Source: Rebecca billardiae RCC1528 (taxonomy: Eukaryota; Protista; Haptophyta). From it: DNA of 64,000 nucleotides. Of this stretch, positions 1 through 64,000 are shown one piece after another. Numbering within the stretch: the first letter of the stretch is position 1; each line of letters starts with the position of its first letter. The stretch spans positions 1,116,001 to 1,180,000 of the forward strand of contig OZ251222.1 in assembly GCA_965240325.2 (NCBI GenBank), given 5' to 3'. Below the pieces are notes generated by a model, which saw only the letters and a program-made list of their open reading frames with translations, was not told the DNA's origin and did not search any database. Made by a program: the position numbers and the translations under genes.

Positions 1-544
1 GCCGCGGCCATTCCGCGCGAGGCAATCGGCCGGCGCGGCCGGCTGTGGCATGGCGCACTGCATCGACGCGCCGCATCTCACCGTGGCCTCGGCTCGCGCG
101 TGCCGCAAGAGTGCACTGCACGCGCTCAGCACGATGATTCCGGGCGCGAGCCGCAGCCCCATGCTGGGGCGAGGTCGCCCGAAAAGGACGAAAGGGCGGA
201 AAGGCCGCCTCAACCGCCGTGCGGTTGCGGTACACGATGGCGGCGGACCCCGTCACCACTGTGACCAAGTCCACCGCAAGCCGCCCCAACTCCCACTGAG
301 CAGTGCAGGCTGTTCGTCCGTCGGTCAGACGTACCCGGTGGACATCAGCATTGTCACTGCCAATGCACTACTGTGCCATGGCCACAGTGGGTGCCGCCGG
401 GCCCGCCGGGGCTGCTAGTGCAGCGCGCCAATGCCCGTGGCCCGTCGCCCCGTCGGGATGAAAGTGGACCGATGGACGGTCATCTGCCGTCTGGGCCGAT
501 GGGTGGCGGCGCATTCGACGGGGCGGTGGGAGGCGACACGGTGC

Positions 545-1780
545 TCACTCCGCGTCCCACACCTCGGAGCCGGGGGCGATGCCGGTGCCGCGGGCGTCGG
601 CCTCGCCCGTCGGCGTCAGGCGCAGCCTGCACTGTCCGCCAGACTCCACCTGCCACTCGCGGACGGCGCGGCATACCGGGGCGGCCTCGAGGGCCTTGGC
701 GGCCGTCAGGCGCTTCTGCATCTCCGCGTACGCGTCGCACGCCGACCGCACGACGGGCTCGAGCCCGGCGAGGTCGCGCTCGAGCCGGTCCCTCGCGAGC
801 TCGTACAGCCGCTTGTCGCCGCGCGCCTTGTCGTCAATCAGTGCGTGCAGCTCGGCAATCTCGGCGTCCGAGTAGTACGGCCACGGCCCGGGCGGCACCT
901 CCTTCGTGCCCTTCGCCTTCTTGTCCGCGGCGGACTCCCACTGGCGCGCGTAGTGCGGGCACACGGGCAGCCCGACGCGCGAGCACACGAGGAACACCGC
1001 CTGCGCGAACTGCGCCATCACGCCGACCACGTCGAACGCATCCAGCACGCGCGGCAGGTCGGGAAATCCTTTCTGCACGAACCGGCCGGCGTGCGGGTGC
1101 ATCTCGGGCAGCCCCTTGCGGTGGCGCGAGGCCCAGGAGGCGTTGATCACGAAGCCCGAGCCGCCGAGCAGGTGCCCCAGCTGCGGGCTCTCCGCCGCCT
1201 CGATGTACGACCGCATGTCCACCTTTTTGAACTTGTACACGAGCTGGTACCTGTACACGGACGCAAACCAGCCGCGCGGCTCGCGCACGATCAGCACCGC
1301 GACGGCGCGGTGGTGCGCCGGAGCGCGGCGGATGGAGCGGATGCGGGCGAGGTCGGCGGCGAGCGAGGTGCTCATGTCCGTCGACACGTGGTACTCCACC
1401 GCCGCCTGCACGCGCTTGTCGAGGAGGCCGTTCGCACAGCGCTCGTACTTGTCGGTCGCCTCGCGCCGCCGCTTGCCCGCGCCGTAGAAGCAGTAGTGCG
1501 TGGGCGCCGGGTAGACCGACTGCGTGTGCCAGTCGAGCGTCGACAGGCTCAGCCGCTCCCACACGCCGCGCATCGTGGTGCCGGCGCACTTCACGATGTG
1601 GCGGACGATCACAAGGCGGCACTTGATGTCGCCGTCGGGCGCGCCGTCTATCGACGGCATGGCAAAGCCGTCGCGGCACGCGACGGACGGGACGGCGGGC
1701 GAGGACAGCGCGCCGGGCTGCGATTGCCCGGCCGCGAGCACCACCAGCATCCCGACGGGGCTCACGCGCACGAGGCGCAT
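545..1780 (-). CDS. Sulfotransferase-like protein (Sulfotransfer_2/Gal-3-O-ST type), probably secretory pathway
   Basis: 411-aa ORF with hydrophobic N-terminus, 5'-PSB-like RHIVKCAGTT, 3'-PB-like IVREPRGWFASVY, FDVVGVMAQF and C-terminal DKRLYELA. Confidence 0.7.
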   Translation of the reverse strand: MRLVRVSPVGMLVVLAAGQSQPGALSSPAVPSVACRDGFAMPSIDGAPDGDIKCRLVIVRHIVKCAGTTMRGVWERLSLSTLDWHTQSVYPAPTHYCFYGAGKRRREATDKYERCANGLLDKRVQAAVEYHVSTDMSTSLAADLARIRSIRRAPAHHRAVAVLIVREPRGWFASVYRYQLVYKFKKVDMRSYIEAAESPQLGHLLGGSGFVINASWASRHRKGLPEMHPHAGRFVQKGFPDLPRVLDAFDVVGVMAQFAQAVFLVCSRVGLPVCPHYARQWESAADKKAKGTKEVPPGPWPYYSDAEIAELHALIDDKARGDKRLYELARDRLERDLAGLEPVVRSACDAYAEMQKRLTAAKALEAAPVCRAVREWQVESGGQCRLRLTPTGEADARGTGIAPGSEVWDAE

Positions 1781-1963
1781 CGCGCGAGCGGCGCTGGAAT
1801 CAGTTCGCGCTGTCGCGCCACCCTTGCTTGACTTTTACTCGGATGGCACGATGGCCGCCCGAGCCGATCGAAAGGCCCAAGCCGAAAGTTCGACCGGAAA
1901 GGCCCGGCGCTGGGCACGGAGCCAGCAGCGCGAGCCACTGGCCGCGTGACGGCCACGATCAGG

Positions 1964-2265
1964 ATGGCGAAGAGTGACAGCCTCGCGCGCAAGCGCGCTC
2001 CTGCCAGGAGCGCGCCAGCGCAGGGGAAGGCCAAACGCGTGGCCAATGGCGCCCCGAAGCCATCAGCAAAGGCCGTGGCGGCGCGTGCAGGGCGAGGCCG
2101 AGCGTCCCCGCGCGACCCTCCGAGCGCGCGTGTCGAGGACGAGGAGGTGGCCTCGTCCGAGGACGACGACGAGGATGACGACGGTGACGAGGACGACGAG
2201 CGGGGCGGCCTTGCGAAGAGGCGCGGGCCTCGCGACCGCGCGGGCGGTCACGCTGGCGGCAGCAC

Positions 2266-2298
<33 letters not shown>

Positions 2299-4000
2299 CG
2301 AGACGCTCGACGAGCGGCGCGTTCGGATGGCAAAGGCGATGCTGACCAAGCTCGAGCGCGCGCGGCAAGCGACGGGGGCGGAGGAGGACGACGCGGAGGA
2401 GGAGATCGAGCGCGAGCTGCAGAAGCAAGCGGCGATCGCCGCCGGCCGCCACTTCGAGCGGGTCGCCTCGCGCCTGGCCGCGCGCCCGCCCTTGCACACG
2501 CGCGTGCTCCGAGGCCTGCGGCGCGCGCCCACAGCACTCTGCCTGTGTGCAGACGACAGCGCGGCGTACACGGGCTCGAAGGACGGCGAGCTGGTGCGCT
2601 GGGACGTGGAGACCGGCAAGCGCACGCGGCTCACGCCCAAGGCCGGCAAGAAGACCCCCATCGCCGGCCTCGCGCTCTCCGCCGATGGCGCGCTGCTCGC
2701 ATGCGGCGGGCCTGACCAGCTGCTGCACGTGTGGGACACGCGCTCGGCGCAGTGCGTCGAGAGCTTCAAGGTGCGCGCGCGCGCGGTGTGTTGTGCTCGC
2801 GTGGCGTGATGCGGGGCGCCGAGCGCGCGCGCGCGCCCATCGGCGCGCCGTCGCGCTCTGCCTGTCTCCCTCGCGCACATGCGCACGCCCACTCACGCCT
2901 CCTGGGTGCTCCCCCGCGCGCGCCACTCGCTGCGCGCGCGCGCACACGCGCGCCCTCGCTCACAGGGCCACCGCGATGGTCTGAGTGCGCTCGCATTCGG
3001 CGGGGCGTCGAAGGAGCTCTTCACCGCCGCGCGCGACCGCACGGTCAAGCTGTGGAACCTGAGCGAGATGGCGTACGTCGAGACCCTCTTCGGCCACGCA
3101 GACGAGATCACTGCGCTCGACGCGCTCTCGGGCGAGCGCGCCGTCTCGTGCGGCACCGACCGATCCGTCCGGCTGTGGAAGGTGCACGAGGAGACTCAGC
3201 TGGTCTTCCACGGGCACTCGGCGGCGATCGACTGCGTGCGGATGCTCACGCCGAGCTCGTTCGTCACGGGCTCGCAGGACGGTGTGCGCTGCCGCCGCCG
3301 CGCGCGCCGCCGCGCGCCCCGCCGCGCCCTTGTGGCCCGCGCGCCGCGCCGCCGCTCGCGGCCTGACGCCCCCTGCACCCTCGCCGTGCATCGACCGGCG
3401 GGCGGGCGGCGCGGACGCGCACAGGCCGAATCTGCCTGTGGCAGGCCTCGCGCAAGAAGCCGGTCGCGACGGTCGCGGGCGCGCACGGCGCCGGCCCGAC
3501 GCACGGCGCGCCGTGCAACTGGATCTCCGCACTTGGTGTTCTCCCCTACTCGGACGTCGTTGCGTCGGGCGCGGCCGACGGCATGGTGAGGTTTTGGCGC
3601 GCGGCCGCAGACGAGAGCGCGCTCGAGCCGGTCCATGCGGCCGCTGTGCCGGGTGCGTGCGCGCCGCGGCGGGCGGGGCGCGCGTGCACGCGCGCGCGTG
3701 CGAGCCAGCGCCGCCGCCCTGCCCTCAGCTGAGCACGCGCGCTCGCGCCTCCTCGCGCACGCGCGCCCGGCCGCAGGGTTTGTCAACGCCATCGAGATCT
3801 CGCGTGCATCTCGGCGCTTTGCGGTGGCGGCGGTGGGGATGGAGCACCGGCTGGGGCGCTGGTTTGTGGACACGGATGTGCGCAACGGCATCGCGGTGGT
3901 GCAGCTGCCCGCGGCTCTCTCCGACGAGCCCGACGACCAGCAGGGCTCGACAAGCGACGCCGGGGAGCAAGATGATGACTCAGACGACGTCGCCGGATGA
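1964..4000 (+). CDS. RRP9: U3 snoRNP WD40 protein RRP9/U3-55K; exons 1964-2770, 2966-3281, 3425-3652, 3777-4000
   Basis: Basic/acidic N-terminus, ETLDERRVRMAK, WD40 repeats, DRTVKLWNLSEMAYVETLFGH, WISALGVLPYSDVVASG, VGMEHRLGRW; three GT-AG introns keep the frame. Confidence 0.92.
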
Positions 4001-4394
4001 AACTGATGATCGACGGCGCGCACCAGGGCGCACCAGGGCGCAGCAGGGCGCAGCACTAGCAGGCCAATCGTGACGACTGCTCAGCGAGCCCTCGTCCCGT
4101 TGGAAGGGAACGGAAGGAGGGGGGCGGAGGCAGGCGGCCTGCTGATGATGAATAATAAGCACAAGTATACGGTGGCGGGCCTGTCGTGCCTGTGGCTGTG
4201 CTGTGCCTGTGTCACTCTGTGTGCAGGCTACGCGGTGGACCTATTCAAGGCACTAGCATCGTCAGTATTTATTGCGCTGGCTATGATGCTGATGTAGTAT
4301 ATCGCCCACACTACGCGCTGGTACTTCTTCACTGGGGAGCACCGCCACGCGGCCACGACTCTTCTTCTTCAGTCTAACAGCTTCATGGCAACTG

Positions 4395-5630
4395 TCAGCA
4401 GCGCGCTGCGGGGTCGAGCGGCATGAGGTGTACGGTCGCGCGCAGGACGAGCGGCTCGTCCAGCCGGATGTGCTCCACGTCGTACGCCGGCTTGGGCAGA
4501 TGCGTCACCGGCGCGTACTGCGGGCCCGCGCCGTGCTCGCGCAGCGCGCGCATCAGCACGGCGGCCATCTTGGGCTTGACTTTGCGGGAGAGGCTGTCGA
4601 CGTCGGTGATGTGGTAGATGACGGCCTGCGGCTCGTAGTGCTCGTCCTTCTCCAGCCCGTCGACCGCGCTCACCTCCCAGAACGAGAAGGCGGAGCCGCG
4701 CGCGCCGCGGCCGCGCGGCCGCGCGATGTGCAGCCAGGGCACATGCACGACAACGGCCCGACCCGCCGCCTGCGCCTGCAGCCGCTGGAGCGCGGCGACG
4801 CGCGCGCGGCCCCCACCGGCCGCCGGGGGAGGCACGAGCGTGACGTGGAGCTGTGAACGCCCGTCGACGCGCGCGCAGGCCCAGTTGTACCGCAAGTTGC
4901 CGCCGCCGCCGCCGCCGCCGCCCTGGCCGCCGCCCCTACTGCCGGTGCCCTCAAGTGCTCGCGCGAGCTCGGCGGTGCTCACGCCGCTCTCGGCGGGTGA
5001 CGCACCCGCCTCGCCCGCGCCCTCCTCCTCGCCCGCCGCCCCCGCAGCCGACACCGGCGCCGCGCACCGCCGCGTGATCTCGTCCGCCAGATTCGCGAGC
5101 TCGTCCGTGATTGGCTGCTCGGAAGTCCGGAAGAACGCGTCGGTGAGCAGGGCGCCGGGCAGCCTGGCGGAGTGCGCGCGTGTGTCGGAGGCGCCACGCC
5201 AGAAGTCCGCGAAGATGCGCATGGCGTGTGCCTTGCCGCCCTTCTTGTAGTTGTGAGTGTGCAGCGCGATATGCGACGGAGGGCGCGCGGCGATGCGCTC
5301 CCAGCACAACTGTCGCTCGCTGTCGCCGAGGGCACTCGGGACGACCAGGTGCAGCCGCACGCTCATCGAGTCAGGGCCGCGCTCGAGCCCCGTGAGCGTG
5401 CGCACGAGCTTGCGCAGGCCGGTCACGTCCGGGAAGTTCTTGTCCGCCGCGACCACCGTCGAGCCGCGCGCCGCCGTCGCGAGCGCGGCGCTGAAATCCT
5501 GCCCGCGCGCCCGGCACTCGTCGGACGACGCGACCGCAAAGCCGCGCTCACGCAGGGCTGCGACGAGCGTAGACTTGCCGCCACCGGGGGGCAGCGACGC
5601 GCAGGCGACGACGTGGACGACGCGGCGCAT
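4395..5630 (-). CDS. Stand-alone polynucleotide kinase + 2H cyclic phosphodiesterase (partial duplicate of the tRNA ligase gene, no ligase domain)
   Basis: ATG at 5630 opens a 411-aa frame highly similar to ~16813-18117; P-loop LPPGGGKSTL, ADKN, and 2H motifs HVTL and YHIT retained. Could be a recent pseudogene. Confidence 0.6.
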   Translation of the reverse strand: MRRVVHVVACASLPPGGGKSTLVAALRERGFAVASSDECRARGQDFSAALATAARGSTVVAADKNFPDVTGLRKLVRTLTGLERGPDSMSVRLHLVVPSALGDSERQLCWERIAARPPSHIALHTHNYKKGGKAHAMRIFADFWRGASDTRAHSARLPGALLTDAFFRTSEQPITDELANLADEITRRCAAPVSAAGAAGEEEGAGEAGASPAESGVSTAELARALEGTGSRGGGQGGGGGGGGNLRYNWACARVDGRSQLHVTLVPPPAAGGGRARVAALQRLQAQAAGRAVVVHVPWLHIARPRGRGARGSAFSFWEVSAVDGLEKDEHYEPQAVIYHITDVDSLSRKVKPKMAAVLMRALREHGAGPQYAPVTHLPKPAYDVEHIRLDEPLVLRATVHLMPLDPAARC

Positions 5631-5685
5631 TCGGCCGGAGGACGATGCGGTACTTCGCGTCAATCCCGTTCAGCTTTGTGCAGCT

Positions 5686-8600
5686 GTGGTGCGATAAACA
5701 CCGAAGGCTGGTGGCAGCTTACTAATCAGAAGATGGCTCAAACAACCAGAGGTCACAGCACACCATGCATCGTGCCCTGACCGTGCACGGTCCTGCAGTG
5801 CGCAGACTCACAGTGGACCGGATGTTCTTCCGGGTGAGGCGGCACTCGCCGCCGCAAGGAAAAGCGCATCAGCAGGCGGCTCCGAGTCGCAGACGCAGCA
5901 GGCGGCTCCGAGTCGCAGCTGCATCGCGTTGCGTTGCCCCCCGGGGGCGCGGCGACGGCCTCGGCGAGCGTGCCCTTGGGGCCGCAGCTGGGCTCGCACA
6001 GCGACACGGCCCAGTCCTCGTGGCGCGATGGCCCGCGGGGATCGGGCCTCCCCCGACCGCCGGCTCTTCGCGGGTCGGCGAGGGTTGCCAACAACCTGCA
6101 ACCGAGAAGCGCTCGTTGCATTCCGCGGCGCTGCCGCAGACGGTCGGGGCGAGCGTGCCCTCGGGGCCACCGTCGGTGTCTCATGGAGACAGGGTCCAGC
6201 CCTCGTGGCTCGATGGCCCGCTGGCGCTCTGGCCTACCTCAGTCGGCCCTTCGGGAGTCTGTGAGGGTTGCCTGCAACCTGCAACCGGGAAGCTCACGCC
6301 GCATATCGCGGTGCTGCAGCGGACGGTCTGGGCGTGTGCGCCCTTGTGGCCGCCGCCGTCGTCTCATGGAGACAGGGTCCAGCCCTCGTAGCTCGATGGC
6401 CCGCTGGTGCTCTGGCCTGCCTCAGTCGGCTCTTCGTGAGTCGGTGAGGGTTGCCCCCAACCTGCAACCGGGAAGCTCACGCCGCATATCGCGGTGCTGC
6501 AGCGGACGGTCTGGGCGTGTGCGCCCTTGTGGCCGCCGCCGTTGTCTCATGGAGACAGGGTCCAGCCCTTGTGGCTCGATGGCCCGCTGGTGCTCTGGCC
6601 TGCCTCAGTCGGCTCTTCGTGAGTCGGTGAGGGTTGCCCCCAACCTGCAACCGGGAAGCTCACGCCGCATATCGCGGTGCTGCAGTGGACGGTCTGGGCG
6701 TGTGCGCCCTCGTGGCCGCCGCCGTTGTCTCATGGAGACAGGGCCCAGCCCTCGTAGCTCGATGGCCCGCTGGTGCTCTGGCCTACCTCAGTCGGTCCTT
6801 CGGGAGTCGGTGAGGGTCGCCTGCACCTGCAACCGGGAAGCTCACACAGCATACAGCTGTGCTGCAGCGGCCGGTTTGGGTGTGTGTGCCCTTGTGGCCG
6901 CCGCCGTTGTCTCATGGAGACAGGGTCCAGCCCTCGTGGCTCGATGGCTCGCTGGTGCTCTGGCCTGCCTCAGTCGGCCCTTCGGGAGTCGGTGGGGGTT
7001 GCCAGCAACCTGCAACCGGGAAGCTCACGCCGCATACAGCGGTGCTGCAGCGGCCGGTTTGGGTGTGTGTGCCCTTGTGGCCGCCGCCGTTGTCTCATGG
7101 AGACAGGGCCCAGCCCTCGTGGCTCGATGGCTCGCTGGTGCTCTGGCCTACCTCGGTCGGCCCTTCGGGAGTCGGTGAGGGTTGCCTGCAACCTGCAACC
7201 GGGAAGCTCACGCCGCATGTCGCTGTGCTGCAGCGGACGGTCTGGGCGTGTGTGCTCTAGTGGCCGCCGCCGTTGTCTCATGAAGACAGGGTCCAGCCCT
7301 TGTGGCTCGATGGCTCGCTGGTGCTCTGGCCTACCTCAGTCGACCCTTCGGGAGTCGGTGAGGGTTGCCCCCAACCTGCAACCGGGAAGCTCACGCCGCA
7401 TGTCGCGGTGCTGCAGAGGACGGTCTGGGCATGTGCGCCCTCGTGGCCGCCGCCGTTGTCTCGCGGAGACAGGGTCCAGCCCTCGTGGCTCGATGGCCGG
7501 CTGGTGCGCTGGCCTACCTCAGTCAGCCCTTCGGCAGTCGGTGAGGGTTGCCTGCAACCTGCAACCAGGAAGCTCGTCACGCGCAGCATACTGCTGCGCT
7601 GTAGCTGACTGTCTGGGCGTGTGTGCCCTCTTGGCCGCCGCCGTTCGGTCTCATGAAGACAGACAGGGTCCAGCCAGCGTGGCTCGATGGCCCGCTGATG
7701 CTCTGGCCTACCTCAGTCCCGGGCTCTTCGTGAGTCGGTGAGGGTTGCCCGCAACCGCCTGCAACCTGGAAGCTCACGCAGCATTACATTGCGGTGCTGA
7801 GGCGCGGCGGACGGTCTGGGCGTGTGTGCCCTGGTGGCCCGGCCGGCGCCGTTGTCTCACATGCTGAGACAGGGTCCGTCAGCAGGCCCGTGTGGCTCGA
7901 TGGCGGCCCTCTGATGCTCGGGCCTACCTCAGTCCCGGGCTCTTCGTAAGTCGGTGAGGGTTGCCTGCAACCGCCTGCAACCTGAAAGCTCACGCAGCAC
8001 AATGCGCAAGGCGGTGCTGAGGCGCAGACCGGTTACTGTGTGTGTGTGCCCTCGTGGCCGCCGCAGCACGGTAGTGTCTCATTATGACAAGTAACTGCTA
8101 TGCGAACGGACAGGGTCCAGCCCGCGTGGCTCGATGGCCCGCAGATGCTTGGGCCTACCTCAGCCCAGGGCTCTTCGTGAGTCGGTGAGGGCGTTGCCTG
8201 CAACCGCCTGCAACTCCTGGAAGCTCACGCTGACACGCAGCACATTGCAGTGCTGTTGCGCGGACGGTCTGGGCGTGTGAGCCCTGGTGGCCACCGCCGT
8301 CATGTCTAGCATGGAGACAGGCAGGGCCCCAGTCATCTTGGCTTGATGGCCCGCTGGTGCTCGGGCCTCCCTCAGTCAGCTCTTCGTGAGTCGTCGGTGA
8401 GGGTTATTGCCTGCAACCTTTATTACCTCATTCGACCCTTCGTGCGTCTGTGAGGGTTGCATGCCTGCGACTTGCAGCTGAAAAGCTCGCGCAGCATCAC
8501 TGCAGCATGCAGCGGTGGCTGCAGCTTACGGTCTGGGCATGAGTGTGCCCTCGTGGCAGCTGCGTTGTCTCATGGAGACAGGGCCCTGCCCTCATGGCTC

Positions 8601-9583
8601 GATGGCCAGCTGGTGCTCGGGCCTCCCTCAGTCGGCCCTCCGGGAGTCGGTGAGGCTGGCCGAGTGCAGCCTGCAACCAGGACTGGCTCATGCTGCATAC
8701 TGAAGCTGGGCTGCAGCGGGCGCGGGTCCGGTCAGTGGGCGTGCGCCCTCTGGGCAGTTATCTCCTCATGGAGATAGGTTTCAGCCCTCGTGGCTCGATG
8801 GCCAGCTGGTGCTCGGGCCTACCTCACTCGGCTCTTCGTGAGTCGGTGAGGGGTGCCTGCATCAAGGCGCGAGCAGTTCGCGTGCGCTGGACTGACTCGT
8901 GCGCACTAGCTGTGGGGCATGCCATTGCGCACACCGGCGGTCAATGGACCGACTCGCCAGCAGGGAGGCAGGACTACTCGAACGAGGGACTGCCCCCGCT
9001 GCCGCAGCCAGTGCCAGCAGTGGCACTGGCAGCGCAGATAGCACCTGATGGTGCTATCTGGCCGGTGATGGCCATCAGGCGCGCGTGCTCCACTGATGCA
9101 TGCGGCACTGTGCTGCATCATACATACTATGCAGCGAGCAGGCCAGAAGTGGCCGAGCAGACCTCTGCAGTCTCCCTGTGCGCCATCTGAGGCAGCGATG
9201 GGAAGGGATGACGCCGGGTGCGGGCAACCGCAGTGGCCAGGAGGGCAATCAATGGGGCTAGGGCGGCCACACGCCCGCACTCACACCCAGCCGACGCTGC
9301 TGCTGCCGACAGCGCAGCGCCGGTCGGCAGGATGAATGCGGGCGGAGGGGCCGTCCGTTCCTGGCAATGCCTCATCCCTCTAATCCCATGCAAGCCTCCG
9401 CTTAAGGCGGCAGGCAAGGCATAGGGTCTGCTCATCTCTATTCCATATGCTGATCATCAGCAGCTGGATAAGTGATATGGTTGATTGGCTGACAGCCACG
9501 TCAGCGGCGCCGTTGAGGCCCATTTGAGATGGGCAGCGCAGCTGACTCAGTCAGGGGACCTGGTTGACCCAGATGCCTGATTA
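5686..9583 (+). mobile_element. Unit 1 of a DIRS/PAT-like (tyrosine-recombinase class) retroelement pair; non-coding derivative filled with a 183-bp array
   Basis: Its first ~205 bp (A) match 9584-9790 and its last ~330 bp (B, ~9255-9583) match ~13158-13486. Confidence 0.7.
5990..8855. repeat. Tandem array of 183-bp units (~15 copies), later copies expanded by small insertions
   Basis: Marker tcatggagacaggg or variants at 6181, 6364, 6547, 6730, 6912, 7095, 7278, 7461, then 7651, 7857, 8079, ~8309, 8570, 8766. Confidence 0.95.
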
Positions 9584-12500
9584 GTGGTGCGATAAACACC
9601 GAAGGCTGGTGGCAGCTTACTAATCAGAAGATGGCTCAAACAACCAGAGGTCACAGCACACCATGCATCGTGCCCTGACCGTGCACGGTCCTGCAGTGCG
9701 CAGACTCACAGTGGACCGGATGTTCTTCCGGGTGAGGCGGCACTCGCCGCCGCAAGGAAAAGCGCATCAGCAGGCGGCTCCGAGTCGCAGCTGCATCGCG
9801 TCCCACCCAACCCACCCTACACAAGGAAGCTGCAGTGCAGTCATATCGTCTACTCATCATTGGACGTGTGATCCCCACCTGAGTCTGACCCTGCCTTGCG
9901 CTTCCCGCGGCCGTCGCCAGCCTTCGGCTTTGCTTCTGCTGCACATGGAGGAAGCGGCACCCCACCTTGGGGCAGCTGCCGCTCCGCTGGAACGAGTGGC
10001 ACACGCCCGTGACTGGTCGTCTCGGAGCGCTGGCACAAGGGCCGTGTCGTTCACCTCGTCCAGCACCATGTGCTCAGGGAGCAGGGCACGCGCACTGCTC
10101 ACGCCCCTCCGGCGATGGCACGGATGCCCCGGCGGCGAGGACGTCCAAGAACTGCGGGAACGGCGGCACTTGGCCGCCGGAGATCTCTCCGAGTGCCCGG
10201 GGAGCTTCTTCGAGGCGTTGAGCGGCCCGGGCAGCGCATCAGCAGCGCATCAGCAGGCGGCTCCGAGTCGCAGCTGCATCGCGTTGCGTTGCCCCCCGGG
10301 GGCGCGGCGACGGCCTCGGCGAGCGTGCCCTTGTGGCCGCAGCTGGGCTGGCACAGCGACATGGCCCAGTCCTCGTGGCGCGATGGCCCGCAAGGATCGG
10401 GCCTCCCCCGACAGCCGGCTCTTCGCGGGTCGGCGAGGGTTGCCAACAACCTGCAACCGAGAAGCGCTCGTTGCATTCCGCGGCGCTGCCGCAGACGGTC
10501 GGGGCGAGCGTGCCCTCGGGGCCACCGTCGGTGTCTCATGGAGACAGGGTCCAGTCCTCGTGGCTCGATGGCCCGCTGGCGCTCTGGCCTACCTCAGTCG
10601 GCCCTTCGGGAGTCTGTGAGGGTTGCCTGCAACCTGCAACCGGGAAGCTCACGCCGCATATCGCGGTGCTGCAGCGGACGGTCTGGGCGTGTGCGCCCTT
10701 GTGGCCGCCGCCGTCGTCTCATGGAGACAGGGTCCAGCCCTCGTGGCTCGGTGGCTCGCTGGTGCTCTGGCCTACCTCAGGCGGCCCTTCGGGAGTCTGT
10801 GAGGGTTGCCTGCAACCTGCAACCGGGAAGCTCACGCCGCATGTCGCGGTGCTGCGGCGGACGGTCTGGGCGTGTGCGCCCCTGTGGCCGCCGCCGTCGT
10901 CTCATGGAGACAGGGTCCAGCCCTCGTGGCTCGATGGATTCGTCGGGCGCCAGCGGCGCGTCGGCGGGGTTGGGGACGGCTGCCATCGGGGCGCTCGCTG
11001 CGCGGCGGCTGATTCCCGCCCGCGGGCCGCGGCCCCGGCCGCACGGTGACCCTGCGCACCCCGGACACCCGGGGTCTTTCGGTCCCGGATCGGCCGTCCG
11101 CACATGCGGCATGGCGGCCGGTGAGTTCGGCGTCGCAGCGGACGCACAGCGCCGGGAGGCGGTGCGCGCGCAACGCGACGTTATGCGCCGGCCGCCCGTC
11201 CACCAGGCGGCGACGTCAGTCATCCCAGGCCTGGTGGTGGCCACCGCATACCAGCGGCCGACGCTCAAGCAGCAGCAGTGGCACTCCCAGGATCGAGGCC
11301 GCGTGCCAGATGGAGCACCCCTTCAACTCGCCTGTGCTCGGCCTGGCACTCGACATGCGCGCGGCGGCCTCGTGGATCTGTGCACCAAGAGGCACCTCGG
11401 TCCACGACGCCCGACTGGCTTGGTTCCACACCGTGAGAGGTGGCGGACAGCCTGTCTGGCTGGTCGGCTGAACTGCGTCAGCTCGGACCGGGTTCCATCC
11501 GCCGACCCGAGTGGGTCTTCGGAGCGCGGAATGGTAAGACCGTCGGCAAGCCCCATGTGGCTTTCATTTGGTCTGCGGTGTCCAGTGCGTGGGCAATTGC
11601 GCGGACAGCGGAGTCTTCCGAGCAGATGCGCAGCACGCCTGCCTCCGCGTGGCGGACCTGGATCACGCCGGGTGGGATGCAGCGGTGGAGGAGCAACTCC
11701 AATCCCAGGCTGCCGGCGCCGCTCACCCAGACGTCCTTGAAGCACTGTGGGCCCGCACCCAGCAGGAGGCGCAGGACTGATGGCCGGCGGAGATCGGCTC
11801 GTCGCCAGACGTCGATCGCCTCTTCGGCAGGCACAAGTGGCGTGCCCATAATCCGCCTCGGGGTGCCACAAGGCGGCAGGGTCAGCCTGTGCGACAACGC
11901 CAAGGCCTCCTTGCACAACTCGTGTACAACGTTGCACGAACGGCTTCGGTGCACCTTGGGCGATTTCCCGGCAGGGGCGGCTGCCCTGGTCAGCGACGTG
12001 CTGGGACAGCTGGGCCACTCTGGATGGTCTATGATGCTGGGCATCGAGGACATGGAAGCAGGGTATCGCCGGATCCAGTGCTCTCAGCCACGATTCACGT
12101 TGCTCGCGCACTGGGACCCATTCCGCTGACGTGTGGTGTTCTTTCGCCTCCAGGGGTCAACTCTGGCCTGAAGAGCGCGGTCATCCAATTCAATCGCCTG
12201 GCTGCGTTCGTCACCAGGGTCGCAGTGCTGGCGCTTCCCATCTGTGTGGGGCACTACTTTGAGTAGGACTTTGCTGTGTGTGAGCCCACTTTTGCGAAAG
12301 GAGGGCCGGGGCTGCTGGTGGACCTGGGCCTCCTTATGGGCTTCCAGTTCAACCAGGCCAAGTCTGGTGAAAACCTTCCTAAGGGTCATACACGACTTCT
12401 CTGCTTTTGCTCGCAGCAGCGAGCTCAGGTGCAGCGTGCATGCTGACAGGATCTCTTTGCTGGTGGATACCATCGAAGCCATCCTTGCGGCAGGTTGCAT

Positions 12501-13489
12501 TGCCAAACAGTCGGACATGGGCAGCCTTCTGGGCAAGCTGCAGTGGGCTTCTTACCGCTTCGGCAGGGCCGCCCTGCAGCCTCTGTTCAGCAGGGCTCTC
12601 TCTGGGAAGGATCACTTCCAGCACTAGTCGGGGGCAGTGATGGACTCTCGCCTATCTATGGCCTCTCTCCTATTCATGGCCGTCATGCTGGGGGCCCTGC
12701 GCCCCCGGGTCTTCCGCTTCCGAAAGCACAGGCTCGTCAACACGAGTGCCTTGGCAGGTCTGCTCACTGGCTACTCTGGTGTGCGCGACTTGGCCCACAT
12801 CGTGCACTCGTTCTGGGCCTTGGCAGCTGCTTTGCGCTGTGAGGTCTGGTTGACTACGGGCAAGTACATGGTCGCAGCCACGCTGGTGTCGGGGACGCTG
12901 CAGCGTGCTGCAGGCCCTCGCCCTGTCACCTGGCAGCCGGCATCAACGCCAGGCGGGCGGGTGTCAGGGCAGGGCAGGGCTGGCGGCCCGCGGCGTGCCC
13001 GGCCTGGCCGGGCACGCCGTCAGCGGATAGGATCCGGCAGGACGTGAGCTCAGCTCCCTCCTGTCGGCGGCCGTCCGCAGGGCTGCTGGCAGCGGTGCTG
13101 GGCCTGTTGAGGGCTGCGGCACCGAGGTCGCCCGCCCGAGGGCGGGCGACAGGGGAGGGGCTAGGGCGGCCACACGCCCGCACTCACACCCAGCCGACGC
13201 TGCTGCTGCCGACAGCGCAGCGCCGGTCGGCAGGATGAATGCGGGCGGAGGGGCCGTCCGTTCCTGGCAATGCCTCATCCCTCTAATCCCATGCAAGCCT
13301 CCGCTTAAGGCGGCAGGCAAGGCATAGGGTCTGCTCATCTCTATTCCATATGCTGATCATCAGCAGCTGGATAAGTGATATGGTTGATTGGCTGACAGCC
13401 ACGTCAGCGGCGCCGTTGAGGCCCATTTGAGATGGGCAGCGCAGCTGACTCAGTCAGGGGACCTGGTTGACCCAGATGCCTGATTAGTG
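9584..13489 (+). mobile_element. Unit 2 of the DIRS/PAT-like retroelement pair, with degenerate RT/RNase H
   Basis: Same A and B ends as unit 1, 3-4 copies of the 183-bp unit (~10350-10937), and pol remnants. Confidence 0.75.
11800..12855 (+). pseudogene. Disrupted DIRS-type reverse transcriptase/RNase H
   Basis: Across frames: LGVPQGGRVSLCDNAKASLHN, EDMEAGYRRI, GLKSAVIQFNR, HYFE*DF (broken YFDD), LLGKLQWAS..GRAALQPL, NTSALAGLLTGYS..LAHIVHSFW; frameshifts and stops present. Confidence 0.75.
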
Positions 13490-13596
13490 CTTGAACAAAG
13501 TTTTCGCGCGTGTTGCACACGCCCCAGCCAACCGAGGGCGGTTGCCCCAGCTCTCCAATTGAGGTGAAGTAGAAAAAGTATACTACTACTATGTAG

Positions 13597-13723
13597 TACA
13601 GTTTACTATGTTTTAACGTGCACACTTGGTTAAGGCGTGATTATTAGGCCATCTGGAATTCCGGATCCGATCGAAGGGCCGTATTAACCAAGTGTGCACG
13701 TTTAAATCATATAGTAAACAGTA
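13597..13723. repeat. Short inverted repeat / possible tiny MITE
   Basis: aacgtgcacacttggttaa (13615-13633) versus ttaaccaagtgtgcacgtt (13684-13702), extending imperfectly to ~40 bp. Confidence 0.75.
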
Positions 13724-13785
13724 GCTCGGTTTTGATGGTCCTTTGGTAGCTCCAGCCGTAGCTCCGGCCGTATTAAAAATAGATT

Positions 13786-15268
13786 ACGAATTCTATGATT
13801 GTTGAACAGACACAGGCACGGTGCCTGTGTCTTTTTATACAGACTGGGACAAAACGGGAGAGGCCCCCCGTTCTGAACGTTCTCCAAACGCGTTTGGGGC
13901 CTCGCCGTTCCGAACGGTTTGCTGAACGGCTGAGTCCGGATCGCACATGAGTGAGTGATGAGTGGTCGGTTGTCATCCGGACTGCTAGCTGTAGACGCGC
14001 GACTGGCAGTCGCGGCGGGCTGTGCGCCGGCTGGCGCGCCTGTAGACCGGACGACTCGAGCGCTGACGGCCAGTCGTGGCGAGGAGGCCCTCGGGCCGAC
14101 GAAATGGCTATGCTAGTGCGTCTACTTAGTGGCAATTCAGGCTGAGCTCAGCAGACAGCAGCGTGCTCGTCAGCAGCGCCGAGCCCGCGGCCGGCCCGGC
14201 GCATACGCCCACCTAGCGGCGAGGGGCTGCGGGCGGCGGCCGGAGCAGCCACGTGGCACGTTAGGCAGTCATAATACTAGTCATTAAGTATAGCTAACGC
14301 GCGCGATACAACCCGTCAACCGCCGCGGACTGGGGGGCGCCGCCGCCCGATCCGCCAGTGACCACGTCCGCACTGACCGCGGACCGTGGTCCTGCGAGTG
14401 GCACGGCTGCACTGTTAGACTACTGTTGCCGCTGTTCAAGAGACTGGCCCCGGGACTACCGTGTCAGTGACAATCTTTATCTGAGCGAGTACAACTCGGA
14501 CAATTGACGTACGAATGACTTTCTGACTAGAGTCGACACGCCCCGACCGCCGCGGGCCAGTCGGCCGGGCATCGTCCGCTCCGGCCCGGTCGCTGCTGGC
14601 GGCGCCGGCCAGCCGACCCGGGCTGCACCGGCCGGCGGCCTGCGGCCGCCCGCCAGCAGTGGCGGCCGATGGAGGCCTGCCGTTCTGACGTTCTCAAACG
14701 CGTTTGGGGCCTCGCCGTTCCGAACGGTTTGCCAAACGCTCCCTGTCTGAGGCACGAGGGCGCAGCTCTACTAATCCTAGTTACAATACTACTAATGTAT
14801 GATGGAGAATTAAATCGAGACCAAACCGTTTAGTCACTTCGGCGAGTCCAACTACTACTAACTCCGGCGAGTCCAAGTACTACTAACGTCGGCGAGTCCA
14901 ACTACTACTAACTTCGGCCACAACATCATCCACCAGCTGCTGACCAAGAACCGGCTACACCATCGTCCACCATGACCACAGACCAGCCACTGACCAAGTA
15001 GGCGACGACATCATCCGCACCAGCTGCTGACCAAGTAGGGGACGGCCTGGCCGACGCCAACATGCTCACTCGCCTTTGATTCCGTACCCATGCACTTCCT
15101 GGTGGGCCTGACGACGTCCGGACGACGACAACAACGACATCCGCCATGGGGACCAACATCAACGTGCTCACACCACTGCCACTGCTGCAAGCTTCGACCA
15201 GTACCACTACAGACGAATCAGGAGAGCTGCGCCCTCGTGCCTGTGTCTTTTTAAAATCATAGAATTAG
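13786..15268. mobile_element. Non-autonomous TIR element (family Y)
   Basis: Left aattctatgattgttgaacagacacaggcac and right gtgcctgtgtcttttaaaatcatagaattagt; internal ~55-bp direct repeat (13868/14680) and 25-bp tandem repeats; same end sequences at 31088, 49852 and 49927. Confidence 0.65.
14838..14918. repeat. 25-bp tandem repeat x3
   Basis: ggcgagtcca at 14841, 14866, 14891. Confidence 0.9.
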
Positions 15269-15304
15269 TCAAAGGAAGCAGGGGCCATTCGTGATGAGCA
15301 GACC

Positions 15305-16312
15305 ATGAGCGTGGCGATGTTGGCCATCTTCACCTTAGCCGCGGGTGTGGTCATGGCGGCCGACGATGGCCACCCGGCGGCTTTCGTGGCGCCAGACGAG
15401 AAGAATGGCTCTGCACCGACGGAGGGCGGCGCTCCGCGCCGAAGCTTGTCGGAGGCGCGGCTTTGTCCGCCTACAAAGCCATGGGAGCGTCGCCAGCTCT
15501 TCGCATTCTCACACCTGGCAAAGACGGGCGGTACGACGCTCTCCGTGCTGTTGTACTACACGGCTGCATGCGTCGAGTGCGGCTCATACGAATCATCGGG
15601 CCACTCAAATGTCCGCCGCTCAGACGGCAGCTGCGACCCCAAATACAAGCTGGGCCTGGGCGAGCTTCATCAGGTCGCGCCTGAGCACCAGCCCAGCGTG
15701 CGCAGCCAGACGGCCACGGTCGTCTACGCGCACGCCAATGTGCGGTGGCACCTCTCCCTACCCCATGCGAAGCTGCTCGTCCTGGTGCGCAGGACAGTCC
15801 CGTTACGCATCTCGATGTTCATGACAGGCCGCGCCGGCGCCGACAAGCTGACCAACTTCTCCAAGTGGATCCGGTCGGGTAGGTACCGGCAGGAGGCGCT
15901 GAGCTCGCAGCTGCTCCACTATGAGAAGCTCTGGGGGTACCAGGGCAGCCGGGACACCGTGCGACGCGGTGGTGCCATCGCGCGCCTCTCGCCCCGCGCC
16001 CTGGCAGAACGGCTGATCGACCACCCGCGCGTCGCGTGGGTCGGGTGCATCGACGCGTGGGCAGCGTCGCTGATGGGGCTCGAGCCTGTGCTGGGCGTGC
16101 CGCTGCTCGAGGCCGGCATCCAGCTGCATTTTCGCCTGAACCACCATGTGGAAGTGCCGACGCTCACCACCGCGGACTACGGCCACCTCACGACGTTGGA
16201 GGCGAGAGAGTGCCTCTGGGTCGAACACCTGATCAGATATGTGCTGTGTATGGCGAACCAGTCCAGTCGTCCCGCCCGGTGCCACCCGCCCCCACCCGCG
16301 ACCAAGCACTGA
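15305..16312 (+). CDS. Secreted/Golgi sulfotransferase-like protein
   Basis: 335 aa; signal peptide MSVAMLAIFTLAAGVVMA, FSHLAKTGGTTL, degenerate 3'-PB LVRRTVPLRISMF, WVGCIDAWAASL. Confidence 0.65.
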   Translation: MSVAMLAIFTLAAGVVMAADDGHPAAFVAPDEKNGSAPTEGGAPRRSLSEARLCPPTKPWERRQLFAFSHLAKTGGTTLSVLLYYTAACVECGSYESSGHSNVRRSDGSCDPKYKLGLGELHQVAPEHQPSVRSQTATVVYAHANVRWHLSLPHAKLLVLVRRTVPLRISMFMTGRAGADKLTNFSKWIRSGRYRQEALSSQLLHYEKLWGYQGSRDTVRRGGAIARLSPRALAERLIDHPRVAWVGCIDAWAASLMGLEPVLGVPLLEAGIQLHFRLNHHVEVPTLTTADYGHLTTLEARECLWVEHLIRYVLCMANQSSRPARCHPPPPATKH

Positions 16313-16808
16313 TCATGTCAATTGTCATATCATCATGATTATGACGAGTCTCGTCTTTGCCGTCGTCGTCGCTGTCACAGGACGACGTGGGCACGCCGAG
16401 CGGCTGCGTGCTGTCACTGCCGCTGACGACTATGTGATGCCGAGCCCGATATATATGGCGTTGCTGGCCCCGCAGCCCCGCGCCGGTCGTGGTCGCCAGG
16501 TCGGCGCGGCCGGCGCCGCCGGCGCGGCGCGGCGCCACGCCGGGCGAGAGACTCAGTCACTCAGTGAGGCGAGTCGGCGCGACGCTGTCATCAGACGAAT
16601 GACGACGACTCCGCAGTCATCACTCAAGGCATGACAGGCTTCAGTCGGATGACACGACTCACAGTGATCATCGTCTTTATTGCCACTCGTCGGAGTCGGA
16701 AGTCGGTCTGTCGGACTGAACGGACTCTGAACTGAAATAATGCCTTGGGAGGATGAGCCGTGTGACGTGTCGTCGCTGCGCACCCCGGCCCCGCTCGACG
16801 TCAGGCGG

Positions 16809-18194
16809 TCAGCGCATGAGGTGTACGGTCGCGCGCAGGACGAGCGGCTCGTCCAGCCGGATGTGCTCCACGTCGTACGCCGGCTCGGGCAGCTGCGTCA
16901 CCGGCGCGTACTGCGGGCCCGCGCCGTGCTCGCGCAGCGCGCGCATGAGCTCGGCGGCCATCTTGGGCTTGACCTCTCGCGAGAGGCTGGCGACGTCGGT
17001 GATGTGGTAGATGGCGGCCTGCGGCTCGTAGTGCTCGTCCTTCTCCAGCCCGTCGACCGCGCTCACCTCCCAGAACGAGAAGGCGGAGCCGCGCGCGCCG
17101 CGGCCGCGCGGCCGCGCGATGTGCAGCCAGGGCGCATGCACGACAACGGCCCGACCCGCCGCCTGCGCCTGCAGCCGCTGGAGCGCCGCGGCGCGCGCGC
17201 GGCCCTCGCCGGCAGCCGCCGGGGGCACGAGCGTGACATGGAGCTGGGAGAGCTCGTCGACGCGCGCGCAGGCCCAGTTGTACCGCACGTTGCCGCCGCC
17301 GCCGCCGCCGCCCCGGCCGCCGCCGCCCCGGCCACCGCTGCCGCCGCTCGCCTCAGCCCCGGTGCCGGGCGGCGTGCCGGGCGCGGGCGGCGGCGCCGGT
17401 CCGGCGCTGCTGCTACTGCTGTAGGCGCCACGTCCGCCGCCGCCCTCGAGCGCGCGCGCGAGCTCGGCTGTGCCCACACCGTACTCGGCGGCTGGCGCGC
17501 CCGCCTCGCCCGCGCCCTCCTCCTCGCCCGCCGCCTCCGCAGCCGACACCGGCGCCGCGCACCGCCGCGTGATCTCGTCCGCCAGATTCGCGAGCTCGTC
17601 CGTGATTGGCTGCTCGGAAGTCCGGAAGAACGCGTCGGTGAGCAGGGCGCCGGGCAGCCCTGCGGAGCGCGCGCGCGTGCTCGAGGCGCCGCGCCAGAAG
17701 TCCGCGAAGATGCGCATGGCGTGCGCCTCGCCGCCCTCCTCGTGCGTGTGCAGCGCGGTGTGCGTCGGCGGGCGCGCGGCGATGCGCTCCCAGCACAACT
17801 GCCGCTCGCTGTCGCCAAGGGCACTCGGCACGATCAGGTGCAGTCGCACGCTCATCGAGCGCGGGCCTCGCTCGAGGCCCGTGAGTGTGCGCACGAGCTT
17901 GCGCAGGCCGGTCACGTCCGGGAAGTTCTTGTCCGCCGCGACCAGCGTCGAGCCGCGCGCCGCCGTCGCGAGCGCGGCGCTGAAATCCTGCCCGCGCGCC
18001 CGGCACTCGTCGGACGACGCGACCGCAAAGCCGCGCTCGCGCAGGGCTGCGAAGAGCGTGGACTTGCCGCCACCGGGGGGGAGCGACGCGCAGGCGACGA
18101 CGTGGACGACGCGGCGGCGCGGCGCGGAGGGTGAGCTGCGCGAGCTGCCGCCGCCACCGCCGCCGCCACGCTCGGCCGCAGCGGGCTGCGCGGC

Positions 18195-18225
<31 letters not shown>

Positions 18226-20237
18226 TCGGCCGCGCCGCCGGCCGACGCGCCGCCGCGGCCGCCGCCGCGGCCGCCGCCGCGGCCGCCGCCACCGCCGCCC
18301 TCGAGTGTGGTCGCGCACTCGCGCAGGAACTGCTCGGGCGTCGTCGGGCCGAAGAAGACGCGCGCGCCGCAGTGCTCCTCGGGCGTGCGCGCGCGCATCG
18401 TCGCCCAGTGCGTGCGCGCCTCCGCGCCCCCGCCGCCGCCGCTCGGCGCGCCCTCCGCGTCGGCCTCGGCCGCCGCGCCCGGAGGCGGCAGGCATAGAAC
18501 GACCACGGCCGCGGAGCCGCGGAGCAGCTGCCGGCCCGGCGGGCGGTCGACCTCGACGAAGCGGCCGGCGGCGGGGCGATCGCGCCGCTCGGCGCGCACC
18601 ACGCCCACCTTCTCCAGCTCGCGCCCCCACTCCTCCCCCAGAGGCGCCCCGCTGAAGTTGGCGAGGACAAGGAAGCGGCGCGCGAGGGGAGATTGCATCT
18701 CGATCGAGACCGGCGCGCCATGCAGATACGGTTCGAGGAGGGTGAGGTAGGAGGTGCCGAGCTGCGAGCTGGCGCGCGCGGCGGGGAGCGAGCCGACGTA
18801 CCGCGCCCACCCCGCCAGCGTCGCGCGCACCTCCACGCGCTCAGCCTGCGGCACGCTCCAGTTCTCGAAAAAATTGTCTACGCGCCGCATGTAGGCGCCG
18901 GCGCCGCCGTCGAGCAGCGTCGGGATGTGTGCGCGCACGCCGAAGGTGCGCGTGATGTACGCGAGGCACTTGAGCTTGGTCACGCCGAGCATGCGCGCGC
19001 CGCCCGTCGGCGGCGCGCCCTCCGCGCACCCCGACTGCGCCGTCCCCTTCGGCCGGCGCAGCGGCATCGTGCCCCCCAGCTGAAGCACCAGCCCCCGATA
19101 CAGCTCGGCCGCCTCGCCGCGGCCGTGCGTCGCGCTCCACACGAAGAAGACGTCGTCGTCCTTGACCTCGACCTGGATCTGCAGCGCGCCGCGGTAGCGG
19201 TACGTCTTGAGGTGCACGGCGTGCGCGTACGACGCGCCGAGCAGCGTGAGCAGCCGGCCGTACGGCCCCGCGCCGAGGGTGCCGGGCGCGCGCGCCGCAT
19301 CCATGAGCATGCAAATCTCTTCCTGTAAGGGCGAGGCTGCGCGCTCGGGCTCGGGGTGCGGCAGCCAGCCGAGCGGCTGCTCGAGCACGGCCTTGAGCTC
19401 GGGCTCGCCCGCGAGGCACCGCCGCCCGAGCGCGAGCGCCGCGTCGAGCGCCGCCTGCCGCCGCCCGCCCACCGCCGCCTCGTATGCACCAAGCAATTGC
19501 GCGAGCGCCGCCGCGCCGGGCACCGCGAGCGCGAGCAGCACAAAGCCCTCGAGGACGGCGCCCTGGACGGCGCTGTGCGGCAGGAAGGCCTGCGAGAGGA
19601 AGTGCGGGGACGCGCCCGCCCCCGCGTCCGAGCCCGCCGCGTGCCCGCCCACCGCGCTGCCCAGGATCGCCTCCACGGCCTCGCCATCGTCGTGGAGCTT
19701 CCAGCGCGCGGCTCGGAGCTGCGCCTCGACCTGCGCCGCCTGGCCCGCGGGCACGAACCACGCCTCGTTGAGGGGCAGGCGCCAGCGCGTCGCGACGGCG
19801 AGCACCTCGAGCGGCGAGAGGAACCGCCCGTCCAGCGTCGACGCCACCGTCGTGAGCACCGCGTACGCGCCGGCCGGCGTGGCGCCATGATCGCCCAACA
19901 CGCGCGGCACGACAACCTCGAACGAGTAGCACAGGCCGTACGTCTCGGCGTCGGCGTACCACGTGGCGAAGACCGCGTCGCCGCCACCATCCTCGCCCTC
20001 CCACACAGCGCGGAAGTGCTCGCGCAGCACCAGCGCGCCCATGCGCGAGTAGCGGTTCGCCACGCCGTTCTTCGAGTAGAAGGGAGGCGCCATCACGAGG
20101 CTGCCGCTGTGCTTCTTGGTGACCATGAGAAAGCCATCGGGCTCGGCGTCGACGCGCGGGCCGAGCAGCTTGTCCTCCGACTGGTTGCCGAACTTGGGCA
20201 GGAAGTGCGCGCGCACGAAGAGGCCAGGACTCGCCAT
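16809..20237 (-). CDS. RNL: Plant/fungal-type trifunctional tRNA ligase (adenylyltransferase-kinase-cyclic phosphodiesterase; RNL/Trl1-like)
   Basis: 1142 aa, intronless; KHSGSL..SKNGVAN, VLGDHG, WRLPLN and VQGAVLEG resemble plant tRNA ligase; P-loop PGGGKS, ADKN; 2H motifs HVTL and YHIT. Confidence 0.85.
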
Positions 20238-20365
20238 CGCCCTCGGCCGCCCGTCGCTGTGTCTGTCGCGAGCCCGAGCGGGACCGGGATGAGATTGGGG
20301 AGAACAAAAGTCCGGGATTCGGGAGCTGTCATCCAGCGCAGGATCGTCCGGTCAAGGGGATATTC

Positions 20366-21895
20366 ATGGCGGCCGCCGCGACCCAGCGCCTCCTGTCGTT
20401 CCATGACTTCTCGGAAGAATGCGACGACGAGCTTGCCTTGGTGGCCGCATGCCGCACGCCACGGCTGCACGTCGATGTTGTTGTGGTGGACTCGCCGCTG
20501 CGCTGCGCATTCGCTCGGTACGTCGTCGACGGCGCGCGCGGCATCACCCTGGTGCCAGCCGAGGGGGACGAGGGCGACGCGGGGCTGATGCGCACGCCGC
20601 ACGGCGCCACCCTCGCGTTCTACGCGAGTGGCCGCTCGGAGCGCGCAGCTGCCGTCGAGGCGCTCATCTCCGCGGCCGTGCCCGCCGAGCAGCCCTCGCT
20701 GAGCCCAGCGCCACTCGAACGGCTGCGTGGGCGCGAGTACGACGCAATTCTAATTGCTGCACCACTTCTCGGCATCGAGCCGAGCTTCTTGTCGTCCGTG
20801 GGGGCCCGGCGCGCCGTGGTGGTGGGCGACACGGGCAGCGTCAACTGCCTCGGGTACGACTGGCCCGCGTGCCTCGCGCACCTCCGCCGCGGCGCGCGCG
20901 AGGGTGTGACATTCCTTCCGCCCGCAACGAGCCGCCGCGCGCCGCTTCCACTGGCCGCGTGCGCCGCGCTGCCGCAGCGGTGCGAGGAGCTCGTGTGGTC
21001 GGCGATCTGCCGGTTCATGGGCGAGCGGCCCGAGATGGCCGGCGAGCCCGAGCTCGCGCTGCGGATCAACCGCAGCAATGCCCTCCTGTGCGCGCGCTGG
21101 CATGCCGAGCTGAGCGCGGGCGAAGCGCCGCCGCCGGACGCGGCCGAGCGGCTGCCCGCACCGCTCGCGGCGGCTGTCGATGCGTACGTCGCTCGGCACT
21201 CGAGTGGCGGGGCGACGCTCGAGCCGCAGTTCGGCAGCGAGCTCCGCGCGGCCGTGAGTACGTGCGTCCTCGTCTTCTCTCGAGCGCTCGCCGCCGGCGG
21301 GCCGCGGGCGGCGGTTGCGGAGGCCGGCGGCAGCGGCTGCAGCGTGTATGCTCGACCGCTTCAGAGTCTTGCAGAGCTGGCCATGCCCCGGGCGGAGGCG
21401 GTCGCGCGGCTGCAGCGGGCGGGACTGCGCCGTGGAACGCCGTGTTACGATCTGCTCGGCATGGCCCTGGCGCTCGGCGCACCCGCGAGCGCGCTCCTCG
21501 AGCGCATCGAGCTGCCAGCCACAGAAGGCGCGACGCGCTCAGGCGAGGCGGAAAGAACAGCGCCCGACTCGGCCGCGGCGGCGGCGGGGGCGCAGCCGAG
21601 CCGCAGCCAGCCGCCGCTGTGCCGGCTGTATTCGGCCGTGCTCGCAGCTGATGGGGCGGACTCGGCGGACTCGTCGGCCATGGATCGCCCTGCAGATGTC
21701 GCGCTGCAAGCGGCGCTGGCAGCGATGCTCAGCGCATCGCCGAGCGCAGACAGCGTGCAAACGACAACATGTGAGCCGGGCGGTGTGTCGGACACAGCCA
21801 GAATCGCCGGCGGCTCCGCCGAGTCTGACGCAGCTGAAGCTCACGCAGCCTCGCCAGCACCACGGTCCAAGAGGCGTTGCGTGTCAGATCATTGA
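20366..21895 (+). CDS. Hypothetical protein, possibly nucleoside-hydrolase (IU-NH) fold
   Basis: 509-aa ORF divergent from the tRNA ligase (128-bp gap); N-terminal [14 protein letters not shown] acidic motif, [23 protein letters not shown] in the order expected for NH-like proteins. Confidence 0.55.
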
Positions 21896-22015
21896 CTCCC
21901 TGCGGCGATGCGCGCGCTGATGCGAGTGCCGACTCAGAGTCTAGAATCTGAGTTGAGCTCTCCACGACTACTGCATCCGGTGGGCAGCCGACGCGGTGAC
22001 GACTGACTGCTGACG

Positions 22016-22239
<224 letters not shown>

Positions 22240-22461
22240 AATTGATGACTACGTCACTACGCGCCAAGTGACACCGCGTCACCAGGAGTCGTACAGCAGT
22301 TGGCGGGCGTCCTGAACTGATTGAATCCGAGTGAATGTTATTGCCTGCCTGCCAGCTGTACCGTATAGCTTGACTAGTACTAGTAGTGCGCGGCGATGAG
22401 ACACTCTAAGACATCTAGTCGAGTCGTCATTCTTAGAGTAGCGCGCAGCGCTATAAATAAG

Positions 22462-22751
22462 TGTTGTATTAATCCCGAATTTCCTACGTGCACGATTTCT
22501 TTTCTTCTCCAGGCGGTTGGCTCCAACCGTCCGGATGGTCGAAGTACCCGGTACTGCCTGCAGAGCTGCAGGCGAAAGCTGCGCTGCCAGTTACGTATGG
22601 CGGCCGTTTGCCGCCCACCGCTTTTTGCATCCGTTTCTGAGGACCGACACCGCCCGCTCGTCCGCACGGACGGCGCTGCTGACGACGTCCGCAGGGACAC
22701 TGTCATAAGCCCCTGCGTGACCGGGGAACTGGTAAGGCGGAATAAACATCA
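22462..22751 (+). repeat. 5' LTR (290 bp)
   Basis: tgttgtatt...aacatca; by eye it differs from the 3' LTR only by a 2-bp indel. Confidence 0.97.
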
Positions 22752-22786
22752 TGAGCTCACGCGTGTGAACCCACGTACCACCGGGC

Positions 22787-24772
22787 ATGGCCCACCCAAC
22801 CGGTCGCAGCGTCGCGGGTGTCGCGACGAACGCGCGGGCAATGATGCTCGCGTGCGGCGCGCTCTGCATCAAGCAGCCGAGTGAAAGCGCGCAGACGAAC
22901 CAGATGCCCACGCACGGCGTGGTGTACGAGTTCGGTGACTACCAGAAGGACATCCGTTACGCAACCTCGAATGTCCTCCGCCTGCAGGGCGGCTGCGCGC
23001 GCGGTACGAACCGCGCGAGCATTGACGTGCCCGCGTGTGGCACTTGCGGTGACGACACCGCGGCGGGGGCCTGGATGGCCCTCGTGATCGACAACGTCGA
23101 GCACGAGCTCGATGATGATGGGAATGGAGACGATCCATACCCTTCACGGCATCCGCTGAGGCCGATGCTGCGAGCGCCCCGACCATCCTCACGAGAGGAC
23201 AGCTGGACGGTGCGCGAGGTGCTGCTCGATGACGGGCAGCAGCAGGTGATACACTCAAAGGACGTGTACATCATTGAAGAACGGTCGCTGGTCGAGGGGA
23301 GGCACACTCCATTCGCGGCCAGCGATGACAATGCCGAGCCCGAGACTGAGCTGGGGGACGCCGCTGACGGCGAGCTCACCGGCGAGGGCGACGAGCATTT
23401 TGAGATTGAGGACGGCGCTGCCGATGACGGCGGCGCGGCTGCTCATGACGACGGGGGCGCGGCGAGCGAAGCTGCGCAACCGAGCGCCGACGGCGATGAC
23501 GCCGGAGGCGATGACGACGCACGAGCTGGTGAGTCCGCGGCGCCCGAGCTGCCGCGCGACTACGACCCGATGCGACGAGACCGAGCGAGGCGGAGCAGAC
23601 CAGCCGCGCAGACGGTGCAGGCTGTTGTGAAGGCGCTCCCTGGCATGCGCCAGGCTGGGCGCGTGTGGTACCTACACTTGCGTAAGTGTTTGCTCGAACA
23701 TGGGTTCGAGCCGTGCCCGAGCGCGCCGTGCATCTACTCGAAGGCAGTCGATGGCGGCTATGTGTTCGTCGGTCACTTTGTCGACGATCTGCTGATGATG
23801 AACATCTCGAAGGACAAGAACGCGTTGGACGCCCTGATGACGGCGTTGCTGACGCACTACGAGATGCAGGGCGCGGACTGCCTGAGCAAGTTCCTTGGCG
23901 CCGAATTTGAGACCACGGTGGACGGACTTTTTACCCACCTGAACCAGTACATCGGTGATGTGTGCGAGCGCTTCCACCTGAGTGGAGAGCGCCACCCACC
24001 GACCCCCGAGTGCAGCGAGACGCGCGAGATCCCCCGCCCGCTGCAAGCCCTCCTGCTGCGCGCCGACCGCCAGCACTACCAGGAGATGACCGGTGCCCTC
24101 ATGTACTGCATGACGACGTGTCGCCCCGACATCGCACACGCCGTGAACATGCTGGCACGCCGGATGTCCAATCCCCGGCTCTACGACTTGACCGCCGCGA
24201 AGCGCACGCTCCGATACTTGCTCGGCACGCGTCGGCGCGGCATCCTCTTCCGGCACGCGACGCACGCACAACACCCTGATTTGGTGGCGTACGCGGACTC
24301 GGACTGGGCGAACGATCGTGAAGATCGACGTTCTACGACGGGATACCTTGTTATGTACAACGGGGTCCCGATCTCGTGGCACAGCGGACTGCAGAGCGTG
24401 GTCGCGTTGTCTACGTGCGAGGCAGAGTACATCGCGCTGAGCGAGTGCTGCCGCGAGGTGATCTACCTGCGCGACCTGGTCACGTTTTTGAACGAGCCGG
24501 TCGTGGAGCCCACGACGGTGATCTACGAGGATAACCAGGGCACGATCGATTTGACGAACAACCCGGTGCACCACAAGCGCACCAAGCACATTGACGTGAA
24601 GTACCATTTCACGCGGCGCGCGCAAGCCGACGGCGCCGTGCGGATCCAGAAGGTGCCGACCGACGACAACCGGTCCGACATCATGACCAAGGCTACCGCG
24701 ACGAGTACTTTTCTCAAGCACGTCGTGGCGATACTGCATGCTGTTCCACCACCTCCGCCGCCTTCGGCATGA
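22787..24772 (+). CDS. Truncated copia pol (C-terminal part of RT + RNase H)
   Basis: KALPGMRQAGRVW, FVDD, CRPDIAHAV, YADSDWA, STCEAEY, YEDNQG, KRTKHIDVKYHF; no gag, protease or integrase core motifs seen. Confidence 0.9.
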   Translation: MAHPTGRSVAGVATNARAMMLACGALCIKQPSESAQTNQMPTHGVVYEFGDYQKDIRYATSNVLRLQGGCARGTNRASIDVPACGTCGDDTAAGAWMALVIDNVEHELDDDGNGDDPYPSRHPLRPMLRAPRPSSREDSWTVREVLLDDGQQQVIHSKDVYIIEERSLVEGRHTPFAASDDNAEPETELGDAADGELTGEGDEHFEIEDGAADDGGAAAHDDGGAASEAAQPSADGDDAGGDDDARAGESAAPELPRDYDPMRRDRARRSRPAAQTVQAVVKALPGMRQAGRVWYLHLRKCLLEHGFEPCPSAPCIYSKAVDGGYVFVGHFVDDLLMMNISKDKNALDALMTALLTHYEMQGADCLSKFLGAEFETTVDGLFTHLNQYIGDVCERFHLSGERHPPTPECSETREIPRPLQALLLRADRQHYQEMTGALMYCMTTCRPDIAHAVNMLARRMSNPRLYDLTAAKRTLRYLLGTRRRGILFRHATHAQHPDLVAYADSDWANDREDRRSTTGYLVMYNGVPISWHSGLQSVVALSTCEAEYIALSECCREVIYLRDLVTFLNEPVVEPTTVIYEDNQGTIDLTNNPVHHKRTKHIDVKYHFTRRAQADGAVRIQKVPTDDNRSDIMTKATATSTFLKHVVAILHAVPPPPPPSA

Positions 24773-24785
24773 TGTCGAGGGGGGG

Positions 24786-25077
24786 TGTTGTATTAATCCC
24801 GAATTTCCTACGTGCACGATTTCTTTTCTTCTCCAGGCGGTTGGCTCCAACCGTCCGGATGGTCGAAGTACCCGGTACTGCCTGCAGAGCTGCAGGCGAA
24901 AGCTGCGCTGCCAGTTACGTATGGCGGCCGTTTGCCGCCCACCGCTTTTTGCATCCGTTTCTGAGGACCGACACCGCCCGCTCGTCCGCACGGACGGCGC
25001 TGCTGACGACGTCCGCAGGGACACTGTCCGATAAGCCCCTGCGTGACCGGGGAACTGGTAAGGCGGAATAAACATCA
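24786..25077 (+). repeat. 3' LTR (292 bp)
   Basis: Follows the polypurine tract; matches 22462-22751. Confidence 0.97.
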
Positions 25078-25085
25078 ATAAGTGA

Positions 25086-27220
25086 TGGCCCGCGGTGCAG
25101 GGCGGAGCGCGTAGCGTGGAGCCCCGCCGGGGGCCCTCACTACGTTGTCAAAAAGATCTTTTGATCAAAGAAAAGGGGATGGGGGACGATTTTGAGGGCT
25201 GTTGGAGGGTGAGTTTTCGACTTTTTGAGGGGGGGTATGCTGTCCATCACAGCTTAAAAGGCCGCGCCCGCTGCAATTCTTGTATCTACTATGGACGGAC
25301 GTGGGATCAGATACCCCGGGGGTGAAACAAGTGAGTATTCCTATCCCTCTTGTATGCTGAAGTACGAGTTTGCCGAGCGACGTTTGATTGTTTTGGGTCG
25401 AAAACAGCTATGAAGCCAGATTCTTTTGAATAGTGCTTGTTCAAATACGTTACCCGTCTGTCTCGATGGATGAACCGCCTCGTCATATTAAAAGAGATTC
25501 TTTTCAATGGCGCTTGTCCAACCAAGTTACCCGTCTGCCTCGATGGATGAACCTCCTCATAATATTGAAAGAGATTCTTTTGAATAGCGCTATTTAAAGC
25601 CAGTTACCCGCTTGCCTCGATGGATGAACCTCGTCCTGTACTCCTGTGCCATAAGCCCATAATGAAAGAGAGGCGCTTGTGAAAACAGGTTACCCGCCCG
25701 CCAGCGTTTGGATGCCGTGCAAAGGCGTGCGCGCCGCGCCGGTGCCCTCGCCCCGCGGTGGCGTGGGCTGGCTGGCTGCTGGTCTCGCCCACGCGCCCCA
25801 CTCGCCCCAAGCGCGCAACGCCTGCGGGAAGCGCCGGCACCATACCTAACTAACCTGCGCGTCGACGCCCGTCCCGCTGCCGCGGCCCGCGCCCTCGATC
25901 GATCGTCGATCGGACCGCGTGCGTGCGACTCCGTCCGCGCCCGCGCGCAGGGTGGGAGGGGCTGATGCAGGAGCAGATGCAGGACTACCTCGAAATTGCA
26001 CGCGACGAGGAGGTGCCCAGCGCGCACTTTACGCTGCGCGCATCATCGAGTGGTCGCCCAGCGAGCGCGGGCAGCCACCGCCGCCGGCTGACGGCGGGCG
26101 CAGCAGCGCAGCTGCCAGCTGCGGACGCGCAGCGGGCGCGGAGTGGAGGCCGGCGCGGCGGCCGGGCAGCGGCGGCCGGCGCGGCAGCACGCTCGTATAC
26201 ATCGCGGCAGCTACCGCCGTCGTGCGGGGAAAGCACACGCTCTCGGCGGCTTCCAAGATGCCGACGGGCCACGGCGTGCAGGCTGCGTGCGCGCTGCAGT
26301 GGCTGTGTCGAGCTGCTGCGGCGTGTGCTCGAGGCGCGGCGCTCGCACGGGCTACGCGGGCGCAGCGGGTGCGCGCAGCTGGCGCACGCAGTGCCACGTC
26401 CTGCGGCGCCAGTTTGGCGGCCGTCCGCCCCCCCGAGCTCGAGTTCTGCGCGCTTTGCGACGGCGCGGCCGGCCGCGCCCATCTGCCTGCTTGCTTGGGC
26501 ACGCCAGCATGGCCGCCGCCGGGCCTGCTACGCGCGCCGAAGCTGGAGGGCGGAGGAGGGCGCTGGGCTGCTCCTACGGCGTGCTGCAGCCCGGGCAGGC
26601 TCTACCGCGAGGCCGTCGCGCCTGCTCGCCGCCGTCGAGTCGCCCGTGCTGCGTGACCCTCGGCCGCACGTGCTCGGCGGCACCGCAGCAGGCGTCCCAT
26701 ACCACGGTATGCTCGAGCCGCTGTGCGCACCCAAGGCGCGAGCTGCTCGAGCGGGCCAGGTGGGCCCAGGGGGTGCGCGCAGCTGGCACACGCAGCCCCG
26801 CGTCATGGGGTGTCGGTTTGACGGTCGCCAGCCCCTGTGGGCTCGAGCGCTGTGCGCTTCACCACGGAGGTGCCGGCAGCGCCCCGCGGCGCGCAACGGC
26901 GGGGCAGCATGGCCGCCGCCGGCGCCGCCGCACATGCCGCCGCTTACGGGCAGTCGAGAGCTTGGGGCAGCACCTACGGCGCATGCTGCAGCTCGGGCGG
27001 GCTCTGCCAGCCTGCTGTGGCGTGATCGCGCATTTTCCAGACCGTCGACTCGCCCGCGCTGCATAATATTCCATTATTCGTTTGCCGCGCGTGCTCGACG
27101 GCGCTCCGCGCTGCTGCTGCCGCTACGGCCGCGCGTTGGACGGACAGCATATGCCGACGGAGGGTGCACCGCGGGCCCCTAACTACGTTGGTTCTATGGA
27201 AGGACCGCGGAACGCGGTCA
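25086..27220 (+). mobile_element. Family X non-autonomous element (left end tggcccgcggtgcagggcgg; right end gaccgcg-gaa-cgcggtca hairpin)
   Basis: Both end types recur at 45783, 59884, 61826, 61844, 63650 and 63654; contains ~78-bp degenerate tandem repeats at 25420-25700. Confidence 0.65.
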
Positions 27221-27378
27221 TATATATGTATGTCATTATTAAGGAAGTATAGCCCGCAGAGTTATGTAGCTTACCGGACCCGAGCGAGCTATAGTATTGA
27301 TGCTGCATTCGATCGTCAGCATGAATTTCAGTGATTTGGATGATGGTAGTACGTATGTAACTATAGTGCTCATCGTCA

Positions 27379-30300
27379 TTATGCGTCGAATGCTGGGAAA
27401 ATAGTGACGTTGCCAGAGCAGCAGCACCTGCAGCCGCCATTACAGACAATGTCTTTGAACTTGAGTACCGTGACGCACAAGGCGCTGCCCACACCCAATC
27501 CCCCAAGGGCAATGAGGACCCAGACCCACGCCTGCGCCCACCATCCGCTGCTGCTGCCAGTGTCGCCATCATCAAGAGCAGTCGTGTTGACCTCGTCATC
27601 ACCACCGTCGTCGTCATCATCACCAGCATCGTCTCCTGCTCCATCTTCACCTAAATCACTGCTGCCAGCAGCGCCAGCAGTGTGCCCTTCACCATCGACC
27701 ACTTGCTGCACAGCCGTCACCTCAAATGGTGTCAAGAGGAGGATGCCAGGAAGCCTCGAGTCCAGCTCTTGGAATAGCACGCCAGCCCTCGACTGCAGGA
27801 AGTCGGAGACATCTTCAGCGTTTGCCCAAGCGCCACCTGCACCAGGCTGCTGACGGATGACGATATTGAGGATGACGCTGCCTGCCTCCAAGGACATGAG
27901 GCTGACACGTGTGGTATTCGTCTCCAGATCAAGCCCAGAGAACATGGCATCATGTACAGCGTCCCAGCGCCGTTGCCCTTCCATAGTTCCTTGGTCCCAT
28001 AGATCAGGCGAGCCCTCAAGCACGACACGTAGGCCATAGCGCATTCCAGTGAAGGGAGGAGGACTTGGCGGGGGAGCTGGAGGGTGCGGAGGAGAGAATG
28101 GCGGAGGGAACGGCGGAGGTGGGCTGGGAGAGGGCGGAGGGGGCGAAGGATAAGGAGGAGGGGGCTGCACCGGCGGCTGGGAGGGTGGTGGCCTGGCTGG
28201 CGGCGGTGGCTGCGGCGGGTCTCGAATGCGTTGGCAGTCCTCAATGGCGCAGATGCACTCAGTGCCGAAAAGTAGCACTGTGCACAACGACGAGGAGTCG
28301 TCACCAGCCCCAGGTCCAGGCAGGTCGGGAGGCCGAAAGCGGTCGTACTCCCCGGCAGTGCATTGCGAAATCTCACATATGCAGGATTGTCCGTCGCCCA
28401 AGAAGCCACTGCATGCAGTGGGCGGAGGTGGTGATGGTGGCTGAGGAGGCGGTGAAGGTGGAGGGGCAAATGGGGGCGGGGTGGGGGGAGGGCTGGGAGG
28501 TGGCCTTGGTGGCATGGCAGGGGGCGGGCTCGGCGGTGGGAGGGGTGGAGGAGGCAGCAACGGCAGAGGTGGCGGTGACGGCGGCGGTGAAGGCGGTGGC
28601 GGAGATGGTGGTGGCAGGGGAGGGGGAAACGGCGGTGGCGCTGGAGGCAGACCTGGGGGCAGGCTGGGCAGCGGAGAAGGAGGAGGCAGAGGCGGGGGCC
28701 ATGGGGGTTGGTGTGGCGGAGGGCTCCAGATGTAGTAGCATTCTTGTGTGCGGCAGAGGCATACTCCAGGCTCACTCGGATGAGCAGCGATGCAAAGATC
28801 GTCGCCCAGGTTGCCAGCGTTGCACATGAGGTCTGGGCAGAAACACTCCGTTTCCGACACAAACGATTCGCAGCCCAAACGTGGTGGTGGCGGCGACAGA
28901 TTCCACGGGGTCGGCGGCGACGGCGGGGGCAGGGGCGGTGGTGGGCTGGGAGAAGGTGGCGGTGGCAGTGGAGACGGCGGCGGGTGCGGATCCGGAGGCG
29001 GCGGGGGCGTCGGAGGTGGTGGAGACGGTGCGGGCGGTGGGTGCCGTATGAGCTGGCAGTCCTCAGTCGAGCACACGCACAACGACGTCGAAATGAGCTG
29101 CAGGCACAAGCTTTCGGCAAGCCCAGAATAGCGGGGATACTCGCCTGCAGTGCATTGGGCGGGATGGCAGTAGCAGCGCTCCACCGTGTCGCTCAGATAC
29201 CCGCTGCAGGCCGTGGGAGGGGGGGGACTCGGCGGGAAAGGCGGCGGGCTGGGACTGGGTGGCGGCGATGGTGGCGGCGAGGGTGGCGGTGACGGCGGCT
29301 GGAGGGGCGGCGGGCTGGGCGGCGGGCGCGGAGGGGTCCAAGGCGGTGGCGATGGCGGTGGGCTGGGAGGAGGGTGTGGGGGGTTCGATGGCGGTGGTGA
29401 CGGGGGAGGCAATGGCGGGGGCGGGGGCAGTGGTGGTAGCATGGGCGGAAGAAACGGCGGGGGTGCTGGAGGTGAGCTGGGCGGCGGGCTCGGCGGTGGG
29501 GAGGGCGGGGGCACTGGAGGTGCGACTGGTGGAGGCGACGGTGGCGGCAACGGTGGCGAAGCGGGGGGGCGCGGGGGTGGCGGGCTGTGGATGTAGACGC
29601 ACGCCTCGCGTGGGCATGCGCACTGCTCATCGGCATTTGCATCCTCCGGCAAGATGCACAAACTGGAAGCGCTTGGCGACGTGTCGCCCGACGTGCACAT
29701 GGCAGAGGGGCATGTACACGTGTTGGAGTCAATCGGCTCGAGACATCCGGTTGGCGGCGGTGGCGCTGGATGAACGGGCGGCGGCAGATGCGGGGGGCTT
29801 GGTGGCGCTGGGGATGGCGGCGGCGAGGGTGACGGCGGTGGCGGGCTCGACGGGTTTGGAGAAGGAGGAGGGGCTTGGGGAGGGGGTGGAGGCGGAGGGT
29901 GCCAGATGGCCTGGCAGAAGACAGCAGGGCAAACGCAGAGTTGGCTGCCGTCCAAGGCAGGGAAGGGCTCGCCGTCACACAAGCTGCTTCCACCGCTGAC
30001 AAAGCGTTCGTAATCTCCGTCTGAGCATCGGCTCGTCGAGCACAGACACGAGCTCTCGTCGAGCGCTTCCACGCACGCCGTCGGCGGCGGCGGGCTTGGA
30101 GGTGTGGGCGGAGGGGTCGATGGTGGTGGGCTTGGTGGAGGTGAGGGCGGTGGCAGCGGGGGAGGAAATGGCGGCGGAAGGGGTGGCGGGGATGGAGGCG
30201 GCACCGGAGGAAGACTTGGCGGCGGTGAGGGTGGCGGTGACGGGGGTGGAGGGGACGGCGGTGGATGCGGTGGCGCGAATGGTGGCGGAGACGGCGGCGG

Positions 30301-30858
30301 GTACGGCGGAGGTAAAGGCGGCGGCGACGGAGGGGGTACAGGGGGCGGCTTGGGCGGGGGAGAAGGTGGAGGGGATGGCGGTGGCGCTGGCGGGGGCTTG
30401 GGCGGGTTGATTGGCGGTGGCGACGGAGGTGGGTACGGGGGTGGTGAAGGAGGAGGGGAAGGTGGCAGCGCCGGTGGCGGCGATGGCGGCGGAGCTGGTG
30501 GTGCTGATGGCGGCGGCGTCGGTGGCATGGCCGGTGGCGGAGACGGCGGTGGTGGAGGTCGAAACGGTGGCGGACTGGGGATGTATACGCAGTCCACACG
30601 CTCGCAGGAGCATGTGCCATCGGCGAAAGCCGTGCCACAGGAGTTGCACATCTCCACCGGGCACTGGCATTTCGCGCCCGGCAAGTCCTGGATGCAGCCA
30701 GAGCGAGGGACTGGGGTGGGTGGAGCCGGCGGCGACGAAGCAATAGCGCTCGCCGCAGCAAGGATCCCGCAGATGGCAAGGAGCCGCACGCTGTTTGCGC
30801 CCGCAGGCCGCGGCAGCCGCGGCCACATCACCAGCTTGATGCAAGGGCTCGGCCTCAT
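27379..30858 (-). CDS. Proline-rich (extensin/HRGP-like) single-pass surface protein with six Cys-rich modules
   Basis: ~1159 aa; hydrophobic signal-like segment, SPPP-rich spacers, repeated CxCx4C modules, acidic stalk, TM WAQAWVWVLIALGGLGVGSALCVTVL, Cys-rich tail. Confidence 0.8.
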   Translation of the reverse strand: MRPSPCIKLVMWPRLPRPAGANSVRLLAICGILAAASAIASSPPAPPTPVPRSGCIQDLPGAKCQCPVEMCNSCGTAFADGTCSCERVDCVYIPSPPPFRPPPPPSPPPAMPPTPPPSAPPAPPPSPPPALPPSPPPSPPPYPPPSPPPINPPKPPPAPPPSPPPSPPPKPPPVPPPSPPPLPPPYPPPSPPPFAPPHPPPSPPPPSPPPSPPPSLPPVPPPSPPPLPPPFPPPLPPPSPPPSPPPSTPPPTPPSPPPPTACVEALDESSCLCSTSRCSDGDYERFVSGGSSLCDGEPFPALDGSQLCVCPAVFCQAIWHPPPPPPPQAPPPSPNPSSPPPPSPSPPPSPAPPSPPHLPPPVHPAPPPPTGCLEPIDSNTCTCPSAMCTSGDTSPSASSLCILPEDANADEQCACPREACVYIHSPPPPRPPASPPLPPPSPPPVAPPVPPPSPPPSPPPSSPPAPPPFLPPMLPPLPPPPPLPPPSPPPSNPPHPPPSPPPSPPPWTPPRPPPSPPPLQPPSPPPSPPPSPPPSPSPPPFPPSPPPPTACSGYLSDTVERCYCHPAQCTAGEYPRYSGLAESLCLQLISTSLCVCSTEDCQLIRHPPPAPSPPPPTPPPPPDPHPPPSPLPPPPSPSPPPPLPPPSPPTPWNLSPPPPRLGCESFVSETECFCPDLMCNAGNLGDDLCIAAHPSEPGVCLCRTQECYYIWSPPPHQPPWPPPLPPPSPLPSLPPGLPPAPPPFPPPLPPPSPPPPSPPPSPPPLPLLPPPPLPPPSPPPAMPPRPPPSPPPTPPPFAPPPSPPPQPPSPPPPTACSGFLGDGQSCICEISQCTAGEYDRFRPPDLPGPGAGDDSSSLCTVLLFGTECICAIEDCQRIRDPPQPPPPARPPPSQPPVQPPPPYPSPPPPSPSPPPPFPPPFSPPHPPAPPPSPPPFTGMRYGLRVVLEGSPDLWDQGTMEGQRRWDAVHDAMFSGLDLETNTTRVSLMSLEAGSVILNIVIRQQPGAGGAWANAEDVSDFLQSRAGVLFQELDSRLPGILLLTPFEVTAVQQVVDGEGHTAGAAGSSDLGEDGAGDDAGDDDDDGGDDEVNTTALDDGDTGSSSGWWAQAWVWVLIALGGLGVGSALCVTVLKFKDIVCNGGCRCCCSGNVTIFPAFDA

Positions 30859-31087
30859 CACGTCGAGAATCGAGACGTTGTAACCGCGCGGTTGTTCCCG
30901 GGCGTTTTAGTCAGCAAAGTCGTTCTCACGTGGAATCACAATACCCCCATCCAGAACATTCTCGAGGAGCAGCGTGGCTCCAGCAGGAGCCCGCGAAATG
31001 CGGTACAAATACAAAATAGCTAATTAGTCATTACCAAGGCCTCCCTTGTAATTACAATAGCTAACTCACTTAAACCAACAATATGAT

Positions 31088-31190
31088 ACTCATTCTATGA
31101 TTTAACGACACAGGTAGGACGACGCGGGTCTTCTGATTCGTCGGCGGCAGTGCCCGATCGTCGACACGAAGTCGGCGTTGGTGGCAGAGG
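31088..31190 (+). mobile_element. Family Y terminus
   Basis: actcattctatgatttaacgacacagg...gtggcagag nearly identical to 49927-50028. Confidence 0.7.
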
Positions 31191-32190
31191 CCAGAGCACT
31201 GTTTTGCAATGTAATATTCAGAAATAAGGCTTTCTTTCATCAGCGAATCCGGCTTTCACGTTTCAAACAGCTCGCGTGTATCATATATATATATTGTTTC
31301 CAGGTGCATCTACCAACTAGGATTAGCGAAACCCGTCATCAAATCAACATCCGCCGGGCCGGCGCCGCCCGGCCGCCACGGCCATCCGCCGCGAGGCGCT
31401 GCCCGCTGCCGCGCCGCCGCGGTCGTAGACGTGCACGCGGCGATGGCGCACGCGGTCGGGCAGAGGCGCAGCACCACTCTGCACCGCCCTGCGCCGCGCG
31501 ACTCGCGTCTGACCATCTTCTCCGCGCCTTGAGCCCGTACGGACGTGTGCGCCGCCTCTCGCTTCAGCCGTGCTGTCGTCCCCGCAAAGAAATGTATGCG
31601 CGCGCTGAGCGCAATTCGAGGCGCGCATCCCAGGAAGGCGTGAGCCAGGTTACAGTACGGGCGTAGACGCGCGCCATGGTGCCCAGCGGCTTCACGCGCG
31701 TGCGTGCCTGTCCGCTGCCTCGGCAGGCAAGGCGCCCATGTCTCTAGCTGAATGTGGCGGAGGCGCAAGCTCGCGCTCGCGCGGGCCTCAAGCTGACAGT
31801 CGAGGTGCGAGGGCGCAACGCGCTGCACCCCGCGCAAGCTACAGTAGTTCACCGCCTCGCTACCGTCCCGCTGCGTCCCATCGGAAGCTCTACTGGACAT
31901 CGCGCGGCCTCGCCCTGGCGCCTGGCGGCGGTACGCGAGAGCGAGGTGGCGGTGGTGGTGGCATTCAACTGAGTCCGGGGAGCGCCGCCCCGGCGCCCCA
32001 GCGTGAGGCGAGACGAGGTGTCGAGTGGCAACATGCGGCTGGGGATGTCTTTGTTGGTGCACGGAACGCCAAACTACGGCTCCACAGTCAGGAGTGTATA
32101 CGCGTTCGCGCGCCAGAGCCCGCGAGAGGGCGCGGGGTCAAATTCTCCCGGTCCCCATAGTCCAGTTCTGCCTGGCTGCTCTGCGCAATT

Positions 32191-32834
32191 TCTTGCAGAG
32201 CTGGCCATGCCCCGGGCGGAGGCGGTCGCGCGGCTGCAGCGGGCGGGACTGCGCCGTGGAACGCCGTGTTACGATCTGCTGGGCGCCTGGGCATGGCCCT
32301 GGCGCTCGGCGCACCCGCGAGCGCGCTCCTCGAGCGCATCGAGCTGCCAGCCACAGAAGGCGCGACGCGCTCAGGCGAGGCGGAAAGAACAGCGCCCGAC
32401 TCGGCCGCGGCGGCGGCGGGGGCGCAGCCGAGCCGCAGCCAGCCGCCGCTGTGCCGGCTGTATTCGGCCGTGCTCGCAGCTGATGGGGCGGACGGCGACG
32501 CGGCGGACTCGTCGGCCATGGATCGCCCTGCAGATGTCGCGCTGCAAGCGGCGCTGGCAGCGATGCTCAGCGCATCGCCGAGCGCAGACAGCGTGCAAAC
32601 GACAACATGTGAGCCGGGTGGTGTGTCGGACACAGCCAGAATCGCCGGCGGCTCCGCCGAGTCTGACGCAGCTGAAGCTCACGCAGCCTCGCCAGCACCA
32701 CGGTCCAAGAGGCGTCGCGTGTCAGATCATTGACCCTGCGGTGATGCACTGATGCGTGCGACTCAGAGTCTAGGTAGTCGTCAGCTCTCCACTGCAACCG
32801 ACGAACCGTGTCAGCCGACGCGGTGACGACTGAC
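32191..32834 (+). pseudogene. Duplicated 3' end of the 20366-21895 gene plus its downstream flank
   Basis: Matches 21367-~22007; ~8-bp frameshifting insertion near 32281 and a 6-bp in-frame indel. Confidence 0.85.
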
Positions 32835-32954
32835 GCCTTGATGAGAGTGACGACCGCCATCATCTCAGTGCGCGACCTGTGTCGACGTCGATCAAGCAGC
32901 GGATTCGTCGTCCCAGCCCGGAGCGGACCGGGCCACGGCGCTCACGCATCGGCG

Positions 32955-35597
32955 ATGTCGCCGTCCGTGTTGCTGCGCCGAGCGTGCGCACTTCGATCGC
33001 GCCCGCACGCGTGCATTACGGGCGCATCGACGCTGCTCGCGCGCGGTCGAGCGGCCACGACCCTCCCAACGCTCGACGCCGAAGCGGGCGCGGCTAGCGC
33101 GGAGTTTGCGCCCACAGTGAAGATGAGCGACTTTGCCTACACGCTGCCCGATGAGCTCATCGCGCGGTACCCCGCGGAGCCTCGCGATTCGTCGAGGCTT
33201 CTTGTGGACACCCTCTCTCCGGAGGACTCGCGCGCGGCCGAGGGCGCAGCAGACGTCCTGAGGCATGCGCTGCACGCGCCGAGTGCAGAGCTCGCCACCC
33301 ACGTGGCGCGCGAGGCGCACGCCCTGGATGCGGCGGACGGGAGCGAGACCCGCGATGGGTACGTGGACCTGGCGTTCTCCAGCATTACGCGCTTGCTACC
33401 CGGCCGCGTGCACCTCGTCTTCAACGACTCGCGCGTCTTTGCCGCCCGGCTCTCTGCGGTGCCTGCGCACGGTGCGACTGCGCTCGACGGCGCAGCCGGA
33501 TCGCCGGTGGAGGTGCTCCTGCTTGGGCCGGAGGACCCGGCGGTCGACCCAGCGAGCGCGCTGTCCGCGCCGGTGGGCACGCACGCCTGGCGCGCCATGG
33601 TGCGCTCGCCGGTCGCTGAGGGTGCACGTGCCGCGTTTGTCGCAGCGGCTGGCGGCAGTCTGGCCGGCGCGAGCGCGCCGCTCGCGGCTGGGCTGGCGGG
33701 GCAGCAGCTGTGGATCGAGGTGGCGCATGTGCACTCGGCGTGGGTGGAGGAGGGCGAGCCGGACGGCGTGGAGGCAGCGGTCACGCTCGCCCTCGCGCCG
33801 CCGCCGTCGGCGTCCGCGGGCACGCCGGCCGGCGCCACGCCGGCCGCCTCTGGGGGCCTTCAACCCACGCGCTCTGCCGAGGCCCCCTCCGTGGCAGCCA
33901 TGCTGCAGCAGCTGGGCGAAGTGCCGATCCCGCCGTACCTGGGGCGGAAGGCGGAGTCCTCGGACGAGACGTCGTACCAGACAGTCTACGCGTCCTCTCA
34001 GCGCACCGGCTCGGTCGCCGCGCCAACCGCAGGCCTGCACTTCACGGCGGAAACCCTCGCAGCGCTGCGCGAGGCGGGCGCGCGCATGTCGCGGGTCGCC
34101 CTGCACGTCGGAGCCGGCACGTTCAAGCCGGTGACGAGCGAGAGCGTCGACACGCACGAGATGCACTGCGAATCCTTCGAGGTCTCGCCCGCCGAGCTCG
34201 ACGCGCTCGCCGAGAGCGCCGACGCGTGCGTGCCCATTGTCGCGGTGGGCACGACCTCGGCACGCGTGCTCGAATCCCTGTATTGGCTGGGCTTGCGTGC
34301 GCTCGGTGCGCCGGCGGCGCCGCAGCGGCCCGCCGGCGCGTTCGAGCACCTCGCGCAGTGGGAGGCGTACGAGCTCGCCGCTGCGCGCGGCCCGCCGGTG
34401 CCGACCGCCGCCGCACTACGCGCGCTCGCAGCTCGCGCGCGCTCAGACGCCCCCGAGCTCCCGGCGGGCTCGCCCTCCGCGCCGGCCCGCGCCGTGCGCG
34501 GCAGCACGGCCCTCTGCATCGCGCCGGGCTACACCTTCCGCGTGCTCTCTGGCCTGGTGACGAACCTGCACCAGCCGGACTCGACGCTGCTGCTGCTCGT
34601 CGGCGCGCTGCTCGGCGGCCCGGCGCGGCTGCACGCGCTGTACGCGCACGCGCTCGAGCGCCGCTACCGCTTCCTGTCTTACGGCGACGCGTGTCTGCTG
34701 CCCAACCGGCAGGCGCTCCTGGGCGCGGGCGCGGAGCAGGCGGCGGGCGGGGCGGGCGCGTGCGCGGCGGCGGCGGGCGGGCGCGGCGGCGCCGGCGCAG
34801 CCGAGCTCTCGGGCGCCGACGGCCGCCCCGCCGCCGCCGAGGCTGCGGGCGGGCGCGTGCTGCTGCACTCGTGCTGCGCGCCGTGCTCGGGCGCGATGAT
34901 TGCGCAGATGCAGTCTGAGGGCTTTGACGTGACCGTCTTCTTCTACAACCCGAACATCCACCCGCGGCGCGAGTACGAGCAGCGCAAGGCGGAGAACAAG
35001 CGGTTCGCCGAGCAGCTGGGCATCCCGTTCGTCGACGCCGACTACGACGCGGACGAGTGGCACCGGCGCGCGCGCGGGATGGAGTTCCTCCCGGAGCGCG
35101 GCGCGCGCTGCACGATGTGCTTTGACATGCGCATGGAGCGGACGGCGCTGTACGCAGCCGAGCACGGCTACTCGCTGATCACGACGACCAACGCCACGTC
35201 GCGCTGGAAGGACGCCAAGCAGGTCGACGACTCGGGCTACCGCGCCGCCGCCAAGTACGACGGCGTCGAGTACTGGTGCCGCGACTGGCAGACGGACGAG
35301 ATGTCGGCGCGCAAATACGAGATCAACGCGGAGCGGCGCTTCTACAAGCAGGAGTACTGCGGCTGCACGCACTCGCTGCGCGACTCGAACATCTGGCGCG
35401 CGAAGCAGGGGCTGCCCCCCGTGCAGATCGGCGCGGCCGACTCGGTGTACACAGACCCCGTCGCCGACTCGGAGGAGGAGTCGGTCGAGGTGGTCGAGAC
35501 CTTCTTTAAGGAGAACTCCGAGTACGAGGCGCAGCTGCGCGCGACGTACGGGCGGCGGCGCAAGGACGCGGGCAGCGTGGACGAGAACAACTGGTGA
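32955..35597 (+). CDS. queA-queH: QueA-QueH fusion (SAM:tRNA ribosyltransferase-isomerase + epoxyqueuosine reductase) with putative organellar presequence
   Basis: QueA motifs DFAYTLPDELIA, LVFNDSRV, PIPPYLGR, YQTVYA, GSVAAPTAGLHFT, LHVGAGTFKPV, VAVGTTS, TNLHQP, YRFLSYGDA; QueH motifs LLHSCCAPCS, FYNPNIHP, ERGARCTMCFDMR, YKQEYCGC; one continuous frame. Confidence 0.95.
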   Translation: MSPSVLLRRACALRSRPHACITGASTLLARGRAATTLPTLDAEAGAASAEFAPTVKMSDFAYTLPDELIARYPAEPRDSSRLLVDTLSPEDSRAAEGAADVLRHALHAPSAELATHVAREAHALDAADGSETRDGYVDLAFSSITRLLPGRVHLVFNDSRVFAARLSAVPAHGATALDGAAGSPVEVLLLGPEDPAVDPASALSAPVGTHAWRAMVRSPVAEGARAAFVAAAGGSLAGASAPLAAGLAGQQLWIEVAHVHSAWVEEGEPDGVEAAVTLALAPPPSASAGTPAGATPAASGGLQPTRSAEAPSVAAMLQQLGEVPIPPYLGRKAESSDETSYQTVYASSQRTGSVAAPTAGLHFTAETLAALREAGARMSRVALHVGAGTFKPVTSESVDTHEMHCESFEVSPAELDALAESADACVPIVAVGTTSARVLESLYWLGLRALGAPAAPQRPAGAFEHLAQWEAYELAAARGPPVPTAAALRALAARARSDAPELPAGSPSAPARAVRGSTALCIAPGYTFRVLSGLVTNLHQPDSTLLLLVGALLGGPARLHALYAHALERRYRFLSYGDACLLPNRQALLGAGAEQAAGGAGACAAAAGGRGGAGAAELSGADGRPAAAEAAGGRVLLHSCCAPCSGAMIAQMQSEGFDVTVFFYNPNIHPRREYEQRKAENKRFAEQLGIPFVDADYDADEWHRRARGMEFLPERGARCTMCFDMRMERTALYAAEHGYSLITTTNATSRWKDAKQVDDSGYRAAAKYDGVEYWCRDWQTDEMSARKYEINAERRFYKQEYCGCTHSLRDSNIWRAKQGLPPVQIGAADSVYTDPVADSEEESVEVVETFFKENSEYEAQLRATYGRRRKDAGSVDENNW

Positions 35598-36435
35598 GGC
35601 GCGTGGTGTCTCGGCCGGCGCGCGGGCGGGCACCGCGCTCGTCGTTGCCGCTGGGGCCTCAGCGCGTCGGATCGTGCCGGGCAGGCATTCGTCGGCCAGC
35701 CTTGAAATTTCTGCCTGTCCGCGTGCCATCCCCGTGGGATTGTCCCGTTTAGCCATCCTGATCCGCTGCCGGCTGCCTCTGGTCTGGCTTCAGCCATTCA
35801 TCATGCTATTGGATGTACAGTAGTCCGAAGGCCGGGAGGGCATGAATCTAAGTTCTCGTAGAACTGGCATCAGTCTCACTCCGCACCCCGCAGCCGGCGC
35901 CCGCCGCCATAGCCATAGGCGGATAGAGAGTAAAGTGCTGCCAATGGCATCGGATGCTGCCTGAGTGCCAGTAACTGTGTCTCGGTTAGACTCAGTCAGT
36001 GCCGGAATAGCTCACCGACCCGGCCTTCCTGTAATCCGGGGCGGTGACCCAAATATTGTGACAGTTCGTACTCAGCACTACGACCATGGCACATTGAAGT
36101 TAGTAGTCCCCGCGCATGTGCGCCCACCACACCGTTCTGGGCCCACGCGGAGTGGGCAGAAAAGTCCAGCGCGTTACACGGCCGCGCCGGATCGCATGAG
36201 GAGGTCAGACCAGCGAGGTTCGAACAGCCGCGCAGACAACAGCCACCTCTGCGTCGATACTGTACAACCGGCCGCAAGCGCTCGGCCGCGGGGCAGAACT
36301 GCCATGAGTGACCGACGCGACGGATCGCCATCGTGCACCGGACCGTAGCCGTTGAGCGCACCGGACCAGCAGCTATCCCAGCAGCCGCAGCCACCTCTTC
36401 GGCGGCGTGTCGAGAGCGAACTTGCGCGGGCCGCG

Positions 36436-37551
36436 ATGGACGACATGTTTGGTCAGCAGGCGCCCGCGGAGCAGGGCGAGGGGGGTGAGGACCCCTTCGG
36501 CGCCTCGACGGCAGCTGTGGATGACCCCAGCGCCGGCTTCATGGGCGTCGAATCCGCGCCACCCCTCGGCGAGGGCGGCGACATGGGTGGCTTTGCGGCT
36601 GAGCCGCTGCCCGGCTCGGATAGCGCAGGCGGCGATGCCTTCGGCGGCATGGGCGGCGACATGCCGGCGTCGATGGGCGAACAGAATGGTGGCGCTGACC
36701 TCGCCGCGTTCGGGGGCGGCGGGGCCGACGACATCATGGGCGGCGCGGGCGGCGACGCAGGCGGGATGGGAGGTAGCATGGGCGACCTGGGGATGATGGG
36801 GGATGGCATGCCGGACATGAGCGCCCCGCCGCCGGACATGGGTGCCCCACCGCCACAGCCCGCAATGACCCAGGACTATGAGCCATCGGCCGTCGCGTAC
36901 GCGCCCCGCGCCCGCCGCCCCGCGCGCGCGCGCCGGCGAGTGCGCCCTCTGGTGGCGTGCGGCGCACGCGCATCTCATGGGCCACCGCCACCCCCGCTGT
37001 GGCTGGCCGCAGCAAGTGGCGCATGCAGCAGGCCGAGATGATCGAGGAGAAGAAGATGAAGGCGGAGGCCGCCGCGCAGGACATGTTGAACAAGGCCAAC
37101 GAGAACCTCGAGCGCTTGGCGAAGGAGCGCGCCGAGGCGAAGGAGAAGCGGGTCAAGGCCAACAGGTGCGTGTGCGCGGGCGCGCAGCACCGACGAGCGG
37201 GGCGGGGCCCAACGCGCGCGCTGCCGGCCGGGTGGACGCGGCGTGCTGGAAGGCATGCTGGCATGCGTGCTGGGCACCCACTCGACGCACGGCTCTCGCC
37301 TGCGCCGGTGCCCTCCGGCCCGTGCTCACACTGTCTGCCTCCCGCCGACGCGCTTCCCGCCGCTCGGGGTTCGATCTGTGCGCAGGGAGGAGCAGACTGA
37401 GGCGCAGATGCAGCGTGACGCGAGCTCAGCGGAGGATGGGCCGGCCGTGTGGACCAAGGTGGGCCAGATTTGCGATCTCAAGGAGAAGACCAGCAAGACG
37501 GTGGACACGAACAGGATGCGCTCTCTGCTCGTGCAGATGAAGCACGGCTGA
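36436..37551 (+). CDS. Clathrin light chain; exons 36436-36896, 37013-37165, 37386-37551
   Basis: Acidic Gly-rich N-terminus, KWRMQQ coiled coil, C-terminal WTKVGQICDL..DTNRMRSLLVQMK; two GT-AG phase-2 introns. Confidence 0.88.
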
Positions 37552-38354
37552 GGTGGTCAGCCCTGCTGTGCCGCCAGTTTGCCTCTGTTGGCCTGCGCGC
37601 GTAGCCACGCACCGCACGCAGCGGCAGGTCGTTGCTGCATGCCCACATGTTCTTTGTCCCGAGGGCGCTCGGCACCGACGCGGCGCACGCCTCTTTCTGC
37701 TCAGCGCGATGCCGAGCTCATGGGCTATGGCTGCAATTCTGTACGGGCCGTCCGGCGCAGCCGGCTAAGAGTGCGGGCTGTCAGACCGCGATGCCTGGGG
37801 CTGGACCCGACCGTCTGCCTGGAACCAAGACTGCTGATCGGCAACAGGAACAGCCAGTGACCGACCAGGAGTTGCCCGGGCCGCATCAGCCATCAGTCTG
37901 ATCACTGACTTAGTTCACGGTCTGCCGCACGCCGCCGCCGCTGAGTCCGCGACCGGAGTCCGACCGAGTCAGGAGCTCGCGGGCGCCCGCGCTGCTTCCG
38001 ACTCCGCCGAGACTCTCTCTCCGCGGTACGGCCGGTACGGTAGTACTACCGGTGAGTGACTCGTGATCCAGACTCACCAGAGACCTTACTCCTTACTCAC
38101 TCATGCCCGGATGGCACTCGGCAGATAGTATATAAGCGCTACTATTTAAAAATTAACGTCGTCGTTACTAAATCCGCGATAATCGCCTGCCTGCATCTCG
38201 CCTGCCCGGCTGAGCCGTGTGCCGCTGTCTCTTAGTCTTATTCTTGAGTAAACTGTATATATATAGCTATAATGCAGGAAAGTCAGATTGACGGTACTAA
38301 GACTATTTTAGTTACCGCAGCTTCAGAGTTTAGTATGATAAGCGGATGGATGAC

Positions 38355-38478
<124 letters not shown>

Positions 38479-39821
38479 TGACTCTGACGCCTGTCCGTTG
38501 CATGCCACATCGTTAAATATATCACTCCGCTGAGCCGATTCTCCTCCCCACGTATTAATTACGTTGTCGTTTACCATGGCTACTATTAGAGAAATGCTTG
38601 GACACACTCTAGAAACTACGAGTCTGGGCCTTTCTGATGTCGTGATTCATCTGCCGATATATGCTTTCAGCCTGTATGCGGATTCAAAGCCAATGTGAGA
38701 GGTCTCGACGACGACGAGAGTTCACCACTAGCTTCTGGCGGGGAGAAGTGGTAGCATGGATGTATCTGGTCGGGCATCTGCCTGCCGCATCAGCTATCCG
38801 CTAGTCCGACTCGATGAGTCACTCTTGAAGCCCCACGCTGGGAGAGATGTGCCACATCGAGCAGCATGAGAGTGAGCTTGCTCAAAGCTGCTGGTGTCTA
38901 TGTCGTTGTGGCGGGGGAGTGATGCCTGCTATGCCAAGTTTCCTCGCTGAGCAATGTCAACGGTCTGCACAGAGCCAAGGACAACAATAGTAATGGCTAT
39001 TGTTGTACGACAAGTCCGTGCCTCTGGACGGGCATTGAGCCGTGGCCAGGTCGCAGAGAAGGCTGCTAACAGCCCGCTGATCAGCTTGCTATGCCAGTCG
39101 AGGATTGCTGCCCTGCTATTTCAGAGGGCAGTCGCATGACTACCACGCAGCCAACGTCGATCATCAGACTCACGGCTTGTAGGGTCAGATGGACCATTGC
39201 CAGGCATGCAACGTCGCAGTGGCAGCATGCCAAAGAGGTCAGCATGACCGTCAGAACGGTGCCATCCTGGGCCCCAGTTGCCCATACTTCCCATGCGCAG
39301 CCTCGCGCGACCCGGTCGCACGAGGTCGAGGACGTGGACGTGGACGTGAGAGTGGTCGAAAAGTTCCAAGGGAAGCTGTCACCCACGCTCACACCCTCGC
39401 GGCCGCGGCGACAATCATGCCCACGCCACGTCCCGGTGGGACGGAGGGACGGGATTGGGCAGGGACGCAGGGTTGTCCTCGTTCATACGGTCTACCCGTA
39501 CAAGTAATACACCCCTTTGCTCGAAATAAAGTGTGGGTAATGTGGGTTTATTGGGCGGTTTTCACCCATTTTATAGATGATTGGTACCACCGCTTGAACA
39601 TTTAGAGCTTGCAGAAACTACTACTATTACAGAGAACAAGGCTCGACCGACGAGCGACGTCGATCTCGAATAACGAGATTGCCGCATCAGTTCCATGGTT
39701 GAGCACTTTGAGCGCCTAGCTCAGTGGTTGGCCGAGCGGCTTCGACGCGGCGGCCCCGGGTAAGGAGGACCTACCCTCAACCGCTCGCGCGCTGGGCGAG
39801 AGAGCAACCCCGGCGTGCGGC

Positions 39822-42800
39822 ATGCGCGTCATGCCGGCGGCGCTGTGGCTTCTGGCACCTACGCTGTCGGCGAGCGTGCGCGTGCGCATCGTCCTTCCCT
39901 TGGCGACGGAGACGGATCATGCCATCGCGGCTCTGGATGCGCTCGAGCGATGGAATCTGGCGCCTGCGTGTGCTGGCGTCACGCTGTGGCCGGTCGACGT
40001 GGTGGACTCGCGCGACGACCCCGGCGCCGGCCTGCAGGCGTTTTTCGAGGCGCACGAGGCGGGTGTGCACGCGATCGTAGGCGCGTCGCGCTCGGCGACC
40101 ACGCTCGCGATGGCGCGCGCCGCGCGCCACCTGCCCCTCCTGGTCGTGTCGCCGCGCTCGACCAGTGCCGCGCTGTCAGACGCGGCCGAGCTGCCGTACT
40201 TTGCGCGCACCGTGCCTTCGGACGACGTGCTAGCCACGGCGATCGTCGCGCACGTCGAGCGCCGCGGCTGGCGCAGCATCGGCCTCGCGTACGTGAACGA
40301 TGCGTTCGGCGCTGGCCTGGCTGTTTCGATCGAGCGCGAAAGCGAGGCGCGCGGCATCGCCCTCACGCGCAGCGCGTTCGAGCACGACGAAGGCGACGAG
40401 GCGATCGGTGCGACTATGGGGCGGCTCACGGGCCCGGACGGCTCGCCGCTGTGCGTCGTCATCATCGCCGCGTGCGGCGCACACGTGCGCGCGCTCGCCG
40501 ACGGCGCCGCAGCTGCGGATGTGCCGAGCACGCGCGGCCAGTTGGTCCTGGTGGGTCCGGACCCGACGGCGCTGGTGCGCGAGGCGACGAGCGAGCACGA
40601 GCGGCGACTGCTGAACGGCAGCGTGCTGATCGAGGCGACAGGCGACGACCTCTCTGGCCGCTTCGAGCGCTACGTGAACCAGACGTGGCGGGCCCTTGAT
40701 TCTCGCGCGCTGAACAAGCACCTGCCCGCGCGTGCGCACGTGAGCGCGAGCCGCTTCGGCGGCGCGCACGCGCCGCCGGCGACGGTGCTCTTCGCCGCCG
40801 ACGCTATGGAGACGATCGGTCGCGCGGCGTGCGCGAGCGCCGCGCCGCCCACCGACGCCGCCGCGCTCTCCGCCGCCGTGCGCACCCTGCAGTTTGAAGG
40901 CCTCTCGGGGAGAGTCGCCTTCGACTCGAGCGGCTCGCGCGCGCCGGGCAGCGCGGCCGTGGCGCTGCTCCGCGTGCAGTACGGCGAAGGCGCGCACGCG
41001 GAGGTTCTTCGCGTGGGCACGTTCGGCCCGGCGGGCTGGGTCGAGGCCGCGCAGCCGAAGCGCGTCGCCCACGCCTTCGCCTCGGACGCGGGAGGGGCGC
41101 TCGGCGGCGCGGTGCGGCGCGCGCTGACGGCCGACGGTGGCGCGGAGGCGAGTGCGGAGGGCGAGGGCACGACGGCGATCAGCGGCGCGCACCTCGAGCG
41201 CGACGGCGAGACGGTCTTCATCGTGCTCCTCGTCGCCGTCGGCGTGCTCGGCGCCGCGCTGTGCTGCGCGCTCGCGCTGCTCGCGCGAGACCGCTGGATG
41301 CACCGAGCGGCGCTGCGCGCAAAGGCTGCCGAGGTGGCTGCCTCGGCCTCGAAGAGCAGCGTGCCGCTCGTGATCATCTCGGACGCGGGCGAGGACCTGG
41401 ACGACGAGATGGCGCTGCTGCTCGCGCACTCGCTCCAGGTCGAGGGCCACATCGAGCTGCTCGGCGTCGTCGCGAAGTGCGCGCTCGCGCGCGCGCCGCG
41501 GCACCCAGCACGGGCGCGCGCCGCCTCGCGGCAATCGCGCGATGACACACTAACCCCCGCCGCGCTCCGCTGCGCCTCCCCCGCGCTCGCGCAGCCTCAC
41601 GCCCGAGGTGGAGCGCGCGCGGCTGGTCCGCGGCACGCTGGACGTGCTGGGCATGCAGCACGTGCCGGTGGGTATCGGCACGGACGGCGGCAGCACGTCG
41701 CACGCCGCCGCGTTTCTGGAGAGCGCGCGGTACGCGACTGCTCTGCATTCGGAGCGCATGCACGCGCTCGAGCCCGGGCGCGCGCTGCTGCACCGCGTGC
41801 TCCGCGCGGCGGAGGACAAGTCGGTCACGCTGCTCTGCATCTCGTCGCTCAAGGACGCCGCGCTGCTGCTGCGCGACAACCCGTCGCTGTGCGCGCGCAA
41901 GCTGAACCGCGTGGTGGTGATGGGTGGCGTCGACGTGGAGGCGAGCTCGCGCGAGGGGTATCTGATACCGGACGACGCGCACAACAACACCTTCGACAAG
42001 GGCGCCGCGGCGTACTTCTACCGCGGCTGCGTCGCGCTGGACATCTCGACGACCATCGTGACGCGCCACGCCGCGTACTGCGCCCCCGTGCCCCGCGAGA
42101 CCTACGACCAGCTCGCGCAGTCGGGCAACCCGATCGGCTGGCGTCTGCGTAAGGCGCAGCGCGACTTGATCGAGGATTTGTGGCGCCGCTCGTGCGCGCC
42201 GCCGGGCTCCGCAGAGCGCCGCGGGCTGCCGGACCGGTGCACCTCGGGCTGGTTCTCCACGACCTTCTGCGGCGGCCGCGTCGAGGCGGAGAGCCGGCAC
42301 GCGGAGGACCCGATCTGGGATCTCGTCGTGAGCTTCAACCTGTGCGCGCGGCGCGGCGCGGCGCGCGGCGCGCGGCGCGCGGCGCGCGGCGCGCGGCGCG
42401 CGGCGCTCGGCGCGGCGCGGCGCGCGGCGCGCCCCGCGCCTCCGCTTTGGGCGCGCGCAGAGATGCATGCTCACCACGCCCGCGCTCCTCCACACGCCGC
42501 GCGCGCCGCGCGCGGCGCAGGTACGACGTGGTGGCGCTGTGCGCGGCCGTGCCAGCGCTCAGCTCCAAGCTCTTCTCGCCCACGCTGCTACCTGTCGGCG
42601 GGGCGGTCGTGCCCGAGTCTGCGCGTCGCTCGTCGTCGGAGGAGAGCGCTCGCGGGGGCGAGGGCGGCGCGGAGCCGAGCGCCGAGAGCCGGCGCACCTC
42701 GCGCCGCTTCTCGCAGTCGCTGCGCAGCTCGCTGCAGCGCCGGCTCACGGTCAGGCCCGCCACGCCGCGGCTGCACGCCACGCACTACCTGATCGGCTCG

Positions 42801-45623
42801 TCGGCCGAGCAGGCGGACGTTCGGGACTCGGAGGCGCTGCGCGCGTGGATGCAGCGCGGCATCGCGCGCTCGGTCGGCGTGGAGCAGGGCCGCTCGCACC
42901 GCTCGGCGCGCGAGGCGGTGATGCTCGTGCTACGCGAGGACGCGCGCGCCACGCCCGAGCACGGCACCGAGCTCACGCTGCTCGCGCTGCGTGCGCTGCA
43001 GGAGTTCGGCGCGCTCAGCTGCGCGACGCTGCTCGTCATTCGTCAGCAGGCGCGGCAGACGCGCGCGCGCGTGCGCCCGTCCCGCGAGCTTGGCGAGGGG
43101 TCGGCCGGCGCGGAGGGCGACCCCGCGGCGCGGAGCGAGCTGGACGACGGCGCGAGCGACATCGGCGCCGACGCGGACAGCGGGCGCAACACCGCGCGCG
43201 CCACAGACGTCGCGCCCTCGCCCACGCTCGCGCTCGCTGCCTCGCTCGGCATCAAGCCGTCCGGCGGTGCGCTCGTGCTGACAGACGATGACTTTGACTC
43301 TGGCGCGGGCGGCTCGATCGCCGAGCTCATCCAGGCGTTCAACCGCACGCAGGCGGGGGGCGTGCGGCTCGTGCTGCCCTCCGGCTGCCCGCGCCTTCTC
43401 GAGCGGCTGGCGCGCACGTGGCCCAAGCTGTTCCGTGAGAAGATCGCCGAGGTCGTCGGGTTGGTCGAGGCGGGCGCGGACGCGCCACTGAACATGCGTC
43501 AGTCGCGCGTCACACCGGTCGACACGCCGACCGCCGCGTCCCGCGCGCGCCCGACCAGGCTCGCCAAGGAGCCGAGCCACACGCAGATGCACATGTCGGC
43601 GGACCACGCGGACGTGGTCAAGCGGCTCCGCGCGTTCTACGCCACGCTGCCGACCAGCCCACTGCGCAAGTCCCGCCGCTCGACGCGCAGCGTGCCGGGC
43701 GAGCTGCGCTCGCCGCGGCGCGCGAGTCGCTTCCTCGAAGACGTGACGACCGCGCGCGTGAGCTGCGCGTCGAGCAGCGGGCTGCAGTCCATGTCGACGT
43801 TCACGACGCAGACGTTCGGCGGCAGCCTGCCCAGCCTGCAGACCAGCGACAGCCCGCGGCAGACGACCGACAGTGCGCCGCACTCGGCGCGAGAGGCGCG
43901 AGCCAGCCGGCAGGCGCGCTGGGGCGTGGGCGAGACGCAGGCTCGCACCGCGCCGCGCGCGCCCGAGCGCCCTCTCACGCTCGCCGACGAGGTGGAGCAG
44001 GACGCGCAAGGGTCGCGCGTGGGCAGCATGAACGCTCGCCAGACCGCGTGGACGCCTCCGGGCGCAAGCGCGCGCCCGTCCGGGCTCCGCGGGACCCGCG
44101 CCGGCGCGGGCGGGCGGCTGAGCGGCGGCGGCATGCGCATGAGTGGCCGCATCAGCGGGTACGGCTTCGGCAGCGCGCTGCCGCGGATCAGCAGCGCAGG
44201 CGGCTCGGCGCAGTGGACCGACGCGAGCGTGGAGGCTCGGAACATGCTGCGCGCCAGCCGCTTCAGCCGCGCGTCCGGCCGCGCGAGCCGCGTCTCCAAC
44301 GACACGGCAACCACCTCGCTCCCAACCGTGACCTCTCCGGAAAACATCGCCGCGCGCGAGCTCGGACATGTCTCGGAGATTGTGCAGCCGACGATCGTGG
44401 AGGGCGGCTCGACCGGCGAGCTGCGCGCGGAGGGTGGCTCGGCGGCCGACGCGCTCCCCGAGGGCCTCCCGGACGTGCGCATCGTGCACACGCCGACCGT
44501 GACGAACACGCCGGCCGAGACGCCGCCGCTCTCTCCCCTGAGCGGCGCAGAGCTGCCCGCTCGCGCCCCGCCGCCTCCGAATGGCGTCAGCGCTCAGCTC
44601 ACCGAGGCTGCGCTGCGCCACTACCAGCAGGGCCCGCGCCCGGTCCTGCCCGGCCGCGAGGCGCAGATGCTCCGGATCGTGCCCGCGCCGCCGACCGCCT
44701 ACCCGGCGCATCACGGCAGCCAGATCGCACGCCAGTGCTACCACCTGGGTGTGCCCGTGCTCGCGACGCCCGGCGCGCTCGTGCGCGCGTGCGCGCTGCC
44801 GCGCTCGGTGGTCGACGCACTGAGCCAGCTCTCCGGCGACTTTGGGCGGCAGCTGCACGAGAGCGTGCGCGCGCCGATCGAGGCGTGCGTGCGCGCCGCG
44901 AGCGGCGCCGACGAGCGGCGGCACGAGAGCCTCGTCGCGGTCTCGCGCGGCTGGGTCGAGGAGGAGTATGGGACGAGCCAGCGGCCCGAGCCGCCGCCGC
45001 CGGGCGAGGTTGCGGAGACCGCGCGCAGCTTCAGCCACGTGCGCTCGGGCCGATGGACGTCGCAGCGCAACTCGCGCCGGAATTCGGACGGGCAGGAGCG
45101 GCTGGGCGTGGGCAGCTTCATGCGCCGCCAATCGGACGGCCGCTGCGTCGAGGCCCCGCCGCCGGTCGGCAAGATCGACGAGGGGGACGAGGCACAGGAG
45201 GACGAGGGCGGCGCGGCGCGCACCGCGCACTCGCAGGCGTGGGCCTCCGTCCGCGCCGTGCCCGCGTACGGTCCCGTGTGCCTCCTGGCCGTCGCGCAGC
45301 GCAGCTGCGGCCGCCTGTTCTTCCAGCAGCAACGGGTCGCCAAGGTGCGCGGCACCGTGCACTTCCGCCTCGGCCCCGAGCCGATGATCGACTCGTCGGA
45401 CGTGGTGGCGGTGCTGGCGCACCTCTGCCTCAAGGGCGCGACGCTGAACGCGCACGCGCTCACCGCCGAGGCGCCGCCCCCGACGGCCACCGGCGCGTTC
45501 GCGTCGGGCATCGACTGCGCCGGCGTCGGCTGGGTGCCCCTTGCGGACACGGTGCCCGTGTGGCTCAGCGCGGTGGCGCCCGGGCGGCGCTCGTCGGTGA
45601 TCTCGCTTGCCGGCACGTACTAA
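39822..45623 (+). CDS. Receptor-like protein: signal peptide + ANF-receptor/Venus-flytrap domain + TM + nucleoside-hydrolase-like domain + degenerate second copy; exons 39822-41476, 41595-42341, 42521-45623 (1834 aa)
   Basis: AIVGASRS, SPRSTSAALSD..PYFARTVPSD, GWRSIG, FEGLSGRVAFD; TM ~41212-41285; IISDAGEDLDDEMAL, VANLTP (across intron), VVMGG, HNNTFD, FNLYD (across intron). Confidence 0.85.
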
Positions 45624-45782
45624 CGGGCTACTCTTGAACATGAAAAGCCGCCTCACTCACTCACACTGCTGGCAACACTCGTTCGACAGCGGTTCGTGTC
45701 AGTCGTCGCTCGCCGGCGGCACGTATCTCCTTGTTGGCCTTATTGGGGAAGCAGATACAGCTATAGTAGATGATATTATTTA

Positions 45783-46010
45783 TGGCCTGCTGCGGCCTGC
45801 ACGGGGCGGAGCCGCCGGCGGAGCGCGCGGACGGCGGAGCGTGGACTCACGCCGGGGGCCCTCCGGGGGCCCTCACTACGGTAGTGACTACGCGTTGTCA
45901 TCAATATAATGAAAATAAGGTCTTTTTATATCATCGTCAAAGAATAAAAGGGGACGGGGGATTTTGAGGCGGGCTGTTGAAGTGAGTTTCTGATTTTTCG
46001 AGCAGGGGTA
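45783..46010 (+). mobile_element. Degenerate family X left end
   Basis: Colinear with 25086-25240 but interrupted by many short insertions. Confidence 0.65.
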
Positions 46011-46118
46011 TCATGTACGTACATTGTATATGATTGAAGGCGCGTCCGGACGTGAGTAATAACTAACCGGTGGCCGTCAAATTATCAGTATATCTGGGTG
46101 CTGATGAACGAATCTGCT

Positions 46119-49100
46119 CACAGTGGCACCGGAAGGGACGATGTTGCGGATAAGCCTTTTCGTCGCCCCGGCGCTCCCCCAGTGGGAAAAATGATTTTCC
46201 GTGGTTTTCACGATGGCCGCTGTCCAACCTGGCCTCGGCCGGCGGACGCCTCTCGAACGGACTTCGCTGGCTCGCGCGAAGTCGCCGTCGACGGTGTGGT
46301 GCGAGTCGCGCGACGGCCCGCGCGCGATGAGGAGTCCGCCGCGCGCCGTGCGCGCCTACCACAAGCCCTGCCCCTCCACCCCGCCCAAATCGCCCGCGCA
46401 GAGTGCCACCTCTCTCGACTCGCTCAGGTCACATGCCCGCCTCGGGCACGGACGGGCGTGCTCAAACACGGTGCACGACTTTGGGCAGGCGGGGCTCGTG
46501 AACCTAATAAGTCATTGTCTGGCGAGACGCTGCACGATGGGCGGGGTGCCCCTGGTCTATACGGATATGCCATGGACGTACAGGGTTTCGGACCTCCTCA
46601 TCATGTGAGCTGGCCACGATGCCCGGCGGCACGTCCTCGGTCGTGCCCGCTGGCAGCTGCTCCCGCGACCCGCGCGCACAGCTGCGTGTGATTCATCGCG
46701 CGGACACCTGCGCGATCGCGTGTCTGGCGCATGCCTACACCAGTGGGTCTCTCTGCAGGGCCGTTGCGTTCCGGTACGGTCACCCGCTGGCGCAGCAGGG
46801 CCGCTTTTCAGGTGTCGATGGCTCCGATCGGCACGGCGCGAGCGACTCTCCACGACTTTGGGCAGCCCTTGCCGACGAAGCCAATACGAGTGTACCTGAC
46901 CGCGCGCGCGCTGATGATAGCGGGTGTGATGCTGCACGGCGTCGCAGCGGGCTGCCACGCCTGGAGCATCCTGCGGCACGTTCCAACCGGATGCGCGCGC
47001 TGCGGCATGCGCTCACGTGTGCGCGAGCACGCCCACCACACCTGCCTGCGCGACGCGCGCGCAGGCGATACCGATGCTTCCAGTGGGCAAGGGGGCGATC
47101 GTGTGGACGCGGCAAGATGTCTGTGCCTACGAGCCTCTCGTGGCGCCCACGATACATCCGTTTGGCAGACCGTCGAGCAGCAGTGTGATCGCAGCAGGTG
47201 CTTTGCGTTTGCTCGGTGACGACGCAGTACGACCGCCAATCTGAGCTCAAGCACTGCTGTGGTCGACGAGCTGCGCGGCGAAGCGTGCGCGCGAGCCACG
47301 CGTGTGCTTGCATTGGCCTGTGACTCAACGACTTCGAGCGGGTGGCTTGGAACGCGCTTTCTGTATCCGCTGCGGCCACGCGCAGGTCGGCGCATCGCTT
47401 CGGGGCGCGAGGAGCTGTGATCTCGACAAACAAGCGAGCTGCCTGCCCACTGCACGCCCGCGCTCGCGCCAACGGCTGCTGCCGCTCACCAGCCCGGCCA
47501 GTTGGCAGTTCGGGCGGTAAGACCAGCCACTTGCCGCGCGTGGCCCATCATCGGCCGCCGCCCGTCTCATCAGCACCGCGCGGCCGCTCCGGTGCCGCGC
47601 CCCGGTGCCGGGCCGGTGCCGCGCGGCCCGGATACGTCAGCAGCGCCGGCTCGTCCGATGACTCACCGCTCGACGCCGACTGACAGTCGATCATCACTCT
47701 ACTGCTGGCGCTAGTCTCCGATCAGCAGTCGTCGTCCATCCGCGCTATATCTCATCATCACTACCGCCCGGCCGCCGCGGCCGATTCACTCATCGTAGTC
47801 TGCTGTCGTCCGCGGCGCGTCACTATACTGCGCTGCGATCGGAGACGCGCGGATTCATCGAGTCATCGACGACGGCGACCGTCAGACGACATCCGAGCGC
47901 GCGCGCGGCGCGCAGCCCGATATATATGCGCGCGGATATCGCCGGCGGCCGGCGGCGAGGCCGGCGGCGGGGCCGCCGCTCGGCCGCGCCACGCGCCCGC
48001 GCCGTATATCGTCAGAGTCGTACGACGCGACATATGAGCCCCCAGCACGGCGCGCCGGCCTCGACGACCGTATGTGATGGGCTGCTCATTGTCTGTTCCA
48101 CGTCCAGCTGCGCGACTCGTATGATGCGCGCCGGTCGCGGCCCACCCGAACGGCCGCGATGACGCTCCGGGCCGTCCGAGCCGTCAGACTCCGAGAGTAT
48201 AGTCGGTGGCACGGCATCCGCCTGCCGGCGCGCGCGGTATACCCAAATCAGTCTGCCCGGTGCGACTGCTGCTCCCTCTGCGGCAGTCGCCTGGATCGAT
48301 CATCGGGGCCGCCGCGCGCCGCCGCCCACGCTGCGCGGCGTGCAGCTGCACTCGCCGCCGCGCGCCGGGCTCAGCGCCACGCGTCAGCGTTCGCCGCCGA
48401 TGCCCACGCTGCGCGACGCGCACCTCGCACGGCTGTGGCGGCGCGGGCCGAGCCGCGCACGCGCACGCTCGCAGCCACCGCCCACGCTCTGCGGCGTGCA
48501 GCACTCGGCGCCGCCGCGCGCCGGGCTCGGCGCCGCGCGTCAGCATTCGCCGCCCAAAGGCCTTGAACACACGCCCAACCGATGCCGATGTTTGAAGCCG
48601 TCCCTAGGGCACCCTCGCCCGCGTCCCATCCCGGCCACGAGCTAGCGTGCCACCGAGCAGCGTCGCAGCCGCGCGGCGCGCGGCTCGGCTGCCCGCCCGG
48701 CCCGGGCGCTGCTGCGAGCTCGCACGCCCATCGCCGCGGGCTCGAGCGGAGCCCTCCGGCAGCGAGGCCTTGCATACACGCCCAGACGATGCCGATGCTT
48801 GCAATCATTCCTCCGACGCACTCGCCGGCGGCCGATCGCGGCCGTGAGCCAGCGTGCCACCGGCACGCTTGACGAGTGCGTCACGGCCGTCGACAAGCAC
48901 CAGTGCCCACTGCTCAGCACGCCGACATCCGTAGACCCAGATGCACTCCAGAAGAGCGACGCTCGGGGCGTCACGATAGACACAGACACCACTGGGACTG
49001 ATCCCCACCCATCTAGCTCCATCCTGCGCTTGCTAAGCCCTCGGAAGTGGTTGCACGCGCCTTGCGTGCAACATGTCGACCGCGAGTCGCGATCGCGCCT

Positions 49101-49300
49101 TGCGCACGGCGCCCAAGGACGGCTAAGACGGCGACGAAGTGGGTCTGGGCGGGCTTCCTCCGCCTGCCGGGACCCGTGCGCCTTGCCCCCGCGCACGAGC
49201 GCCGGCCGGCGACCGCTCACGTGGCCGTCAGAATTTTTCCGCGGCGGTCGCCGTGCGGGGACGGGTTATCCGCAATCGCCATCGTTCCGGTGCCACTGTG
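46119..49300. mobile_element. Degenerate putative TIR element
   Basis: cacagtggcaccggaa..ttgcggataa (46119-46153) is inverted relative to ttatccgcaa..ttccggtgccactgtg (49266-49300); internal direct repeats at 48310-48860; no transposase recognised. Confidence 0.45.
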
Positions 49301-49744
49301 CTGCGCCATTTGTTGTAAATATTCATACGACGCAGGGGGCTGGCCAGGGTAGGGCTGGAGGCTTCGGCCGCCAGTCTGATCACCCGGAGCCCGTTATAAA
49401 GGGGAATTTAAAAAAAAAAAAAAGTCACGAGATTGCGCAGCCGCCAGATAAGCGCGCAGCGAACCAAGGCTACCAGGCTCCTAACTTACATATGGGGGGG
49501 GGACAAAACTTAGTCGCCAGTCCGGGACCAAGGGCCTGGTCGCCAGTCCGTCCGGGCCACCAAGGGGAAGGGCCTAAGCGCAACGACCTTTTGAAACTTT
49601 GAAAGTGCATGTGCGCGCGCGGCGCGCTGTTCACCAGTAGTACCCCCATACGCTGCTGTTTTACAGCCGCCGTGCCGCCGTCGCTGGCGTAGAGCCGCGC
49701 GCGGCGCTGGCGCGCCAGACGCGCCCGGTTGGGCAGCGCAGGCA

Positions 49745-50028
49745 TCCTCAGTGGCCAGGGCGACGACTTCCTCAACGGCCAGGGCCGACGACTTCCTCAA
49801 CGGCAAGGGCGACGACTTCACCCACTCAGTCTCCAATCAGTACTTCGACAGACGAATCAGGAGAGCTGCGCCCTCGTGCCTGTGTCTTTAAATCATAGAA
49901 TTAGTAATGCGGACGCGCGGTAGCTTACTCATTCTATGATTTAACGACACAGGTAGGACGGCGCAGGTCTCCTGATTCGTCGTCGGCAGTGCCCGATCGT
50001 CGACACGAAGTCGGCGCTGGTGGCAGAG
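49745..50028. mobile_element. Two abutting family Y termini (right end 49852-49905, left end 49927-50028) preceded by a 24-bp repeat x3
   Basis: gacgaatcaggagagctgcgccctcgtgcctgtgtcttt..catagaattagt matches 15213-15268; the next 100 bp match 31088. Confidence 0.7.
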
Positions 50029-50799
50029 CATAGCCTGAACCGCGATCGAATGGCTTGAGCGCGGCCTTGAGCTGCTGGAGCGCGATCCACCTGCGCTGCG
50101 CGGCTCGCATGGACCTGCTGTGCCCCGAGCGAGGGCGAGGGTGCAGGTCCGGATTGTGCCCTGCGCGAGTAAGAAAACATCATGGTGCTGGAAACATACT
50201 TTAAAACTGGAAACCCACTATAACTGTCTGGCAGCGCCATCGTGCCGACGTGCCCACGGCCCACGTGCGCGAATTTGTGCGACATTCACAGACGAGGTCG
50301 CGGTCCCCGGCCGCTCCGACGCGCTCTTGACTTCCGCGTGGAACGTGCGGAGGTCAAGAACACATCCTACTCGTCGATGGTGCCGACCTCGCCGCCCTGA
50401 ATGTCGCACAAATTTGAGATTGGCACCTCGGGCGTGGGCCGCGACACGCATGCCAGGTCCGCGCGGCGCTCTGTGGGCAAGCGAGCCAAGGGGCGCAGCG
50501 AGTCCGGTGCGGCTGTCGTACGGGTCGATCGCGAGCGCCGAGTCGCAGCCGCGCGCGCGCCGCGCCGCTGGCGCCGGGTCGCCCGGGGGAGAAGGCGCCG
50601 CTGCAGCGCTCCTTCTGCCATCACGCGATCCGCCGGCAGGAAGACCTGACTTGCGCCATTGCGCCCAGTTTCCCAGAAGCGCTGAATGAAGCCGTCGCCG
50701 ATGCAAGCAAAGGGTCTGCAGCTGGACCGGTTGGTCGGAATCCTGAAGCAGGCAGCATCACTTTTGCTCGCGGCGCGCCGGCGGGCGGCGGCCCACACA

Positions 50800-52602
50800 A
50801 TGCGCGGCGTATCCGCGCCCTGCGCTGCGGGGGTGCTCGCAACCCTCGGAGTTATCGCCGTCTTCGTCGCCCGCGCGCCGCCGCCGTCTTCGCTGCCCGC
50901 CCTCGCCGCCTCGCCCGCCTCGGCAGCTTCGGGCGCCGCCAGTGCCGGCGTCGTGCACACGGCGTGCGGCGCCATGCAGGGCGCGCGGCTGGAAGGGGCG
51001 GAGCGCGTGTGGGCGTGGCGCGGCATCACGTACGCGCACGCCGAGCGCTGGGCGCCGCCGACGCCGAGCGCGTGCGACCCCGCCGCCGCGCTGGACGCGC
51101 GCGCGTGCGCAGCTGACTGCGTCCACATCGACCCGTTTGGCGGCGGCGGCATGGTGGGCGAGGAGGCGTGCCTCACGCTGACCGTGCTGGCGCACGAGGA
51201 CGCGCTCGCGCCGGGCGCGCCGCCGCTCCCCATCCTCTTCGCCCCGTCAAACGGCGGGCTCGCCCACGGCTCGGCGTGCGACTCGACCTTCTACGGCGCG
51301 CCGCTCGTGCACTGGGCGGCGGAGGCGCGCGCCGTCGTCGTGCTCGCCGCGTTCCGGCTCGGGCCGCTCGGCTTCCTGTACCTCGAGGCGGAGGGGGCGG
51401 AGGGCGAGGGGGCGGCGGACGCGGGGCTGCCGCGCGGCACCGCGAATAACGGGCTGCGCGACGTGGTCGAGGCGCTGCGCTGGGTGCGCGCGCACGGCCG
51501 CGCGTTCGGAGGCGACATTGCGAGCGTGACCGTCGTCGGCCAATCATCTGGCGGCACCGTCGGCGCCGCGCTGCTGATGAGCCCGCTGGCGTCGGGGCTG
51601 TTCCACCGCGCGTGGCTCTCGTCGCCCTCCGTCGCCTTCGGCACGCGCCGCGAGGCGAGCGCGGGCTGGTGGCGCGCCCTCGGCGTGGGCGAGTCTGCCG
51701 CCGCGTGGCGAGCCGCCAACTGCTCCACTGACGCGCGCGCCGTCGCGCGCTGCCTGCGCGAGCTGCCGGCGCGCGACGTGTACCTGGCGTTCGACGCGTA
51801 CGCGGTGCAGGGGGAGAGCCAGTTCGAGGTGCCCACGCGCCCGACCGCCGCCGGGCCCAACATCTTCCCCGTCTTCGCCGACGGCGAGGTCATCGCGCTC
51901 TCGCCCTCGCGCGTGCGCGACGCGCCGCCATCCCTTCTCGCCCAGCTGCCCGCCGCGCGCGCGGGTGCGGTCGTGGGCGCGGCGCGCGAGGAGATCGAGG
52001 TGCTCTACCCCGGGCCGCCGCCGTCGCTGCAGCCGTTCGACGAGGCGCACGTGCGCGCCTGGGCGGCCGCGCTCGCGCCCGAGGACGCCGGCCTCGGCGC
52101 GCGCGTGTGGCGCGCATACGAGCCCACAGCCGACACGGCCGCGCCGCAGCGGCTGCTGCAGCTCGGCTCTGACCTGCGCTTCGTGTGCGCCGCGCGCCAG
52201 TTCGCGCTCGACCTGGCCGCGGCGCGGCGGGCGGGGCAGGAGGCGGCGCCGGTGTACTCGTACGTGCTCACGCACGCGCTCGCCTCGCCGCTGCCGCCCC
52301 TGGCGCCGCCGCCCGCACCCCCGCTCTCGCACGCCTTCCACGGGCTCGATTACTACGTCCTGCTCGGGAACGCGATGGGCGCGCCGCTCGGCCGCGCGGA
52401 CGAGGAGGTGGGCAGCCGGCTGCGCGGCGCGTTCGTCGCGTTCGTGACGAGCGGGAGCGTGCCCAGCTGGGCGCAGGCGGCGGACAACGCCACGTGCGAC
52501 GTCGGCACGCTCGCGGACGCGTGCTCGGCCTCGGTCAAGGCGGCCGAGTGCGCCGCGATCCGCGAGGGCGGCGCGGCGGACGCGTGGGCGTGCGCGTTCT
52601 GA
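50800..52602 (+). CDS. Type-B carboxylesterase (COesterase family), secreted or signal-anchored
   Basis: EACLTL, FRLGPLGFL, NNGLRDVVEALRWVR, nucleophile GQSSGG, HAFHGLD; hydrophobic segment after ATG 50800 (ORF opens at 50686). Confidence 0.9.
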   Translation: MRGVSAPCAAGVLATLGVIAVFVARAPPPSSLPALAASPASAASGAASAGVVHTACGAMQGARLEGAERVWAWRGITYAHAERWAPPTPSACDPAAALDARACAADCVHIDPFGGGGMVGEEACLTLTVLAHEDALAPGAPPLPILFAPSNGGLAHGSACDSTFYGAPLVHWAAEARAVVVLAAFRLGPLGFLYLEAEGAEGEGAADAGLPRGTANNGLRDVVEALRWVRAHGRAFGGDIASVTVVGQSSGGTVGAALLMSPLASGLFHRAWLSSPSVAFGTRREASAGWWRALGVGESAAAWRAANCSTDARAVARCLRELPARDVYLAFDAYAVQGESQFEVPTRPTAAGPNIFPVFADGEVIALSPSRVRDAPPSLLAQLPAARAGAVVGAAREEIEVLYPGPPPSLQPFDEAHVRAWAAALAPEDAGLGARVWRAYEPTADTAAPQRLLQLGSDLRFVCAARQFALDLAAARRAGQEAAPVYSYVLTHALASPLPPLAPPPAPPLSHAFHGLDYYVLLGNAMGAPLGRADEEVGSRLRGAFVAFVTSGSVPSWAQAADNATCDVGTLADACSASVKAAECAAIREGGAADAWACAF

Positions 52603-52644
52603 ATGAAGGGTGCCTGGCACGATTATGAGGTCACTCAGATGTCG

Positions 52645-52702
52645 TGGCCACCGCACACTGCGGCACACTTCATAGCATCGGGTGTGCCGTGTGCGGTGGC
52701 CA
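52645..52702. repeat. Imperfect hairpin downstream of the esterase stop codon
   Basis: tggccaccgcacac(tg)cggcacac ... gtgtgccgtgtgcggtggcca. Confidence 0.6.
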
Positions 52703-53175
52703 TTTCGGCCCTGCAGTCGGTGTGAGAAAGTGTGACGATGAATCGGTCGTGGCTAGCTGGCCGAGCTAGGCGCGGCCTTCCCCCCGCATAAAGGAGGGGT
52801 GCACCACCACTGGGGCTGCACCACTCCGGATGATATTACAAAATACGACAGATGAAAGGAGGGTGGCCCCCCCGTACTGCTCATTAATTCTTAATTAATT
52901 AACGATACACTATCCGATGCTGACAATGTAATTTAATGTACTCATCAATTTGGTCAGCCCCTTGCACTCCGCCCTGCGCAAACGCGGCGCCCGCGCGAAG
53001 GTCCTCGACGCCCAACTGAGACCTGCACCTGTAACACGTTGATGGGATCTACACCGATCCCTTGTCCGATCTCGACTTTCGGCATCTATTTCTGCGCCTC
53101 TTGGGCGGCGTCTCGATCGGCCCCGGCGAGGACCGTGCGGACAAGCGTGCCAACGGCTCACACGCGCGCGTACGC

Positions 53176-56100
53176 ATGGGCGCGTGCGGATCAACTTCCG
53201 CGCGGAACGAAGATGTTGAGGCCGCACCACGTGCCCCGATCATCAACAACGACGCGGCGCGGAGCGACGATTCGGAGGCCGCACGCAGCAACCGCGACAA
53301 TGGGCCGGGCGCACCATCGTCCAGCCGCCGCCCGCGTAGCGCTACGCGCACGCTCGGGTCCAAGTGGATAGAGTTCATCTCGAAGTCGTCGCTCACTCGG
53401 GTGATCGTGCCTTCGCTCTTCGCAGCGGGCGTGTACCTGCACGGCGTCGCGTCGCACACGGCCTTCATCGCGGACACCGGGCTCGACATCTACCTGATCG
53501 TGCAGCTGTACAGCACGGGCAACCCGTGGTGGGCGTCGCTCACTGCCGCGTTCGTCTCGCTGCAGTGCCTCGCCACCATGCTCGGCATCGTCCGCTACGT
53601 CGGCTCGAGCGTGCTCGAGGACGAGGACCTGGGCAACGAGGAGAATCTGCTCATGCTCGCCGTCTGCCTCGGTCCGGTGGGCATCCTCGGCCTCGACGTG
53701 CTCCTCGCCGTGCGCGCGTACAACCGCAACCGGCTGTACATCCCGCGCGCGCTGCTCGCGTGCGCCGGCCTGCCCGCAGACTACGGCCGGCTGGAAGCCT
53801 TCTTCCAGTGGTACGCGACGGTGCGCATCGCGTACGAGTCGGCGCTCGAAGCGACGCCGCAGGTGCTGCTGCAGGCGTACATCTTCGCCAAGTACGCGCT
53901 CGTGACGCACGCGCAGGAGTACCCCGTCAACCCGTACGTGCTCGCCGCCTCGCTGGTCACGTCGTTGGCGCAGCTCGTGACCAAAGTCTTCCTCCCCTCG
54001 TGGCGCTCGGGCATGAACCCGCTCGTGTACGTGCTCCGGCTGGGGCAGGGCATGCCGCTCGACGAGCTGGCGGCGGACACGATCGAGGAGCTGCGCCTCG
54101 CGTTCGTGCCGTCGGGCGCTGCGCTCGTGGCCCTCGCCGACGCGGTCGCGGCCAGCCAGTCGGTGCGGCGCGTGCGCGCGCCGCGCCCCGTCGGCGTTCT
54201 CGACTGCGACGCCAAGGTGATGGAGCTGGACGCAGAGCAGCTCGCACACCCGCTCGTGCAGGCCCTGCTGCAGCGCAGCGCGCGCCCTCCGACGGTGAGA
54301 CTCGCCGATGGGCTCGTGGAGCTGCTCCTCGTGGTCCTGCCGTCGGGCGCTGCGCTCACGGCCCTCGCCGACGCGGTCGCGGCCAGCACGTCACTGCGGC
54401 GCGTGCGCGCGCCGTACCCCGTCGGCGACCTCGACTGCGACGCCGCAGAGTGGGTGCTGGGCGCAGAGCAGGCCAAGCACCCGCTCGTGCAGGCCCTGCT
54501 GCGCCGCAGCGCGCGCCCGGCAGTGGTGATCGCGGCGGTGGAGCTGGAGCCGCTGGCGCGGGCAGTGGGGCTGCCCTCGGCGGAGGCGCTCATGCAGCTC
54601 GCGGAGGCGAATTGGGAGGGCAAGGCGGTGGTGAAGGAGCACGGCCCCGCGCTGCTGAAGCTAGTGCGCGCCTCCAAAGCGCTCGTGTTCCTCGACCTCG
54701 ACAAGACCGGCATCGGCGAGGAGCTCGTGCGCGCGCTGGCCGGCGTGCTCAAGGGCAGCCCCGCGCTGCGGAAACTCTTTCTCAGGTGCGCCGCACAGCG
54801 CGCGCGCGCGCGCGCTGTGTGCGCGCGCTGTGCCGCTGCCGCCGTCGGTCGCGCGCCGCGGGCCGGGGGAGCGGGCGCTGCGCGCGGGTGGGGCGGGGTG
54901 GGGCGAGGCCGGCGCGCGCGCCGCCGTGTGTCGGCGGCCGGCGGCGGCGGGGCGCGCGCGCAGCCGTGCGCGCGGGGTCGAGCCCGGCGCGCGCCGCCCC
55001 TCCGCGCGCGCGCGACGGCGGCGCTGAGCGCGCGCCGCCTCGCCCCACCCCGCCGCGCCGCGCCTCGCGCCGTCCCCTTTGCGCCGTGCAGTACGAACGC
55101 GCTGGGCGACCCCTCGGGCACTGCGCTTGCCGACGCTCTCAAGCACAACACCACGCTGCAGACGCTCACCCTGGAGTACGCGCACACGCACACGCACGGC
55201 ACCTGCGCGCACGCGCTCGGGCGGAGGCGGCGCGCTCGGCGCTGCGGCACGAGCGCGCGAGACAGCGGCGCTGCTACACCGCGCGCGCCGCTCGCGCGCC
55301 GCCCCCTCGCCGCCGCCCTCGCGGCGGCGGTCGGGGCGGCGGGGCCGCGCGCACACGTGTCGGCGGCCGGCGGCGGCGGGGCACGCGCGCAGCCGTGCGC
55401 GCGGGGTCGAGCCCGGCGCGCGCCGCCCCTCCGCGCGCACGCGACGGCGGCGCTGAGCGCGCGCCGCCTCGCCCCACCCCGCCGCGCCGCGCCTCGCGCC
55501 GTCCCCCTTGCGCCGTGCAGTACGAACGCGCTGGGCGACCCCTCGGGCACTGCGCTTGCCGACGCTCTCAAGCACAACACCACGCTGCAGGTGCTCGGCC
55601 TGGAGTACGCGCACACGCACACGCACGGCACCTGCGCGCACGCGCTCGGGCGGAGGCGGCGCGCTCGGCACTGCGGCACGAGCGCGCGAGACAGCGGCGC
55701 TGCTGCACCGCGCACGCCGCTCACGCGCCGCCCCCTCGCTGCCGCCCTCGCGGCGGCGGTCGGGGCGGCGGGGCCGCACGCACACGTGTCGGCGGCCGGC
55801 GGCGGCGGGGCGCGCGCGCAGCCGTGCGCGCGGGGTCGAGCCCGGCGCGCGCCGCCCCTCCGCGCGCGCGCGACGGCGGCGCTGAGCGCGCGCCGGCTCG
55901 CCCCACCCCGCCGCGCCGCGCCTCGCGCCGTCCCCCTTGCGCCGTGCAGTACGAACGCGCTGGGCGACCGCTCGGGCACTGCGCTTGCCGACGCTCTCAA
56001 GCACAACACCACGCTGCAGCAGCTCGGCCTGAAGTACGCGCACACGCACACGCACGGCACCTGCGCGCACGCGCTCGGGCGGAGGCGGCGCGCTCGGCGC

Positions 56101-57785
56101 TGCGGCACGAGCGCGCGAGACAGCGGCGCTGCTGCACCGCGCGTGCCGCTCGCGCGCCGCCCCCTCGCTGCCGCCCTCGCGGCGGCGTTCCGGGGGCGGC
56201 GGGGCCGCGCGCACACGTGTCGGCGGCCGGCGGCGGCGGGGCGCGCGCGCAGCCGTGCGCGCGGGGTCGAGCCCGGCGCGCGCCGCCCCTCCGCGCGCGC
56301 GCGACGGCGGCGCTGAGCGCGCGCCGCCTCGCCCCACCCCGCCGCGCCGCGCCTCGCGCCGTCCCCTTTGCGCCGTGCAGTACGAACGCGCTGGGCGACC
56401 CCTCGGGCACTGCGCTTGCCGACGCTCTCAAGCACAACACCACGCTGCAGACGCTCACCCTGGAGTACGCGCACACGCACACGCACGGCACCTGCGCGCA
56501 CGCGCTCGGGCGGAGGCGGCGCGCTCGGCGCTGCGGCACGAGCGCGCGAGACAGCGGCGCTGCTGCACCGCGCGCGCCGCTCGCGCGCCGCCCCCTCGCC
56601 GCCACCCTCGCGGCGGCGTTCGGGGCGGCGGGGCCGCGCGCACACGTGTCGGCGGCCGGCGGCGGCGGGGCGCGCGCGCAGCCGTGCGCGCGGGGTCGAG
56701 CCCGGCGCGCGCCGCCCCTCCGCACGCGCGCGACGGCGGCGCTGAGCGCGCGCCGGCTCGCCCCACCCCGCCGCGCCGCCCCTCGCGCCGTCCCCCTTGC
56801 GCCGTGCAGGTCGAACGCGCTGGGCGACCGCTCGGGCACTGCGCTTGCCGACGCTCTCAAGCACAACACCACGCTGCAGCGGCTCGGCCTGAAGTACGCG
56901 CACACGCACACGCACGGCACCTGCGCGCACGCGCTCGGGCGGAGGCGGCGCGCTCGGCGCTGCGGCACGAGCGCGCGAGACAGCGGCGCTGCTACACCGC
57001 GCGCGCCGCTCGCGCGCCGCCCCCTCGCCGCCGCCCTCGCGGCGGCGGTCGGGGCGGCGGGGCCGCGCGCACACGTGTCGGCGGCCGGCGGCGGCGGGGC
57101 GCGCGCGCAGCCGTGCGCGCGGGGTCGAGCCCGGCGCGCGCCGCCCCTCCGCGCGCGCGCGACGGCGGCGCTGAGCGCGCGCCGCCTCGCCCCACCCCGC
57201 CGCGCCGCGCCTCGCGCCGTCCCCCTTGCGCCGTGCAGGGCGAACGCGCTGGGCGACCCCTCGGGCACTGCGCTTGCCGACGCTCTCAAGCACAACACCA
57301 CGCTGCAGGCGCTCAGCCTGATGTACGCGCACACGCACACGCACGGCACCTGCGCGCACGCGCTCGGGCGGAGGCGGCGCGCTCGGCGCTGCGGCACGAG
57401 CGCGCGAGACAGCGGCGCTGCTACACCGCGCGCGCCGCTCGCGCGCCGCCCCATCGCCGCCGCCCTCGCGGCGGCGTTCCGGGGGCGGCGGGGCCGCGCG
57501 CACACGTGTCGGCGGTGAGGTCAATGTGGCCGAGGCGGCTGGCCGGCTCCGCACCCACCCCCATCCGCACCTGCCGCGCGCGGGCGCGGGCAGGCGCCCC
57601 GGCTGACGCGCGCGTGCCCTCGCCCGCCCCCGCGCCGCCTCCCGTGCGCGCACGTGCGCCGTGGCTGCGTGTCGGACTCGGGGTGACGCCGCGCGTGCGG
57701 CGCCAGATCCAACAAGCTCTCGGACAGCAGCGAGCAGGCCGTCAGGCAGGCGTGGGGCAATCGCTCGAGCGACCTCCACCTGTAG
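53176..57785 (+). CDS. XK-like multi-pass membrane protein with C-terminal RI-type LRRs; exons 53176-54785, 55092-55175, 55521-55604, 55950-56033, 56381-56464, 56810-56893, 57239-57322, 57707-57785
   Basis: MGACGS acylation-type start; TM segments with DTGLDI and ESALEATPQVLLQAY (XK-family signature); six 84-bp exons each encoding one 28-aa LRR; all introns GT-AG phase 2; terminal cap exon SNKLSDSSEQAVRQAWGNRSSDLHL*. Confidence 0.85.
54925..57515 (+). repeat. Tandem 429-431-bp exon+intron units (~6 copies)
   Basis: Exon starts spaced 429, 429, 431, 429, 429 bp; introns nearly identical. Confidence 0.97.
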
Positions 57786-58159
57786 CTGCCGTCGATGGGC
57801 ACGCGCGAACGAGCATGCCGCGGCCGCCGCTCCTCCTCTTCCCGGACGCGTCCCTCTCGGCCGCGCTGCGTCTGCCCCAGGGGCTGCCGGCCGTGCGGCG
57901 ATGGCGCGCGTTGCTGGCTGGGCGGCTCGAGCGACCACGTCGCGCGCACTGGTCGCGGAGGGCAGGTCCGATGGCGCATGACTGGCCGCTGCGACACGGC
58001 GGCGACGACGGCCAGGCTACCGTCGGCTACGTGCCCGGCAGCGTGCGGCGCGTCGGCTCGCGGAGACGCGCAGGGCGTTGGCGCGGCGAGTCCGAGCATT
58101 CCGATTCGGGTCGTTGTGCCGCGTGCAGCTGCACACGCATGCGCATGTGCGTCTCGTTA

Positions 58160-59846
58160 TGGCGCACGGCCCCCCCGAAAGGTCTGAGCGTGAGCGAAAG
58201 CCGGGGGGGGGCGGCGCACGTGCTCCGCAAAATCAAAAAAGAGGATGCGCGCAGGATTTGGGGGATTTTTGTAGGTGGATTTAGGTGTGAAATCCGCATT
58301 TGACTCGATATCGCTGCTCATGATTGCGTTTGTACTGCTCCTTAATCCTTGGATAGTAAGTAATAGAAGAAATCGAACTCGAATAGGACAAAGACATCTC
58401 TAGCTACCTTTCTGATAGTCAAGATTCGCCTGTTGAACAGATTGCAAACAAGGTCTGAGATATCGAACATTCTTTTGATAGTCGTTCACTCCTCATATTC
58501 ATCAAGCGACGCGAGATGTTATTGCGCGGGTAGTCCGAACCGACGTTCCCGCGCGCTCTCATATCATACGGCTATCGAGCTACTGACTTGCTGATATACT
58601 CTTGGTCATCTACTGATACGACGTCAATATGCGGGTGGTCAAACCCCATAGGCGGGTGCTGGTATCTTTGATTCCGTTCTTTGAAGATCGAGCTACGCGC
58701 TCCCGCGCTCGCTCGAAGACTGCCACTGTGCGGGTGGGCTCTCTTCAGCGAGCTCCGCGTTGGCGTGGAGTCAGCGATCAAGCTGAGGTTGCAGCGCGGC
58801 AACATCGTGCAGGGTGGGCGGGTACCGACGCCGCGCTTCGCACGCCGTCTGCGACGGCATCAAACGCCGCGACCACCGCGGCGCCCGGCCAGCGCGGCAG
58901 CGTCGGGCCTGCTGACGGCGCGGGCGTGATGGTCGGGCGGGCGCTACTCGGCATCCGGGCGCGGCGGCGAGTGCAGCAGCGGTGGCGGGCGCGGCGGCTG
59001 GCAGAGCGCATCTCGCGACGAGGAAATACTCGGCGCGCACGTCACGCCGCGCGCGGTATCGATTCGTCGCCCGGCGAGCGCGGCAGCACCGGGCCTGCTG
59101 AATGCGGGCGTGACAGCGGCCGGGCGGGCGCCGCAGCGGTCGGGCGCTGCGCCTGCGCTGGCGCGGCACTGTGGCGGGCGGCGCGGTGGCAGACGCAGCG
59201 GCGGACGCCGCGGCGGCGGGTGCGACTGCGGGCGGAGCGCATCTCGCGACGAGGAGTTACTCGCTGCGCACGTCACGCTGCGCGCATCTTCGAGTGGTCG
59301 CTCCGCAGCGAGTGCGGGCAGCACCGGGCCGCGACAAGAAGACGTTCGGTGCGAACTTCATGCCGCGCACATCATCGAGCGGGGGCTGCGGTGCTGCTTC
59401 GGCGAGCGCGTCAGCTGCACCTCCGGCCGAGCGACTAGTCGACGCAAACGACGACGCGCGACGCATCGAGCTGTTCCGAGCAGTGCCACTTGGCGCTAGT
59501 GGCAGCGGCGGGCTGTACACGCTGACGATGTAGCGAGGCGTGAGGTGGTGGTCCACGCCACCGTCGTACCGCGTCGCCTCGCGCACCCCGAGCGCGCGCG
59601 ACGAGCTGTACGGGCTCGGAAGCTGACAGCATCCCCGCGCCCGGCGCCGCGACCGCCGGACCCGCGCAGGCCCGGGGCCCTCTCGGAGAGCTGACTGATT
59701 TTCGTCCGCGCGCTTTGCTGACTAGTAGCATCGTGCCGTGTGATTGGCGGTGAAGCCAACGCGACAGCAACTACCAGCCAGAGCCTACCAGGGCCGTGCG
59801 CCCTCAACTTCGTTGTTTACTACCCGAAGATCGGCGTAGCCGATCA
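58160..59846 (+). mobile_element. Divergent family X element
   Basis: Starts tta|tggcgcacgg and ends gccctcaacttcgttg...gatcggc-gta-gccgatca; interior (59005-59330) resembles 25995-26080. Confidence 0.5.
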
Positions 59847-59883
59847 TTGTATACATATCAAGTAAGGATGATATATATATATA

Positions 59884-61826
59884 TGACCGCGTTCCGCGGT
59901 CCTTTTCCGTAGAACCAACGCAGTTGGGGGCCCGCGGCGCAGTGGTTGAGAATGAGACTGACGTCGTCAATCCGCACGGTCTGGCGTCTGCCTGGCAGTC
60001 AGACAGGCAGCCGCACTCTCGGAGAGTGAGTGAGAGTCAGACCCGTCTCGGACTCGCCGGGCGCGTGAATGGGCGCGCACGGCCAAGGGTGGCACGGGAC
60101 ACCAGCGGACGGGCCGCGCGGGGAAGCGGGGCGGCGCGCGCGCAGGGCGAGAGGCGCGGACGGGCCGCGCGGGGAAGCGGGGCGGCGCGCGTGCAGGGCG
60201 AGAGGCGCCGCGCGGCGCGGGCCGGCGCGTGCGCGCGCGCGCGCGCACCTGCTTGAGGTGCTCGCGCTGCGCCATGCGCTCGACGAAGGGCCGCTGGTCG
60301 CTCCGCCGGCGCGCCTCGGGCCGGCATAGCGAGAGCGCGCGCCACTGCTGCCCGCCCACGCTGCGCAGCCACGCGCAGACCGAGCGTAGCTCGGGGTGGA
60401 ACGAAGCGAGTGGCGTGTCGCGCCCGCCGCCAGGCGCACGTGTGCCCTGCTCCGCACCGCGCCGCCGTGCTCGCCCGCCGCCTGCTCCGCCGCGTCGGCC
60501 TCGAGGATGGCGGCGGCCAGCGGCAGGCTGAGTGGCGCGCGCTCGCCCACCGTAGCTTCGAGGGCCGTCCACACCTGCTCGAGCTGCTGCAGGGCGTGGA
60601 CAAGGGCAGCGCGCGCGCCCAGCGCATCCGTGCCGCGTGACGCAGCGCGTCGAGCTCGGCGTCTCGCTTCGCCAGCTCGGCGCCCGGCGCCTCTGCGCGC
60701 ACGCATCGAGCTCGGCGTCGCGCTTTGCCAGCTCGGCGCCCAGCGCTTCACGCGCACGTGCTCGTGTATCTGCGCGCGCACGGCCTGCGCGCCGCCGCCC
60801 ATCTGCGCGCGCAAACTCGGACTCGTCGCGGCTGGCTGCTAGGGAGTGCTAGGGTGCGCGCCGCGTAGTCGATGGCCAAGTCCAAGGCCTGCAGCCAGCG
60901 CGCCTGCACTGAGCAAAGAAGGCGCGGCACGCGCGCTATAACCCAGTCCACGCAGACACGCGAGCGCGTGCTCGAGCGGCGCGCCGGGGCTGACCGTCCA
61001 CGTCGGCCGCGCGGGAGCCGCAGGTACTCTCGCGTGCCTGCGCGACGCAGCGCGCACGCACAGCGAAACGGGCGCGGGGTAGAAATCAGGAGAGCGCCGC
61101 CGCCCGCGCACCACCCCACCGAGAGTGCGCACATACGCACGCCACGACATGGCCATGGCGCACGAGTGACGCCGCAACGCCCGACAGACAGAAGCCTTCG
61201 ACAATCCGCGCGCGCCCGCAAACGCGGACGCGCGCGCGGGCGGGCGCGCGGGCCGGCGTGCGCCGCCCGCGCGGGAGGCGCCCGCGGCCGCGCGCGCGGC
61301 GCGCGCGCGGCGCGCGCTCCGCGCGGTCGTCCACACCGATGGCGGTCGATCGAGGGCTCGCCCCGCGCGTGGAGGGCGCCAGTGCCGCTGGCTCGGGCGG
61401 TAGCTTACTGAACGAGAGTACCCACAATTACCCAATCAAGAGGCGATATGATACATGCATGGATACGAAGCGCTGTAAATGTTCTCCAGCGAATACGACC
61501 CCGTGATGATGAAGATTTTGCCGCTAACGATGTGTAAAAATAGCCTCAAAGAAGCTGACGCTTGTATTGGACTTGTAACCGTCCTACTTCACACTAAGTG
61601 AACTCTCACGCCCGGCCGTCCACGATTGATTAGGGGAATCTCGTGGGCGCGGTTTTTTCTCCGTAATGCGTGTGTAGAGAGGGTCTCAAAAATCGAAACT
61701 CGGTCTCCGCCAGCCCTAAAAATCGGCCCCGTCCCTTTTTCTTGCTGATCAAAGATCTTTTTGAAACGTGGTTCGGGCCCGCAGTGCGGGCTCCACGCTG
61801 CGCGCTCCGCCCTGCACCGCGGGCCA
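59884..61826 (-). mobile_element. Family X element carrying an intron-containing gene fragment
   Basis: Right-end hairpin at 59884 and left end at 61826, both reverse-complemented; interior has GCGC-rich intron-like tracts and frameshifted coding-like pieces. Confidence 0.65.
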
Positions 61827-61843
61827 TAATTTATACGACATTA

Positions 61844-63650
61844 TGGCCCGCGGTGCAGGGCGGAGCGCGCAGCGTGGAGCGCCCGCAGTGCGGGCCCTAA
61901 CTACGTTTCAAAATAAAGATCTTTGATCGTCAAGAAAACTCGGAAGGGACGGGGACAGTTTTCAGGGCTGGAGGAGACCGAGTTACGAATTTTGAGACCT
62001 CCTTTTGATGACTACAGCACTGATTCGCCGATAAAAGGGCACGTCCGCAAGTTCATAAGTATAGCGTGCCGGTGTGACGCCCGTCCGTCCAAAAAAACTC
62101 ACGCCCTTTAGGATGCGTAACGTAACGAACCGTTATACAAGCGAATGCAATGTCTGCAATGAGATTGCCGCATTAGGTCAAGGAGCGACGACGTATCTAG
62201 CGAGCCGGTACCGTCTTGATAGTTTGCCTCCGCCCTTGATAGTTGATGAATACGAACTTGGCTTCGCGGCGGTTGGTTAGAGTCTAAAATCCGCAAGCCT
62301 TAAAGTATTGACTGAACGAAATACCCGCAGCTATTCGTTGCCAGCCCATTTCATAGTCACTGATGACTCACCGAGCTGGCGAGCTCAAAACCTGCCGTCG
62401 TCGCAAGGCAGGTTTTGAGCCTGTTCGGCGGGCGGGCGGGCGGGCGGGCGTTTGGAGGTGGCGAGGGCGCCGCGACTCTCGCCTCCAAGCAAGGGGGCGA
62501 TGGGCAGGTGCGCGCGGCCAGTGGCGCCTGGAGCGCGCGTCTGCGGCGGGTCCGGACGGCCGTCGACATCGCGTTCGTGCCCCGCTCACTAGTCACTCCG
62601 CACGCCCCTGCCGCCCTGTCGATGCCTGCGCGGCCCCGCGCATCAGCCGGCGCCGCAGCCGCCGCCCTTTGTTCGGGCTCTCGCAAGCTCGCTCGGGCGG
62701 GCAGCGGCGCCTGATGCGGGCTCTCGCAAGCTCGGGGGCAGCGGCGCCTGATGCCGGACTGATCGATCTCTGAGTCTCCGACTTCGCCACTCGCCCCCCT
62801 TGCCATGCCTCTCCGCCAGGGTCTCCCAGAACTCTTTCTTCAGAGCAGGCGCGCCAACCCGAATCCATCGATCAGCGGTGTTCTGCCGCTGGCATCTCGG
62901 CCCGCGCCGGCAAGTCTGTCTGCAGCGCTGGACGGGCGGACCTAGGAGGACGAGCTGCGCGGGCGACGGTGGTGCGCGACGTCCCCAGAGCTGGCCGTGC
63001 CTCTGCGACGCGTGCCGAGCCTGACCGAGGTGTGTCACCCCGTGACCCCGTGCAGTGCACGCGCGGCCCGCGCGAACGATCACCGGTGTCCCTCGCACCT
63101 CGGCACACACAGTGCTCCCTCTGGCTGTCAGCTCCGCGTGGCCTGGCGTGCACGTAGAGTTGCGCTCATGCGTCGATCACGCCTCGCGCCCGCCTGTCGG
63201 CCGTCGCGCAGGCCCTGGTCGAACCCTACTCGGACCAGTGCAAATCATAGATCTAGTTACTCCTGGCGCTGCCGCGGCGCGCGGTGACGACAGACAGACA
63301 GCGCGGTCTGAGCAGCAGCGGCCCGAATAACGAATCCGCGGCCCCGCACCGTGTTCCCTGGCTGTCAGCTCCACGTGGCCTGGCGTGCACGTGGAGTTGC
63401 GCTCATGCGTCGATCACGCCTCGTCGCATCCGCCTGTACGACACGACAATCGGCGCCGCGCCGGCCGGGCTGCGATGGCGGGCCCGCGCCCGGCGCCGGT
63501 GCGGGCGCAGCGGCGCGCCGCTGGAGTCTAGTTGTACGGGCATGCGACTGGTCTGTCAATAGACGACTGCGTCTGCGACGGAGGGTGCACCGCCACCGCG
63601 GGCCCCGAACTACGTTCGTTCTATACGGAAAAGGACCGCGGAACGCGGTC
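61844..63650 (+). mobile_element. Family X element
   Basis: Left end matches 25086; right end matches 27160-27219; internal ~65-bp direct repeat at 63122/63359. Confidence 0.65.
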
Positions 63651-63653
63651 CGA

Positions 63654-64000
63654 TGACCGCGTTCCGCGGTCCGTCCGTAGAACCAACGCAGTTGAGGGCC
63701 AGCGGTGCTCCCCATAAGCCACGTGCATTTGCCACCCACCTGTCCCAGACGGATTTCCGGGCCGCTGATTGGTCGGCGCGAGCCGCCCCCGTCGTGTCCG
63801 GCTGGCCTGTCTCCGAATCCGGTAAGACAAGGGCTGGTCTGTCTCAGCGTCCGGTAAGACAAGCAACAAAGAAAAGAAAAGTAGAGAAAAGAAAAGAAAA
63901 GAAGAGCCAATAATAAATGAAAAGAAAGAAAAGAGTAGGAACAGGAAAGAAAAGAATAATGAAAAAGAAAATGAGTCCGGGGCGATGTCCGGTGTCCTTC
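63654..64000 (-). mobile_element. Family X right end (element runs off the window)
   Basis: tgaccgcgttccgcggtcc..gtagaaccaacgcagttg matches 59884-59930; purine-rich tract at 63860-63975. Confidence 0.55.

What the first reader, a model, noticed from the sequence alone, without database searches (positions are those of the whole stretch)
32955..35597. Eukaryotic QueA-QueH fusion: bacterial-type last two steps of queuosine synthesis in one probably organelle-targeted protein
Seen: a complete QueA (~33121-34700) joined by a Gly/Ala linker to a complete QueH (~34855-35400; CCAPC, CxxC and CGC cysteines). It is preceded by an Arg-rich, acid-free N-terminus (MSPSVLLRRACALRSRPHAC...RGRAATT) and flanked by intron-containing eukaryotic genes. 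Known: QueA converts preQ1-tRNA to epoxyqueuosine-tRNA and QueH reduces it to Q without cobalamin; eukaryotes are regarded as queuine salvagers using QTRT1/QTRT2. Inference: this organism may finish Q synthesis on tRNA from preQ1, salvaged from bacteria or made de novo, probably in mitochondria and with substrate channelling.
Basis: partly seen in the sequence, partly recalled or inferred. Interest (0 to 1): 0.88.

Follow-up and report, generated by a model that had tools for sequence, protein, structure and literature searches.

The report
Fused QueA-QueH queuosine enzyme in alga
A GC-rich haptophyte-like alga carries one intact nuclear gene that joins the last two bacterial enzymes of queuosine-tRNA synthesis; the same fusion is widespread but undescribed in marine algae, and its conserved tail hints that it works, at least partly, in the cytosol rather than only in mitochondria.

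Summary
Window 32955-35597 (+) is one uninterrupted reading frame of 880 codons. It holds a complete QueA (Pfam 2.6e-80) and a complete QueH (5.9e-59) joined by a disordered Ala/Gly linker, and the catalytic motifs and Cys motifs checked are intact. The AlphaFold model matches solved QueA and QueH structures.

It is a genuine nuclear gene. Both halves have the same closest relatives, Diacronema lutheri and Pavlovales sp. CCMP2436. The same fusion occurs in pelagophytes and dinoflagellates, and stand-alone eukaryotic QueH or QueA occur in diatoms, Tetraselmis, Heterosigma and Nannochloropsis.

It is not unprecedented: a 2025 paper proposed a mitochondrial QueA/QueG route in Chloropicon. I found no paper on the QueA-QueH fusion.

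The mitochondrial claim is weak. An Arg-rich, acid-free N-terminus arises by chance in 15% of stop-free frames of this window. In contrast, 137 of 149 eukaryotic QueH proteins and 0 of 80 bacterial ones end in Trp on an added tail, which resembles the signal of cytosolic Fe-S (CIA) clients. Where the protein acts is therefore open.

An earlier scan note reports queF in this same genome, on other DNA. No RNA data were available. This is a new variant of a known kind.

The parts
32955..35597 (+). Whole single-exon coding sequence of the QueA-QueH fusion (880 codons plus stop). The frame is open from 32808, and an alternative in-frame ATG lies at 32841.
   Evidence: the Diacronema orthologue is also a single exon
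32955..33119 (+). N-terminal extension, residues 1-55. It is Arg-rich with no acidic residue in the first 40 positions, and residues 1-39 are predicted disordered. It may be a mitochondrial presequence, but its composition is at chance level for this DNA.
33120..34709 (+). QueA domain, residues 56-585, with three low-complexity insertions. Met57 (33123) sits exactly at the bacterial-type QueA start.
34710..34850 (+). Ala/Gly-rich disordered linker, residues 586-632.
34851..35381 (+). QueH core, residues 633-809, carrying CCAPC, RCTMC and YCGC.
35382..35594 (+). C-terminal tail, residues 810-880, mostly eukaryote-specific. It holds an acidic 'EEES..VV..FF' block (35466-35507), a basic RRRK and a terminal Asn-Asn-Trp (35586-35594). 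The acidic block is shared only with chlamydial QueH.

Best explanation
This is an intact, intronless nuclear gene of a pavlovophyte-like haptophyte. It encodes a bifunctional enzyme.

Mechanism (inferred):
- After a tRNA-guanine transglycosylase has placed preQ1 at position 34 of tRNA-Asp, -Asn, -His and -Tyr, the QueA half uses S-adenosylmethionine to build epoxyqueuosine.
- The QueH half, an iron-sulfur enzyme that needs no cobalamin, then reduces epoxyqueuosine to queuosine.

What is shown here: the gene belongs to an old family of eukaryotic QueA and QueH genes, fused or separate, spread across marine algae.

Location (inferred):
- The conserved, eukaryote-specific tail ending in a free C-terminal Trp most likely recruits the cytosolic Fe-S assembly (CIA) targeting complex. 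At least part of the protein would then act in the cytosol (about 0.55).
- An upstream start may add a presequence that sends another part to mitochondria. Mitochondria-only has odds of about 0.3.
For: - Domain identity: Pfam hits to both families, sequence matches to solved QueA and QueH, and intact motifs.
- Fold: the model has pLDDT 84. It matches QueH 7lc5 at TM 0.89 and rmsd 1.8 A, and QueA 1yy3, 1vky and 1wdi at TM 0.60-0.67.
- Authenticity: eukaryotic neighbours, and the GC content matches the flanks.
- Not a chimera: both halves share nearest relatives from the same group. For QueA these are P0001, P0002 (Diacronema) and P0194; for QueH they are P0074 (Pavlovales CCMP2436), P0002 and P0001.
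- Single-exon orthologue in Diacronema on a 1.2 Mb contig beside CFAP47-like and L34 genes.
- The fusion recurs in Pelagomonas, Polarella, Pyrodinium and many unnamed assemblies, including assembled transcripts that carry both domains.
- Eukaryotic QueH sequences form one clade with 100/100 support. Eukaryotic QueA sequences form one clade with 99/95 support.
- Tail: 137 of 149 eukaryotic proteins end in Trp against 0 of 80 bacterial ones, and the last 14 residues are coil in the model.
- Literature on the tail signal: a terminal Trp or Phe on an added tail marks CIA clients and was found on none of 164 organellar Fe-S proteins (PMC10245660). The terminal aromatic residue and its carboxylate dominate binding, and the acidic residue before it is dispensable (preprint 10.64898/2026.04.06.716496).
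- An earlier scan note reports queF in this genome.
Against: - No RNA or read data could be obtained, so there is no direct proof of one transcript or of the start codon here.
- No enzyme assay exists for any eukaryotic QueA or QueH.
- I could not search this genome for a preQ1-accepting TGT.
- The tail ends Asn-Asn-Trp, not the [LIM]-[DES]-[WF] consensus.
- Fused proteins with presequence-like N-termini all keep the Trp (12 of 12). A simple rule of 'Trp means cytosol only' does not predict this.
- The link between loss of the Trp and a presequence-like N-terminus rests on one or two events on the tree, and the independent-pairs test had no power.
- NCBIfam QueA equivalog scores fall below their cut-offs because of the insertions.
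Confidence: 0.75

Rival explanations
1. Mitochondria only. The N-terminal extension is a presequence, the enzyme gets its cluster from the mitochondrial ISC system, and it finishes Q on mitochondrial tRNAs, as modelled for Chloropicon QueA/QueG.
For: - Arg-rich, acid-free extensions of 22-100 aa without a hydrophobic core precede QueA in fused homologues of several lineages.
- Diacronema also has an upstream in-frame ATG that would give such an extension.
- Residues 1-39 are disordered in the model.
- The Chloropicon paper predicts mitochondrial QueA, QueG, BL-TGT and YhhQ.
Against: - The composition is at chance level in this GC-rich window: 15% of stop-free frames show it.
- Several homologues start directly at QueA.
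- This view leaves the near-universal terminal Trp unexplained. No yeast, human or plant organellar Fe-S protein ends in Trp or Phe.
- Most stand-alone eukaryotic QueH proteins have acidic N-termini that do not look like presequences.
Confidence: 0.3
2. Plastid-targeted enzyme that serves plastid tRNAs.
For: - The family is concentrated in algae with red-type plastids.
- A Toxoplasma TGT localises to the apicoplast and the nucleus (PMC5823475).
- Residues 45-52 loosely resemble the ASAFAP cleavage motif known from my own reading of the field.
Against: - There is no signal-peptide-like hydrophobic core; the highest 11-residue hydropathy is 1.58.
- The Pelagomonas extension is only 25 aa, which is too short for a bipartite signal.
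- The terminal Trp also argues against an organellar Fe-S protein.
Confidence: 0.05
3. Bacterial contaminant, assembly chimera, or two separate genes read as one.
For: Both domains are of bacterial type, and no reads were available to check the joint.
Against: - Eukaryotic genes lie on both sides, and GC content is even across the region.
- Both halves share pavlovophyte nearest relatives.
- The same fusion is present in independent genomes and transcript assemblies.
- None of the 80 nearest bacterial QueH loci is fused to QueA.
Confidence: 0.02
4. The enzyme has been recruited to another substrate, such as 7-deazaguanines in DNA or free nucleosides, and no longer finishes Q on tRNA.
For: No TGT partner has been shown in this genome. 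The scan noted other queuosine-related fusions (QTGAL-like) in the same genome.
Against: The QueA and QueH motifs checked are conserved, and the fold is close to tRNA-acting QueH solved with GMP or queuosine bound.
Confidence: 0.05

Closest known systems
Bacterial QueA (B. subtilis 1yy3, T. maritima 1vky) and QueH (T. maritima 7lc5)
   Same: The domains, motifs and folds are the same, and the inferred chemistry is the same: preQ1-tRNA to epoxyqueuosine to Q, without cobalamin.
   Different: - Here both are on one polypeptide with a disordered linker.
- QueA carries three low-complexity insertions.
- QueH has Cys where T. maritima has Asp13.
- QueH has about 70 extra C-terminal residues ending in Trp.
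Bacterial-type Q route predicted for Chloropicon and Galdieria mitochondria (BL-TGT, YhhQ, QueA, QueG; PMC12301720)
   Same: A eukaryotic alga with bacterial-type enzymes that finish Q on tRNA from preQ1.
   Different: - That route uses cobalamin-dependent QueG as a separate protein. Here QueH is fused to QueA.
- The lineage is different.
- The location here is ambiguous.
- Neither the TGT nor the transporter has been found for this genome.
Orthologous fusions already in databases: Diacronema lutheri KFE25_001925, Pelagomonas calceolata, Polarella glacialis
   Same: Same architecture, 44-62% identity, and the same tail.
   Different: This is a different species. The dinoflagellate versions carry extra FolD, pterin-dehydratase and NMT1 domains in front. 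I found none of them discussed in a paper.
CIA clients with a C-terminal targeting-complex recognition tail (for example fungal Leu1 against bacterial LeuCD)
   Same: A [4Fe-4S] enzyme whose eukaryotic members alone carry an added tail ending in a free Trp.
   Different: The last three residues are N-N-W (D-N-W or E-N-W in relatives), not [LIM]-[DES]-[WF]. Binding has not been tested.
Chlamydial queA-queH gene pair (Simkania L036, Parachlamydiaceae L074)
   Same: The order queA then queH is the same, with an 8-nt overlap, so a small change could fuse them. Their QueH shares the acidic 'E(D/E)ES..V..FF' block.
   Different: They are two proteins with no terminal Trp. The QueA tree places chlamydial QueA outside the eukaryote plus Bacteroidota-type group.

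Membership tests
QueA (tRNA preQ1(34) SAM ribosyltransferase-isomerase) | Match to the family profile above the curated cut-off | tested here: met
   Pfam PF02547 scores 270.4 bits against a cut-off of 25.
QueA (tRNA preQ1(34) SAM ribosyltransferase-isomerase) | NCBIfam equivalog cut-off (NF001140, TIGR00113) | tested here: not met
   Scores are 283 against 324 and 235 against 267. The match is split into three stretches by insertions.
QueA (tRNA preQ1(34) SAM ribosyltransferase-isomerase) | Conserved motifs and fold | tested here: met
   The motifs PPY, YQTVYA, GSVAAPTAGLHFT, LHVGAGTF, VGTTS, TN.H.P.STLL and YRF.SYGDA are all present. Foldseek gives TM 0.60-0.67 to 1yy3, 1vky and 1wdi.
QueA (tRNA preQ1(34) SAM ribosyltransferase-isomerase) | Converts preQ1-tRNA to epoxyqueuosine-tRNA | not testable with these tools
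   This needs complementation or an enzyme assay.
QueH (cobalamin-independent epoxyqueuosine reductase) | Full-length profile match | tested here: met
   PF02677 scores 199.5 bits against 23.5 and covers profile positions 1-174 of 175.
QueH (cobalamin-independent epoxyqueuosine reductase) | Cys motifs (CCAPC, CxxC, CGC) and fold | tested here: met
   The Cys motifs are conserved in the alignments. Foldseek gives TM 0.89 and rmsd 1.8 A to 7lc5.
QueH (cobalamin-independent epoxyqueuosine reductase) | Reduces epoxyqueuosine-tRNA to Q-tRNA | not testable with these tools
   This needs complementation of an E. coli queG mutant.
Organellar bacterial-type Q route of algae (Chloropicon model) | Bacterial-like TGT and a preQ1 transporter in the same genome | not testable with these tools
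   Only this 64-kb window is readable. The scan notes list queF but no tgt.
Organellar bacterial-type Q route of algae (Chloropicon model) | QueG as the reductase | tested here: not met
   The reductase domain is QueH, not QueG.
Organellar bacterial-type Q route of algae (Chloropicon model) | Mitochondrial targeting | tested here: inconclusive
   The N-terminus looks like a presequence, but its composition is at chance level. The C-terminal Trp argues against an organellar Fe-S protein.
CIA client with a C-terminal recognition tail | Terminal Trp or Phe with a free carboxylate, on a tail absent from bacterial orthologues and conserved among eukaryotic ones | tested here: met
   137 of 149 eukaryotic proteins against 0 of 80 bacterial ones end in Trp. 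The end of the tail is flexible in the model.
CIA client with a C-terminal recognition tail | Consensus [LIM]-[DES]-[WF] | tested here: not met
   The ends are NNW, DNW or ENW. Only two Tetraselmis-type proteins end in LEW or LDW.
CIA client with a C-terminal recognition tail | Binds Cia1-Cia2, and its Fe-S loading depends on the tail | not testable with these tools
   This needs a binding assay and a truncation test.

The most novel reading that the evidence does not exclude
Many marine algae, this haptophyte included, run a bacterial-type pathway in the cytosol that turns salvaged or self-made preQ0/preQ1 into queuosine on their own tRNAs. The components would be QueF, a TGT, and QueA-QueH, with QueH loaded by the cytosolic Fe-S machinery through its terminal Trp. 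Eukaryotes would then not all be pure queuine salvagers, and preQ0/preQ1 would be traded micronutrients in the sea, independent of vitamin B12.
Probability: 0.3. Interest if true: 0.85.

Novelty: new variant of a known kind. Interest (0 to 1): 0.62.

Why it matters
Reviews of queuosine still state that only bacteria make Q and that all eukaryotes salvage the finished base.

This gene and its many relatives show that the last two bacterial steps are encoded in the nuclei of major phytoplankton groups.

The reductase is the cobalamin-independent one. That would let the cell make Q without spending vitamin B12.

The conserved tail gives a concrete, testable lead on where the pathway runs and how a bacterial Fe-S enzyme was adapted to a eukaryotic cell.

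If the pathway is active, preQ0 and preQ1 become candidate exchanged micronutrients between marine bacteria and algae.

Tried and rejected
- **Chlamydial operon origin.** Only the two chlamydial loci among the 80 nearest bacterial QueH loci have queA directly upstream, overlapping queH by 8 nt. Their QueH shares the acidic tail block. However, the QueH tree leaves the eukaryotic clade unresolved between Rickettsiales/Chlamydiota and the other bacteria. The AU test does not reject a eukaryote plus Chlamydiota clade at p 0.17, which is not evidence for it. The QueA tree rooted on E. coli puts eukaryotic QueA next to the roughly 410-aa Bacteroidota-type QueAs and chlamydial QueA outside them. The origin is therefore unresolved and I do not claim it.
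- **RNA test of a single transcript.** No sequencing run was listed.
- **Key papers.** The two key QueH papers (Zallot 2017 and Li 2021) are not held. What I say about the QueH metal centre rests on PDB titles and my own knowledge.
- **Link between Trp loss and presequence-like N-termini.** Raw counts give a Fisher p of 0.0008. The Trp changes only twice on the tree, and the independent-pairs test has no power. I treat this as an anecdote.
- **First QueH tree.** It contained five mis-extracted bacterial rows, so I rebuilt it without them.
- **Literature search.** One search was wasted through loose settings.
- **Model coordinates.** They were not readable, so I could not measure what the tail contacts.
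- **Single origin of the fusion.** Fused and separate forms are interleaved in both trees, so a single origin cannot be shown.
Full report
**What is there**

Window 32808-35597 (+) is one open frame. From the ATG at 32955 it encodes 880 residues. Pfam finds a QueA domain (PF02547, 2.6e-80) and a full-length QueH domain (PF02677, 5.9e-59, profile positions 1-174 of 175).

The NCBIfam QueA equivalog models match but stay under their cut-offs, because three low-complexity insertions split the match. Sequence searches of the Protein Data Bank return QueA from B. subtilis, T. maritima and T. thermophilus, and QueH from T. maritima.

An AlphaFold2 model built on a 100-row alignment has mean pLDDT 84 and pTM 0.70. 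Residues 1-39 and the linker residues 595-621 are disordered. Foldseek matches the model to QueH 7lc5 at TM 0.89 and rmsd 1.8 A, and to the QueA structures at TM 0.60-0.67.

**Is it a real eukaryotic gene?**

- GC content is even across the region.
- A copia-type reverse transcriptase ORF and an ANF-receptor ORF lie on either side.
- In trees of each half, the window's nearest relatives come from the same group. For QueA they are P0001, P0002 from Diacronema lutheri and P0194. For QueH they are P0074 from Pavlovales sp. CCMP2436, P0002 and P0001. The two halves were therefore not joined by misassembly.
- The Diacronema orthologue is a single 2664-nt exon on a 1.2 Mb contig, between a ribosomal L34 gene and a CFAP47-like gene.
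- No sequencing run holding this stretch was listed. I could not test the transcript here, and read laying was not used.
- In other species the fusion stands on assembled transcripts (EukProt and MMETSP entries).

**Distribution**

The QueA-QueH architecture occurs in Diacronema, Pelagomonas calceolata, and the dinoflagellates Polarella and Pyrodinium, where it follows FolD, pterin-dehydratase and NMT1 domains. It also occurs in some thirty unnamed metagenome and Logan proteins.

Stand-alone eukaryotic QueH at about 60% identity occurs in diatoms, Tetraselmis and Heterosigma. Stand-alone QueA occurs in Prymnesium and Nannochloropsis.

Eukaryotic QueH forms one clade (100/100) on a long stem. 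Eukaryotic QueA forms one clade (99/95). Fused and separate forms are interleaved, so a single origin of the fusion cannot be shown.

**Origin**

The nearest bacterial QueH proteins (53-60% identity) come from Rickettsiales, other Pseudomonadota, Chlamydiota and a few other phyla. Only the two chlamydial loci have queA directly upstream, overlapping queH by 8 nt. Only chlamydial QueH shares the acidic block of the eukaryotic tail.

The trees do not bear out a chlamydial origin:
- QueH is unresolved, and the AU test gives p 0.17.
- QueA groups with the roughly 410-aa Bacteroidota-type QueAs, with chlamydial QueA outside.

I leave the origin open.

**Where does it act?**

Similar extensions of 22-100 residues, without a hydrophobic core, precede QueA in many fused homologues. 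Diacronema has an upstream in-frame ATG that would add one.

In this 70% GC window, however, 15% of all stop-free 55-residue frames have the same composition, and 31% of positions have 105 stop-free codons upstream. Several homologues start directly at QueA. The N-terminal evidence is therefore weak for this gene taken alone.

The C-terminus is more telling. After the QueH core, eukaryotic proteins carry about 70 extra residues. Of 149 complete eukaryotic sequences, 137 end in Trp (NNW 107, DNW 14, ENW 12, and others). None of 80 bacterial QueH proteins does. The last 14 residues are coil in the model.

The literature describes exactly this pattern for clients of the cytosolic Fe-S assembly system:
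- A terminal Trp or Phe sits on an added tail that bacterial and organellar orthologues lack.
- It was found on none of 164 organellar Fe-S proteins of yeast, human or plant (PMC10245660).
- The terminal aromatic residue and its carboxylate give most of the binding energy, and the acidic residue before it is dispensable (preprint 10.64898/2026.04.06.716496).

The QueH ending departs from the [LIM]-[DES]-[WF] consensus at the two preceding positions. Most stand-alone QueH proteins have acidic N-termini that do not look like presequences.

Trp-less QueH proteins form one nested subclade, and most of them have presequence-like N-termini. This is only one or two events on the tree and carries no statistical weight.

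The fused proteins with presequence-like N-termini all keep the Trp. The window, P0001, Diacronema and P0005 also have a Met exactly at the QueA start. Alternative starts giving a cytosolic and a mitochondrial form would reconcile both signals, as is known for yeast tRNA-modifying enzymes (my own knowledge).

My odds are as follows.

| Location | Odds |
|---|---|
| Some cytosolic, CIA-matured pool | 0.55 |
| Mitochondria only | 0.3 |
| Plastid | 0.05 |
| Other | the remainder |

**Mechanism**

This is inferred from the families, not shown here:
1. A transglycosylase inserts preQ1 at position 34 of the tRNA.
2. QueA transfers and rearranges the ribosyl part of S-adenosylmethionine to give epoxyqueuosine.
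3. QueH reduces epoxyqueuosine to Q without cobalamin.

An earlier scan note, which I did not re-test, reports a bacterial-type queF in the same genome. That would allow preQ0 to be used as well. No note lists a tgt. Substrate channelling between the two halves is possible but untested.

**What is known already**

Reviews state that only bacteria make Q and that all eukaryotes salvage queuine. One 2025 paper predicts a mitochondrial route in Chloropicon and red algae that uses a bacterial-like TGT, YhhQ, QueA and QueG.

Searches for QueH, epoxyqueuosine or the QueA enzyme name together with algae or haptophytes found nothing else. The two main QueH papers are not held, so I could not check whether they mention fusions.

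Taken together, the gene is a new variant of a known kind. The pathway idea is published. What I found undescribed are the QueH-based fused form, its breadth across algae, and the Trp-ended tail.

**Limits**

- There is no expression, localisation or activity data.
- The targeting calls rest on simple composition rules, not trained predictors.
- The trees use the nearest database hits, not a full bacterial sample.

Noticed in passing
P0012, P0013, P0015 (with QueH); P0041-P0047 (without QueH): Dinoflagellate proteins of 1150-1470 aa place FolD (PF00763/PF02882), pterin-4a-carbinolamine dehydratase (PF01329) and often NMT1 (PF09084) in front of QueA, with or without QueH. The reason for this larger fusion is unknown.
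   Followed up: no
L036:2872-4693 and L074:34-1645: In Simkania and a Parachlamydiaceae genome, queA and queH overlap by 8 nt. Their QueH carries an acidic 'E(D/E)ES..V..FF' extension otherwise seen only in eukaryotes.
   Followed up: partly
P0085, P0086, P0101, P0104, P0112, P0144, P0151, P0167, P0182, P0192: One nested subclade of eukaryote-like stand-alone QueH has lost the terminal Trp. Its tail runs '..HRNQ..' and ends basic. Most members have presequence-like N-termini, so they may be truly mitochondrial forms.
   Followed up: partly
L053, compared with L036 and L074: Chlamydial QueH groups with one Midichloriaceae QueH (99/92), apart from the other two Midichloriaceae. This suggests exchange among intracellular bacteria.
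   Followed up: no
window 27379-30861 (-): A 1160-codon minus-strand ORF has no Pfam match. It lies in a stretch with very strong GC skew (0.38) and G-rich tandem repeats of 12-48 nt. It is probably a low-complexity Pro/Ala/Ser-rich protein.
   Followed up: partly
window 22787-24769 (+): A 661-codon ORF carries a copia-type reverse transcriptase domain (RVT_2, 1e-18). It marks a retrotransposon in a lower-GC patch.
   Followed up: no
window 39822-42149 (+): An ORF carries ANF-receptor and periplasmic-binding-protein domains 4 kb downstream. Another scan note says it is joined to a nucleoside-hydrolase-like part. I did not examine any link to queuosine nucleoside salvage.
   Followed up: no
P0205 and P0330 (Nannochloropsis oceanica): Nannochloropsis has a 510-aa QueA in a small eukaryotic clade that is sister to the main eukaryotic QueA clade. 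Its N-terminus is acidic.
   Followed up: no

Follow-up and report, generated by a model that had tools for sequence, protein, structure and literature searches.

Receptor guanylyl cyclases such as the natriuretic peptide receptors combine an ANF_receptor (Venus-flytrap) ectodomain with one membrane helix and a cytoplasmic pseudo-enzyme and enzyme, and in the natriuretic-peptide receptor guanylyl cyclases a pseudokinase separates the catalytic domain from the membrane. To our knowledge, the outputs of Venus-flytrap receptor-enzymes with a single helix are cyclases or short tails. The type III effectors XopQ and HopQ1 and the HopQ1-like proteins (HLPs), a clade of the nucleoside hydrolase superfamily, carry DXXXDXDD as a non-canonical calcium-binding motif (PMC11685791), and algae such as Emiliania and Aureococcus are already reported to have HLPs (PMC6019455). 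Mutation of D120 and D399 has been reported to abolish the activity of XopQ, a secreted bacterial effector. Its substrate was named as recently as June 2026, when a single preprint reported that XopQ hydrolyzes the TIR product and immune signal molecule 2'cADPR to ADPR and is inactive on 3'cADPR, pRib-AMP and canonical cADPR (10.64898/2026.06.15.732069).

In the window, which is the whole 64,000-nucleotide stretch of Rebecca billardiae RCC1528 DNA analyzed here, a receptor gene of three exons was delineated on the forward strand (39822-45623; Table 1), with about 1834 codons and no internal stops. From its sequence, we consider the locus to be a single intact nuclear gene of a GC-rich alga encoding a putative type I single-pass receptor-enzyme; the proposal as a whole, including ligand, substrate, coupling and role, has in our judgment about an even chance of being correct. 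Domain searches and fold models were run on separate exons or exon pieces.

Table 1. Features of the predicted receptor gene (positions in the window).
Feature	Position	Strand	Details and basis
Exon 1	39822..41476	+	551 codons + 2 bases; uninterrupted ORF opening at the first start codon downstream of a stop
Venus-flytrap / ANF_receptor (type I periplasmic-binding-protein) ectodomain	39915..41021	+	About residues 32-400; Pfam and PDB matches
Single transmembrane helix V465-A488	41214..41285	+	Maximum Kyte-Doolittle 2.89
Predicted calcium-binding motif DAGEDLDD, residues 521-528	41382..41405	+	DXXXDXDD; aligned to XopQ DPNKDPDD via family profile
Intron 1	41477..41594	+	118 nt, GTGCGC..CAG, phase 2; split codon AA/C (Asn)
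Exon 2	41595..42341	+	Core of XopQ-like hydrolase domain 1
Intron 2	42342..42520	+	179 nt, GTGCGC..CAG, phase 2; split codon CT/G (Leu)
Exon 3 start, C-terminal part of hydrolase domain 1	42521..42887	+	Family alignment; profile vs XopQ 'NLYDPL'
Second, degenerate hydrolase-like domain	42909..45476	+	Exon 3 residues about 130-985; profile alignment
C-terminal tail and stop codon (45621-45623)	45477..45623	+	ORF end; GC3 drop

Exon 1 agrees with what the earlier note had claimed, namely a signal peptide, an ANF-receptor-type ligand-binding domain, one transmembrane segment and an acidic cluster soon after it. The ATG at 39822 opens a signal-peptide-like N-terminus (MRVMPAALWLLAPTLSAS), as judged by eye, and the ectodomain matched ANF_receptor (PF01094) with E 2.5e-30 and 106 bits (cut-off 25.4) and PF13458 with E 3.1e-14. 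Sequence matches of the ectodomain in the PDB included a LivJ-like receptor (3e-10), mGluR, GABA-B and T1R3; it contains two N-x-S/T sequons (N265 and N286), and its single-sequence fold reached a pLDDT of 39. Among all exons, V465-A488 was the sole window with a Kyte-Doolittle value above 1.9. The flanks of this helix are acidic before it (outside) and basic after it, with RDRWMHRAALRAK on the inside, and the predicted orientation is therefore N-out/C-in. The acidic cluster lies within VPLVIISDAGEDLDDEMALLL, a stretch reached about 25 residues past the helix.

Similarity of the ectodomain to that of class C GPCRs (mGluR, GABA-B, CaSR and T1R) ranged from E 1e-9 to 1e-6, and the lobe-1 motifs GAS.S and S..STS..LSD align with mGluR6 and mGluR7; unlike those receptors, however, the predicted protein has a single membrane helix and lacks the 7tm_3 and cysteine-rich domains, with no match to PF00003 (7tm_3) in the three exons. 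The nearest language-model neighbors of exon 1 were NPR-C clusters (score 0.89). In contrast to receptor guanylyl cyclases, the protein has neither a kinase-homology nor a cyclase domain (none of the exons gave a Pfam match to Pkinase or Guanylate_cyc, although E values as high as 10 were admitted), the enzyme precedes the pseudo-enzyme, and the proposed output would remove a messenger instead of making one.

Comparison of sequence and structure assigns hydrolase domain 1 to the XopQ/HopQ1-like clade and not to the canonical inosine-uridine hydrolases (IU-NH). The canonical motif DXDXXXDD does not fit the stretch S-D-A-G-E-D-L-D-D, in which Gly occupies the second canonical Asp. Exon 2 matched only XopQ chains among PDB sequences (4kl0/4p5f/7jlu, E 2e-20), and the family profile reached E 1e-72 with XopQ structures, compared with 1e-7 for canonical hydrolases. 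The AlphaFold2 model of exon 2 (pLDDT 95.2) had XopQ as its best Foldseek matches (TM 0.72-0.74), followed by canonical hydrolases at about 0.5. On exon 2 alone PF01156 scored 32.6 bits (E 9e-8), just below the cut-off of 34.2, because this exon holds just part of the domain. Thus, the IU-NH-like domain described previously holds as regards its nucleoside-hydrolase fold, but not as regards its type. Besides, since exon 2 shares just 26-28% identity with XopQ in the structural alignment, the substrate specificity of domain 1 may differ from that of XopQ.

Because short exon pieces gave only chance matches against the PDB, the family profile was used to map the catalytic residues. It aligns D525 (in EDLDD) with position 39 of the 4p5f chain and the 'LYD' Asp (42525-42527) with position 318, so that domain 1 shares with XopQ and the HLPs not only fold, clade and DXXXDXDD motif but also both Asp required for XopQ activity, the equivalents of D120 and D399. 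All four motif Asp, the D399-equivalent Asp and the NN/D ribose-site residues are retained, as are 46 of the 48 family-conserved positions (the exceptions being Q146V and P151S). Domain 1 also carries a 60-residue Ser/Arg-rich loop insert (42600-42779). Nevertheless, the product of this locus would differ from XopQ in being eukaryotic and integral to the membrane, with an extracellular sensor and a membrane helix joined to the hydrolase domain, a tandem degenerate copy and large disordered inserts.

By profile comparison, the cytoplasmic part is a predicted tandem in which the intact domain is followed by a degenerate hydrolase-like copy with a long disordered insert. Using hhalign, columns 198-377 of the family profile aligned to the second domain with 90% probability (E 1.5e-6) and columns 118-162 with E 4.5e-4, and phmmer matches to the second domains of homologues with a tandem were colinear. 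In this copy Gly ('AYGP') stands at the position of D399, and the motif DD reads 'GT' when the two domains are paired by eye; a low-complexity, disordered insert of roughly 400 residues occupies about 43479-44696. Two further candidates in exon 3 were rejected, a SUKH-3 match below threshold, which was all that Pfam gave on this exon (E 0.04-0.2, attributed to chance), and a dsRBD-like PDB match (E 0.38). The loss of catalytic residues from the second domain, together with the XopQ crystal with bound ADPR (4p5f, by its title) and the enrichment of RRx[S/T] sites in the long disordered inserts (9 against 2.1 +/- 1.4 expected), which suggests regulated protein interactions, is consistent with a non-catalytic use, in which XopQ-like domains would dock partners or bind ADPR or another nucleotide, and the cytoplasmic part would sense or scaffold. 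However, the residues retained in domain 1 form the pattern that selection on catalysis would leave, which counts against such a use, and we regard it as unlikely.

The public relatives of this gene bear on both its novelty and its role. Three unnamed proteins possess the same membrane-anchored cytoplasmic part under other ectodomains: P0151 (MMETSP transcript; OpuAC), P0184 (Diacronema lutheri KFE25_002800; PBP_like_2) and P0007 (Laminin_G_3/cadherin). They resemble the present gene in their chassis of helix, linker, intact domain and second domain, with the membrane helix preceding the hydrolase domain in all four, but differ in having no ANF_receptor. Their hydrolase domains and that of the present gene form one clade (support 100/99), with 64-70% identity to exon 2. 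ANF_receptor and a XopQ-like hydrolase were not found together in any of the public proteins scanned, and a metagenome scan with exon 1 returned L002-L005, which match the N-terminal motif of the hydrolase only, with no ANF domains and no transcripts of this gene. Our literature search found no paper on receptors of the Venus-flytrap, helix and XopQ-like hydrolase design. The undescribed receptor class proposed earlier is therefore upheld as far as the literature is concerned, whereas the design of its cytoplasmic part is not unique to this locus, since public data contain relatives that bear it under other ectodomains.

The OpuAC and phosphate-binding PBP_like_2 ectodomains of these relatives belong to nutrient-binding families, and in Pfam the cytosolic part matched PF01156 alone, as would be expected if the protein served metabolism and not signaling, with a Venus-flytrap that senses or captures a nutrient and a membrane-tethered hydrolase that releases bases and ribose from ordinary nucleosides for salvage. 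We consider this quite improbable, given that the domain belongs to the XopQ/HopQ1-like clade and has DXXXDXDD, not DXDXXXDD, that XopQ and HopQ1 are reported to be inactive on standard nucleosides and nucleotides, that a cytosolic enzyme under an outward sensor is ill-suited to scavenging outside nucleosides, and that relatives carry STAND/TPR fusions. The fusion partners of relatives comprise AAA_16-TPR STAND modules, TPR arrays, a kinase and NUDIX, which speaks for a conflict or signaling context.

The gene model on which the receptor-enzyme reading depends is consistent with the splice model of the earlier note, in which conserved motifs were joined in frame. The N and L restored by the split codons are the family residues at those sites (VAN/LxPA and FN[L/M]/YD), and the family alignment is tiled exactly by the hydrolase pieces of the three exons. 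At the intron 1 site the homologues P0151 and L001 are uninterrupted, as are P0004 and P0151 at the intron 2 site, where they read VVSFNLYDVVAL; the transcript-derived P0151 spans both junctions. Exon 1 (codon-position GC of 0.76/0.55/0.90) contains the signal-peptide-like start, the Venus-flytrap domain, the membrane helix with the juxtamembrane stretch, and hydrolase domain 1 as far as its first strand-helix unit. The first 38 residues of this domain, including DAGEDLDD, are thus encoded together with sensor and helix. Consequently, the junction of sensor, helix and hydrolase needs no splicing, which precludes separate genes for sensor and enzyme, in agreement with the single protein proposed before. 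The end placed earlier at about 42900, in contrast, must be abandoned, since the frame continues to 45623 and the span then claimed is less than half of the gene. GC3 is 0.90-0.95 across the exons with no periodicity in either intron, ranges from 0.86 to 0.98 in the coding frame past 42900 up to the stop codon, and drops beyond it to about 0.55-0.65, from about 0.9 before. It is very improbable that the locus is an annotation artefact, with sensor and hydrolase on different transcripts, or a dead, unexpressed pseudogene: although high GC yields long open frames by chance, such as the 908-codon ORF opposite exon 3, the junction lies in one exon, the 1834 codons are stop-free with a strong third-position GC bias in the receptor frame only, absent from the introns and after the stop, the conserved residues are intact, and a homologue of 69% identity that shares the layout is encoded by a complete ORF in a transcript. 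That antisense ORF (42930-45656) was rejected as a side effect of the high GC content of the coding strand, as the sense frame has the coding-type codon-position GC bias. Intron 2 contains a (GCGCGGC)x10.6 repeat. Upstream the gene is flanked by a QueA-QueH fusion, downstream by a carboxylesterase, and a functional link to neighboring genes was looked for and none was found.

Returning to the receptor-enzyme, the domain content comprises an extracellular Venus-flytrap, one helix, a linker of about 25 residues, a cytosolic XopQ/HopQ1-like domain predicted to be catalytic from its conserved calcium-binding and catalytic residues, and a degenerate copy. Because domain 1 is XopQ/HopQ1-like and bears DXXXDXDD, ribosyl-linked nucleotide signals, of which 2'cADPR is one, would be its best-supported substrate class, and it is more likely that the enzyme ends or shapes a signal than that it creates one. 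The ectodomain may bind a small solute, possibly amino-acid-like, and the ligand would rearrange a receptor dimer and, by way of the short linker and the pseudo-enzyme, change the activity, a coupling proposed by analogy and paralleled by the pseudokinase of the natriuretic-peptide receptor guanylyl cyclases. Domain 1 would then hydrolyze a ribosyl-linked nucleotide messenger under the membrane, with 2'cADPR to ADPR as the model reaction by analogy with XopQ, and an outside cue could thereby terminate or adjust a nucleotide signal of the TIR type. We infer that the likely role of the receptor is ligand-controlled breakdown of a 2'cADPR-like signal. A wider view, which we offer tentatively and hold to be somewhat doubtful, is that haptophyte-type algae have a TIR-style nucleotide second-messenger network with sensors wired to makers (TIR fusions) or breakers, this gene being a surface receptor that turns an extracellular cue into destruction of a 2'cADPR-like messenger.

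A XopQ-type glycohydrolase would be a new output for Venus-flytrap receptors with one helix, and eukaryotic XopQ relatives placed behind a sensor would suggest that this chemistry is a host signaling tool and not just a weapon of pathogens. If true, the proposal would define a new class of receptor-enzymes in which ectodomains are swapped on one cytoplasmic chassis, the four ectodomain types providing a natural experiment on the coupling of sensing to output. The gene would also offer an entry point to whether such nucleotide signaling exists in marine algae and what turns it off.

The window is very rich in GC (0.52-0.81 per 2 kb), so that long open frames occur on both strands and are no evidence of genes, and the coding call was based on GC by codon position instead of ORF length. 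Third-position GC in frame reached 0.90 in exon 1, 0.95 in exon 2 and 0.86-0.98 throughout 42522-45620, dropping to about 0.55-0.65 directly past the stop codon at 45621-45623, and neither proposed intron showed codon-position GC periodicity. The bias through the exons and its collapse after the stop define the gene as 39822-45623 on the plus strand, whose three exons hold 1834 codons in 5502 coding bases. The end near 42900 proposed in the earlier note was thus premature, since that point falls early in exon 3, just beyond the first hydrolase domain, and coding-type third-position GC continues to 45623. An antisense ORF over exon 3 was attributed to the GC-rich composition of the coding strand, because the codon-position GC bias of the plus frame favours the sense strand as the coding one.

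Coordinates of the receptor gene and of other features in the window
Feature	Position	Strand	Basis or remark
Exon 1	39822-41476	+	codon-position GC
DAGEDLDD motif	41382-41405	+	within exon 1
Exon 2	41595-42341	+	codon-position GC
Tandem repeat (GCGCGGC)x10.6	42356-42432		GC-only 7-mer, most of intron 2
Exon 3	42521-45623	+	codon-position GC
Antisense ORF	42930-45656	-	908 codons; rejected
Perfect (AT)60 microsatellite	38357-38476		low-GC (0.52) intergenic stretch, ~1.3 kb upstream of the start codon
Carboxylesterase-family gene	50686-52599	+	PF00135, E 2.3e-45
Long frame	16812-20351	-	strong coding-type GC3 bias
Long frame	548-1834	-	strong coding-type GC3 bias
Long frame	4398-5669	-	strong coding-type GC3 bias

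Regarding the surroundings of the gene, no link between the carboxylesterase-family neighbour downstream and the receptor was evident, and the three long minus-strand frames matched no Pfam family at E up to 0.001.

Both introns start with GTGCGC, end with CAG and are in phase 2. In alignment A1, each of the three exon pieces was given its own row beside 33 homologous domains that lack introns. There, the exon 1 end VPLVIISDAGEDLDDEMALLLAHSLQVEGHIELLGVVA occupies the opening columns of the hydrolase domain, exon 2 (LTPEVERARL... to ...VVSFN) begins exactly one column later, and exon 3 (YDVVALCAAVPAL...) again begins one column after the exon 2 end. The two skipped columns are the conserved N (VANLxPA) and L/M (FN[L/M]YD) of the family, and exactly these residues, N and L, are encoded where the introns split AA|C and CT|G. 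Moreover, both junctions are continuous in the JGI contig L001, an OpuAC-type homologue, and in the MMETSP transcript ORF P0151 (69-70% identity over exon 2), which supports the in-frame joining of conserved motifs proposed earlier. L001 retains an intron of its own (1400-1560, between 'RGTLDL' and 'LGMQAV') at a position where the window's gene has none, indicating that intron positions differ between these relatives.

The ectodomain matched ANF_receptor (PF01094, E 2.5e-30) and Peripla_BP_6 (E 3.1e-14), and it is followed by the sole membrane helix of the protein, V465-A488, in agreement with the Venus-flytrap sensor and single transmembrane segment first recognized in this gene. The N-terminus is signal-peptide-like only, while the helix flanks, acidic outside and basic inside, imply an N-out/C-in topology; the ectodomain carries two N-x-S/T sequons and four cysteines. 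Among solved structures, its best match by sequence was a bacterial LivJ-like receptor (3e-10), with mGluR6, GABA-B1/2 and T1R3 also found. The GASRS and SPRSTSAALSD segments align with GASASS/GASGSS and SYASTAPELSD of mGluR6/7, motifs whose Ser and Thr contact the amino-acid ligand in mGluRs, a likeness that hints at an amino-acid-like ligand.

After the membrane helix, exon 1 runs on for 25 residues and then encodes the opening strand-helix unit of the hydrolase domain, with DAGEDLDD in it, so the acidic cluster does lie soon after the membrane, behind a 25-residue linker. Since sensor, helix and first hydrolase unit share one exon, their junction needs no splicing. The shared exon effectively rules out separate genes for sensor and hydrolase, although separate transcripts might in principle arise from an internal promoter.

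The first hydrolase domain belongs to the XopQ type. The only PDB chains matched by exon 2 alone were those of XopQ (4kl0, 4p5f and 7jlu, E 2e-20), and the A1 profile gave E 1e-72 for XopQ versus only 1e-7 for canonical inosine-uridine hydrolases. An AlphaFold2 model of exon 2 (pLDDT 95.2, 40-row alignment) recovered XopQ as the top Foldseek match (TM 0.72-0.74, E 1e-11), with canonical nucleoside hydrolases next at a TM of about 0.5. Hence, the nucleoside-hydrolase fold expected in the earlier note holds, but its class is not the canonical one, as DAGEDLDD fits the motif DXXXDXDD that replaces DXDXXXDD in HopQ1-like proteins (PMC11685791). Of 48 positions with at least 80% conservation among relatives, exon 2 keeps 46 and departs at two (Q146V and P151S). 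XopQ is an effector injected into crops. In the profile alignment, its DPNKDPDD and NLYD lie at 4p5f chain positions 35-42 and 315-318, and adding an offset of 81 identifies D120, the motif's second Asp, in the first segment and D399 in the other; both residues are Asp in domain 1 of the window's gene. XopQ is reported to hydrolyse 2'cADPR to ADPR at its 1''-2' O-glycosidic bond (kcat/Km 1.4e7 per M per s), to show no action on 3'cADPR, pRib-AMP, canonical cADPR or 2',3'-cNMPs, and to be inactive as D120N/D399N (preprint 10.64898/2026.06.15.732069).

Beyond domain 1, exon 3 encodes a degenerate hydrolase copy, to which the family profile aligns at exon 3 residues 733-984 (90% probability, E 1.5e-6) and, colinearly, at residues 267-312 (E 4.5e-4); with phmmer, exon 3 also gave colinear matches to domain 2 of many tandem homologues. 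When the two domains are paired by eye, the motif DD has become GT and the PD.A.NN.FD segment is unrecognisable; the D399 equivalent is Gly (AYGP), and the copy contains an insert of about 400 low-complexity residues. Tandem hydrolase domains are common in the family, and a degenerate second copy also occurs in the related locus L002 and in P0151. The second domain is not always degenerate, since a soluble relative (L005, 1089-4223) has two apparently intact XopQ-like domains with DPGEDLDD and DAGQDPDD. Exon 3 is enriched in basophilic-kinase-type RRx[S/T] sites (9 observed versus 2.1 +/- 1.4 in shuffles), all of them in loop inserts or the tail (42600-42779, 43670-43720, 45070-45130 and 45585-45596), which hints at phospho-regulation.

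HMMER, run as a full scan with exon 2 as query, gave 987 representative clusters with E of 1e-3 or lower, 172 of them at 1e-30 or lower. Among the long relatives scanned against Pfam, P0179, P0119, P0198, P0102, P0073, P0098 and P0135 carried fusions of the XopQ-like domain to TPR arrays, Guanylate_cyc-AAA_16-TPR (STAND-type), protein kinase or NUDIX, the last a family that includes ADP-ribose pyrophosphatases. Three others are of receptor type, with a membrane helix just ahead of the motif: P0151 (1559 aa, OpuAC substrate-binding ectodomain), P0184 (Diacronema lutheri KFE25_002800, 2408 aa, PBP_like_2 ectodomain) and P0007 (11.5 kb Logan-assembled contig, 2341 aa, Laminin_G_3/cadherin-like ectodomain). 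These form one clade with exon 2 of the window (support 100/99, maximum-likelihood tree of 48 domains) and are alignable with its gene over the helix and linker, which points to one membrane-anchored chassis that gained different ectodomains. ANF_receptor was not found together with a XopQ-like hydrolase among the top 150 representatives or in one word search, so this version has so far been seen only in the present genome. An earlier paper, in which the word "transmembrane" does not occur, had described HopQ1-like proteins from algae, e.g. Emiliania and Aureococcus (PMC6019455). No published description of such receptors was found in literature searches, covering a minority of subscription journals, on the Pfam pair, HopQ1-like proteins in algae, haptophyte/Diacronema nucleoside hydrolases and eukaryotic XopQ homologues.

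Shown here are the domain content, the signals of topology and the retention of the catalytic residues. By homology to XopQ (26-28% identity in the structural alignment), the intact domain would hydrolyse a 2'cADPR-like nucleotide. An extracellular ligand would control the enzyme on the model of natriuretic peptide receptor cyclases, and the pseudo-domain, with its loops rich in RRx[S/T], would be regulatory.
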